Part shown: piece after piece, positions 1 to 43,818 of the stretch
Numbering within the stretch: the first letter of the stretch is position 1
Layout: the number at the start of each line of letters is the position of its first letter
Assembly: GCA_046758745.1 (NCBI GenBank)
Contig: JBHIAV010000023.1
Coordinates: 1-43,818 of the forward strand
Length of the DNA: 43,818 nt
Reading direction: 5' to 3'
Source of the DNA: Gemmatimonadota bacterium
GTDB taxonomy: Bacteria > Gemmatimonadota > Gemmatimonadetes > Palauibacterales > Palauibacteraceae
Position numbers and translations under genes: made by a program
Notes under the pieces: model-generated
Told to the model about the DNA's origin: nothing
The model's input: the letters and a program-made list of their open reading frames with translations, nothing else
Database searches by the model: none

Positions 1-248
<248 letters not shown>

Positions 249-305
249 GGGAGTTTTCCCGAGTCAACCCGCACGTCACTCACGCTTTCTTCTCAGGTCG
301 TGTGT

Positions 306-340
306 AGCCCCACGGGAGACCCCGTGGGGCTTCCCGTTTG
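306..340 (+). terminator. Terminator-like hairpin downstream of the 16S gene
   Basis: Perfect 11-bp stem AGCCCCACGGG-agac-CCCGTGGGGCT (306-331) followed by TCCCGTTTG (weak U-tract), about 60 nt after the 16S end. Confidence 0.7.
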
Positions 341-356
341 TGCCCGCCCGAGGAGC

Positions 357-598
357 ATGACCGATCCTCCGGCCAACACCGAACCGGCGCGCGGCTTTCG
401 GTCCGGCTACCGTGCCGTCGCGGACCGCCTAACGTCGGCAAGTCGACCCTCGCCAGCACACCCGGATCGGCGAGAGGTTGGGCATCGTCGCCCCGGAGGC
501 CCACACCGCGCGGCAGCGACTTCCCGTTGAAGGTGCTTCCAAGCTGGCGAAGGCGCAGGGGGTTACTTAAGCTGCTTCGTTACAGGCTCGACACGTGA
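357..598 (+). pseudogene. era: era (GTPase Era) relic: frameshifted, with a large internal deletion
   Basis: Pieces in three frames read GFRSGY (393-410), GPPNVGKSTL (422-451, G1 P-loop) and IGERLGIVAPEAHTARQR (466-519, G2 region; Era consensus approx. G.K.SIVSPKAQTTR). They are joined directly to LKVLPSWRRRRGLLKLLRY...stop (527-598), which resembles the Era C-terminus (WVKV..NWR....L..LGY). Confidence 0.85.
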
Positions 599-611
599 CG
601 GAGGGTAGAGT

Positions 612-779
612 ATGGGCTTGGATCCGGTTCTGCTCGAGATTCTGGTGTGCCCCCAGTGCAAAGGGGAGCTGGAGTACCGCGAGGAGGAGGAGGCCCTCCT
701 GTGCCACGCATGTCGCCTCCGCTACCGAATCGAGGACGATGTCCCGATCATGCTGATTGATGAGGCTACGCCCTTCTGA
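612..779 (+). CDS. Trm112-like (YcaR/UPF0434) protein, 55 aa
   Basis: Read directly because it is below the ORF-track cutoff: MGLDPVLLEILVCPQCKGELEYREEEEALLCHACRLRYRIEDDVPIMLIDEATPF. Shows the LLEILVCP.CKG.L ... Y.I.D.IPIML..EA signature; GGAGGG RBS upstream. Confidence 0.93.
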   Translation: MGLDPVLLEILVCPQCKGELEYREEEEALLCHACRLRYRIEDDVPIMLIDEATPF

Positions 780-1848
780 GATCCCGCCGACGCGCGCCTC
801 GGCGTCGCTCCCGCCGCTGCGCTCACGGTCGAGGCCGCACATCCCGTTACCCACCCGGAGGCGGGCTCTCGCCGGCCTTCTCTGCCTGCTCGCGTCGCGG
901 GCGGAGGCGCAGGAGCCGACGGGCGAGTCGCTCCGCTCCGAGTCCTCTACCGTCGAGTCGGCCACCTTCCTGGTGGCGCCGATCGGGGCGCGCGCCGTGG
1001 GCCTCGGCGGCGCCGTGGCGGCCTCGCGGGGAGTCGCCGAGGCGATCCTGTGGAACCCGGCGGCCGCAGCCGCGCTGGAGGAGACCGAGCTTTACTACGT
1101 ACACTCCAACGACTTCGCGACGGAGAGCGACGTGTTCGGGGCCGTGTGGCGGTCGAGGGTGGGGCAGTTGGGCTTCGCCTATTACCTCTTCGACCTGGGA
1201 TCGATCGAGACGACGAGTGGAGGCGGCCAGCGGACGGGTGACCTGGAGCTGAAGAACGAGGCGTTCATCTTCTCCCTCGGACTTCCCGTTCGCTCGGGTG
1301 TCGAGGCGGGCTTCAGTTATAAGCTCGTGCGCTTCTCCTCCGATTGCAGCGGGGCGTGCGGGGAGTTCGACTTCGGCGCGACCGGGCACGCCTTCGACGC
1401 CGGCCTGATCTTGTCGGGCCCGCGCCATGCCCTGGGCGTCGTGTTGCGCAACGCGGGATCCGGCCTGTCGCTCGGCGGGGATGCCCCATCGGACCCTCTG
1501 CCTACCCGCCTCCGCCTCGGCGTCTCTCTTGAGCTGCTGGGCGAGCGAACGCCGGCCGGAGGCGCGCAAGGGGAGCTTCCCCTTCGTGTCTCCGTGAGCG
1601 CTGACCTCGAGGAGCCGCTCACCGAGTTCGATGACCTGGACTTCTTCCTTGGAGGCGAGGTCGGCCTCCGGGAGATCCTGTTCGCCCGGGTCGGCCACGC
1701 GTGGTCCGGAGACGGACGGACGGGTCCCAGCCTCGGGGTTGGGCTGCAGCTCGAGCGCCTCCGCATCGACTTCGGAAGAAGCTTCGACGACTTCTCCGAG
1801 TTCGACGGGGACGAGCCCTTCCAGCTCTCCCTCGGCCTGCGCCTGTAG
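760..1848 (+). CDS. PorV/PorQ (UPF0164)-family outer-membrane beta-barrel protein
   Basis: Signal-peptide-like RRRALAGLLCLLASRAEA, family motif FLVAPIGARAVGLGGA...ILWNPA, alternating beta strands and C-terminal FQLSLGLRL. Start codon uncertain. Confidence 0.75.
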   Translation: MRLRPSEIPPTRASASLPPLRSRSRPHIPLPTRRRALAGLLCLLASRAEAQEPTGESLRSESSTVESATFLVAPIGARAVGLGGAVAASRGVAEAILWNPAAAAALEETELYYVHSNDFATESDVFGAVWRSRVGQLGFAYYLFDLGSIETTSGGGQRTGDLELKNEAFIFSLGLPVRSGVEAGFSYKLVRFSSDCSGACGEFDFGATGHAFDAGLILSGPRHALGVVLRNAGSGLSLGGDAPSDPLPTRLRLGVSLELLGERTPAGGAQGELPLRVSVSADLEEPLTEFDDLDFFLGGEVGLREILFARVGHAWSGDGRTGPSLGVGLQLERLRIDFGRSFDDFSEFDGDEPFQLSLGLRL

Positions 1849-1860
1849 GCCGCTGCGCGC

Positions 1861-4059
1861 ATGCCGCGCGTAGGCGAACGGGAGGTCCTGCGATACCTGC
1901 AGGGCGAGGCATCCCGGCCGCTCAAGGCTGTCGAGCTTGCCCGCCTCCTGGACGTGCCGCGCGCCGAGTATCGCGAGTTCCACGGTCTGCTTCGCCGCAT
2001 GTCGCGCGCCGGCCTCATCTACCGGCAGCGCAAGGGCCGGTACGCCATCCCGCGCAACCTCAATCTGACCATCGGGCGCCTGCAGGTGACCCGTTCCGGA
2101 GACGGCTTCGTGGTACCGGACCCGAAGAGGGAGGGGGAGGACGTGTTCGTTCCTGCCCGATCCCTGGGCACCGCTGTCGATGGAGACACGGTGGTGGCGC
2201 GGGTCGAGCGTCGCCGGAGAGGCCGAAGCCCCGAGGGGCGGGTGATCCGCGTCCTGGAGCGGGCGTGGAGCCGAGTCGTCGGCATCTACCATGCTCGCGA
2301 TCGCTTCGGCTACGTGGTGCCGACCGAGCCTTCCCTGGGAGTGGAGATCTTCGTACCCGCCGGGCTCGAACAGGAGGCGGAAGACGGCTCGGTGGTGGTG
2401 GTGGAGATCACCGGCTGGGGGGAGTCCGAGCCGGCCCCGGTCGGTCGGGTGGAGCGACGGCTCGGGCGCCCGGGCGATCCCGGCGTCGATGTTCTCGGCA
2501 TCGTGTATGGGCACCGGCTTCCGAGCGAATTCCCCGGCGAAGTGCTTCGCGAGGCCGAACGGATCGCCCGCCGCGGGATCAGAGAGGAAGACCTGGAGAA
2601 CCGCGAGGATCTGCGGGACGAGCTGGCATGGACCATCGATCCGGCCGACGCGAAGGACCACGACGACGCCGTGTCGATCCGCGATCTGGGGGACGGACGG
2701 TGGTGCGTGGGCGTCCACATCGCGGATGTCTCCTACTACGTCAAGCCGGGGAGTCGCGTGGACGAGGAGGCGCTCGAACGGGGGACCAGCGTGTATCTGG
2801 TGGACCGGGCGATTCCGATGCTTCCGCCGCCGCTCTCGAGCGGCCTCTGCTCCCTCCTCCCGGGCGAGGATCGCCTCACCGTCTCCGTCCTCTTCACGAT
2901 CGACGAAGCGGGCGATGTGCTCGAGGAGAGGCTGACGCGGAGCGTGATCCGAAGCCGTCGCCGCCTTTCGTACGACGAGGCGCAGGAGCTGCTTGACCGG
3001 ACGCCTGCGGCGCACGGAGCCGTTCCGGAGGGCGCCGTCGCCACACGCGGCGGAGCCGTGGCGGACGATGGCGCCGTGGCGGACGATGGAGTTCTCTCGG
3101 AGGCGCTACGAACGCTTCTTGGGGCGAGCCGCCGGGTCCGCCGCCGCAGAACGGAGCGGGGGAGCCTCGACTTCGACCTTCCCGAAGCCAGAGTGATCCT
3201 GAACCGTGCGGGAGAGCCGACCGACATACAGCGCATACTGCGGCTGGAGTCCCACCTCCTGATCGAAGATCTGATGATCCTCGCCAACGAAGCCGTGGCC
3301 CGGCTCGCCGTGCGCGAGGGATTCCCCCTCATCTACCGGATCCACGAGGAGCCGTCGGAGGAGAAGATGGAGAGCCTGCGGGCGCTCGCCGTCACCTTCG
3401 GCTTCCACCTCGCCCGCCGTAAGGTCAGGCCGGCCGACCTGGCCAGGTTGCTCCGTTCGATGCGAGGAACTCCGCAGGAGCAGCTCATCTCGACCGTCAC
3501 GCTGCGCAGCATGAAGCAGGCGCGGTATTCGATCCGCAACGTTGGCCACTTCGGTCTGGCCTCGCCCGCGTACGCGCATTTCACCTCGCCGATCCGCCGC
3601 TACCCGGACCTCGTCGTGCACCGCCAGATCGTCCGATGGATGCTGGGGGCAGGCCGTGTCGGAGACCGCTTCGTCCAGGAGCTCGCGGAGGTGGCGGACC
3701 ACTGCTCGGAGCGCGAGCGGCGGGCGACGGCAGCCGAACGGGATTCGATCGAGCTCAAGAAGATCCAGTTCCTGGAGCACCATGTCGGCAATGAGTTCCG
3801 CGGTACGGTAAGCGGCGCCCAGGCGTTCGGCTTCTTCGTGCTGTTGGACGACTACCATGTGGAGGGACTCGTCCACGTGAGCACGCTGGAAGACGATTAC
3901 TACGAGCACGTGGAGGAACGACACGTCCTCGTGGGTCGGCGGCAGCGGCGGCGAATCCGCCTCGGTGATCCGGTGCGCGTGCGTGTGACGCGGGTGGACA
4001 GGGAGAAGCGGCAGGTCGATCTTGAGCTGATCGCGCGGGGACGACGTACGGACGGGTGA
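1861..4059 (+). CDS. rnr: Ribonuclease R
   Basis: N-terminal HTH and cold-shock domains, RNB catalytic motif TIDPADAKDHDDAVS, HFTSPIRRYPDL, C-terminal S1 domain. Confidence 0.96.
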   Translation: MPRVGEREVLRYLQGEASRPLKAVELARLLDVPRAEYREFHGLLRRMSRAGLIYRQRKGRYAIPRNLNLTIGRLQVTRSGDGFVVPDPKREGEDVFVPARSLGTAVDGDTVVARVERRRRGRSPEGRVIRVLERAWSRVVGIYHARDRFGYVVPTEPSLGVEIFVPAGLEQEAEDGSVVVVEITGWGESEPAPVGRVERRLGRPGDPGVDVLGIVYGHRLPSEFPGEVLREAERIARRGIREEDLENREDLRDELAWTIDPADAKDHDDAVSIRDLGDGRWCVGVHIADVSYYVKPGSRVDEEALERGTSVYLVDRAIPMLPPPLSSGLCSLLPGEDRLTVSVLFTIDEAGDVLEERLTRSVIRSRRRLSYDEAQELLDRTPAAHGAVPEGAVATRGGAVADDGAVADDGVLSEALRTLLGASRRVRRRRTERGSLDFDLPEARVILNRAGEPTDIQRILRLESHLLIEDLMILANEAVARLAVREGFPLIYRIHEEPSEEKMESLRALAVTFGFHLARRKVRPADLARLLRSMRGTPQEQLISTVTLRSMKQARYSIRNVGHFGLASPAYAHFTSPIRRYPDLVVHRQIVRWMLGAGRVGDRFVQELAEVADHCSERERRATAAERDSIELKKIQFLEHHVGNEFRGTVSGAQAFGFFVLLDDYHVEGLVHVSTLEDDYYEHVEERHVLVGRRQRRRIRLGDPVRVRVTRVDREKRQVDLELIARGRRTDG
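3016..3093 (+). repeat. In-frame short tandem repeat in rnr (GAV-containing units)
   Basis: GCCGTGGCGGACGATGG is identical at 3055-3071 and 3073-3089 (period 18); the region encodes GAVPEGAVATRGGAVADDGAVADDGV. Confidence 0.8.
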
Positions 4060-4060
4060 C

Positions 4061-4089
4061 TTGCCCCGCCGGGCGGCGTCCGCTACACT
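4061..4089 (+). promoter_or_regulatory. Putative sigma70-type promoter for prfB-lysS
   Basis: TTGCCC (4061-4066), 17-nt spacer, TACACT (4084-4089), in the rnr-prfB intergenic region. Confidence 0.55.
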
Positions 4090-4096
4090 TGCCGCA

Positions 4097-4130
4097 AACG
4101 GGGTCCTCCGCACAGGGCCCCGTTGTCTTT
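4097..4130 (+). terminator. Hairpin between rnr and prfB (terminator or 5'-UTR structure)
   Basis: AACGGGGTCCT-ccgcac-AGGGCCCCGTT, an 11-bp stem with one G:U pair, followed by GTCTTT. Confidence 0.55.
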
Positions 4131-4179
4131 GCGCAGAGTGCACTTGGCCACATCCTCGGGCCGGTATAGAGGGGGTCGA

Positions 4180-5299
4180 ATGGGAGCGATCACCGAGCAC
4201 GCGATATGCCTCGCCGAGCAGCGGAGCCGGCTGGACGAGCTTCGGGGGTATCTTTGAGATCCCGTCGAAGCTGACGCGCCTGGAGGAGCTCGAGCGCCTC
4301 ATGGCGCGGCCCGGCTTCTGGGACCACCCGGAGGCCGCGCGGAGGACGATCGAGAGCGCCAATCGGCTCAAGGAGTGGACGGAGCCGTGGTCCCGGCTCT
4401 CGAAGATGGTCGACGACCTGCGAGAGCTGGTGGAGCTGGCGGGGGAGGAGGGAGAGGGAGATGAAGCCCTCCTCGCCGACCTGGAGCGGGAGATCGAGCA
4501 GCTCGAGCGAGAGCTCTCCGACCTCGAGCTCCGGAACATGCTCCGTGACCCCGAGGCCCGCCGGGATGCCCTCCTCACCATCCACCCGGGTGCGGGTGGT
4601 ACGGAGTCGCAGGACTGGGCTGAGATGCTCATGCGGATGTATACCCGCTGGGCGGAGCGCCGCGGCTACGAGGTGGAGATCCTCGACCTGCTTCCCGGGG
4701 AGGAGGCCGGCCTCAAGTCGGTGACCCTCGAGGTGCGGGGGGAGTACGCGTACGGCTACCTCCTCGCCGAACGCGGTGTCCATCGCCTGGTTCGCATCTC
4801 TCCGTTCGACGCTCAGGGCCGGCGCCACACCTCTTTCGCCTCCGTTTTCGTGTACCCCGTCGTGGACGATGACATCGAGATCGAGATCGACGAGTCGGAT
4901 CTACGGATCGATACCTTCCGCGCTTCAGGAGCGGGCGGGCAGCACGTCAACAAGACGAGCTCGGCCGTGCGTATCACGCACACGCCGACGGGAATCGTGG
5001 TGTCGTGCCAGCAGGAGCGGAGCCAGCACAAGAACAAGGCCAAGGCGATGAAGGTGCTCCAGGCCGCGCTCTTCCAGCGCGCTCTGGAAGAGAAGAAGGC
5101 CGAGCGCCGCCAGCTCGAGGATACCAAGACCGAGATCGCGTGGGGGAACCAGATCCGCTCCTACGTCCTTCAGCCGTACACCATGGTCAAGGACCACCGC
5201 ACGTCGCTCGAGATCGGGAATGCCCAGGCCGTGCTGGACGGGCAGATCGACGAGTTCATCGAGGCCTATCTGAGGCAGGACGGAGCGACGGCGGCGTGA
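4180..5299 (+). CDS. prfB: Peptide chain release factor 2, expressed through a programmed +1 frameshift (about 372 aa)
   Basis: ATG 4180 gives MGAITEHAICLAEQRSRLDELRGYL, then CTT TGA at 4252-4257. The +1 frame continues EIPSKL... and contains the SPF (RISPFD) and GGQ (SGAGGQHVN) motifs. Confidence 0.97.
4244..4258 (+). other. RF2 autoregulatory +1 frameshift cassette
   Basis: GGGGG TAT CTT TGA G: internal SD-like run, 3-nt spacer, slippery CTT-T and in-frame UGA. Confidence 0.93.
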
Positions 5300-6927
5300 C
5301 GGAGCCGCGGGGAAGGGAAGCGGCGGCGGATGCGGCGGAAGTCGGTCGGTGTGTCGGATGCGGCGAGACCGAAACGGAGCTCCGGCACGGCCTGTGCCCG
5401 GACTGCTGGTACGCATCGGACGAGCGTCCCAAGCCGGTACGGGACCGCCATGCCAAGCTGCGGCGCCTACGCGAGCTCGGCGTAGAGCCCTATGCTTACT
5501 CGTTCGACCGGAGCGCGACGCTACGGGAGGCTCTCGACAGCTACGTGGGCACGGGCGAGGGACCGGAGGTGCGGGTGGCGGGCCGCATCCTGTCCTTTCG
5601 GGACATGGGGGGGAGCGCCTTCGCACATATCGGCGACCGCTCCGGCCGTCTCCAGGTCTATTTCAAGCGAGACAGGCTGCCGGCCGAAGCCGTCGTGGTC
5701 CTCGATCTTCTGGACCTCGGCGACTGGGTCGGGGCGCGTGGGCCCCTCTTCCGCACTCGCACGGGCGAGGTCACTGTCCGCGTCGAGGAGCTGACCCTGC
5801 TGGGCAAGACCCTCCGGCCTCTCCCGCTCGGCAAGGAGGAGATCACCGACTCGGGAGAGCGCGTGGTCCACAGTGCCTTCCGGGACGTGGAATCCCGGTA
5901 CCGTCAGCGCTACGCCGACCTCGCGGTCAACCCGGAGGTGCGCGAGATCTTCCAGCTCCGTGCGCGAGTCATCTCCGCTCTGCGGGCCGCCCTCGACGCC
6001 CGCGGATTCCTCGAGGTGGAAACGCCGATCCTCCAGCCCGTGTATGGGGGTGCTTACGCCCGCCCGTTCACCACCTATCACAAGACCCTGGATCGGACGC
6101 TGTATCTTCGGATAGCCGATGAGCTTTACCTGAAGCGACTCATCGTCGGCGGCCTGGAGCGCGTGTACGAGATCGGCAAGGACTTCCGCAACGAGGGAAT
6201 GGATCGGACGCACCACCCCGAGTTCACCATGCTCGAGCTGTATCAGGCCTACGCGGACTACCGGGAGATGATGATCCTGGCTGAGGAGCTGGTCACGGAA
6301 GCGCTGCAGGCCGCCGAACGGCCGTCCCGGATCGACTACCAGGGCCGTGCCATCGACCTCTCGAGCCCATGGCGGCGTCTGGCATTCGGGGATGCGATGC
6401 GTGAGCTGGCCGGGATCGCCCCGAGTGAGACGGAGACCGCGGAGCTGCGCCGCCGTGTCGACGAGCTGGAGCAGCCGGGGGCGGATGGTATGTCCCGCAC
6501 GAAACTTCTGGACACGCTCTTCAGCATCCTCGTCGAGCCGCAATTGGTGGACGCAACCATCGTGTACGACCACCCTATCGAGATGAGCCCGCTGGCCAAG
6601 CCGAAACGCGGCGATCCCCGCCTCGCCGAGCGGTTCGAGGTGATCGTGGCGGGGATGGAGATCGTCAACGCCTTCAGCGAGCTGAACGATCCGATCGACC
6701 AGTGGAGGCGGTTCGCTGCGCAGGCCCGAGACCGGGCAGCGGGGGACGAGCAGGCGCAGACGCTGGACGAGGACTACATACGGGCGCTGGAGTACGGCCT
6801 CCCGCCCACCGGAGGCCTGGGGCTGGGGATCGACCGGCTCGTCATGCTGCTCGTGGATCGTCCGGCCATCCGGGAGGTGCTCCTGTATCCGATCCTGAGA
6901 GGCGACGAGGGAGGCGCCGGCCGGTGA
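5296..6927 (+). CDS. lysS: Lysine--tRNA ligase (class II) with N-terminal CxxC-x11-CxxC extension
   Basis: GTG overlaps the prfB stop (GTGA). OB-fold anticodon domain, YLRIADELYLKRLIVGG, motif 2 FRNEGMDRTHHPEFTMLE, motif 3 YGLPPTGGLGLGIDRL. Confidence 0.96.
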   Translation: MTEPRGREAAADAAEVGRCVGCGETETELRHGLCPDCWYASDERPKPVRDRHAKLRRLRELGVEPYAYSFDRSATLREALDSYVGTGEGPEVRVAGRILSFRDMGGSAFAHIGDRSGRLQVYFKRDRLPAEAVVVLDLLDLGDWVGARGPLFRTRTGEVTVRVEELTLLGKTLRPLPLGKEEITDSGERVVHSAFRDVESRYRQRYADLAVNPEVREIFQLRARVISALRAALDARGFLEVETPILQPVYGGAYARPFTTYHKTLDRTLYLRIADELYLKRLIVGGLERVYEIGKDFRNEGMDRTHHPEFTMLELYQAYADYREMMILAEELVTEALQAAERPSRIDYQGRAIDLSSPWRRLAFGDAMRELAGIAPSETETAELRRRVDELEQPGADGMSRTKLLDTLFSILVEPQLVDATIVYDHPIEMSPLAKPKRGDPRLAERFEVIVAGMEIVNAFSELNDPIDQWRRFAAQARDRAAGDEQAQTLDEDYIRALEYGLPPTGGLGLGIDRLVMLLVDRPAIREVLLYPILRGDEGGAGR

Positions 6928-7024
6928 GCCGCGGCGCGGCGAGGGAGGTGGCCGTCCGGATCCCGCGCTCCCGGCGTCGGCCGGCGCGGCTCCCCCCGTG
7001 GCCTGGCACCGGGCGAACAGAAGG

Positions 7025-9082
7025 ATGACCGGCGCGGAGAGAGATAGCCGCCGACGGCTCGAGCGGTTCCTGGCCCACCGCTACCTATCGAGCCGACGCG
7101 GGCGAGGTTTCCTCTCCCTGATCACCCTCATCGCCGTCGGGGGCGTCACGGTCGGCGTGATGGCGCTCATCGTGGTCATCGGCGTGATGAGCGGGCTGCA
7201 GCGCGACCTGAGGGAGAAGATTCTCGGTGCCGAAGCGCATGGCATGGTGCTCGAGATCGGGCAGGATGTCCGCATGGAGAGCTGGGAGTCGGTACTGGGG
7301 CGCGTGCGCGAGGACCCCGAGGTGACAGCCGCCGGGCCCTTCATCTATACGGAGGTGGGGCTCAACGTCCCGGGCGAGAACTACGCCGAGGGCGCCGTCC
7401 TGCGCGGCATCCAGAACGACCCCGAGGCGCTCCTCACCACCCGCGTCGACGAGCTGATCGTCTCCGGACGAATGCCCTTCGGGCCGACCGAATCGGGAAA
7501 GCCCGGGATCCTCCTCGGCGCGGAGCTCGCCCGCCGGCTGGGTGTCTTTCCGGGACGCGAGCTGGCCGTCGTGGCGTTCCAGGGGGCCGAGCTCACAGCT
7601 ACGGGCATCCAGCCCCAGATGCGCCTCTTCGAGGTGACGGGGACCTTCGAGACCGGGCTGTACAACTACGATACCAAGTTCTCCTACGTGGAGCTGGAGG
7701 CGGCTCAGCGCCTCCTGCGCCTTGGATCGGCGGTGACGGGCGTTGAGTTCAACGTCACGGATCCGTGGCAGGCCCGCCTGGTGGGGGACCGGGTGGAGGA
7801 GGCCCTCGGGTTCCCGTACCGGGTGGACGACTGGCAGAGCCAGAACCGCAACCTCTTCTCGGCTCTCAAGCTCGAGAAGCTGGCCATGGGAGTGATCCTA
7901 CTCCTCATCGTTCTCGTCGCGTCCTTCAACATCATCTCCACCCTGATCATGGTCGTGACCGAAAAGGTTCACGAGATCGGGATCCTGCGGTCGATGGGGC
8001 TCACCGCGGGCGGCGTGATGCGGGTGTTCATGTACCAGGGGACGATCGTCGGGCTGGTCGGAACGGTGGCCGGGGTTACGCTGGGGGGCACGCTCGCCTG
8101 GCTTCTGGCCCGGTACGAGTTCATCACCCTCCCGGGCGACGTCTACTTCATCGACCGCCTACCGGTGGACGTGAACCCGGTGGACATGGCGCTCATCATC
8201 GTGGCCTCTCTCGCCATCTCGTTCCTGGCCACGATCTACCCGTCCCGACGCGCGGCCGAGCTCACCCCGGTGGAGGCGATCCGAGGGATCTACGATCCGG
8301 CGCGGGTTCCGTGGTGGCGTGCCCGCCGCAGGCACGGATCGAGATCTGCCGCGTCCGCCTCGCGGAGAGTCGCGTCGACCGAGCCGGCCGGGGGGGTGGC
8401 CCGGGTGGAGGGATTGCACCGGACGTTCGTGGACGCTGACGGACACGATATCCGCGTGCTCCGCGGCGTGGAGCTGGTGATCGACGCCGGGGAGACGATC
8501 GCCGTCGTGGGGCCGAGCGGGGCGGGAAAGTCCACGCTGCTGCACCTGCTCGGCGGACTCGATCGCCCGACCGACGGGGCCGTGATTCTGGGCGACCGGC
8601 CGCTCCACGAGCTGGACGACACCGAGCTGGCTCGCCTGCGCAATCGGTTCGTGGGTTTCGTCTTCCAGTTCCACCACCTCCTTCGCGACTTCACGGCCCT
8701 GGAGAACGTGATGATCCCCCAGATCATCGCGGGATTCGATGAGTCGACCGCCCGCCGACGGGCGCTCGATCTCCTCGACCAGGTCGGGCTGGTCGACCGG
8801 GCCGGCCACCGTCCCGGGAAGCTCTCCGGCGGCGAGCAGCAGCGGGTCGCGGTGGCGCGCGCGCTGGCCAACGAACCGGCGCTCTTGCTGGCGGATGAGC
8901 CGTCGGGTAACCTGGACTTGGAGACGAGCGAGCGCCTGCACCACCTGCTCTTCGAGCTGGTCGCGGAGCACGGGAGCGCGCTCGTAGTGGTCACGCACAA
9001 CAGCTCGCTGGCGGCGAGAACGGGCCGAATCTTGCAGTTGCGGGGGGGCGTACTCGAACCGGCAGTTGCGGAGCCGGTGTGA
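7025..9082 (+). CDS. Fused lipoprotein-releasing system protein: LolC/E-type permease plus LolD-type ATPase
   Basis: N-terminal part: RYL...GFLSLITLIAVGGV.VGVMALIVVIGVMSG ... LKLEKLAM ... LATIYPSRRAAELTPVEAIR (LolC/E). After a linker, in the same frame: GPSGAGKS, GFVFQFHHLL, LSGGEQQRVA, LLADEPSGNLD, VVTH (LolD). AGAAGG RBS before ATG 7025. Confidence 0.9.
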   Translation: MTGAERDSRRRLERFLAHRYLSSRRGRGFLSLITLIAVGGVTVGVMALIVVIGVMSGLQRDLREKILGAEAHGMVLEIGQDVRMESWESVLGRVREDPEVTAAGPFIYTEVGLNVPGENYAEGAVLRGIQNDPEALLTTRVDELIVSGRMPFGPTESGKPGILLGAELARRLGVFPGRELAVVAFQGAELTATGIQPQMRLFEVTGTFETGLYNYDTKFSYVELEAAQRLLRLGSAVTGVEFNVTDPWQARLVGDRVEEALGFPYRVDDWQSQNRNLFSALKLEKLAMGVILLLIVLVASFNIISTLIMVVTEKVHEIGILRSMGLTAGGVMRVFMYQGTIVGLVGTVAGVTLGGTLAWLLARYEFITLPGDVYFIDRLPVDVNPVDMALIIVASLAISFLATIYPSRRAAELTPVEAIRGIYDPARVPWWRARRRHGSRSAASASRRVASTEPAGGVARVEGLHRTFVDADGHDIRVLRGVELVIDAGETIAVVGPSGAGKSTLLHLLGGLDRPTDGAVILGDRPLHELDDTELARLRNRFVGFVFQFHHLLRDFTALENVMIPQIIAGFDESTARRRALDLLDQVGLVDRAGHRPGKLSGGEQQRVAVARALANEPALLLADEPSGNLDLETSERLHHLLFELVAEHGSALVVVTHNSSLAARTGRILQLRGGVLEPAVAEPV

Positions 9083-9115
9083 GGTGACAGGCCGAGGCGG
9101 CGCAGGGCGTTAGGA

Positions 9116-9616
9116 ATGCGGTGTGACAACTGCCGGGAACGGCAAGCCGAGATTCACCTTACGCAGATCGAGAACAGCGAGCTGACCACGCTGCATCTTT
9201 GCCCGACGTGCGCGAACGAGAAGGGCCTGGGGGGCGCCGCGCTGGCCGGCAAGGTGCCTCTCGCAGATTTCCTGGCACAAATCGGCAAGGGGCGGGAGGA
9301 GACGCCGCCGGCCGCTCCCGCCGAGCCGTGCCCGTATTGCGGTACGTCCGCGGCCGATTTCCGAAAGTCAGGACGACTCGGCTGCGCCCAGTGCTACGCG
9401 CACTTCGAGCCGCAGCTCCGGGCGCTGCTGCGCCGCCTGCACGGCTCCACCCAGCACGTCGGAAGGCTGTATTTGAGCGAGGGCTCCGAGGTGAGCGACC
9501 GGCTCGCTCGCCTCGCCGGCCTGCGCCGCCGACTCCAGCAGGCGATCGAGACGGAAGACTTCGAGTCAGCGGCGGAGCTGCGCGACCGGATTCACGAGCT
9601 CGAGGCGGCGCGGTGA
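9116..9616 (+). CDS. mcsA: McsA-like activator of protein-arginine kinase (4 CxxC plus UVR domain)
   Basis: CDNC, CPTC, CPYC, GRLGCAQCY and C-terminal AIETEDFESAAELRDRI; lies directly upstream of mcsB. Confidence 0.92.
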   Translation: MRCDNCRERQAEIHLTQIENSELTTLHLCPTCANEKGLGGAALAGKVPLADFLAQIGKGREETPPAAPAEPCPYCGTSAADFRKSGRLGCAQCYAHFEPQLRALLRRLHGSTQHVGRLYLSEGSEVSDRLARLAGLRRRLQQAIETEDFESAAELRDRIHELEAAR

Positions 9617-10728
9617 TCCGCACGGACGCCCCGATCGCGGACTACGGGCTCTCCTGGCTGGAAGGAGGGGGTGCGCACGGCGAGGTGGTGTTCTCCACGC
9701 GCGTACGGCTGGCGCGCAACCTGCAGGGCTCCGCGTTCGCTGTCCGAGCGGGACGGGAGGACCGGGCGCGGGTGTTCGAACAGGTAAGGGCGACCCTGGA
9801 GGAGAGCGACCTGCTCGGCGACGCGGCGCTGTGGGAGGTGGGTCGGCTCGAGCGGTTGGAGCGGAGTCTTCTCCTCGAGCGACATCTGGTGAGCCGCGAG
9901 CTGATCGGCCCGCCCGATGGAGAGGCACCCCCGTCTGCCGGGCTGGCGCTTGGCCGGGAGGCTTCGGTAGGTCTGATGATCAACGAGGAAGACCACCTGA
10001 GGCTACAGGCGCTGGACGGTGGCTTCCAGCTCGAGGAGGCGTGGCACCGCGTGGAAGGCCTCGACGAGGAGATCGGCCGGCTCCTCCCGTATGCCTTCCA
10101 CCACGAGTTCGGCTTCCTCACCTCCTGCCCGACCAACGTCGGTACGGGCCTGCGGGCGTCGGTGCTCATCCATCTTCCCGGTCTCGTGCTCACCAAGGAG
10201 ATCAGCCGGGTCCTGGAAGGGATCGCTCAGGTGGGGCTCACGTACCGCGGCCTGTACGGGGAGGGCTCCGAGGTCGTCGGCAACTTCTTCCAGATCTCGA
10301 ACCAGACGACGCTCGGAAAGAGCGAGGACGACCTGATCGACCACCTGGCGAAGGTGGTGGGGAAGGTGATCGACTACGAGAAGGGTGCGCGAGCGGTGCT
10401 GCTCCGCGAGGCCCCGGCGGTGCTGGACGACAAGGTGTGGAGAGCGTACGGGATCCTCCGGCACGCCCGTAGCATCTCCTTCGAAGAGTTGATGAACCTC
10501 CTGTCCGGCCTGAGATTGGGCGTGACTCTGAAACTTCTCCCGACGCCCAGGGTAGAGACGCTCAACAGGATCATGATCTTCGCGCAGACCGCGCATCTCG
10601 AGAGCGCGGCCGGTCACCGGCTCGACGAGGCGGAGGCCGACGTGCGACGGGCAACGTATGTCCGGGAGATGCTCTCCGCCGACGAAGCGGGCGCCCGGTC
10701 TCCCTCCGGGCCCGCTACCGCCGGGTAG
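9613..10728 (+). CDS. mcsB: Protein-arginine kinase McsB
   Basis: [59 protein letters not shown] overlap with mcsA. Confidence 0.95.
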
Positions 10729-10762
10729 GGAATCCACCGATGGCCTCCGGATCGAGGTTCGG

Positions 10763-13230
<2,468 letters not shown>

Positions 13231-13234
<4 letters not shown>

Positions 13235-15669
13235 CGTTCGGCCGCATCTCACTGACATGCTGCGTCCTCACCGCCCTGCTGGCCGTGGGGACTCTTCCTT
13301 CGTGGGCCCAGGAGCCCCCTGCCGGACAGGCGGTGTCCGACACCCTGCAGGTCCGCATAGACAGCCTCGTCGTGAGGGGAGGGGACCGCTACTCCGCCGG
13401 CAACATTCTGAGGATCGCACGGCTTCATGTCGGGCAGGTTGTCACCGGGCCGGACCTCCAGGACGCCATCCGTCGTCTCTTCCGCACCGGAGATTTCGAG
13501 GACATCCAGGTGCGTGTGACCCCCGGCAGGCCGGCCGTCTTCGTCATCGATGTGGTGGAGCGTCCCTTCATCGGTAGGGTCGAGTTCGTCGGCCTCAAGC
13601 ACGCCGATGACCGGACGGTGAGGGACACGGTCGGCCTGTACGGCGGTTCGTCGCTCGACCCGTCCCGAGTCGCTCGCGCGAGAACGGTGATCCGCAAGAT
13701 GCTGGCCGATGAGGGATTCCCCCAGGCCGAGGTAGATACAACACTGATTCCGGACGCGATGGGGCTGGACCAGTTCGACCTCGTCTTCAGGGTGAACGAG
13801 GGGCCGCGTCTCGCCCTTGCCCGCGTCGAATTCACCGGCAACGAAGCCTTCTCCGACGACGAGCTACGGGGAGCGATGAAGACGGAGGAGGAGGGATTCA
13901 TCTGGTTCCGTCCCGGCGAGCTCCATCGTGACGAGTACCGGCAGGACCTGACGAGCCGACTCCCCGCCTTCTACGGACGGCATGGCTTCATCGACGTGGA
14001 GATCCTCCGCGACACCGTGGTGGTCGACCACACGACCGGCAAGGGACGAATCGAGATCCAGGTTCGCGAGGGACCGCAGTACCGGCTGGCCGGCTTCGAG
14101 ATCATCGGGAACCGGCGCTTTCCGGCCTCCGAGCTGGAGGAATACTTCGAGCCGGCGCGGAAGGGGCGACTGCCCGGTGGACGGGCTGCGCCCGACACTC
14201 TGATCACGTTCGACCGCACGAGCTTCGAGGAGGCGACAGGTCGGATTGCCGATCTCTACCGCGACGCCGGCTACCTGCGGGCCCGGATCATCCCGGATGT
14301 GGAGCGGCTTCCAGCGGACAGCGCGGCCGGACCTCCACGCGTCGTTGCGCGGTGGCTCATCGAAGAGGGGGACCCGGCCTACATCCGCACCGTTTCGATC
14401 GTCGGGAACGACTACACACACGACCGCATTATCCGCCAGGTGCTTCTCGTGCTGCCTGGAGACGTGTATTCGCAGCAGCGCCTCATCCAGAGCATTCGCA
14501 ACCTGCAGTCGCTCGGTTTCTTCGAGACGCTGCCGCCGGACCAGGCGATCCAGATCAAGCCGCGCCCGGATGGAGACGTGGACCTCGTGTTCCGGGTGAA
14601 GGAGAAGCAGACGGGCAACATCAACTTCGGGATGTCGGCGGCGGCCGCCACCGGCTTCGCGGGCTTCATCGGGTACGACCAGCCCAACCTTTTCGGTCAG
14701 GCGAAGAGCGGGCACTTCCGGTGGCTGTTCGGGAGCCGCACGCAGGACATCGAGGTCACCTACTCCGACCCCGAGATCTTCGGGTCCAGGCGCTCCCTCA
14801 CCGTCGGGCTCCAGAGCTCACGCGACCGCTTCCGCACGTTCAGCCTCGGCACCAGGCGGCAGACCGGCGGATTCATCGAGATCGGGTCGCCGCTGTTTCG
14901 TCTTCGTTCCACGCGACTGTTCGTCGGCTACTCCATATTCCGGGACGAGGTCAGCGATCTCGATGCATTCGGCGTCACGCCGGCCCAACGGCAGCTCATC
15001 ACCGAGGGAACGCGGAGCACGTTCAGCTTCCGGCTCGTTCGCGATACCCGCTCCGGTGGAATCTTTCCTACGGCGGGCAACCGGAACTCGGTCTCGGCCC
15101 GCTTCACCGGAGGCTTCCTCGGTGGCAACGGTGACTACGGGAAGTACCAGTTCGACAGCGACTGGTTCGTCCCGGTCGGGCAGCTCGGTGGCGGCCCCGG
15201 AAGCGTGCCGATCGACTTCACGCTGGGCCTGTCGTTCAAGGGCGGCTGGATCATCGGCAACAACCCCTTCTTCTCGGAGCGGTTCGTCGCGGGTGGCACG
15301 CAGGTCGGGATCCAGCTGAGAGGGTACGAGGAAGCTACCATCACGCCACAGGGGCATATACCGCGCAACGCCCCGTTCAGCGACCTCGACCGCGTCGGCC
15401 AGTCCTTCTTTGCGACTACAGCGCAATTCGGCGTCAAGCTGACGGACAACATCTTCGCCAGCGCCTTCCTCGACGCGGGAAACGTGTGGTTGCGAGCGGC
15501 CGACTTCAACCCGACGGATCTCTTGGTCGGAACCGGCGCAGGAGTAAGCTTGGTCACGCCTTTCGGACCCATCGGAATCGACTACGCGTATGGCTTCGAC
15601 CGGCGCGATGTCTTGGGGCGGCCGGACCCGGGATGGAAGCTACACTTCCGATTCGGCCGCATTTTCTAG
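13231..15669 (+). CDS. bamA: Outer-membrane protein assembly factor BamA
   Basis: Signal peptide, POTRA repeats, [12 protein letters not shown] barrel start, LRGY loop-6 motif, [13 protein letters not shown] and terminal Phe. Confidence 0.95.
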
Positions 15670-15695
15670 GAGAGTGACCGTTGAGGAGAAAGCGC

Positions 15696-16259
15696 ATGTA
15701 CCGTGTCGGGAGGCTTCCTGCCGTAGTGGCCGCGTTCCTGGCCTGTTCGAGTGTCGGGCTCCCGGCGCAGACTCCGCCGGCCGACGCGCCCTTCGTGTAC
15801 CTGAACTCGCAGGAGATCCTGACGCAGGCACCGGGATCGGCGGATGCACAGCGCACTTTCGAGCGCGAGCTGTCGGAGATGCAGACGGAGCTGCAGAATA
15901 GAGCGCAGGTGCTCGACTCACTGGTGCGTGACTACCAGCGACAGGAGGTGCTCCTCAGCCCGCAGGCGAAGGAGCAGAAGCAACAGGAGATCCGCACGGC
16001 GCAGCAGGAGCTCCAGACGCGACGCAACGAGCTCGACAACCGGGCCAGGCAGCGGCAGCAGGAGCTCCTCAAGCCGATCCTCGATCGGGTGAGCCAAGTG
16101 ATCGAGCAGATCCGCGCGGAGAATGGCTGGTCCATGGTCTTCGATGCTTCCTCGGAGGGGGTGGTGGCGGCGGATCCCTCGCTCGACATAACCCAGTTGG
16201 TGCTGAGCAAGCTGCGCGCTCAGGAAACCACCGAAGCGGCGCAGGGATCGCAGCCCTAG
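15696..16259 (+). CDS. skp: Skp/OmpH periplasmic chaperone
   Basis: Signal peptide, [10 protein letters not shown], long coiled coil, DITQLVL; lies between bamA and lpxD; AGGAG RBS before ATG 15696. Confidence 0.92.
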
Positions 16260-16279
16260 CCGCGACTCCCGGAGCGCGC

Positions 16280-17308
16280 GTGGGCTCCTTCACCGTACGA
16301 GAGCTCGCCGACCTCGTGTCGGGCACCGTCGAAGGGGACCCCGGCCGCCGTGTCTCCGGGGTGGCGGCCGTGAGCGCTGCCGGGCCGGAAGACCTCACCT
16401 TCGTGGTGAATAGCAGGTACGAGCGGGTTCTCGCCAGGACACGTCCGGGCGCGGCGCTCATCCCCGTCGACATGGCTACCAGCGTCGCGGAGACCACACT
16501 CATTCGCGTCGCCGACCCGCAGCTCGCATTCAGCTGTCTCGTTCCCCTCTTCCATCCGACAGAGCGACGGACGCCCTGCATCGAACCCTCGGCAGTGCTC
16601 GGGAAGGACGTCCGTCTCGGCGAAGACGTATCCATCGGACCGTTCGCGGTCATCGGCGATGGCGCCTTCCTGGGCGCCCACACGGTGGTGGGCGCTCATG
16701 CGGTCATCGAGCGGGCGGCGCGCATCGGCGAGGACTGCGTCATCGGCGCCGGGTGCTCGGTGATGTGGGGGGTGGAGGTTGGAGATCGGGTGCGGCTTCA
16801 CCCGGGCGTTCGGCTTGGGACGGACGGCTTCGGGTACGTATCGGGGGACACCGGACATGTGAAGGTGCCTCAGATCGGTGGCTGCGTGATCGGCGATGAC
16901 GTGGAGATCGGAGCGAACAGCACGGTGGACCGTGGCGCCATCGGCGACACTGTCATTGGAGCGGGCACGAAGATCGACAACCTCGTGCACATCGGACACA
17001 ACGTCCGCATTGGGAAGCAGTGCGTGATCGTGGCCCAGGTGGGGGTGGCGGGGAGCGTGCGCATCGGGGACGAGGTACAGCTCGCCGGACAGGCGGGGAT
17101 AGCCGGTCACCTGACGATCGGGGCCGGGGCGCGGATCGCCGCCCAGGCGGGTGTGATCGGGGACGTTCCGGCCGGTGCCACGTATTCGGGCTATCCGGCG
17201 CGCCCGCACCGTGACTCACTCCGCGCCAGCGCCGTCCTCAGGAAGCTGCCCGACCTGCTGCAGCGAATCCGACGGATCGAGAAGAAGCTCGACCGGGAGA
17301 ACAAGTGA
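16280..17308 (+). CDS. lpxD: UDP-3-O-acylglucosamine N-acyltransferase
   Basis: Hexapeptide repeats; [28 protein letters not shown]. Confidence 0.96.
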
Positions 17309-18606
17309 CGCCAAGCGGCGCAGAGAGCGAGCGTCAGAGGACGATCGGCGGGCCGGTCGCTCTCGAGGGGACGGGCCTGCACACGGGGCGGCCCGTTCGG
17401 GCCATGCTCCTCCCCGCCGAGGCGGACACGGGACTCGTGTTCCGACGCATGGATCTCGATGGCACGCCGGAGATTCGGGCCTCTTCCGAGAACGTGAGTG
17501 GGGTGGAGTGGGAGACGGTGATCGGCTCCGGCGACGTGGTGGTACGCACGATCGAGCACCTCCTCGCCGCGCTCGCCGCCGCCGGGGTGGACAACGTCGA
17601 GATCCAGCTCGAGGGAGAGGAACCGCCCGCGCTCGACGGGAGCTCGGAGAGCTGGTGCCGGGTGATCGAGGAGGTGGGCGTCACCGAGCAGGAGGCACGG
17701 CCGATCACGATCGTGATCGAGGAGCCGCTCTACGTGCGCGACGACGACTCCACGTACACGGTCGTCCCGTATCCCGGCTACCGCGTGTCGGCTCAGATCG
17801 ACTTCGAGCACGGCACCATCGGGCGACAGTTCGCCTCCGTGGAAGTGGAACGGGAGGCGTTCTGCCGGGAGGTGGCCGCGGCCCGGACCTTCGGCTTCGA
17901 GCGGTGGCAGCAGCCGCTCACGGCGAAGGGCCTCGCGCTCGGTGCGAGTCACGAGAACACGATCGTGCTCACCGACGAAGGGCTGGCCCCCGGAGTGGAG
18001 CTTCGCTTTCCGGACGAGTTCGTGCGCCACAAGATCATCGACCTCATCGGCGACTTGGCGCTCATCGGCGCCCGCATACGGGGACACGTGTTCGCGGAGC
18101 GTCCGAGCCATAGGGGCAACGTGAAGCTCGCCCGTCGTCTCAGCATGATGCTGACCCACGAAGAGGAGCGGCCGGTGCTCGACATCCAGGATATCCTCAA
18201 GTACATCCCGCACCGTTTTCCCTTCCTCCTCGTCGACCGGATCCTCGAGTTCGAGCCGGGAAAGCGCATCGTCGGCCTCAAGAACGTGACGATGAACGAG
18301 CCCTTCTTCACGGGTCATTTCCCGGACCATCCGATCATGCCGGGGGTGTTGATCATCGAGGCGATGGCCCAGGTGGGCGGCCTGCTGCTCATGAACGAGT
18401 TCGACGACCCGCAGGACAAGGTCGTCTACTTCATGGCGCTCGATGAGGTGAAATTCCGTCGACCGGTGACGCCGGGCGACCAGCTGATCTTCGAGCTCGA
18501 GATGCTCCAGGTCCGAGGACGGGTGTGCAAGATGCGCGGCGAGGGACGGGTGGACGGCCGCACGGTCGCGGAGGCGACCATGCTGGCGCAGGTCGTGGAC
18601 AGATGA
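17305..18606 (+). CDS. lpxC/fabZ: Bifunctional LpxC deacetylase / FabZ dehydratase
   Basis: LpxC motifs [32 protein letters not shown], followed in the same ORF by FabZ motifs [13 protein letters not shown] and [20 protein letters not shown]. Confidence 0.95.
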
Positions 18607-19397
18607 GCCGGGTTGAGACGGCGACGGACCTTCGCCACCCCACGGCGCTCATCCACCCCGAGGCGCGGGTTTCCGACTCCGCCAGCATAGGCCCGTACTC
18701 CATCATCGGGCCCGACGTTCAGCTCGGTGAGGGCGTCAGAATCGATTCCCACGTGCTGATCGAGAGGGACACGCGCATCGGTCCGCACAGCCGGGTGGGC
18801 AAGGGAGCCGTCCTGGGCACCGACCCGCAGGACCTGAAGTACGAGGGGGAAGAGACGATCCTGAAGGTCGGCGCACGCACGACAATTCGCGAATATGCGA
18901 CGCTGAACCGGGGCACCGCGGCCTCGGGGACCACCCGGGTGGGTGACGACTGCCTCATCATGGCCTATGCCCACATCGCGCACGACTGCCGAATCGGCGA
19001 CCACGTCATCCTGGCGAACGCGGTCAACATGGGCGGTCACGTGGAGATCAACGACTGGGCGATCGTCGGCGGCCTGACGGCGATCCACCAGTTCGTGCGT
19101 ATAGGCCGGCACAGCTTCGTCGGCGGCGGCTCGCGGCTTCCCCAGGACGTGGCCCCGTTCGTGACCGTGGCCGGGAACCCGTGCGTGGCGTACGGCCTCA
19201 ACATCGTGGGGCTTCGCCGCCGCGGCTTCAGCCGCGACACCCTCGAGGAGCTGCGCGACGCGTACCGGAGGATCTTCCAGTCGAGCCTCAACATCGGCCA
19301 GGCGCTCGAGGAGCTGGAGGCGGTCCCCGACCATGGTCCCGAGGTGGCCCACCTCATCGAATTCATCCGGACCAGCAAGCGCGGCATCACGACGTGA
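18603..19397 (+). CDS. lpxA: Acyl-ACP--UDP-GlcNAc acyltransferase
   Basis: HPTALIHP, PQDLKYEGE, MAYAHIAHDC, AIHQFVRIG, GLNIVGLRRRGF. Confidence 0.96.
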   Translation: MSRVETATDLRHPTALIHPEARVSDSASIGPYSIIGPDVQLGEGVRIDSHVLIERDTRIGPHSRVGKGAVLGTDPQDLKYEGEETILKVGARTTIREYATLNRGTAASGTTRVGDDCLIMAYAHIAHDCRIGDHVILANAVNMGGHVEINDWAIVGGLTAIHQFVRIGRHSFVGGGSRLPQDVAPFVTVAGNPCVAYGLNIVGLRRRGFSRDTLEELRDAYRRIFQSSLNIGQALEELEAVPDHGPEVAHLIEFIRTSKRGITT

Positions 19398-20374
19398 CGG
19401 CGATCCGGATAGGGGTGGTCGGCGTGGGCCGCCTCGGCGCACAGCACGCCCGCATTCTCGCCGTAATGCCGGGGGCTCGCCTCATCGGCGTGCACGACGC
19501 GTCTTCCGAACGAACCACGGCGGTGGCAGACCAGGCCGGCGTGCGCGCGTTCCCGAATCTCTCCCAATTACTTCGCGAAGTCGAAGCCGTCGTCGTCGCC
19601 GTGCCCACCGTCGAGCACGCGGCCGTGGCGCGGGCGGCCCTGCTCGCCGGGTGCCACGTGCTGGTGGAGAAGCCCTTCACCACCACTCTCGCAGAGGCGG
19701 ACGAGCTGATCGACCTCGCGGAGACCCGGGAGCTGAAGCTCAGCGTCGGGCACGTGGAGCGGTTCAACAGCGCCCTTCGCGCCGCCGAGTCGTACCTCGA
19801 GTCTCCCCGGTTCATCGAGTCGCACCGCCTCGCGCCCTTCCAGCTCCGAGGTACGGACGTGCCGGTCGTGCTCGACCTCATGATCCACGACATCGATCTC
19901 GTCCTCGGGCTCCTCGACAGCCCGGTGGCGAGCCTTCACGCGGTCGGAATCCCGGTCCTCACGGACTCGGTCGACATCGCGAACGCGAGGATTGTGTTCG
20001 AGGACGGCGCGGTGGCGGACATCACGGCGAGCCGCGTTTCGGTCGAGCGCACGCGAAAGCTCCGCGTGTGGCAGCCGTCGGGATACATCAGCCTGGACCT
20101 GGCGAGAGGGACAGGAGAGTTCTTTCGTCGCAGGCCCGGGCCGACCCTGCCGACCCTGGGGCCGCCGTCTCTGCTCGACGTGGTGGAGCGGGTTCGGCTG
20201 GCCGGGGACGAGGAGGAGCCGCTCCGGCTCCAGCTGGAGTCCTTTCTCCGTCTCGTCGACGGCGAGGCGTCGAGCAGTGTGTCCGCCCGGTCCGGACGCG
20301 CCGCCCTCGACGTGGCGCTCCGGATCGCACGGGAGATCGAACAGTACGCCGATGTCGCTGCACCGCATCCGTGA
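19394..20374 (+). CDS. Gfo/Idh/MocA oxidoreductase, GnnA-like by position
   Basis: Rossmann motif GVVGVGRLG, HVLVEKP, VGHVERFN, DVPVVLDLMIHDID; lies between lpxA and lpxB. Confidence 0.9.
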   Translation: MTAIRIGVVGVGRLGAQHARILAVMPGARLIGVHDASSERTTAVADQAGVRAFPNLSQLLREVEAVVVAVPTVEHAAVARAALLAGCHVLVEKPFTTTLAEADELIDLAETRELKLSVGHVERFNSALRAAESYLESPRFIESHRLAPFQLRGTDVPVVLDLMIHDIDLVLGLLDSPVASLHAVGIPVLTDSVDIANARIVFEDGAVADITASRVSVERTRKLRVWQPSGYISLDLARGTGEFFRRRPGPTLPTLGPPSLLDVVERVRLAGDEEEPLRLQLESFLRLVDGEASSSVSARSGRAALDVALRIAREIEQYADVAAPHP

Positions 20375-20486
20375 AGAGAGGAAGAAGCTAGGCCTCGGGA
20401 CGAAGCGCGGGCCGAAAACGATCACTCTGATCCTGCTCCTCGTGCTCGTGCTTCTCCTGATCGCCTTCCTCGATCGTGTCGCCTGA
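20352..20486 (+). CDS. Small basic protein with a C-terminal transmembrane helix, 44 aa
   Basis: MSLHRIREERKKLGLGTKRGPKTITLILLLVLVLLLIAFLDRVA; fills the gap between the oxidoreductase gene and lpxB and overlaps both. Confidence 0.7.
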   Translation: MSLHRIREERKKLGLGTKRGPKTITLILLLVLVLLLIAFLDRVA

Positions 20487-21678
20487 CCGGTCGCCGGTCG
20501 GGGGGGCGGGGAGGACGCTGGGACGTCGGCTCTCTCGGGCACCGGGCCGGGCGCCGGGACGCTCCGGGCGCAACGGTCCGGCGAGCGTCTTCCTCTCCGC
20601 AGGGGAGCAGTCGGGAGATGAGCACGGGGCGCGGCTGGCCACCGAGCTCCGGCGACGCAGCCCCGATCTCCGGGTCGCCGGCCTCGGCGGCAGTCGGATG
20701 GCGGCAGCCGGCGTCGAGCTGCTGGCCGACCTCGACGAGCTCGCCGTGCTCGGGTTCACCGAGGTCCTCGGTCGGATCCCCGCCTTCGTGCGGCTCCGCC
20801 GCAGGGTGCGTCGCTTCCTGGTAGAGCAGGAGATCGACCTCCTCATCCCGATCGACTACCCCGGCTTCAACCTCTCACTCGCCCGCTATGCTCACCGCCG
20901 CGGAATCCGGGTCCTGTACTACATCGCACCGCAGGTGTGGGCGTGGCGCGAGTCCCGAGCCCGAACGCTGGGCGCGCACACGGACCACGTGTGCGTCGTT
21001 CTTCCGTTCGAGCGCGAGCTGCTGGCCGGGTACGGAGCCGACGTCGAGTTCGTCGGCCATCCCCTGCTGGATGCGGCGATGGAGCGGGAAGGCGACGACG
21101 ACCGCCCCGCCGCTCCCACCCTCGGCCTCTTTCCCGGATCGCGGGTACAGGAGGTGAAGCGCATGCTCCCCGTCTTTCTGGAGGCCGCGGATCGGCTGGA
21201 CCGCGAGTTTCCGGGGCTCCGCCTGCTCGTGGCACGGGCTCCCGACCTTCCGGAGCCCCTGTACGAGCGGTGGGCAAGAGGGAAGCTGGCGCCTCCGGAG
21301 GAGGTGGTGAGCGGCGCCACCGCGGCCCTGACGAAGTCGGGCACGGTGACCCTTCAGCTCGCGATCGGCGGCGTCCCGATGGTGGTGGGATATCGGATGA
21401 GTCCCCTCACGTATCTCCTCGCTCGGCGTCTGGTCAAGGTCGAGCACGTGGCGCTCGTCAATCTGGTCGCCGGAAAGCGGCTCGTCGCGGAACTCCTGCA
21501 ATCCGAACTCACCGCCGCTCGGCTGGCCGAGCTCGCCGCTCCCCTGCTCAGGGAGGGCGATCCGACCCGGGCGCGAGTGGTTGACGGTCTCGCCCATGTG
21601 CGTAGTCGCCTCGGCGAGCCGGGCTGCACGGCCCGGGTGGCGGACCGATGCCTTGATCTGCTGGAAAGAAGCCGATGA
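20476..21678 (+). CDS. lpxB: Lipid-A-disaccharide synthase
   Basis: SAGEQSGDEHGA, IDYPGFN, YYIAPQVWAWR, FVGHPL, LFPGSRVQEV, KSGTVTL. Start codon uncertain. Confidence 0.95.
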   Translation: MSPDRSPVGGAGRTLGRRLSRAPGRAPGRSGRNGPASVFLSAGEQSGDEHGARLATELRRRSPDLRVAGLGGSRMAAAGVELLADLDELAVLGFTEVLGRIPAFVRLRRRVRRFLVEQEIDLLIPIDYPGFNLSLARYAHRRGIRVLYYIAPQVWAWRESRARTLGAHTDHVCVVLPFERELLAGYGADVEFVGHPLLDAAMEREGDDDRPAAPTLGLFPGSRVQEVKRMLPVFLEAADRLDREFPGLRLLVARAPDLPEPLYERWARGKLAPPEEVVSGATAALTKSGTVTLQLAIGGVPMVVGYRMSPLTYLLARRLVKVEHVALVNLVAGKRLVAELLQSELTAARLAELAAPLLREGDPTRARVVDGLAHVRSRLGEPGCTARVADRCLDLLERSR

Positions 21679-21685
21679 GGCCGGG

Positions 21686-22342
21686 GTGACCGGGCGCATC
21701 CGGCTGGCCGAGCTCCTCGGAGCTCCCACGGCTCGCATGCTCGGTGCGACGTGGCGGTTCCGTGAGCTGGACGCGGCCGGCGAGCCGGGCCCCGCGGTCA
21801 CCCGGCTCCGTCCTGCCATCTACGCGATGTGGCACGGTCAGCTCCTGCCTCTCGCCGTGCTGCAGCGGGGACAGGGAGCCGCCGTATTGGTCAGCCGGCA
21901 CCGGGACGGGGAGATCCTCGCCCGCATCCTCGCACGGCTGGGTTACACCGCCGTGCGCGGGTCGAGCTCCCGGGGGGGCGCGCAAGGACTGCGCGAGATG
22001 ATCGATCTCGGACGGGCCGGCCGGCCGCTCGCGTTCACCCCCGATGGGCCGCGCGGTCCGGCCCGGGGGTGCAAGGCGGGGGTCGTGCACGCGGCGATCG
22101 CCACCGGCCTTCCGATCGTCCCTGCGGCCGCCGCGCCGAGTCGCGGCTGGCGAGCGAACAGCTGGGACCGCTTCCTCCTTCCTGTCCCCGGTGCCACGGT
22201 CTACGTATCGTACGGCGAGCCACTGCGGCTGCCTCGGGAGGCGGATCCCGGCCAGGTAGGGTGGTGGCAAGCCGAGGTGGCCGACCGCCTGGACCGCGAA
22301 GTCGACCGGTGCGAACGGGCAGCCGGGAGGTGTGCGGGGTAA
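21686..22342 (+). CDS. DUF374 / lysophospholipid-acyltransferase-superfamily protein
   Basis: MWHGQLL, LVSRHRDGEIL, VRGSSSRGG, FTPDGPRGP, SWDRFLLP. Confidence 0.88.
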   Translation: MTGRIRLAELLGAPTARMLGATWRFRELDAAGEPGPAVTRLRPAIYAMWHGQLLPLAVLQRGQGAAVLVSRHRDGEILARILARLGYTAVRGSSSRGGAQGLREMIDLGRAGRPLAFTPDGPRGPARGCKAGVVHAAIATGLPIVPAAAAPSRGWRANSWDRFLLPVPGATVYVSYGEPLRLPREADPGQVGWWQAEVADRLDREVDRCERAAGRCAG

Positions 22343-22547
22343 GTCGAGGGAACCGGTAGCGGGCATCCCGCCCGGCGAGCCGGAGCCGCGGCTGGAGCTA
22401 CGCCGGCCAGGCAAGCCGCTCCGAACGCCGTGCCGCAGGCGGACCGGGCAAGCGGCGGCCCACCTCCGCGCGGGCACCCGCGGCGGCCCGGTGTGCCCCG
22501 TGAGCGAACGGAGCCGCAGACCCTCATCCGATGAGCGAGGTGGGCGC

Positions 22548-23726
22548 GTGCCGGCTCACCGCACAGTCACCGAGCGTGTGTGGCGGTCGGCCGATCGGCT
22601 GGCCAGGCGGGCGTGGAGCGAGGGGCCGGGACCCTTCCTGCGCGCCGCCGGCTGGCTGTACGGCGTCGCCACCGAGACTCGTAACATCCTGTACGATCGA
22701 GGCTTCCTTCGCGTTCACCGGGTGGCAGTGCCCGTCATCTCGGTGGGCGGCCTCACGGTGGGCGGCAGCGCGAAGACGCCGCTCGCCGCGGAGCTGGGCC
22801 TGTGGATGATCCGAGACGGGTTGAGGGTCGGCATCGTGACGCCAGGGGCGCGCGATGAGGCCGTCGTGCACGAGATGGTCAACCCGTCCGCCGTCGTCGT
22901 CGCCGAGCGGGATCGTCTTTCCGCCGCATCCCGCCTCGCGGCGAACGGGTGCGAGGTCGTCGTGCTCGACTCGGGTTTCCAGCACCGGCGGCTGGCACGT
23001 GATCTCGACATCGTCGCCCTGGACACCGAGAGCTTGGAGCGCCCACCCCGCGTGCGTCTTCCGGCCAGCCCCTACCGGGAAGGGTTGGGCGCGCTCCGGC
23101 GGGCGGACGCGGTGATCCTCACGCGACGCGACCCTGCTGAGAGAGCGGCGGGCACGCTGACCGTCCGGCTTCGGAGCGAACATTCCGAGCTCACGGTTGC
23201 CGTCTGCCGGCTTGTCCCCGGTCCGATGGTCCCGGCAAATCGCGCCGCCGGAGAGGCCGACGCTGCCGATGCCGCGATCGCCGTCGCGGGGATCATGAAG
23301 CCCGCCGCCTTCTTCCGGCAGATCCGGGACCGCCTTCCGCACCTGGAGGAGGCCCACGCCCTTCCGGATCACTATCGGTACCCGCCCTCCATCGTCGATC
23401 GTTGGATCGAGGAGGCCGGGAAGCGCGGAATGGTGGGGACGCTGAAGGACATCGTGAAGCTCCGGGAGGTAGTGGGAGAGCGGACGCCGCTCTGGTATGT
23501 GGCCGACGGGCTCGAGTGGTTGGGTGGGGAAGCGGCACTTCGCCGACGGCTGCGCGAGGCGGTCGGCATCGCGGGAGCCGATGCGGCGCATCCCGGGCAC
23601 CGACACGCTGCGCGGACGGCGCGTTTCCTCCGGCTCGTCCGACCGTCGCCGGGCAAGTTCGAGGCACGACGAATCGAAAGGCGGGCGCTTCTCGACGCGC
23701 CGCGCCGCGGACTGGATGCCGAGTGA
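22548..23726 (+). CDS. lpxK: Tetraacyldisaccharide 4'-kinase with divergent motifs
   Basis: RNILYDRGFL, VPVISVGGLTVGGSAKTP, LDSGFQHRRLARDLDIV, PYREGLGALRRAD, LPDHY, TLKD; GAGGTGG RBS before GTG 22548. Confidence 0.88.
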   Translation: MPAHRTVTERVWRSADRLARRAWSEGPGPFLRAAGWLYGVATETRNILYDRGFLRVHRVAVPVISVGGLTVGGSAKTPLAAELGLWMIRDGLRVGIVTPGARDEAVVHEMVNPSAVVVAERDRLSAASRLAANGCEVVVLDSGFQHRRLARDLDIVALDTESLERPPRVRLPASPYREGLGALRRADAVILTRRDPAERAAGTLTVRLRSEHSELTVAVCRLVPGPMVPANRAAGEADAADAAIAVAGIMKPAAFFRQIRDRLPHLEEAHALPDHYRYPPSIVDRWIEEAGKRGMVGTLKDIVKLREVVGERTPLWYVADGLEWLGGEAALRRRLREAVGIAGADAAHPGHRHAARTARFLRLVRPSPGKFEARRIERRALLDAPRRGLDAE

Positions 23727-24464
23727 ATGGAGAGCGGCACGGAGTGGTACCGCCGTTGGTTCGGTGAGGAGTACGTCGCCCTCTATCCCCACCGGAACGA
23801 GGAGGAGGCCGCATCGGCCGTCGGGCTCTTCCTGCGGGCGGCCAGGCCGCCGGGGAACCGGATTCTCGACCTGGCCTGCGGAGCGGGGCGTCACCTGCGG
23901 CTCCTCCGGGAGGCCGGGCTCCTCGCCGTCGGCCTCGATCTGTCGATGCCCCTCCTCCGGCTTGCGCGCAGCTCGCAGCCCAACGCCCTCCTCGTTCGCG
24001 GTGACATGCGGGATCTTCCCTTCGCGGACGGCTCCTTCGCAGGTGTCACGAGCTTCTTCACCTCTTTCGGGTATTTCGACACGCCCGAGGAGGACCGGCG
24101 CGTGCTGGCCGAAGTCCGCCGGGTGCTCAGCCGCGGAGGCACCTTCCTGCTCGATTTCCTGAACGCCGGTGCCGTTCGGGCAAGCCTGGTGCCCGAGGAC
24201 TCCCGCATGATCGGCGGCCGGCGCGTGCGCCAGCACCGACGCATCGAGGACGAGGTGGTGGTGAAGCAGATCGAGATCGAGCGTCTCGGCGGACGCGGAC
24301 CACCGGAGGTCTATCACGAGCGGGTACGTCTGTACGAACCGGAAGAGCTCGAAGAGATGCTGGTGGCACACGGCCTCGCCGCCGCCGGCGTGTATGGGGA
24401 GTATTCCGGCGCCACGTTCGGGCCGTCGTCTTCTCGCCTCATCCTGACGGGGAGCGCGAGGTGA
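23727..24464 (+). CDS. Class I SAM-dependent methyltransferase (candidate bacillithiol N-methyltransferase)
   Basis: EWYRRWFGEEYVALYPHRNEEEA, ILDLACGAGRH (motif I), GDMRDLPF, FTSFGYF; GTGA-coupled to bshC. Confidence 0.85.
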   Translation: MESGTEWYRRWFGEEYVALYPHRNEEEAASAVGLFLRAARPPGNRILDLACGAGRHLRLLREAGLLAVGLDLSMPLLRLARSSQPNALLVRGDMRDLPFADGSFAGVTSFFTSFGYFDTPEEDRRVLAEVRRVLSRGGTFLLDFLNAGAVRASLVPEDSRMIGGRRVRQHRRIEDEVVVKQIEIERLGGRGPPEVYHERVRLYEPEELEEMLVAHGLAAAGVYGEYSGATFGPSSSRLILTGSAR

Positions 24465-26086
24465 GCTCCCTCGGCGACCTCCTGGTGCCGGCTCCGCTGG
24501 CGCCTCCTGGGAGCCTGGCGGCCGACTTCGCGCTCGGACGCCGGAAGTGCCTCGACCTCTTCCCTCCGGGGGCCGTGAGCCTCGCCCGCCCGGCCATCCG
24601 GCAGGGGAGCGGCGCGTCCGCCTGCCTGTCGGCCGAGGACTTCGGAGTCACCACCCCGCAGGCCGGCGCCAAGCTCCGCCGAATCCTGGCGGGGGAGGGT
24701 GTTCTGGTGACCACCGGCCAGCAGCCCGTTCTCTTCCTCGGCCCTCTGTACGTCCTCTACAAGACGCTCAGCGCGATCGAGACGGCGCGGAGGATCGAGG
24801 CGAGGAACGGCGTCCCTGCGCTCGCCTGCTTCTGGATCGCCGCCGACGACAGCGACTGGCAGGAGGTCGGAGCCGCCTACCTGATCGGCCCGGACAACGA
24901 GCTGGTCGAGTTTCGCGTGGAGCCTCAGGCCGACCGGGCGGCCCACTCGGTCGGTCCAAGCCCCCTTCCGACGTCGATCCGAGACACCGTGGACGGATTC
25001 GTGCAACGATTGGGAAGATCGGAGTTTGTCGACAAATACATTACCCTGATTCAAGATGCGTATCGCCCGGGCGCCTCGTACACGGAAGCGTTCGCTGCTC
25101 TTCTCCACGGGCTCCTCGCGCCGCGCGAGCTGGCGTGGATCGACTCGGCCGGCCCAGCGGTTCGTGGCGCCTCGCGGGACCTCCTAGCATGGGTCCTGCG
25201 CGAGGCCGAGGCGGCCGGTGCCGCCTTCTCCGCGGCCACCCGGGCCGTAGCGCGGGCCGGATACCCGCCGCAGCTCCAGGATCTGGAGGGCGCCACCCCG
25301 GTCTTCTTCGACACGGGAGCGGGCCGCGAGAGGGTCTATCGCTCGGGCGAGGTCGTGCGCCTCGGAAGGAAGGGGCCGACGCTGCCGCTCGCCGAGCTGC
25401 TCGGGATGCTGGAGGAGGCGCCCCACCGCTTCGGCCCCGCTGCCTCGCTGCGCCCCGTTCTAGAGTCCTCGCTCCTTCCCGTGGCGGCCTCCATCCTCGG
25501 ACCCGCCGAGATCGCGTACTGGGCGCAGCTCGGGGGACTGTTCGATCTCGCCGGCGTGGCGATGCCCATGATCCGGCCGCGCGGGACGTGGCGCGTCATC
25601 GAGAGGAAGGTACGGAAGGTGCTGGAGAAGGCCGGCGCCACGCCGGAGGACTTCTCCGACGGCGGTAGGGAGCTCGGCCGCAGGATCGTGGCTGAGGGTC
25701 GTCCCCCCGCCGTAGAGGGAGCCCTGGCTGCCTTTCATGAGGATGCCGCGGCCTCCCTCGAGCGCCTCCGGGAGGCGATCGAGAAGGAGCTTCCAGGAAT
25801 CAAGTCGGCCGTCGGCAAGGCGCGCGCCGAGGTCTTCCGGGTAGCCGAGGAGATCGAGCGGCTGATCGACGCGCGGGTACGCGGGCGCCGGGAGATCCTG
25901 CTCCGGCAGCTCCGGAAGGCGGCGGTGCACCTGTATCCGGCCGGTAAGCCCCAGGAGCGGATCCTCAGCCCGTTCTACTATCTCGCCCGCTACGGAGACG
26001 CCTTCGTGGACGAGATCGCCCGCTGCGAGCGGGCGGAGGAGGAGGCGATCCCGGCGCACATTGCTGGGGTAGGAGGGCAGGAGTAG
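24461..26086 (+). CDS. bshC: Bacillithiol biosynthesis protein BshC
   Basis: VTTGQQPVLFLGPLYVLYK, FWIAADDSDWQE, LRPVLESSLLP...GPAEIAYWAQL, PMIRPR, PAGKPQER. Confidence 0.9.
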   Translation: MSSLGDLLVPAPLAPPGSLAADFALGRRKCLDLFPPGAVSLARPAIRQGSGASACLSAEDFGVTTPQAGAKLRRILAGEGVLVTTGQQPVLFLGPLYVLYKTLSAIETARRIEARNGVPALACFWIAADDSDWQEVGAAYLIGPDNELVEFRVEPQADRAAHSVGPSPLPTSIRDTVDGFVQRLGRSEFVDKYITLIQDAYRPGASYTEAFAALLHGLLAPRELAWIDSAGPAVRGASRDLLAWVLREAEAAGAAFSAATRAVARAGYPPQLQDLEGATPVFFDTGAGRERVYRSGEVVRLGRKGPTLPLAELLGMLEEAPHRFGPAASLRPVLESSLLPVAASILGPAEIAYWAQLGGLFDLAGVAMPMIRPRGTWRVIERKVRKVLEKAGATPEDFSDGGRELGRRIVAEGRPPAVEGALAAFHEDAAASLERLREAIEKELPGIKSAVGKARAEVFRVAEEIERLIDARVRGRREILLRQLRKAAVHLYPAGKPQERILSPFYYLARYGDAFVDEIARCERAEEEAIPAHIAGVGGQE

Positions 26087-26167
26087 CTTGACCTCGCGGC
26101 GGGGCCGAAGGACTCGCGGTCTCCGCTTCTTCGCACCGGCGAGTGCCACTCAGCACGGACGAGCGCA

Positions 26168-26443
26168 GTGGTCTTGGCCTTCGTGATCATCGTACTGGTT
26201 CTGCTGATCCCGCTCACGGCGATCGTTCTCGACTCGCAGATCGGGCAGGCGCTGGCGAACCGTCTGTCGGGGCAGTCTGGCGGAGAGGAGCGAGAGGAGC
26301 TTTCGGCGCGGGTGCAGGAGCTGGAGGCGGAGGTCCGCTATCTCAGCAGCTCGGTGGAGAGTCTGCGCGAGGAGACCGAGTTCGTTCGCTCTCTGATCGA
26401 AGGTCCGAAACGCGAGCGACCGGAACTCGGCGCCGGTGACTGA
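26168..26443 (+). CDS. Small membrane protein with N-terminal TM helix and coiled coil, 91 aa
   Basis: Hydrophobic N-terminus, then IGQALANRL...RVQELEAEVRYLSSSVESLREETEFVRSLIE. Confidence 0.75.
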   Translation: MVLAFVIIVLVLLIPLTAIVLDSQIGQALANRLSGQSGGEEREELSARVQELEAEVRYLSSSVESLREETEFVRSLIEGPKRERPELGAGD

Positions 26444-26470
26444 CCGGAGGAGCCGGGGCTCGCCGACCGC

Positions 26471-28021
26471 GTGAAACAGCCGTCCGGAGCCCGACCGACC
26501 GTCTCGGTGGCGGCCGGTATCCTCCTCAGCCGCGTCACCGGGCTCCTGCGCGACGCAGCGATCGCCGCCTTCCTGGGCACCCGCCTCTCCGCCGACGCCT
26601 ACTACGCCGCGCTCCGAATCCCGAACGTCCTGCGCAACCTGCTCGGCGAAGGGACGCTCTCCGCGGCCTTCGTGCCGGTGTACAGCGAGTCGCTGGAGCG
26701 CTCGGGCGCGGGATCGACGGAGGCACGCCGCCTGGCCACGGGCGTGTGGGGCGTCGTCCTCGTGGCCTCCGGTCTGTTGAGCGGTCTCGGCATCCTCCTC
26801 GCCCCGTGGCTCACCCGCCTCATCGCGCCTGGGCTCGCCGAGGACGCGACCCACCTCACCACCTCCCTCGTCCGCATCCTCTTCCCGATGTCGGGCGTGA
26901 TGATCCTCGGCGCCTGGTGTCTAGGCGTCCTGAACAGCCACCGCCGCTTCTTCCTCCCCTTCTTCGCTCCGGTGCTGTGGAATCTGGCGCAGGTGGCCGG
27001 GCTTCTCCTCGGGGCTCGGCTCGGGTGGGACTCCCTGGTGCACGTCCTGGCCTGGTCCACCCTGGCCGGCGCCGTCCTCCAGGTCGCCGTCCAGCTCCCG
27101 GGGGCGCGCCGACTGGCGGGATCGCTCCGACCCGTTTGGGCGTGGGAATGGGAGCCCCTCCGCCGCGTGGTGCGGAACATGGTGCCGGTCGTATCCAGTC
27201 AGGGCATCTTTCAGATTTCCAGCTACATCGACCTCTTTCTCGCGAGCTTCCTCCCCGTGGCGGCGATCTCCTCGATGGGCTACGCGCAGCGCATCGTGTA
27301 CCTGCCGCTCAGCCTGTTCGGCATCTCGGTCGCCGCTGCCTCGCTCCCCGAGATGTCCCGGGAGGTGACGGAGCGGGCGCTCCGCCAGCGGCTGGTGGAG
27401 GGTTTCTTCCAGATCCTCTTCTTCGTGCTCCCCGCCGCCATCGTCTTCCTGCTGTTCGGCGACCTGGTAGTGCAAGTCCTGTTCGAGCGCGGCCAGTTCG
27501 GGCGCGACAGCACGCTGTTGGTGAGCGCCATCCTGATGGCATACTCCATCGGTCTCGTCGCCTCGAGCTGCGTGAAGCTGTTCGCGAGCGGGTTCCACGC
27601 CCTGCAGGACACCCGCACCCCGATGCGGATCGCCGCCGTCTCCGTCGGGGCCGGGATCGCCGCCGGCGCGGCGCTCATGTGGGGAATGAAGGCGGCCGGC
27701 TACGGAGCCATGAGCGCTGCGGGTCTCGCTCTCGGGGGGGCGTTCGGCGCGTGGCTGAACCTGAGCCTGCTGTGGCGGGGGCTCGCCGATCGGACCGGCA
27801 CCCTCTTTCCGACCGCGGCCGTCCGCGGGCTCGCCCGGCTGGCGGCCGCGAGCATCGTGGCCGCCGGGGCCGGCATGGCCGCCCGGCACGTCCTGACCGG
27901 CGAGCTCGGGGGGGAGAGCTGGGTGTCCGCGCTCGGGATCCTGCTCGGAACGCTCGCCGCCGGAGGGGTACCATATCTGCTGATCGCCCGCAGACCTCCC
28001 ATCATCCCGATCGCCGAATGA
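26471..28021 (+). CDS. murJ: Lipid II flippase MurJ (MviN)
   Basis: LSRVTGLLRD, RIPNVLRNLLGEGTLSAAFVP, YAQRIVYLP, LFERGQF, FHALQDTRTP; multiple TM segments. Confidence 0.95.
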   Translation: MKQPSGARPTVSVAAGILLSRVTGLLRDAAIAAFLGTRLSADAYYAALRIPNVLRNLLGEGTLSAAFVPVYSESLERSGAGSTEARRLATGVWGVVLVASGLLSGLGILLAPWLTRLIAPGLAEDATHLTTSLVRILFPMSGVMILGAWCLGVLNSHRRFFLPFFAPVLWNLAQVAGLLLGARLGWDSLVHVLAWSTLAGAVLQVAVQLPGARRLAGSLRPVWAWEWEPLRRVVRNMVPVVSSQGIFQISSYIDLFLASFLPVAAISSMGYAQRIVYLPLSLFGISVAAASLPEMSREVTERALRQRLVEGFFQILFFVLPAAIVFLLFGDLVVQVLFERGQFGRDSTLLVSAILMAYSIGLVASSCVKLFASGFHALQDTRTPMRIAAVSVGAGIAAGAALMWGMKAAGYGAMSAAGLALGGAFGAWLNLSLLWRGLADRTGTLFPTAAVRGLARLAAASIVAAGAGMAARHVLTGELGGESWVSALGILLGTLAAGGVPYLLIARRPPIIPIAE

Positions 28022-30015
28022 AGCCGCGTTCCACAGACCGCCGCGAGGCACTGCGCACGCAGCTCGAGCACCTCCCGACGCGCCCCGGGGTGTATCTCTT
28101 CCGAGACGCCGCCGGCCATCTTCTCTACGTCGGAAAGGCGAAGTCGTTGCGGGGCCGTGTGCGGAGTTACTTCGGGACGGAGCCCGACAGGTCGGTGAAG
28201 CTCCGGCAGCTCGCTCGGCAGATCGCCTCCGTCGAGACGATCGTCGTCGACTCCGAGGCCGAGGCCCTCCTCCTCGAATCGAACCTCATCAAGGAGCACG
28301 GCCCGCGCTTCAACATCCAGCTCCGTGACGACAAGAGCTACCCGTACGTCAAGATCACCCTGGGCGAGCCCTTCCCGCGCATCCTGGTGACGAGGCGTCT
28401 GGAGCGGGACGGGTCGCGTTACTTCGGTCCCTTCACCGATGTGGGCGCGATGCGACGGGCTTTGCGCACGATTCGCCGCATGTACACCGTCCGCACCTGT
28501 CACTACGACCTCCCCACCGTGGCACCGGAGCGGCCCTGCCTCGACTACCACATCGGACGGTGCAAGGCCCCGTGTGTCGGCTACCAGAGCGAGTCCGAAT
28601 ACCGCGAGATGATCGGTGAGATCGCGGAGGTGCTGGCCGGGCACACGGCTCCGGTGAAGGCGACCGTGCGGGACCGGATGACGGCGGCCTCCCGGACACT
28701 GGACTTCGAGGCCGCGGCCGAGCTGCGGGATGTGCTCCGGGGGCTCGAGGCGATCGAGCGTCGGCAGACCGCCATCGACTTCCGCGGGGGCGATCGCGAC
28801 GTGCTCGGGGTGAGTCGTGAGGGTGGCGTGGCATGTGGGGTGGTGATGCGGGTGCGGGAAGGTCGGCTGCTCGGAAGCGAGGTGCATCACCTGAGGAACG
28901 TCGAGGGGGAGGAGATGGAGAGGGTCGTCGAGGCGTTCCTCAAGACGTTCTATCTGCGGCGGGAGGATCTTCCACCCGAGCTCCTCGTGCCGACCGATTT
29001 CCCGGATCGATCGCTGCTCGAGGAAGTGCTTGCCGCGCGTCGCGGTGCGAGCTTCTCGATCCGCGTTCCTCGGCGGGGGGGCAAGCGGCGGCTGGCCGAG
29101 CTGGCGGCAGCCAACGCCGCCCACCTTCTGGCCGAGCGGCAGGCCGTGGAGGCGGCGCGTCCGATCGCCGCCGCGCCGGCGGCGGCCCGGGCTCTCGCCT
29201 CCGCCCTGGAGCTGCCGGAGCCTCCCCGGGCGCTCCTATGCTTCGACGTCTCGACCTTGGGCGGCGCCGAGTCCGTGGGCAGTGCCGTATGGCTGGAGGA
29301 CGGTGCCCCCCGCAAGAGCGAGTATCGGCGATTCCGCGTGCGGGGCGCGGTCGACGGCAAGCCCGACGACTACGCGATGATGCAGGAGATCGTCGGGCGC
29401 TACTTCCACCGCCGTGTCGGGGAAGGGAAGCGCCTGCCCGACCTCGTGATCGTGGACGGCGGGAAGGGCCAGCTCGGAGCCGCGCGCCAGGGGATGGCCT
29501 CCGCAGGCATCACGGACCTCCCCGTCGTCGCCCTGGCCAAGCGGGAGGAGGAGCTGTTCCGGCCCGGCGCGGAGGCGCCTCTCCGGCTCGGCCGGCGGGA
29601 TCCGGCGCTCCAGTGGATCCAGCGCACCCGCGACGAGGCGCACCGTTTCGCGCTCGCCTACAACCGTTCCCTCCGGAAGCGTCGCACGCTGCGCTCCGGC
29701 CTGGCAGAGGTGCCGGGTGTCGGCCCGGCGCGCGAAGAGCGCCTGCTGCGCCGCTTCGGCAGCGTGGCGGCGATCCGGGAGGCGAGCCCGGAGGAGATCG
29801 CCGACACCCCCGGGATCGGCCCGGCGACGGCGGCCCACATCCGGGCCCACCTGCGCGGGGAGAGGGGGGCACGCGAGCCGGCGCATCCCGAGCCGAAGAC
29901 GCCGAGGGCTCGGCGAAGGAACACGGACGAGGACCGCGCCGGAACCGAGACGGAGCGAGAGGCGCGGAAAGCCCGGCGCCGCAGGGGCGGAGCGCCAGCC
30001 GAGAAAACCGGGTGA
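28018..30015 (+). CDS. uvrC: Excinuclease ABC subunit C
   Basis: GIY-YIG (PGVYLF...LYVGKAKSL), LRDDKSYPY, Cys cluster, LPDLVIVDGGKGQL, RDEAHRFA, HhH; ATGA overlap with murJ; basic low-complexity tail. Confidence 0.96.
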   Translation: MKPRSTDRREALRTQLEHLPTRPGVYLFRDAAGHLLYVGKAKSLRGRVRSYFGTEPDRSVKLRQLARQIASVETIVVDSEAEALLLESNLIKEHGPRFNIQLRDDKSYPYVKITLGEPFPRILVTRRLERDGSRYFGPFTDVGAMRRALRTIRRMYTVRTCHYDLPTVAPERPCLDYHIGRCKAPCVGYQSESEYREMIGEIAEVLAGHTAPVKATVRDRMTAASRTLDFEAAAELRDVLRGLEAIERRQTAIDFRGGDRDVLGVSREGGVACGVVMRVREGRLLGSEVHHLRNVEGEEMERVVEAFLKTFYLRREDLPPELLVPTDFPDRSLLEEVLAARRGASFSIRVPRRGGKRRLAELAAANAAHLLAERQAVEAARPIAAAPAAARALASALELPEPPRALLCFDVSTLGGAESVGSAVWLEDGAPRKSEYRRFRVRGAVDGKPDDYAMMQEIVGRYFHRRVGEGKRLPDLVIVDGGKGQLGAARQGMASAGITDLPVVALAKREEELFRPGAEAPLRLGRRDPALQWIQRTRDEAHRFALAYNRSLRKRRTLRSGLAEVPGVGPAREERLLRRFGSVAAIREASPEEIADTPGIGPATAAHIRAHLRGERGAREPAHPEPKTPRARRRNTDEDRAGTETEREARKARRRRGGAPAEKTG

Positions 30016-30285
30016 TCGACCCCGGACTGTGCAGGCGCTGCCGGCACGCGCGGCGCATTCACAGCGATCGCGGCTCGAGCTTCCTCCTGTGCGCGAGATC
30101 CCGAACCGACCGCGGATATCCCAAGTACCCACGGCTTCCGGTGCTCGAGTGCCCCGGGTTCGAACCGAGGCCGCCGGCCGCCCCGACGATCGCCGGCGGC
30201 GGCGACGGCGCGGGGCGCGCCGACCGCGGCCTCGCTCCCTCGGGCGAAGACGACGCGCGGGGGACCGACCCGAGCCAGGACGGCG

Positions 30286-30293
<8 letters not shown>
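30012..30293 (+). CDS. Small Cys4 hypothetical protein, 93 aa
   Basis: GTG overlaps the uvrC stop; GLCRRCRHARRIHSDRGSSFLLCARSRTDRGYPKYPRLPVLECPGFE followed by a low-complexity tail; overlaps the thrC start. Confidence 0.75.
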
Positions 30294-31428
<1,135 letters not shown>

Positions 31429-31431
31429 GAC

Positions 31432-32859
31432 ATGACGAGACACGAGCGACCGGCGCAGCGAGCCACACGAGGCGAGACGCCTGTGGATCGCCCGGAGCCG
31501 CGGGCTGAGGAGGAGCCGGGTCACGCCACGCCGCCCCGCCGGGCGGTGATCTTCGATCCGTTCAGCGGCATCAGCGGCGACATGCTGCTCGGCGCGTGGA
31601 TCGACCTCGGCCTCGACCGCCACTGGCTGCTCGACGTGGCGGACCGCGTGGGCGTGCGGATGGCCGAGCTCCGGGTCGAACCCGTCGACCGGGCGGGGGT
31701 GAGGGCCGTGCGCGTCATGGTGGCGCCGGCTGGCGAGGCGAGAGACGCGGAGCCAGCCCACCATCGGCGCCACGCATCCACCGCCCAGGCCGCCGCGCAC
31801 GCCCCCGAGCCGGCGCACGGCGTCCCTTCCGCCACGGGAGGCGAGCATCGCCACGGGTCCGCCTCCGCCGGGGAGAAGGCACGCGCCCACGGCCGTCCGT
31901 ATTCCGACATACGGCACCAGATCGAGGAGAGCTCCCTGGACGAGCGGAGCAAGTCCCTGGCCCTCGACGTGTTCGGCCGGCTCGCCGCCGCCGAGGGACG
32001 CGTGCACGGCGTCCCGCCCGACGCGGTCCACTTCCATGAGGTGGGAGCGGCGGATGCGCTCCTCGACATATGCGGGGGGGCGGACGGTTTCTTCCGCCTC
32101 GGCATCGAGGAGGCGAGCACCCTGCCGGTGGGACTCGGGCAGGGAAGCATCGAGATCCACCACGGGCGGTATCCCGTTCCGGCACCCGCCACCGCCTACC
32201 TGCTCGAAGGGACCGCGGTCCGCCACACGGGGTACCCCGGGGAGCTCGTCACCCCGACGGGTGCTGCGCTGCTCGCTGGTCTGTGCAGGGGTCGTCCGGC
32301 GAGCGGCGACGCGACGGTGGAGCGCGTCGGCTACGGGGCGGGGGCCCGCGACCCGGCAGAGCATCCGAACTGCCTGCGCGTGTGGCTCACGCGCCCGCAT
32401 GACGGCGTTCGATCGGCCGTCCACATCCTCCAGGTCGACGTGGACGACATGAGCCCGGAATACGTCCCGTCGCTCATCGATGCCTGTCTCGAAGCGGGCG
32501 CTCTCGACGCCACGGTGCAGACCGTGTACATGAAGAAGGGACGGCCGGCGTGGCGCCTGGAATGTTTGGTGGAACCGGCGATGCGGGCCTCGGTAGAGGA
32601 TGCGGTGTTCCGCCACAGCTCCACGATCGGCCTGCGGAGCTGGAGTGTGATGCGCCACACGCTGCTGCGCAGCATGGAGGAACGGGCGTGGAGGGGGCAC
32701 AGGATCCGCGTGAAGCGGTCCGGGCCCGAGGGTGGGAGCCCGGACTTGCTCCGTTCGAAGGCAGAGTATGAAGATGTGGTCGCGGCTGCGGCTGCCGAGG
32801 GGATGGAGCCGGCTCGCGTGCTGCGAGAGCTGCGTCGGGCCTGGCCGGACCTGGTGTGA
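31432..32859 (+). CDS. larC: Nickel-insertion protein LarC
   Basis: FDPFSGISGDMLLGA, His-rich insert, VHFHEVGAADA, GELVTPTGAA, VGYGAG, VDDMSPE, MKKGRP, KAEYED. Confidence 0.92.
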   Translation: MTRHERPAQRATRGETPVDRPEPRAEEEPGHATPPRRAVIFDPFSGISGDMLLGAWIDLGLDRHWLLDVADRVGVRMAELRVEPVDRAGVRAVRVMVAPAGEARDAEPAHHRRHASTAQAAAHAPEPAHGVPSATGGEHRHGSASAGEKARAHGRPYSDIRHQIEESSLDERSKSLALDVFGRLAAAEGRVHGVPPDAVHFHEVGAADALLDICGGADGFFRLGIEEASTLPVGLGQGSIEIHHGRYPVPAPATAYLLEGTAVRHTGYPGELVTPTGAALLAGLCRGRPASGDATVERVGYGAGARDPAEHPNCLRVWLTRPHDGVRSAVHILQVDVDDMSPEYVPSLIDACLEAGALDATVQTVYMKKGRPAWRLECLVEPAMRASVEDAVFRHSSTIGLRSWSVMRHTLLRSMEERAWRGHRIRVKRSGPEGGSPDLLRSKAEYEDVVAAAAAEGMEPARVLRELRRAWPDLV

Positions 32860-32898
32860 CGCGGAGACGTGACAACCCGAGCAAGGAAGCGATCCGAC

Positions 32899-34257
32899 AT
32901 GACCGTGAAGTGGCCGAAGGGCGCCCCGGTCGGCGCCGTCCTGTTCGTCGCCCTCGCCCTCCCGAGCCCCCTGCTCGCGCAGGAGGACTGCGTGAGGTCG
33001 GGCAACCAGCATACCCGCGGGGCCGACGTGGAGTTCAGCTGGGCGAACCGGAGGGACGACCCGCAGACGAAGGAGGAACGCTACGCCCGCGCGCTCAAGA
33101 AGCTGCGAACCTCCTTCGAGCTGGAACCGGACGAGCCCCGGGCCTATCTGCTGGCGGGCCGGGCCTACCTCGGTCTCCGCGACTTCGTCGGCGCCGACAC
33201 CATGCTCAACCGTCTCGTGCAAATGGAGCCGAAGTGCGCGGAGCAGGCCGAGCAGATGCGCTTCAACGCCTGGGTCACGCAGTACAATCTCGGCATTGCG
33301 CGGTGGCAGGCCGGGGACCCGGACACGGCTCTGGAGGCCTTCGAGACGGCCAACCTGATATACAGGGATCCTCGCTCCCTGGTGAACGCGGCCTCCCTGT
33401 ACCAGAACGCCGGGAACCTGGACAAGGCGAGGGCGCTGTATCGCTCCGCTCTCGATGTCGGCGGCGAGCCCGACATGGTGCGGGTGGCGAGCATCAACCT
33501 GGCTGAGCTTCTAAAGGCGGACGGAAAGAACGAGGAAGCGCTCGCCATCTACTCCGAGTACTCCGAGAAGAACCCGGACGACGTGCTGGGACGGCTGAAC
33601 TACGCGATCGCCCTCATGGACGTGCAGCGCACGGAGGAGGCGCAGGCGCTCTTCCAGGAGCTCCTCTCGCGGGATGACCTCACGTTCCGCCAGTGGTCGG
33701 AGGTGGGAGTCGGGCTGTATCGGGCGGGAGACTACGCCCAGGCCGTGACGGCCTTCGAGCGAGCGCACGAGATGCAGCCGCTCAACAAGGAGGTGCTCGA
33801 AAACCTCGCGAACACGCGGTATCAGTCGGACCGGTACCAGGACCTGCTGCCGATCGCCGAGCAGCTCGTCGAACGCTACCCGTACGAGTCGGTCAACTAC
33901 GCCCTGCTGGCGAATGCCCACCGGGAGCTGGGGAACGAAGAGAAGGCGCTGGCTGTCCTGCAGCGGCGTGACGCCTTGCCGTTCGAGTTCCTTCGAGTGC
34001 AGCTGGTCGCCCAGCAGAGCGAGAACACCTACACGATCGAGGGGGAGGCGCTCAACCGGACCGCCCCCGCCGAATCGAAGTTCGAGGTGCCCTTCGAGTT
34101 CCTGGGGGAAGGCGGGGAGGTGGTTCTCTCGGACGTGCTGCTCCTCGAGCTGCCCGCGGAGGGCGAGTCGTCCTCCTTCCAGCTCCAGGTGCAGGCGGGG
34201 CAGCCGATCGCCGGCTTCCGCTACCGTCTGGCGCCGGCTACGGCGTCGGGCTCCTGA
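32899..34257 (+). CDS. Exported TPR-repeat protein with C-terminal beta-sandwich-like domain
   Basis: Signal peptide (AVLFVALALPSPLLA|QE), multiple TPR-like helical repeats and a beta-rich C-terminus. Alternative start at 32869. Confidence 0.8.
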   Translation: MTVKWPKGAPVGAVLFVALALPSPLLAQEDCVRSGNQHTRGADVEFSWANRRDDPQTKEERYARALKKLRTSFELEPDEPRAYLLAGRAYLGLRDFVGADTMLNRLVQMEPKCAEQAEQMRFNAWVTQYNLGIARWQAGDPDTALEAFETANLIYRDPRSLVNAASLYQNAGNLDKARALYRSALDVGGEPDMVRVASINLAELLKADGKNEEALAIYSEYSEKNPDDVLGRLNYAIALMDVQRTEEAQALFQELLSRDDLTFRQWSEVGVGLYRAGDYAQAVTAFERAHEMQPLNKEVLENLANTRYQSDRYQDLLPIAEQLVERYPYESVNYALLANAHRELGNEEKALAVLQRRDALPFEFLRVQLVAQQSENTYTIEGEALNRTAPAESKFEVPFEFLGEGGEVVLSDVLLLELPAEGESSSFQLQVQAGQPIAGFRYRLAPATASGS

Positions 34258-34288
34258 AGGCCGGTCGGATCCGGGCGAGGGGCGCCGC

Positions 34289-34759
34289 GTGAGTCCGCGC
34301 TCCCGTCCCGAGCGGGTCGGGGCCACCTGTCCGCGGTGCGGCCGACCGCGCCAGGGTGCTCTGCCGCACTGCACGGCATGCGGATCGCTCTTCCATTCGG
34401 CCCGCTGCGGGCGACATCCGCGGCGGGTCGCCGAGCGGGCGTGCGTCGTGTGCGGCGTCCCGGTGTGCCATGAATGCCGGGCAGGGACGCGGCACGCGGC
34501 GCTGTGCGGTGAGCACGGGGGTGTTCGGCTCATCGAAGGCTGGGCGGAGGTCCTCCGGACATCGGAGGAGTTGGAGGCCGAGTTCACCGCCGGTATATTG
34601 CGAGCGGCGGGAATTGAAGCCCGGGTGCTGTCCCAAAAGGATCACGCCAACGTCGTCACCTTCGGGGGCCTGTCCGTGGTCCGTCTCCTGGTGCCGGCTT
34701 TTCGGCTAGACGCGGCCCGCCGCACCCTCGAGGAAGAGGAGCTGGACCCCACGGCGTGA
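34289..34759 (+). CDS. Zinc-ribbon + B-box-like + DUF2007-like protein, 156 aa
   Basis: CPRC..CTAC, then CGRH..CVVC...CHEC...CGEH, then WAEVLRTSEELEAEFTAGILRAAGIEARV...VRLLVP (DUF2007/PII-like pattern). Confidence 0.75.
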   Translation: MSPRSRPERVGATCPRCGRPRQGALPHCTACGSLFHSARCGRHPRRVAERACVVCGVPVCHECRAGTRHAALCGEHGGVRLIEGWAEVLRTSEELEAEFTAGILRAAGIEARVLSQKDHANVVTFGGLSVVRLLVPAFRLDAARRTLEEEELDPTA

Positions 34760-34886
34760 CGGCGGCTCCCGACGCTCGGGCGGGTGGAGGAGTACGGCCG
34801 GTGACCTGCGTCCCGGCCGTGTCGTTTTCCGGGCCCGGACTTCGCTGTAGGTGACGCGCGGAAGGAACCATGGAAGCTCTGCCGGC

Positions 34887-36164
34887 ATGATTCGGGTCGC
34901 CGAAGTGCGCCGCCGTTCCATCGGCGCCGAGCTTGGTCTCGTTCCCGGCTCGCTCCTCCTCCGGATCAACGGGCAGGAGATCCGGGATGCGCTCGATCTT
35001 CTCTTCCTCTCGGCCGAGGAGCGCCTCGAGCTCGAGGCGCAGAGCCCGGGCGGCGAGAGCTACGTCTACGAGATCGAGAAGGCGTACGACGAGCCGCTGG
35101 GAATCGTCCCGGAGCCGGACAAGGTGCGGCGGTGCACGAACGCGTGCGCCTTCTGCTTCGTGAAGGGCAATCCGAAGACCGGGAAGCTCCGCTCGACCCT
35201 CTACATCAAGGACGATGACTACCGGCTCTCGTTCATGTACGGCCACTACGTGACCCTCACCAATCTTCGCCAGACGGATTGGCAGAGGATCTTCGATCAG
35301 CGCCTTTCGCCGCTGTACGTGAGCGTTCACTCCACGGAGCCCGACGTTCGTCGTGCCATGCTCAAGAACCCCCGCGCGGCGGAGATCAACGAGCACCTCG
35401 ACCGGCTCGCCGAGGGCGGCATCCGCATCCACGCACAGGTGGTGCTGTGCCCCGAGCTGAATGACGGTGACCATCTTGGGCGTACAATCGACGATCTGTA
35501 CGCCCGCGGCGATTCGGTTCCCTCGCTCTCGGTCGTGCCGGTCGGCCTCACCAGCTACAACCAGGACCGAGGAATCCGCCCGCTCACCCGCGCGGAGAGC
35601 CGGCGGGCGCTGGAGCAGGTAGACGCCGCCCGGAGACGGGCGATCTCCGAGCGTGGCCGCGGGTGGTGCTACGCCGCGGACGAGCTCTTTCTGCAGGCGG
35701 GCGGAGAGCTTCCGGGATCGGAGTACTTCGACGACCGCGAGCTGGTGGGGAACGGCGTGGGTGCCATGTCCGAGCTGGCCGGCCGAGTCCGCCGTGACCT
35801 GGGGACACTTCCGCCGCTGCTCGGGAGGCGGATCGTCCTCATCACCGGGACGTCGATGGGGCCCTTTCTGCGCTCTCTTGCCCGAGAGATCGCCGAGGCG
35901 TGCGGCGCGCTCATCGAGACGCTTCCCGTGATCAACACCCTGTATGGCCCCCTCGTCACCACGGCCGGTCTGCTGCCCGGGCGGGACCACCTGCAGGCGC
36001 TCGCGCCGTACCGGGACTTCGACAGGGCCCTGTTCAGCCGCACCGCGCTGAACGACCAGGAGTTCTTTCTCGACGACGTGACGCTGGAACAGCTCCGGGA
36101 TGCCTACCCCTCGCTCGACATATGTCCGTCCGACCACATCACCGACGCGCTGATCACGCGGTAG
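34887..36164 (+). CDS. PDZ + DUF512 radical-SAM-like Fe-S protein
   Basis: N-terminal PDZ-like segment, CTNACAFCFV (CxxxCxxC), LYIKDDDYRLSF..G.YVTLTN, LSPLYVSVH, QVVLCPELNDG, VVPVGLT, YAADE. Confidence 0.9.
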   Translation: MIRVAEVRRRSIGAELGLVPGSLLLRINGQEIRDALDLLFLSAEERLELEAQSPGGESYVYEIEKAYDEPLGIVPEPDKVRRCTNACAFCFVKGNPKTGKLRSTLYIKDDDYRLSFMYGHYVTLTNLRQTDWQRIFDQRLSPLYVSVHSTEPDVRRAMLKNPRAAEINEHLDRLAEGGIRIHAQVVLCPELNDGDHLGRTIDDLYARGDSVPSLSVVPVGLTSYNQDRGIRPLTRAESRRALEQVDAARRRAISERGRGWCYAADELFLQAGGELPGSEYFDDRELVGNGVGAMSELAGRVRRDLGTLPPLLGRRIVLITGTSMGPFLRSLAREIAEACGALIETLPVINTLYGPLVTTAGLLPGRDHLQALAPYRDFDRALFSRTALNDQEFFLDDVTLEQLRDAYPSLDICPSDHITDALITR

Positions 36165-37489
36165 CGCTTCCCACGGTCGCGATCGTCGGGCGGCCGAATG
36201 TCGGCAAGTCGACGCTCTTCAACCGGATCGTGGGTCGCCGCATCGCCATCGTCGCGGAGGAGGCGGGCGTCACGCGCGACCGGAAGTTCGCCACGGCCGA
36301 ATGGGCGGGTCGTTCCTTCCTGCTCGCCGACACGGGCGGCCTGATCGAGGAGCCAGACCGACCGCTCGACAGGGAAGTCCGCCGGCAGGTGCTCGCCGCG
36401 ATCGACCACGCGGACCTGATCCTCTTCGTGGTGGACGGGCCGAGCGGCGTCCACCCGCTCGACGAGCACCTCGCGGAGCTTCTCCGCCGCACCCGGCGGC
36501 CCGTGCTGCTGGCCGTGAACAAGCTGGACGATCCGGCGAGCGCTTCGGAGCACCACGAGTTCCACCGCTTCGGGCTGGGCGATCCGCTTCCGGTTTCCGC
36601 CCTGAGCGGCAAAGGGAGCGGCGATCTCCTCGACCGGCTCGTCGAACTCCTCCCGCAGACCTCGCCGGACGGCGCCGCTCCGGTCTCCCTTCGACTCGCG
36701 GTGATCGGCAAGCCCAACGTGGGCAAGTCGACCTTCGTGAACCGTCTGCTCGGGGAGGACCGGGTCATCGTGAGCGAGGAGCCGGGGACGACCCGCGACT
36801 CGATCGACACCTATCTGGAGTTCGACGGCGAGCGCCTCTGCCTGATCGATACGGCGGGCTTGCGCCGCCGCTCGCGCGTGACGGACGACCTTGAGTTCTA
36901 CGGCCGGCTCCGCGCCGCCGCCGCCATCCGGCGAGCGGACGTGTGTCTCCTCATCACGGACAGCCGTGCCGGCATCACCAACCAGGACTTTCGAATCGGC
37001 GAAGAGGCGTGGCAGGCGGGGTGCGGGCTCGTGTTCGTGGCCAACAAGTGGGATCTCATCGAGGAGCGTGGCCCCCGGGTGGTGGCCGGCTTCGAGCGGG
37101 ATCTCCGTGAGCGAGCCCCGTTCCTTCGCTGGGTCCCGATCGTCACCACGTCGGCACTGTCGGGAAAACGGGTGGGGAAGGTTCTGGAGATCGCGCGGCG
37201 CGTGCAGGCGGAGCGAGAACGCCGCATTCGAACCGCCGAGGTGAACCGGGTGCTCGGTGATCTGATCGCACGCAAGCAGCCGCCTCAGGGGGGGCGGGGA
37301 GATGTGAAGATCCTGTACGGGAGCCAGGTGGCGACGGCGCCGCCTCGCTTCGTCCTGTGGGCCAACAGGCCGGAGGACATCGCCCGGTCCTACCTGCGCT
37401 ACCTGCACAACGGCTTCCGGCAGGCATGGGGCTTTGACGGAACGCCGCTCCGTCTCAAGGTCCGCCGGCGTGACGAGGAGAGAGGATGA
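36122..37489 (+). CDS. der: Ribosome biogenesis GTPase Der (EngA)
   Basis: Two G domains (GRPNVGKS/GVTRD/DTGG/NKLD and GKPNVGKS/GTTRD/DTAG/NKWD) plus a KH-like tail (GFDGTPLRL). Start uncertain: ATG 36122 is the nearest canonical codon. Confidence 0.96.
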   Translation: MSVRPHHRRADHAVALPTVAIVGRPNVGKSTLFNRIVGRRIAIVAEEAGVTRDRKFATAEWAGRSFLLADTGGLIEEPDRPLDREVRRQVLAAIDHADLILFVVDGPSGVHPLDEHLAELLRRTRRPVLLAVNKLDDPASASEHHEFHRFGLGDPLPVSALSGKGSGDLLDRLVELLPQTSPDGAAPVSLRLAVIGKPNVGKSTFVNRLLGEDRVIVSEEPGTTRDSIDTYLEFDGERLCLIDTAGLRRRSRVTDDLEFYGRLRAAAAIRRADVCLLITDSRAGITNQDFRIGEEAWQAGCGLVFVANKWDLIEERGPRVVAGFERDLRERAPFLRWVPIVTTSALSGKRVGKVLEIARRVQAERERRIRTAEVNRVLGDLIARKQPPQGGRGDVKILYGSQVATAPPRFVLWANRPEDIARSYLRYLHNGFRQAWGFDGTPLRLKVRRRDEERG

Positions 37490-39171
37490 AGGTCCTCCTG
37501 CTGGCCCTCACGGCGTATCTGCTCGGCTCGATCCCGACCAGCTACCTCGTCGGGCGGGTGCACGGGGTGGATCTGCGCACGCTGGGCAGCGGAAACCTCG
37601 GCGGCACGAACACGTACCGGGTGCTCGGCGCCCGGGCCGCCTCGGTCGTCGTCCTCGTCGACGTGGCGAAGGGCTTCTTCCCCGCGTGGGTCTTCGCGTC
37701 GTGGGACGGGAGCGGTCTCGCGTGGCTCGTTCTGCTGTACGGCGGCGCTGCGATTGCCGGACACGTGTGGCCGGCCTTCCTCCGCTTCCGGGGCGGGAAA
37801 GGCGTCGCCACCGCGGCGGGAGTGCTCCTCGCGCTCGCGCCCCTCGCCATGCTCATCGCCCTCCTCGTCTGGGTGGGACTCGTTCTGGTGACCCGCATCG
37901 TTTCGCTAGCCTCCCTGACGGCCGTCACCCTCGTCCCCCTACTGACGGCAGTGGCGGGAGCGCCGGCCGAGATCGTCGTCTTCTGCGGCGCGGCCGCGAT
38001 CTTCGTATGGTGGACGCACCGCTCGAACCTGCGCCGTCTGTGGCGGGGGGAGGAGCACCGGTTTGGCCGCCGAGGCGCCGCCGACCGGCCGCGGGAGGGC
38101 GCCGGGAGCTCGAAGCCGCGAACAGGAGCCGCGGCCTCCGAGCCGCGGCCAAGCGCAGGTCAGGCAACCCCCGTGGCGGTGCTGGGAGCCGGCAGCTGGG
38201 GCACCGCGCTCGCCGATCTCCTGGCCCGCAACGGTCACCCGGTGAGAGTGTGGGCCCATGACCCGCGGGTGGCCGAGGAGATGCGGCGAAGCGCGACGAA
38301 CTCGAAGCATCTTCCCGGGATCCGGATCGCCGACGGCGTGTGCGCTACACCCCGCCTCGAAGAGGCGGTGAGCGGGGCCGAGGTGCTCGTCTCGGCCACC
38401 CCGTCGCACGTCGTCCGTGAGGTGGTCGGCGAGGCCAGGCGGTGGCTCGACGAGCGCTCTCTCGTGGTCAGTGCCTCGAAGGGCCTCGAGATCGAGTCTG
38501 GCAAGTGCATGAGCGAAGTGCTGGCGGAGCTTCTGGGAGACAAACGGGGAAAGCGGATCGCCGTGCTCTCAGGGCCCAGCTTCGCCGTCGAGTTGTCCCG
38601 CCGTCTCCCGACGGCCGTGACGGTCGCCTCCCGGGAACCGGAGAGCGGCCTCCGGGTGCAGCGTCTCTTCCAAAACGAGCACTTTCGCCTGTACACGCAG
38701 TCGGACGTCATCGGAACCGAGCTCGGCGGTGCGCTCAAGAACGTGATCGCTATCGCCGCGGGGATCAGCGACGGCCTGCAGCTCGGCGACAACGCGCGGG
38801 CCGCCCTCATCACGCGAGGGCTCGCCGAGATCAGCCGTCTGGCGAGGAAGATGGGCGGGGAGGAGCCTACACTCGCCGGGCTCGCCGGGGCGGGGGATCT
38901 GATCCTCACCTGCACCGGCGATCTGAGTCGCAACCGCCGCGTGGGGTTGGCGATCGGCCGCGGCCGTCGCCTGGAGGAGGTGCTCGCGGAGACGACCTCC
39001 GTTGCCGAAGGTGTGCGAACGACCCGCGCGGCCCGCGACCTGGCCGCAGCGCACGGGGTGGAAATGCCGATCGTCGCCGCGGTATACTCTATCCTGTACG
39101 AGGACGTCGAACCTCGGCACGCGCTGGCAGAGCTCATGGCGAGAGAGCCCAAACCCGAACGATGGAGCTAG
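37486..39171 (+). CDS. plsY/gpsA: Fused PlsY acyltransferase / GpsA glycerol-3-phosphate dehydrogenase
   Basis: PlsY motifs YLLGSIP, GSGNLGGTN, DVAKG, FRGGKGVAT, HRSNLRRL; a linker; then GpsA motifs VLGAGSWGTALA, ASKGLE, LSGPSFA, GGALKNVIAIAAG, GDLILTC...SRN, all in one 561-aa ORF. Confidence 0.93.
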   Translation: MKVLLLALTAYLLGSIPTSYLVGRVHGVDLRTLGSGNLGGTNTYRVLGARAASVVVLVDVAKGFFPAWVFASWDGSGLAWLVLLYGGAAIAGHVWPAFLRFRGGKGVATAAGVLLALAPLAMLIALLVWVGLVLVTRIVSLASLTAVTLVPLLTAVAGAPAEIVVFCGAAAIFVWWTHRSNLRRLWRGEEHRFGRRGAADRPREGAGSSKPRTGAAASEPRPSAGQATPVAVLGAGSWGTALADLLARNGHPVRVWAHDPRVAEEMRRSATNSKHLPGIRIADGVCATPRLEEAVSGAEVLVSATPSHVVREVVGEARRWLDERSLVVSASKGLEIESGKCMSEVLAELLGDKRGKRIAVLSGPSFAVELSRRLPTAVTVASREPESGLRVQRLFQNEHFRLYTQSDVIGTELGGALKNVIAIAAGISDGLQLGDNARAALITRGLAEISRLARKMGGEEPTLAGLAGAGDLILTCTGDLSRNRRVGLAIGRGRRLEEVLAETTSVAEGVRTTRAARDLAAAHGVEMPIVAAVYSILYEDVEPRHALAELMAREPKPERWS

Positions 39172-39176
39172 TGCCG

Positions 39177-39527
39177 GTGAACGATCCGATTGCCTCCAAG
39201 GAATACTACTCGATCGGGGAGGTGTGCGAGCTGGCGAACCTCAAGCCGCACGTGCTCCGCTATTGGGAGAGTCAGTTTCGCGCGCTCAGACCGTCCAAGA
39301 ACCGGGCCGGCAACCGGGTCTACCGTCGGAAGGAGATCAAGCTCATCCAGCTCCTCCGTCACCTGCTGTACACCGAGAGGTACACGATCGAAGGGGCCAA
39401 GCAGAAGCTGGAGCAGCTGCGGCGAGACCGAAAGCTGTCTCGCGCCGCGCAGGTGGCGTGGGACGTCGAGACGGCGCGCGACCTCCGCCGCGAGGCGGAC
39501 GAGCTGGTCGATCTGCTCACCCTGTAG
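39177..39527 (+). CDS. MerR-family transcriptional regulator
   Basis: YYSIGEVC...KPHVLRYWESQF..LRPSKNRAGNRVY...LLYTERYTIEGAKQKL. Alternative starts at 39162 and 39171. Confidence 0.92.
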   Translation: MNDPIASKEYYSIGEVCELANLKPHVLRYWESQFRALRPSKNRAGNRVYRRKEIKLIQLLRHLLYTERYTIEGAKQKLEQLRRDRKLSRAAQVAWDVETARDLRREADELVDLLTL

Positions 39528-39535
39528 CCCACCTC

Positions 39536-40378
39536 ATGACGGGTGACCGCGTGAGTGCGCCGCGCCCGCTCGAGCCGGCCTCGGAGACGCGCGAGGCGGC
39601 TCGATCGCTGCGCGACGACGAGGCGCGCGTGCTCTTCCTGGTCACCAACGACGACGGGATCCACGCGGCCGGCCTGGACCTGTTGGCGCGCGTGGCGGCC
39701 CGCCTGGGAGAGGTCGAGGTGGTGGCACCGGATCGTCAGCAGAGTGCCAGCAGCCACTCCCTCACCCTCCACCGACCCCTCCGCGTCACCCGGGCGGGGG
39801 ACGGCCGATATGTGATCGACGGCACGCCCACCGACTGCGTGCTCCTCGCCGCCAACCGGATGCTGGGCTTCGCCCCCGACTTCGTGCTCTCCGGTGTCAA
39901 CCACGGACCCAACATGGGCGAGGACGTGCTGTACTCGGGCACCGTGGCCGCCGCGATGGAGGGAACGATCCTCGGCATCCCGTCGGTCGCGATCTCCTAT
40001 GCCGGGAAGCGGGAAGAGTGGTTGGCCGGCTACACGGACCTCCTCACCCGGCTCCTTCGCACCCTCGTGGCACGGAACCAGCTCCCCGGCGAGACCTTCT
40101 TCAACATCAACCTTCCCGAGCGACCGGTGGGGAAGGTGGAGGGGGTGCGTGTCACTCGGCTCGGGCGGCGGGTCTATTCGGACTCCTTGACCCGACGACA
40201 GGACCCGAGCGGTCGCGAGTACTTCTGGATCGGCGGCGGCGTATCGAGCTGGTCCGGCGGCGAGGACTCGGATTTCCGGGCCGTGAAGGCCGGCTACGTG
40301 TCGATCACCCCCCTCCACCTCGACCTTACCGACTACCGGTTGATCGAAGAAGTCAGCTCGTGGACCCTGGAGCCCTGA
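39536..40378 (+). CDS. surE: 5'/3'-nucleotidase SurE
   Basis: LVTNDDGIHAAG, VAPDRQQSASSHSLT, GTPTDCV, SGVNHGPNMG..VLYSGTVAAAMEG. Confidence 0.96.
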   Translation: MTGDRVSAPRPLEPASETREAARSLRDDEARVLFLVTNDDGIHAAGLDLLARVAARLGEVEVVAPDRQQSASSHSLTLHRPLRVTRAGDGRYVIDGTPTDCVLLAANRMLGFAPDFVLSGVNHGPNMGEDVLYSGTVAAAMEGTILGIPSVAISYAGKREEWLAGYTDLLTRLLRTLVARNQLPGETFFNINLPERPVGKVEGVRVTRLGRRVYSDSLTRRQDPSGREYFWIGGGVSSWSGGEDSDFRAVKAGYVSITPLHLDLTDYRLIEEVSSWTLEP

Positions 40379-41013
40379 CTCCCGCCTACCGGCGCGACCG
40401 ACGGCGATTGGTCGAGCGGCTTCGTGCGGCGGGGATCGAGGACCTGGCCATTCTGCACGCTTTCGACACGGTGCCGCGCCATCACTTCGTGCCCGAAGCG
40501 GTACGGCACCGGGCGTATCAGGACGTCGCGCTGCCGCTCGGCTTCGGACAGTCCATCTCCCGGCCCACGGTGCACGCCTTCCACCTCTCCCTGGCCGAGC
40601 TGCAGGGAGAGGAAGAGGTGCTGGAGATCGGCACCGGCTCGGGCTTCCAGACGGCTCTCCTGGCGGCGTTGGCTCGTCGTGTGCACTCCGTCGAGGTCAT
40701 TCCCGAGCTTGCGGAGATGGCCCGGCGCCTTCTGACGGAGCTCGGGGTCGGAAACGTGGAGATCCGCACCGGAGACGGCTCCCGGGGCTGGCCGGAAGCC
40801 GCCCCGTTCGACGTGATCCTCGTGGGGGCCGCGGTGCCGGCGATCCCACGGGAGCTGCGTGCCCAGCTCGCCGACGGGGGGCGCATGGTCATTCCGGTGG
40901 GCGAGGCGGAGCACGGACAGGAGCTCCGCCGGCTGCGTCGCCGCGATGGGGAATGGGAGGAAGAGGTGATCGATTCCGCCCGGTTCATTCCGCTCTTGCG
41001 AGGCGGGGTGTGA
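40360..41013 (+). CDS. pcm: Protein-L-isoaspartate O-methyltransferase
   Basis: VPRHHFVP, AYQDVALPLGFGQSISRP, VLEIGTGSGFQ, GDGSRGWPEAAPFD; follows surE. Confidence 0.95.
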   Translation: MDPGALTPAYRRDRRRLVERLRAAGIEDLAILHAFDTVPRHHFVPEAVRHRAYQDVALPLGFGQSISRPTVHAFHLSLAELQGEEEVLEIGTGSGFQTALLAALARRVHSVEVIPELAEMARRLLTELGVGNVEIRTGDGSRGWPEAAPFDVILVGAAVPAIPRELRAQLADGGRMVIPVGEAEHGQELRRLRRRDGEWEEEVIDSARFIPLLRGGV

Positions 41014-41642
41014 GCGGAGTCGCCGCAGGGGAAGTCCAGAAGGAGGAAGGACTCCTACGGCGTCTGTACCACTGGGTGATCGGTTGGGCGGACCGGCCCG
41101 GAGGTCCCCTCGCGCTGATCGGGATCTCTTTCGCCGAGGCTTCCTTCTTTCCGATCCCGCCGGATGTGCTGCTCATTCCCCTCGCCCTGGGAAGGCCGGC
41201 ACGGGCGCTCTGGTTCGCATTCCTGTGCACGGTGGCCTCCGTGAGCGGAGCGATGGTCGGCTATCTCATCGGCAGCGCACTGTACCACTCGGTCGGCCTG
41301 CCGATACTGGAGCTGTACGGCCTGACCGAGAAGTACCGCACGGTCGGCACTCTGTACGAGCAGAACCTGGTGCTGTCGTTGGGCACCGCCGGGTTCACGC
41401 CGATCCCGTTCAAGGTGTTCACCATCGCGGCGGGCGGATTCAGCGTCTCGTTTCCGGCGTTCGTGGCGATCTCGGCCGTAAGCCGAGGGGCCCGTTTCTT
41501 CCTCGTGGCCGGCCTCATCCGCGTGTTGGGGGAGCGGATCCGGAGGTTCATCGAGCGCTACTTCAACCTCCTCACCATACTGTTCGCCGTTCTCCTGATC
41601 GGCGGATTTCTGGCGATCACACTCTTCTTCGGCGGAGATTGA
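41010..41642 (+). CDS. YqaA/DedA (VTT domain) membrane protein
   Basis: SFAEASFFPIPPDVLLIP, AGFTPIPFKVFTIAAG, SRGARFFLVA. Confidence 0.9.
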   Translation: MSGVAAGEVQKEEGLLRRLYHWVIGWADRPGGPLALIGISFAEASFFPIPPDVLLIPLALGRPARALWFAFLCTVASVSGAMVGYLIGSALYHSVGLPILELYGLTEKYRTVGTLYEQNLVLSLGTAGFTPIPFKVFTIAAGGFSVSFPAFVAISAVSRGARFFLVAGLIRVLGERIRRFIERYFNLLTILFAVLLIGGFLAITLFFGGD

Positions 41643-41668
41643 CGCTGAATGTCCGGGCCGGGTACCTT
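41639..41668 (+). promoter_or_regulatory. Putative sigma70-type promoter upstream of apt
   Basis: TTGACG (41639-41644), 18-nt spacer, TACCTT (41663-41668), at the start of a 238-bp intergenic region. Confidence 0.4.
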
Positions 41669-41880
41669 GGCCGACCCGCCGCTTCGGTGCCGAGCGTCGG
41701 TAGGGAGGGGGAGAGGCAATGGATGAAGGGATGTCGGGTCCGTACGTCGGAGGCAGCAAGCCGCGGCCCGCCGAGCCAGACGAGGCTCCAGCGTGGACGC
41801 ACGGACCCTTCGTGTCGGCCGCGGCCACGCCAGGAAGGGGTGTGCCCCCGCGACTCGGAGGTGGAGAAGAGGTGAGGCGC

Positions 41881-42426
41881 ATGCCGGACGGGGAGGATCT
41901 CGCGCGGCTCAACCAGGATGTGCGGCGCGCCCTGCGAGACTATCCGGACTTTCCGCGGCCCGGCATCCTGTTCAGGGACATCGCGCCAGTGCTGGCGAGC
42001 CCGGCCCTGCTCGAACGGGTTACCGCCTGCTTCGCCGCCGTGGCCCACGAGCGGCGCGCGGAGAAGATCGCCGGAATCGAGTCCCGGGGCTTCCTCTTCG
42101 CCGCGCCCGTCGCCGTGGAGCTCGGCCTCCCGCTGGTCCCCATCCGAAAGCAGGGAAAGCTGCCCGGTGAGACGGTCTTCGCCGTGTATGACCTCGAATA
42201 CGGCACCGCGCGGCTCGAGATGCAGTCCGACTCCGTAGGGGATGGGGAGCACGTCATGCTGATCGACGACCTGCTCGCCACAGGGGGAACCGCCTCGGCC
42301 GCCGCGGGGCTGATCCGCCGCCTGGGCGGGATCGTCGTCGAGCTCGGTTTCCTGGTGGAGCTCTCGAGCCTGAACGGCCGGAGCCTCATATCTGAGTATA
42401 ATGTATTCTCAATATTGAGCTTATAG
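41881..42426 (+). CDS. apt: Adenine phosphoribosyltransferase
   Basis: DYPDFPRPGILFRDI, GIESRGF, IRKQGKLP, YDLEYG, LIDDLLATGGT; GAGGTGAGG RBS before ATG 41881. An in-frame upstream ATG exists at 41719. Confidence 0.96.
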   Translation: MPDGEDLARLNQDVRRALRDYPDFPRPGILFRDIAPVLASPALLERVTACFAAVAHERRAEKIAGIESRGFLFAAPVAVELGLPLVPIRKQGKLPGETVFAVYDLEYGTARLEMQSDSVGDGEHVMLIDDLLATGGTASAAAGLIRRLGGIVVELGFLVELSSLNGRSLISEYNVFSILSL

Positions 42427-42450
42427 CAGTTTATCTTATCAATAATATGA
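42388..42450. promoter_or_regulatory. AT-rich patch with TATAAT and a 12-bp palindrome
   Basis: TATAAT at 42397-42402 and CTCAATATTGAG at 42408-42419; strongly AT-rich relative to the rest of the window. Confidence 0.45.
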
Positions 42451-42462
42451 GGTGAGTGGGGC

Positions 42463-43407
42463 ATGACGGAAGCCATCGCCCGAGAGAAGAAGCCGGAAGG
42501 GGTCGACACGCGCGACGCGTTCATGCTGCGCCTTCTCCAGGCGCTGCGCTGGATGGAGCACAACCGGCGCCTCGCGGCGGTGATCGGTCTGCTCCTGGTC
42601 GCCGTCGCCCTCGGCGCCTTCTACTACGCGGGGTACCGCCGCAGCCTGAACGAGCAGGCGGCCGCTCGGCTTCAGCAGCTTCGCCTCGGGGTGGGAGCGC
42701 AGAGCCCCGCCGCCTCACGGGACGCCCTCATCACCTTCCTCGCCCGATACGGCGAGACCAGATCCGCCGACGATGCGCGCATCCTCCTGGCGCAGCTCGA
42801 GCTCCAGAGGGACAGCGTCGAGGCGGCGATCCAGCTGCTGCTACCGGTGGCGGAAGGGCAGGGGGGCTCCCCGACCGCGTATGCCGCGGCGAGGATGCTG
42901 GCGGCCGCCCACGAGCAGGCGGGCCGGCCGGAGGAGGCCCTTCGCTGGTATCGCGTGATCGCCGATCGGGCCCGTTTCGACTTCCAGAAGCGCCGTGCGC
43001 GCGACGATCAGGCTCGGATTCTCGCCGCTACGGGCAGGCTTGTCGAGGCGGAGCGGATCTACGCCGAGCTCCTTGAGGAGACGAGCGGGAAGGCCGGGAC
43101 GGCCCTTCCGGAGGGCCTGTGGGGCGTCCGCCTCGGCGAGATCCGAGCCCTTCGGGAGACCGGCGGAGGAGACCCCTCCCCGACCCCTCCCGCCTCGGGA
43201 GGCGCCGCCTGCGCGTCCGAGGTCCCCGAGGCCTCGAAGGCCGTTCCCCCGACCCCTTCCGCCGAAGGCAGCGAGTCCAGCCGAGCGGGCGAATCTCCCG
43301 CACCCGACAACCCGGAGGCGATCTCCTCCCTCCACTCTCCCGACGGCGACGCCGATCCGGCCCCCTCCCGCGCCCCGGCACCCGCCGATCCCTCCGGCCG
43401 CCCCTGA
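42463..43407 (+). CDS. YfgM-like membrane-anchored TPR protein with Pro/Ser/Ala-rich tail
   Basis: WMEHNRR followed by a single TM helix and EQAAARL, TPR-like repeats and a low-complexity C-terminus. Confidence 0.8.
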   Translation: MTEAIAREKKPEGVDTRDAFMLRLLQALRWMEHNRRLAAVIGLLLVAVALGAFYYAGYRRSLNEQAAARLQQLRLGVGAQSPAASRDALITFLARYGETRSADDARILLAQLELQRDSVEAAIQLLLPVAEGQGGSPTAYAAARMLAAAHEQAGRPEEALRWYRVIADRARFDFQKRRARDDQARILAATGRLVEAERIYAELLEETSGKAGTALPEGLWGVRLGEIRALRETGGGDPSPTPPASGGAACASEVPEASKAVPPTPSAEGSESSRAGESPAPDNPEAISSLHSPDGDADPAPSRAPAPADPSGRP

Positions 43408-43536
43408 CCGGGATCGGCCCCGTCTCTTCTTCCCGCCTCTCCGGCCCACCACGAGAGCCCCTTCTCCCGGGACGCCCGCGCCCCCGGCCCACGCGCCCTC
43501 TTCCGTCCCCAACCCCCCGATCTCCCCGCATCCTGT

Positions 43537-43564
43537 ATGGCACATAATATACATTATGTAAACT
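43537..43564 (+). other. dif: dif site (XerC/XerD chromosome-dimer resolution site)
   Basis: ATGGCACATAA-TATACA-TTATGTAAACT in 11-6-11 architecture. The right arm matches the B. subtilis dif arm TTATGTAAACT, and the left arm resembles E. coli GGTGCGCATAA. Intergenic and AT-rich in a GC-rich background. Confidence 0.88.
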
Positions 43565-43761
43565 AGGCGGTCTGGAGACCGGCCTACAGCCCCCCGGAGC
43601 GGCTCTCCCCCTCCCGGCGGGACCGGCCGGCCCCCCGGCCCGGGGCTCCGCTCGCACCGCACATCTTACATTTTAGCTGGCAGTTAGCGTCGTTCACTTC
43701 ACGGTGATAGTTTGACGCGCTGCCCCGGCATCCCGCCGGGTAAACCCAGGATAGGAGGAAC

Positions 43762-43818
43762 ATGCCGCCGCACGGCCGAACGGAGCGGCAGGACGAGGGA
43801 GGGCCGTCGGGACGGAGT
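43762..43818 (+). CDS. Start of a gene truncated by the window edge
   Basis: AGGAGG (43753-43758) then ATG 43762, reading MPPHGRTERQDEGGPSGRS to the window end. Confidence 0.45.
   Translation, partial: MPPHGRTERQDEGGPSGRS

Follow-up and report, generated by a model that had tools for sequence, protein, structure and literature searches.

The DNA between the 3' end of a 16S rRNA gene and a Trm112-like gene in a Gemmatimonadota bacterium of the Palauibacteraceae contains four collinear pieces of the gene for the GTPase Era, spread over three reading frames (positions 357-598, that is 112-353 nt beyond the 16S end). The pieces correspond to the N-terminus, the P-loop, the switch-I region and the last ~23-24 residues of Era. 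Judged by comparison with the genes of relatives, this stretch is very probably a true era pseudogene at the ancestral era locus of the Gemmatimonadota. Positions refer to the window, the whole 43,818-nt stretch of DNA that was analysed (GCA_046758745.1, contig JBHIAV010000023.1; 68.8% G+C). A sequence-only reading of the window had proposed that era has collapsed here by a large internal deletion, directly behind the 16S rRNA gene and before the Trm112-like gene, and this proposal is supported because homology, collinearity and synteny agree on it. Era is among the most conserved ribosome-assembly factors of bacteria, and its C-terminal KH domain binds the 3' end of 16S rRNA.

The pieces and lesions of the relic are listed in Table 1 together with the neighbouring genes. 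In piece A, the GFRSGY motif lies at nt 393-410, and the piece aligns to the first ~39 columns of the alignment of the relatives' Era proteins. All four pieces lie in order on the 307-aa Era protein P0097, at residues 1-17, 25-32, 37-55 and 283-300. The P-loop of piece B is identical at 9 of 10 positions to that of the Era proteins of four related loci (L001, L002, L006 and L023) as aligned by tblastn. Piece C reads IGERLGIVAPEAHTARQR(L) at nt 466-522 in the three-frame translation and shares 13 of 19 residues with residues 36-54 of the L002 protein (tblastn). In the QTT motif of the relatives the Q and the second T are nearly invariant, and here they are replaced by H and A. Piece D has 15 of 20 residues identical to residues 283-302 of the L001 protein (tblastn, E 6e-5 over the whole window). 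The peptides quoted in the sequence-only reading were found where it had placed them, in the three-frame translation and in the list of open reading frames. Its statement that no single ORF shows the relic holds for the pieces that lie in other frames but not for the P-loop and the C-terminal piece, both of which are contained in an 86-aa ORF (338-598). This ORF and another of 76 aa are the longest in the relic, compared with 299-322 aa for era in relatives, and translation from ATG 357 runs into a stop codon at 528-530 after 57 codons.

Table 1. Features of the window around the era relic, with der and the hairpins of three relatives
Feature	Coordinates	Strand	Frame, evidence or remark
16S rRNA gene, 3' end	1..245	+	Rfam SSU_rRNA_bacteria 255.5 bits, model 1290-1533
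GC-rich hairpin	306..331	+	11-bp stem, 4-nt loop, then TCCCGTTTG
Piece A: era start codon (ATG 357) and N-terminus to GFRSGY-RAV	357..419	+	frame of 357
First small frame change, net -1, just 5' of P-loop	408..421	+	alignment to L001 1396-1526
Piece B: G1/P-loop GPPNVGKSTL	422..451	+	frame of 338
Second small frame change, net +2	452..465	+	14 nt against 12 in L001/L002
Piece C: switch-I (G2) region IGERLGIVAPEAHTARQRL	466..522	+	third frame
Deletion junction, frame shifts again	517..527	+	left side matches L001 to 1526, right side from 2202
Piece D: LKVLPSWRRRRGLLKLLRYRLDT and TGA stop (596-598)	527..598	+	frame of 338
Trm112-like gene	612..779	+	Pfam Trm112p 52.7 bits (cut-off 22)
PorV/PorQ-family outer-membrane protein gene	757..1848	+	NCBIfam NF033709 85.1 bits, just below cut-off 90
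RNase R gene (rnr)	1861..4059	+	TIGR02063 740.7 bits; synteny anchor
der	35900-37489		TIGR03594 510.5 bits, full profile; segment 35798-37486 in the Era profile search
Hairpin in L027	about 5030-5065		L027 coordinates
Hairpin in L003	about 265-310		L003 coordinates
Hairpin in L005	about 155-195		L005 coordinates

The extent of the deletion is given by nucleotide alignment to L001, the closest relative. Window 395-526 is identical to L001 1396-1526 at 101 of 135 columns and window 522-556 to L001 2202-2236 at 28 of 35 columns, and about 680 nt of L001 (677 in L002 coordinates), encoding Era residues ~56-282, are absent from the window. The missing stretch, whose length is not a multiple of three, encodes G3-G5 of the GTPase domain and the KH domain almost entirely. 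Of 308 codons, about 81 are left, so that about 74% of era is gone, close to the three quarters estimated before. The junction can be placed to within 517-527, where the window matches both flanks, and the breakpoint flanks of L001 and L002 have only a few bases in common; the stretch may have been lost in one step or in several. The two further frameshifts that had been postulated are likewise confirmed by the alignment to L001 and by the reading frames (Table 1). The surviving codons have also changed: the pieces cover in frame 25 columns whose conservation in 23 relatives is 95% or higher, and 18 of these are kept and seven changed, a count that excludes three further mismatches in the out-of-frame overlap 452-465. 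The changed columns include the two replacements in QTT and a G-to-R replacement in the C-terminal LG[FY] motif.

These lesions leave only G1 and a mutated G2 region of an Era-type GTPase domain (G1-G5). The best Era-related Pfam match in the relic ORFs is MMR_HSR1 with 11.4 bits against a cut-off of 21.9 (E 0.35), and positions ~56-280 of an Era profile are absent. The relic resumes at about residue 281-283 and gives no KH_2 match, and no single ORF of ~300 aa for a functional era was found in the window. A YnaL-like Pfam match in the relic ORFs (E 0.0061) falls under its own cut-off and was taken as noise. No Era-like protein can be made from window 357-598. The mismatches to L001 nevertheless fall at codon positions 1, 2 and 3 in 13, 7 and 21 of 49 cases each, a pattern that does not differ from that of trm112 (Fisher p 0.27) or rnr (p 0.75). 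Because the mismatches still look like those of a gene under selection, the decay appears to be recent relative to the split from L001.

Similarity searches identify the relic as a remnant of Era from several sides. An HMM built from the Era proteins of 23 relatives was run on all 893 stop-to-stop segments of the window. It ranks Der at the top, followed by segment 308-595 (E 6.4e-4), which covers profile positions 21-31 and 281-303, and by segment 433-567 (E 4.5e-3), which covers positions 35-53; the next match has an E-value of 0.17. The tblastn comparison with Era proteins that had been suggested as a check gives collinear N- and C-terminal matches: residues 22-51 and 283-302 of the L001 protein align to 422-511 and 527-586, and residues 22-31, 36-54 and 279-302 of the L002 protein to 422-451, 466-522 and 518-589. 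Consistently, a phmmer search of 177,635 PDB sequences with the 86-aa ORF returns three Aquifex Era chains at the top (E 0.05-0.06), each of them matched at the N-terminus and at the last 21 residues. The frame-3 piece alone finds nothing in the PDB, and none of the four relic ORFs has an NCBIfam match at E-values up to 10. Because each piece alone matches only weakly, an annotation pipeline would probably miss the relic. Compared with the GTPase Era family (MMR_HSR1 plus KH_2; Aquifex aeolicus 3IEV, 3R9W and 7C1O), the N-terminal 55 and C-terminal 24 residues of the relic are homologous and collinear. However, the relic lacks about 74% of the gene, is spread over three frames and has a mutated QTT motif, and it is not a functional member of the family.

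The ancestral state of the locus can be read from relatives. Species-representative genomes searched with the RNase R protein gave 80 loci, of which the 29 most similar belong to metagenome-assembled genomes of Gemmatimonadota type: 27 are assigned to Gemmatimonadota, Gemmatimonadetes, Gemmatimonadales or Longimicrobiales and two are named 'uncultured bacterium'. The window's own species is absent from this set, and L001 is closest to it, with 64% RNase R identity. When the relic pieces are searched singly, they are found in these relatives in the same order, on one strand and just upstream of trm112/porV/rnr. In 23 loci the P-loop match sits in an open frame that gives a protein of 299-322 aa. 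The profile of 23 proteins detects era at this place in all of the 29 loci but L012 and L045, which lack the upstream DNA. Of these 27 genes, 25 are whole, beginning at profile position 11 or lower and reaching 303 or higher, and two (L010 and L024) are truncated by the contig start. The expectation that relatives carry an intact era immediately upstream of the Trm112-like gene thus holds for the closest ones. By contrast, none of 51 loci of other phyla has era near rnr, and an extra profile match in L074, which belongs to another phylum, is a two-domain Der-type protein. The relatives' gene at this locus encodes a genuine Era protein: MMR_HSR1 (79.7 bits) and KH_2 (63.8 bits, residues 212-290) are both present in L001 1361-2287, and the database homologues of its product are named 'GTPase Era' by their sources.

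The downstream neighbourhood is shared in detail. The Trm112-like ORF of the window has 64-81% identity with the ORF directly 3' of era in L001-L006 and L011. The order trm112-porV-rnr lies 3' of era in L002, L003, L004, L006 and L011, as in the window, and 25 loci have a PorV homologue located between era/trm112 and rnr. In L001 and L005 the PorV-family gene is missing and trm112 is followed directly by rnr. The start of trm112 lies 3-23 nt past the era stop codon in L001, L002 and L005. In the window, the true start of the PorV/PorQ-family gene is probably later than 757.

Upstream, an rRNA gene on the strand of era has its 3' end within 4 kb of it in 15 of the 27 loci. This gene is a 16S gene in four (L001, L003, L005 and L027) and a 5S gene in 11 (L004, L006, L007, L014, L015, L017, L018, L019, L023, L025 and L068), and the window has the 16S-type arrangement. 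The flanks of the relic are therefore those of era in relatives, with a 16S end upstream as in these four loci and trm112-porV-rnr downstream. The gap between the rRNA gene and era is shorter than 250 nt in 10 loci (L003, L004, L006, L007, L015, L017, L019, L023, L027 and L068) and 1.3-3.7 kb long in L001, L005, L014, L018 and L025. Two close relatives have an extra gene ahead of era in the spacer that follows 16S, L001 for a GGDEF-domain protein (141-1364, + strand) and L005 for an M1-peptidase-like protein (240-1676, - strand); this spacer is variable. In the Gemmatimonadota, era typically comes first, or among the first genes, after an rRNA gene or operon.

The spacer of the window also contains a GC-rich hairpin. 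The fold of 296-345 has a free energy of -26.9 kcal/mol (z -3.69), and none of 200 shuffled sequences is equally stable. Strong GC-rich hairpins lie 60-100 nt beyond the 16S 3' end in the window and in L027, L003 and L005, and the hairpin at 306-331 is probably a 16S terminator or a processing stem between 16S and era. A consensus scan for promoters and terminators over 200-900 called no site, neither this hairpin nor a sigma-70-like promoter. Because no 23S, 5S or tRNA gene follows in the 43.5 kb of the window beyond 16S (Rfam; 0 tRNA genes by ARAGORN), the 16S gene of the window is unlinked from the 23S gene. A preprint (10.1101/705046) reports many unlinked rRNA genes and the absence of RNase III in Gemmatimonadota.

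The remainder of the window carries ordinary genes. Downstream of rnr follow prfB, lysS, a LolCE-LolD ORF, mcsA, mcsB and a gene for a ClpB-family AAA+ chaperone, and further along bamA, skp, lpx genes, bshC, murJ, uvrC, thrC, larC, der, plsY-gpsA, surE, pcm and apt. The prfB gene (4179-5299) has a classical programmed +1 frameshift site, CTTTGA at 4252 with a G-run before it, and its short first frame opens at an ATG near 4179. A LolCE-like permease and a LolD ATPase form a single 694-aa ORF (6998-9082), which is either a gene fusion or an indel; most relatives have two matches in different frames, and L010 also has one match across the joint. PlsY (residues 4-192) and GpsA (residues 229-559) share one 561-aa ORF (37486-39171), possibly a fusion.

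Three other explanations of the relic have to be weighed. GC-rich intergenic DNA might resemble Era motifs by chance, and the E-values of single pieces are indeed marginal. However, none of 1000 dinucleotide-preserving shuffles of 340-611 reaches the best score or the sum of the top two (26.9 for the real sequence against a shuffle maximum of 3.5), four pieces lie in the correct order at the syntenic place, and 101 of 135 nucleotide columns are identical to the L001 era, so that chance can be set aside with near certainty. It is also conceivable, though improbable, that era is whole at the real locus and that the window represents a mis-assembly or a rare haplotype with the deletion. All of the relic falls in the first 600 nt of the window, next to an rRNA gene, where related metagenome contigs often break, many loci beginning 120-800 nt upstream of era. 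The codon positions show little drift after inactivation, which is compatible with a very recent or strain-level event, and searches for homologues of the 86-aa ORF, among six candidates of 47-151 aa and 700 longer ones, gave no second sequence with the same deletion. On the other hand, three separate lesions and seven near-invariant replacements are unlike one false join. No 16-mer of 340-611 recurs in the window, which thus offers no repeat of 16 nt or more for a collapse, and the two breakpoints are little alike in L001 and L002. Other housekeeping genes in the window are single ORFs that cover their family profiles over the full length, and the prfB frameshift site, which is sensitive to a single base, is intact.

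The remnant might instead be kept as a working element, either as a short protein encoded by the 86-aa or 57-aa ORF or as an RNA leader or promoter for trm112-porV-rnr. Both ends of era have been preserved, era adjoins the downstream genes in relatives, and the divergence biased to third positions fits recent constraint. A maintained function is nevertheless very improbable. The 86-aa ORF has no homologue among the candidates of either size class, and a P-loop without G3-G5 and a KH domain cannot act as Era. As to an RNA role, an Rfam search of 230-700 at E-values up to 1 gave four sub-threshold matches, none of them credible (best E 0.023, 20.9 bits against a gathering score of 43), and the scan of 200-900 shows no sigma-70-like promoter. 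A leader role would moreover be a by-product of decay and is consistent with the pseudogene explanation. The relic retains the start codon and about 55 N-terminal codons, which include the P-loop and a degraded switch I, as well as the last ~24 codons with the stop. Because in relatives trm112 nearly abuts era and the short spacer after the rRNA gene is the sole non-coding DNA upstream, the signals on which the downstream genes rely probably lie inside era or ahead of it. The expression of trm112-porV-rnr would be spared by an internal deletion that leaves the two ends in place, and the surviving ends of era may persist as carriers of the signals for it.

Whether the organism has Era is a separate question. 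The window contains no other era in its 43.8 kb; Der is the sole further match and is matched through its GTPase domains only. A 2023 review (PMC10582724) states that Era is essential in several species and that its loss is costly where it is not, that era has been lost only in extremely reduced groups, among them Dependentiae, Chlamydia and most CPR, and that its distribution is patchy in Planctomycetota, Elusimicrobiota and Synergistota. On these grounds, a working era elsewhere in the genome is the likelier outcome within the pseudogene explanation and is favoured by a narrow measure. Of 7,752 Era homologues of L001, the 120 most like the L001 protein include none that is nearly identical to the relic pieces, as would be the sign of a recent duplicate; the best matches reach 14 of 19 and 16 of 20 residues, which is weak evidence because the ranking is by similarity to L001. 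A true loss of Era in a free-living, GC-rich, ordinary-looking member of the Gemmatimonadota, caught shortly after the event, is less likely. Most of the probability beyond these two outcomes is rated to an artefact or variant of the kind discussed above.

The window resembles the era-losing reduced bacteria in that era is inactivated at the only known era locus of the lineage. It differs from them in being gene-dense and GC-rich, with LPS, Bam, Lol and Der genes and no sign of genome reduction, and in that the relic is still visible. The same review lists rnc-era-recO, ybeY/ybeZ-era and neighbourhoods with rsmE, lepA, dnaG and others. As in these, the era locus of the window lies amid ribosome and RNA genes (rRNA, Trm112-like, RNase R, prfB and lysS), and the Gemmatimonadota arrangement rRNA end-era-trm112-porV-rnr is absent from the neighbours listed in section 6 and the Figure 1B legend of that review. 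A literature search found, as far as its results show, no paper on era in Gemmatimonadota or on era pseudogenes.

As a pseudogene, the relic is of a known kind, and it illustrates that 'intergenic' DNA beside rRNA genes can conceal short remnants of core genes spread over several frames. It would become notable only if the complete genome proves to be without era. Given a relic at the conserved era locus of a lineage that is not reduced, it would be ordinary to find era relocated or duplicated, whereas a natural Era-free bacterium would be notable for 30S assembly. If the organism is truly Era-free, the 3' end of an unlinked 16S rRNA would be matured and 30S subunits would be assembled without Era, and the organism would contradict, as a natural example, the view that a bacterium can do without Era only if its genome is extremely reduced.
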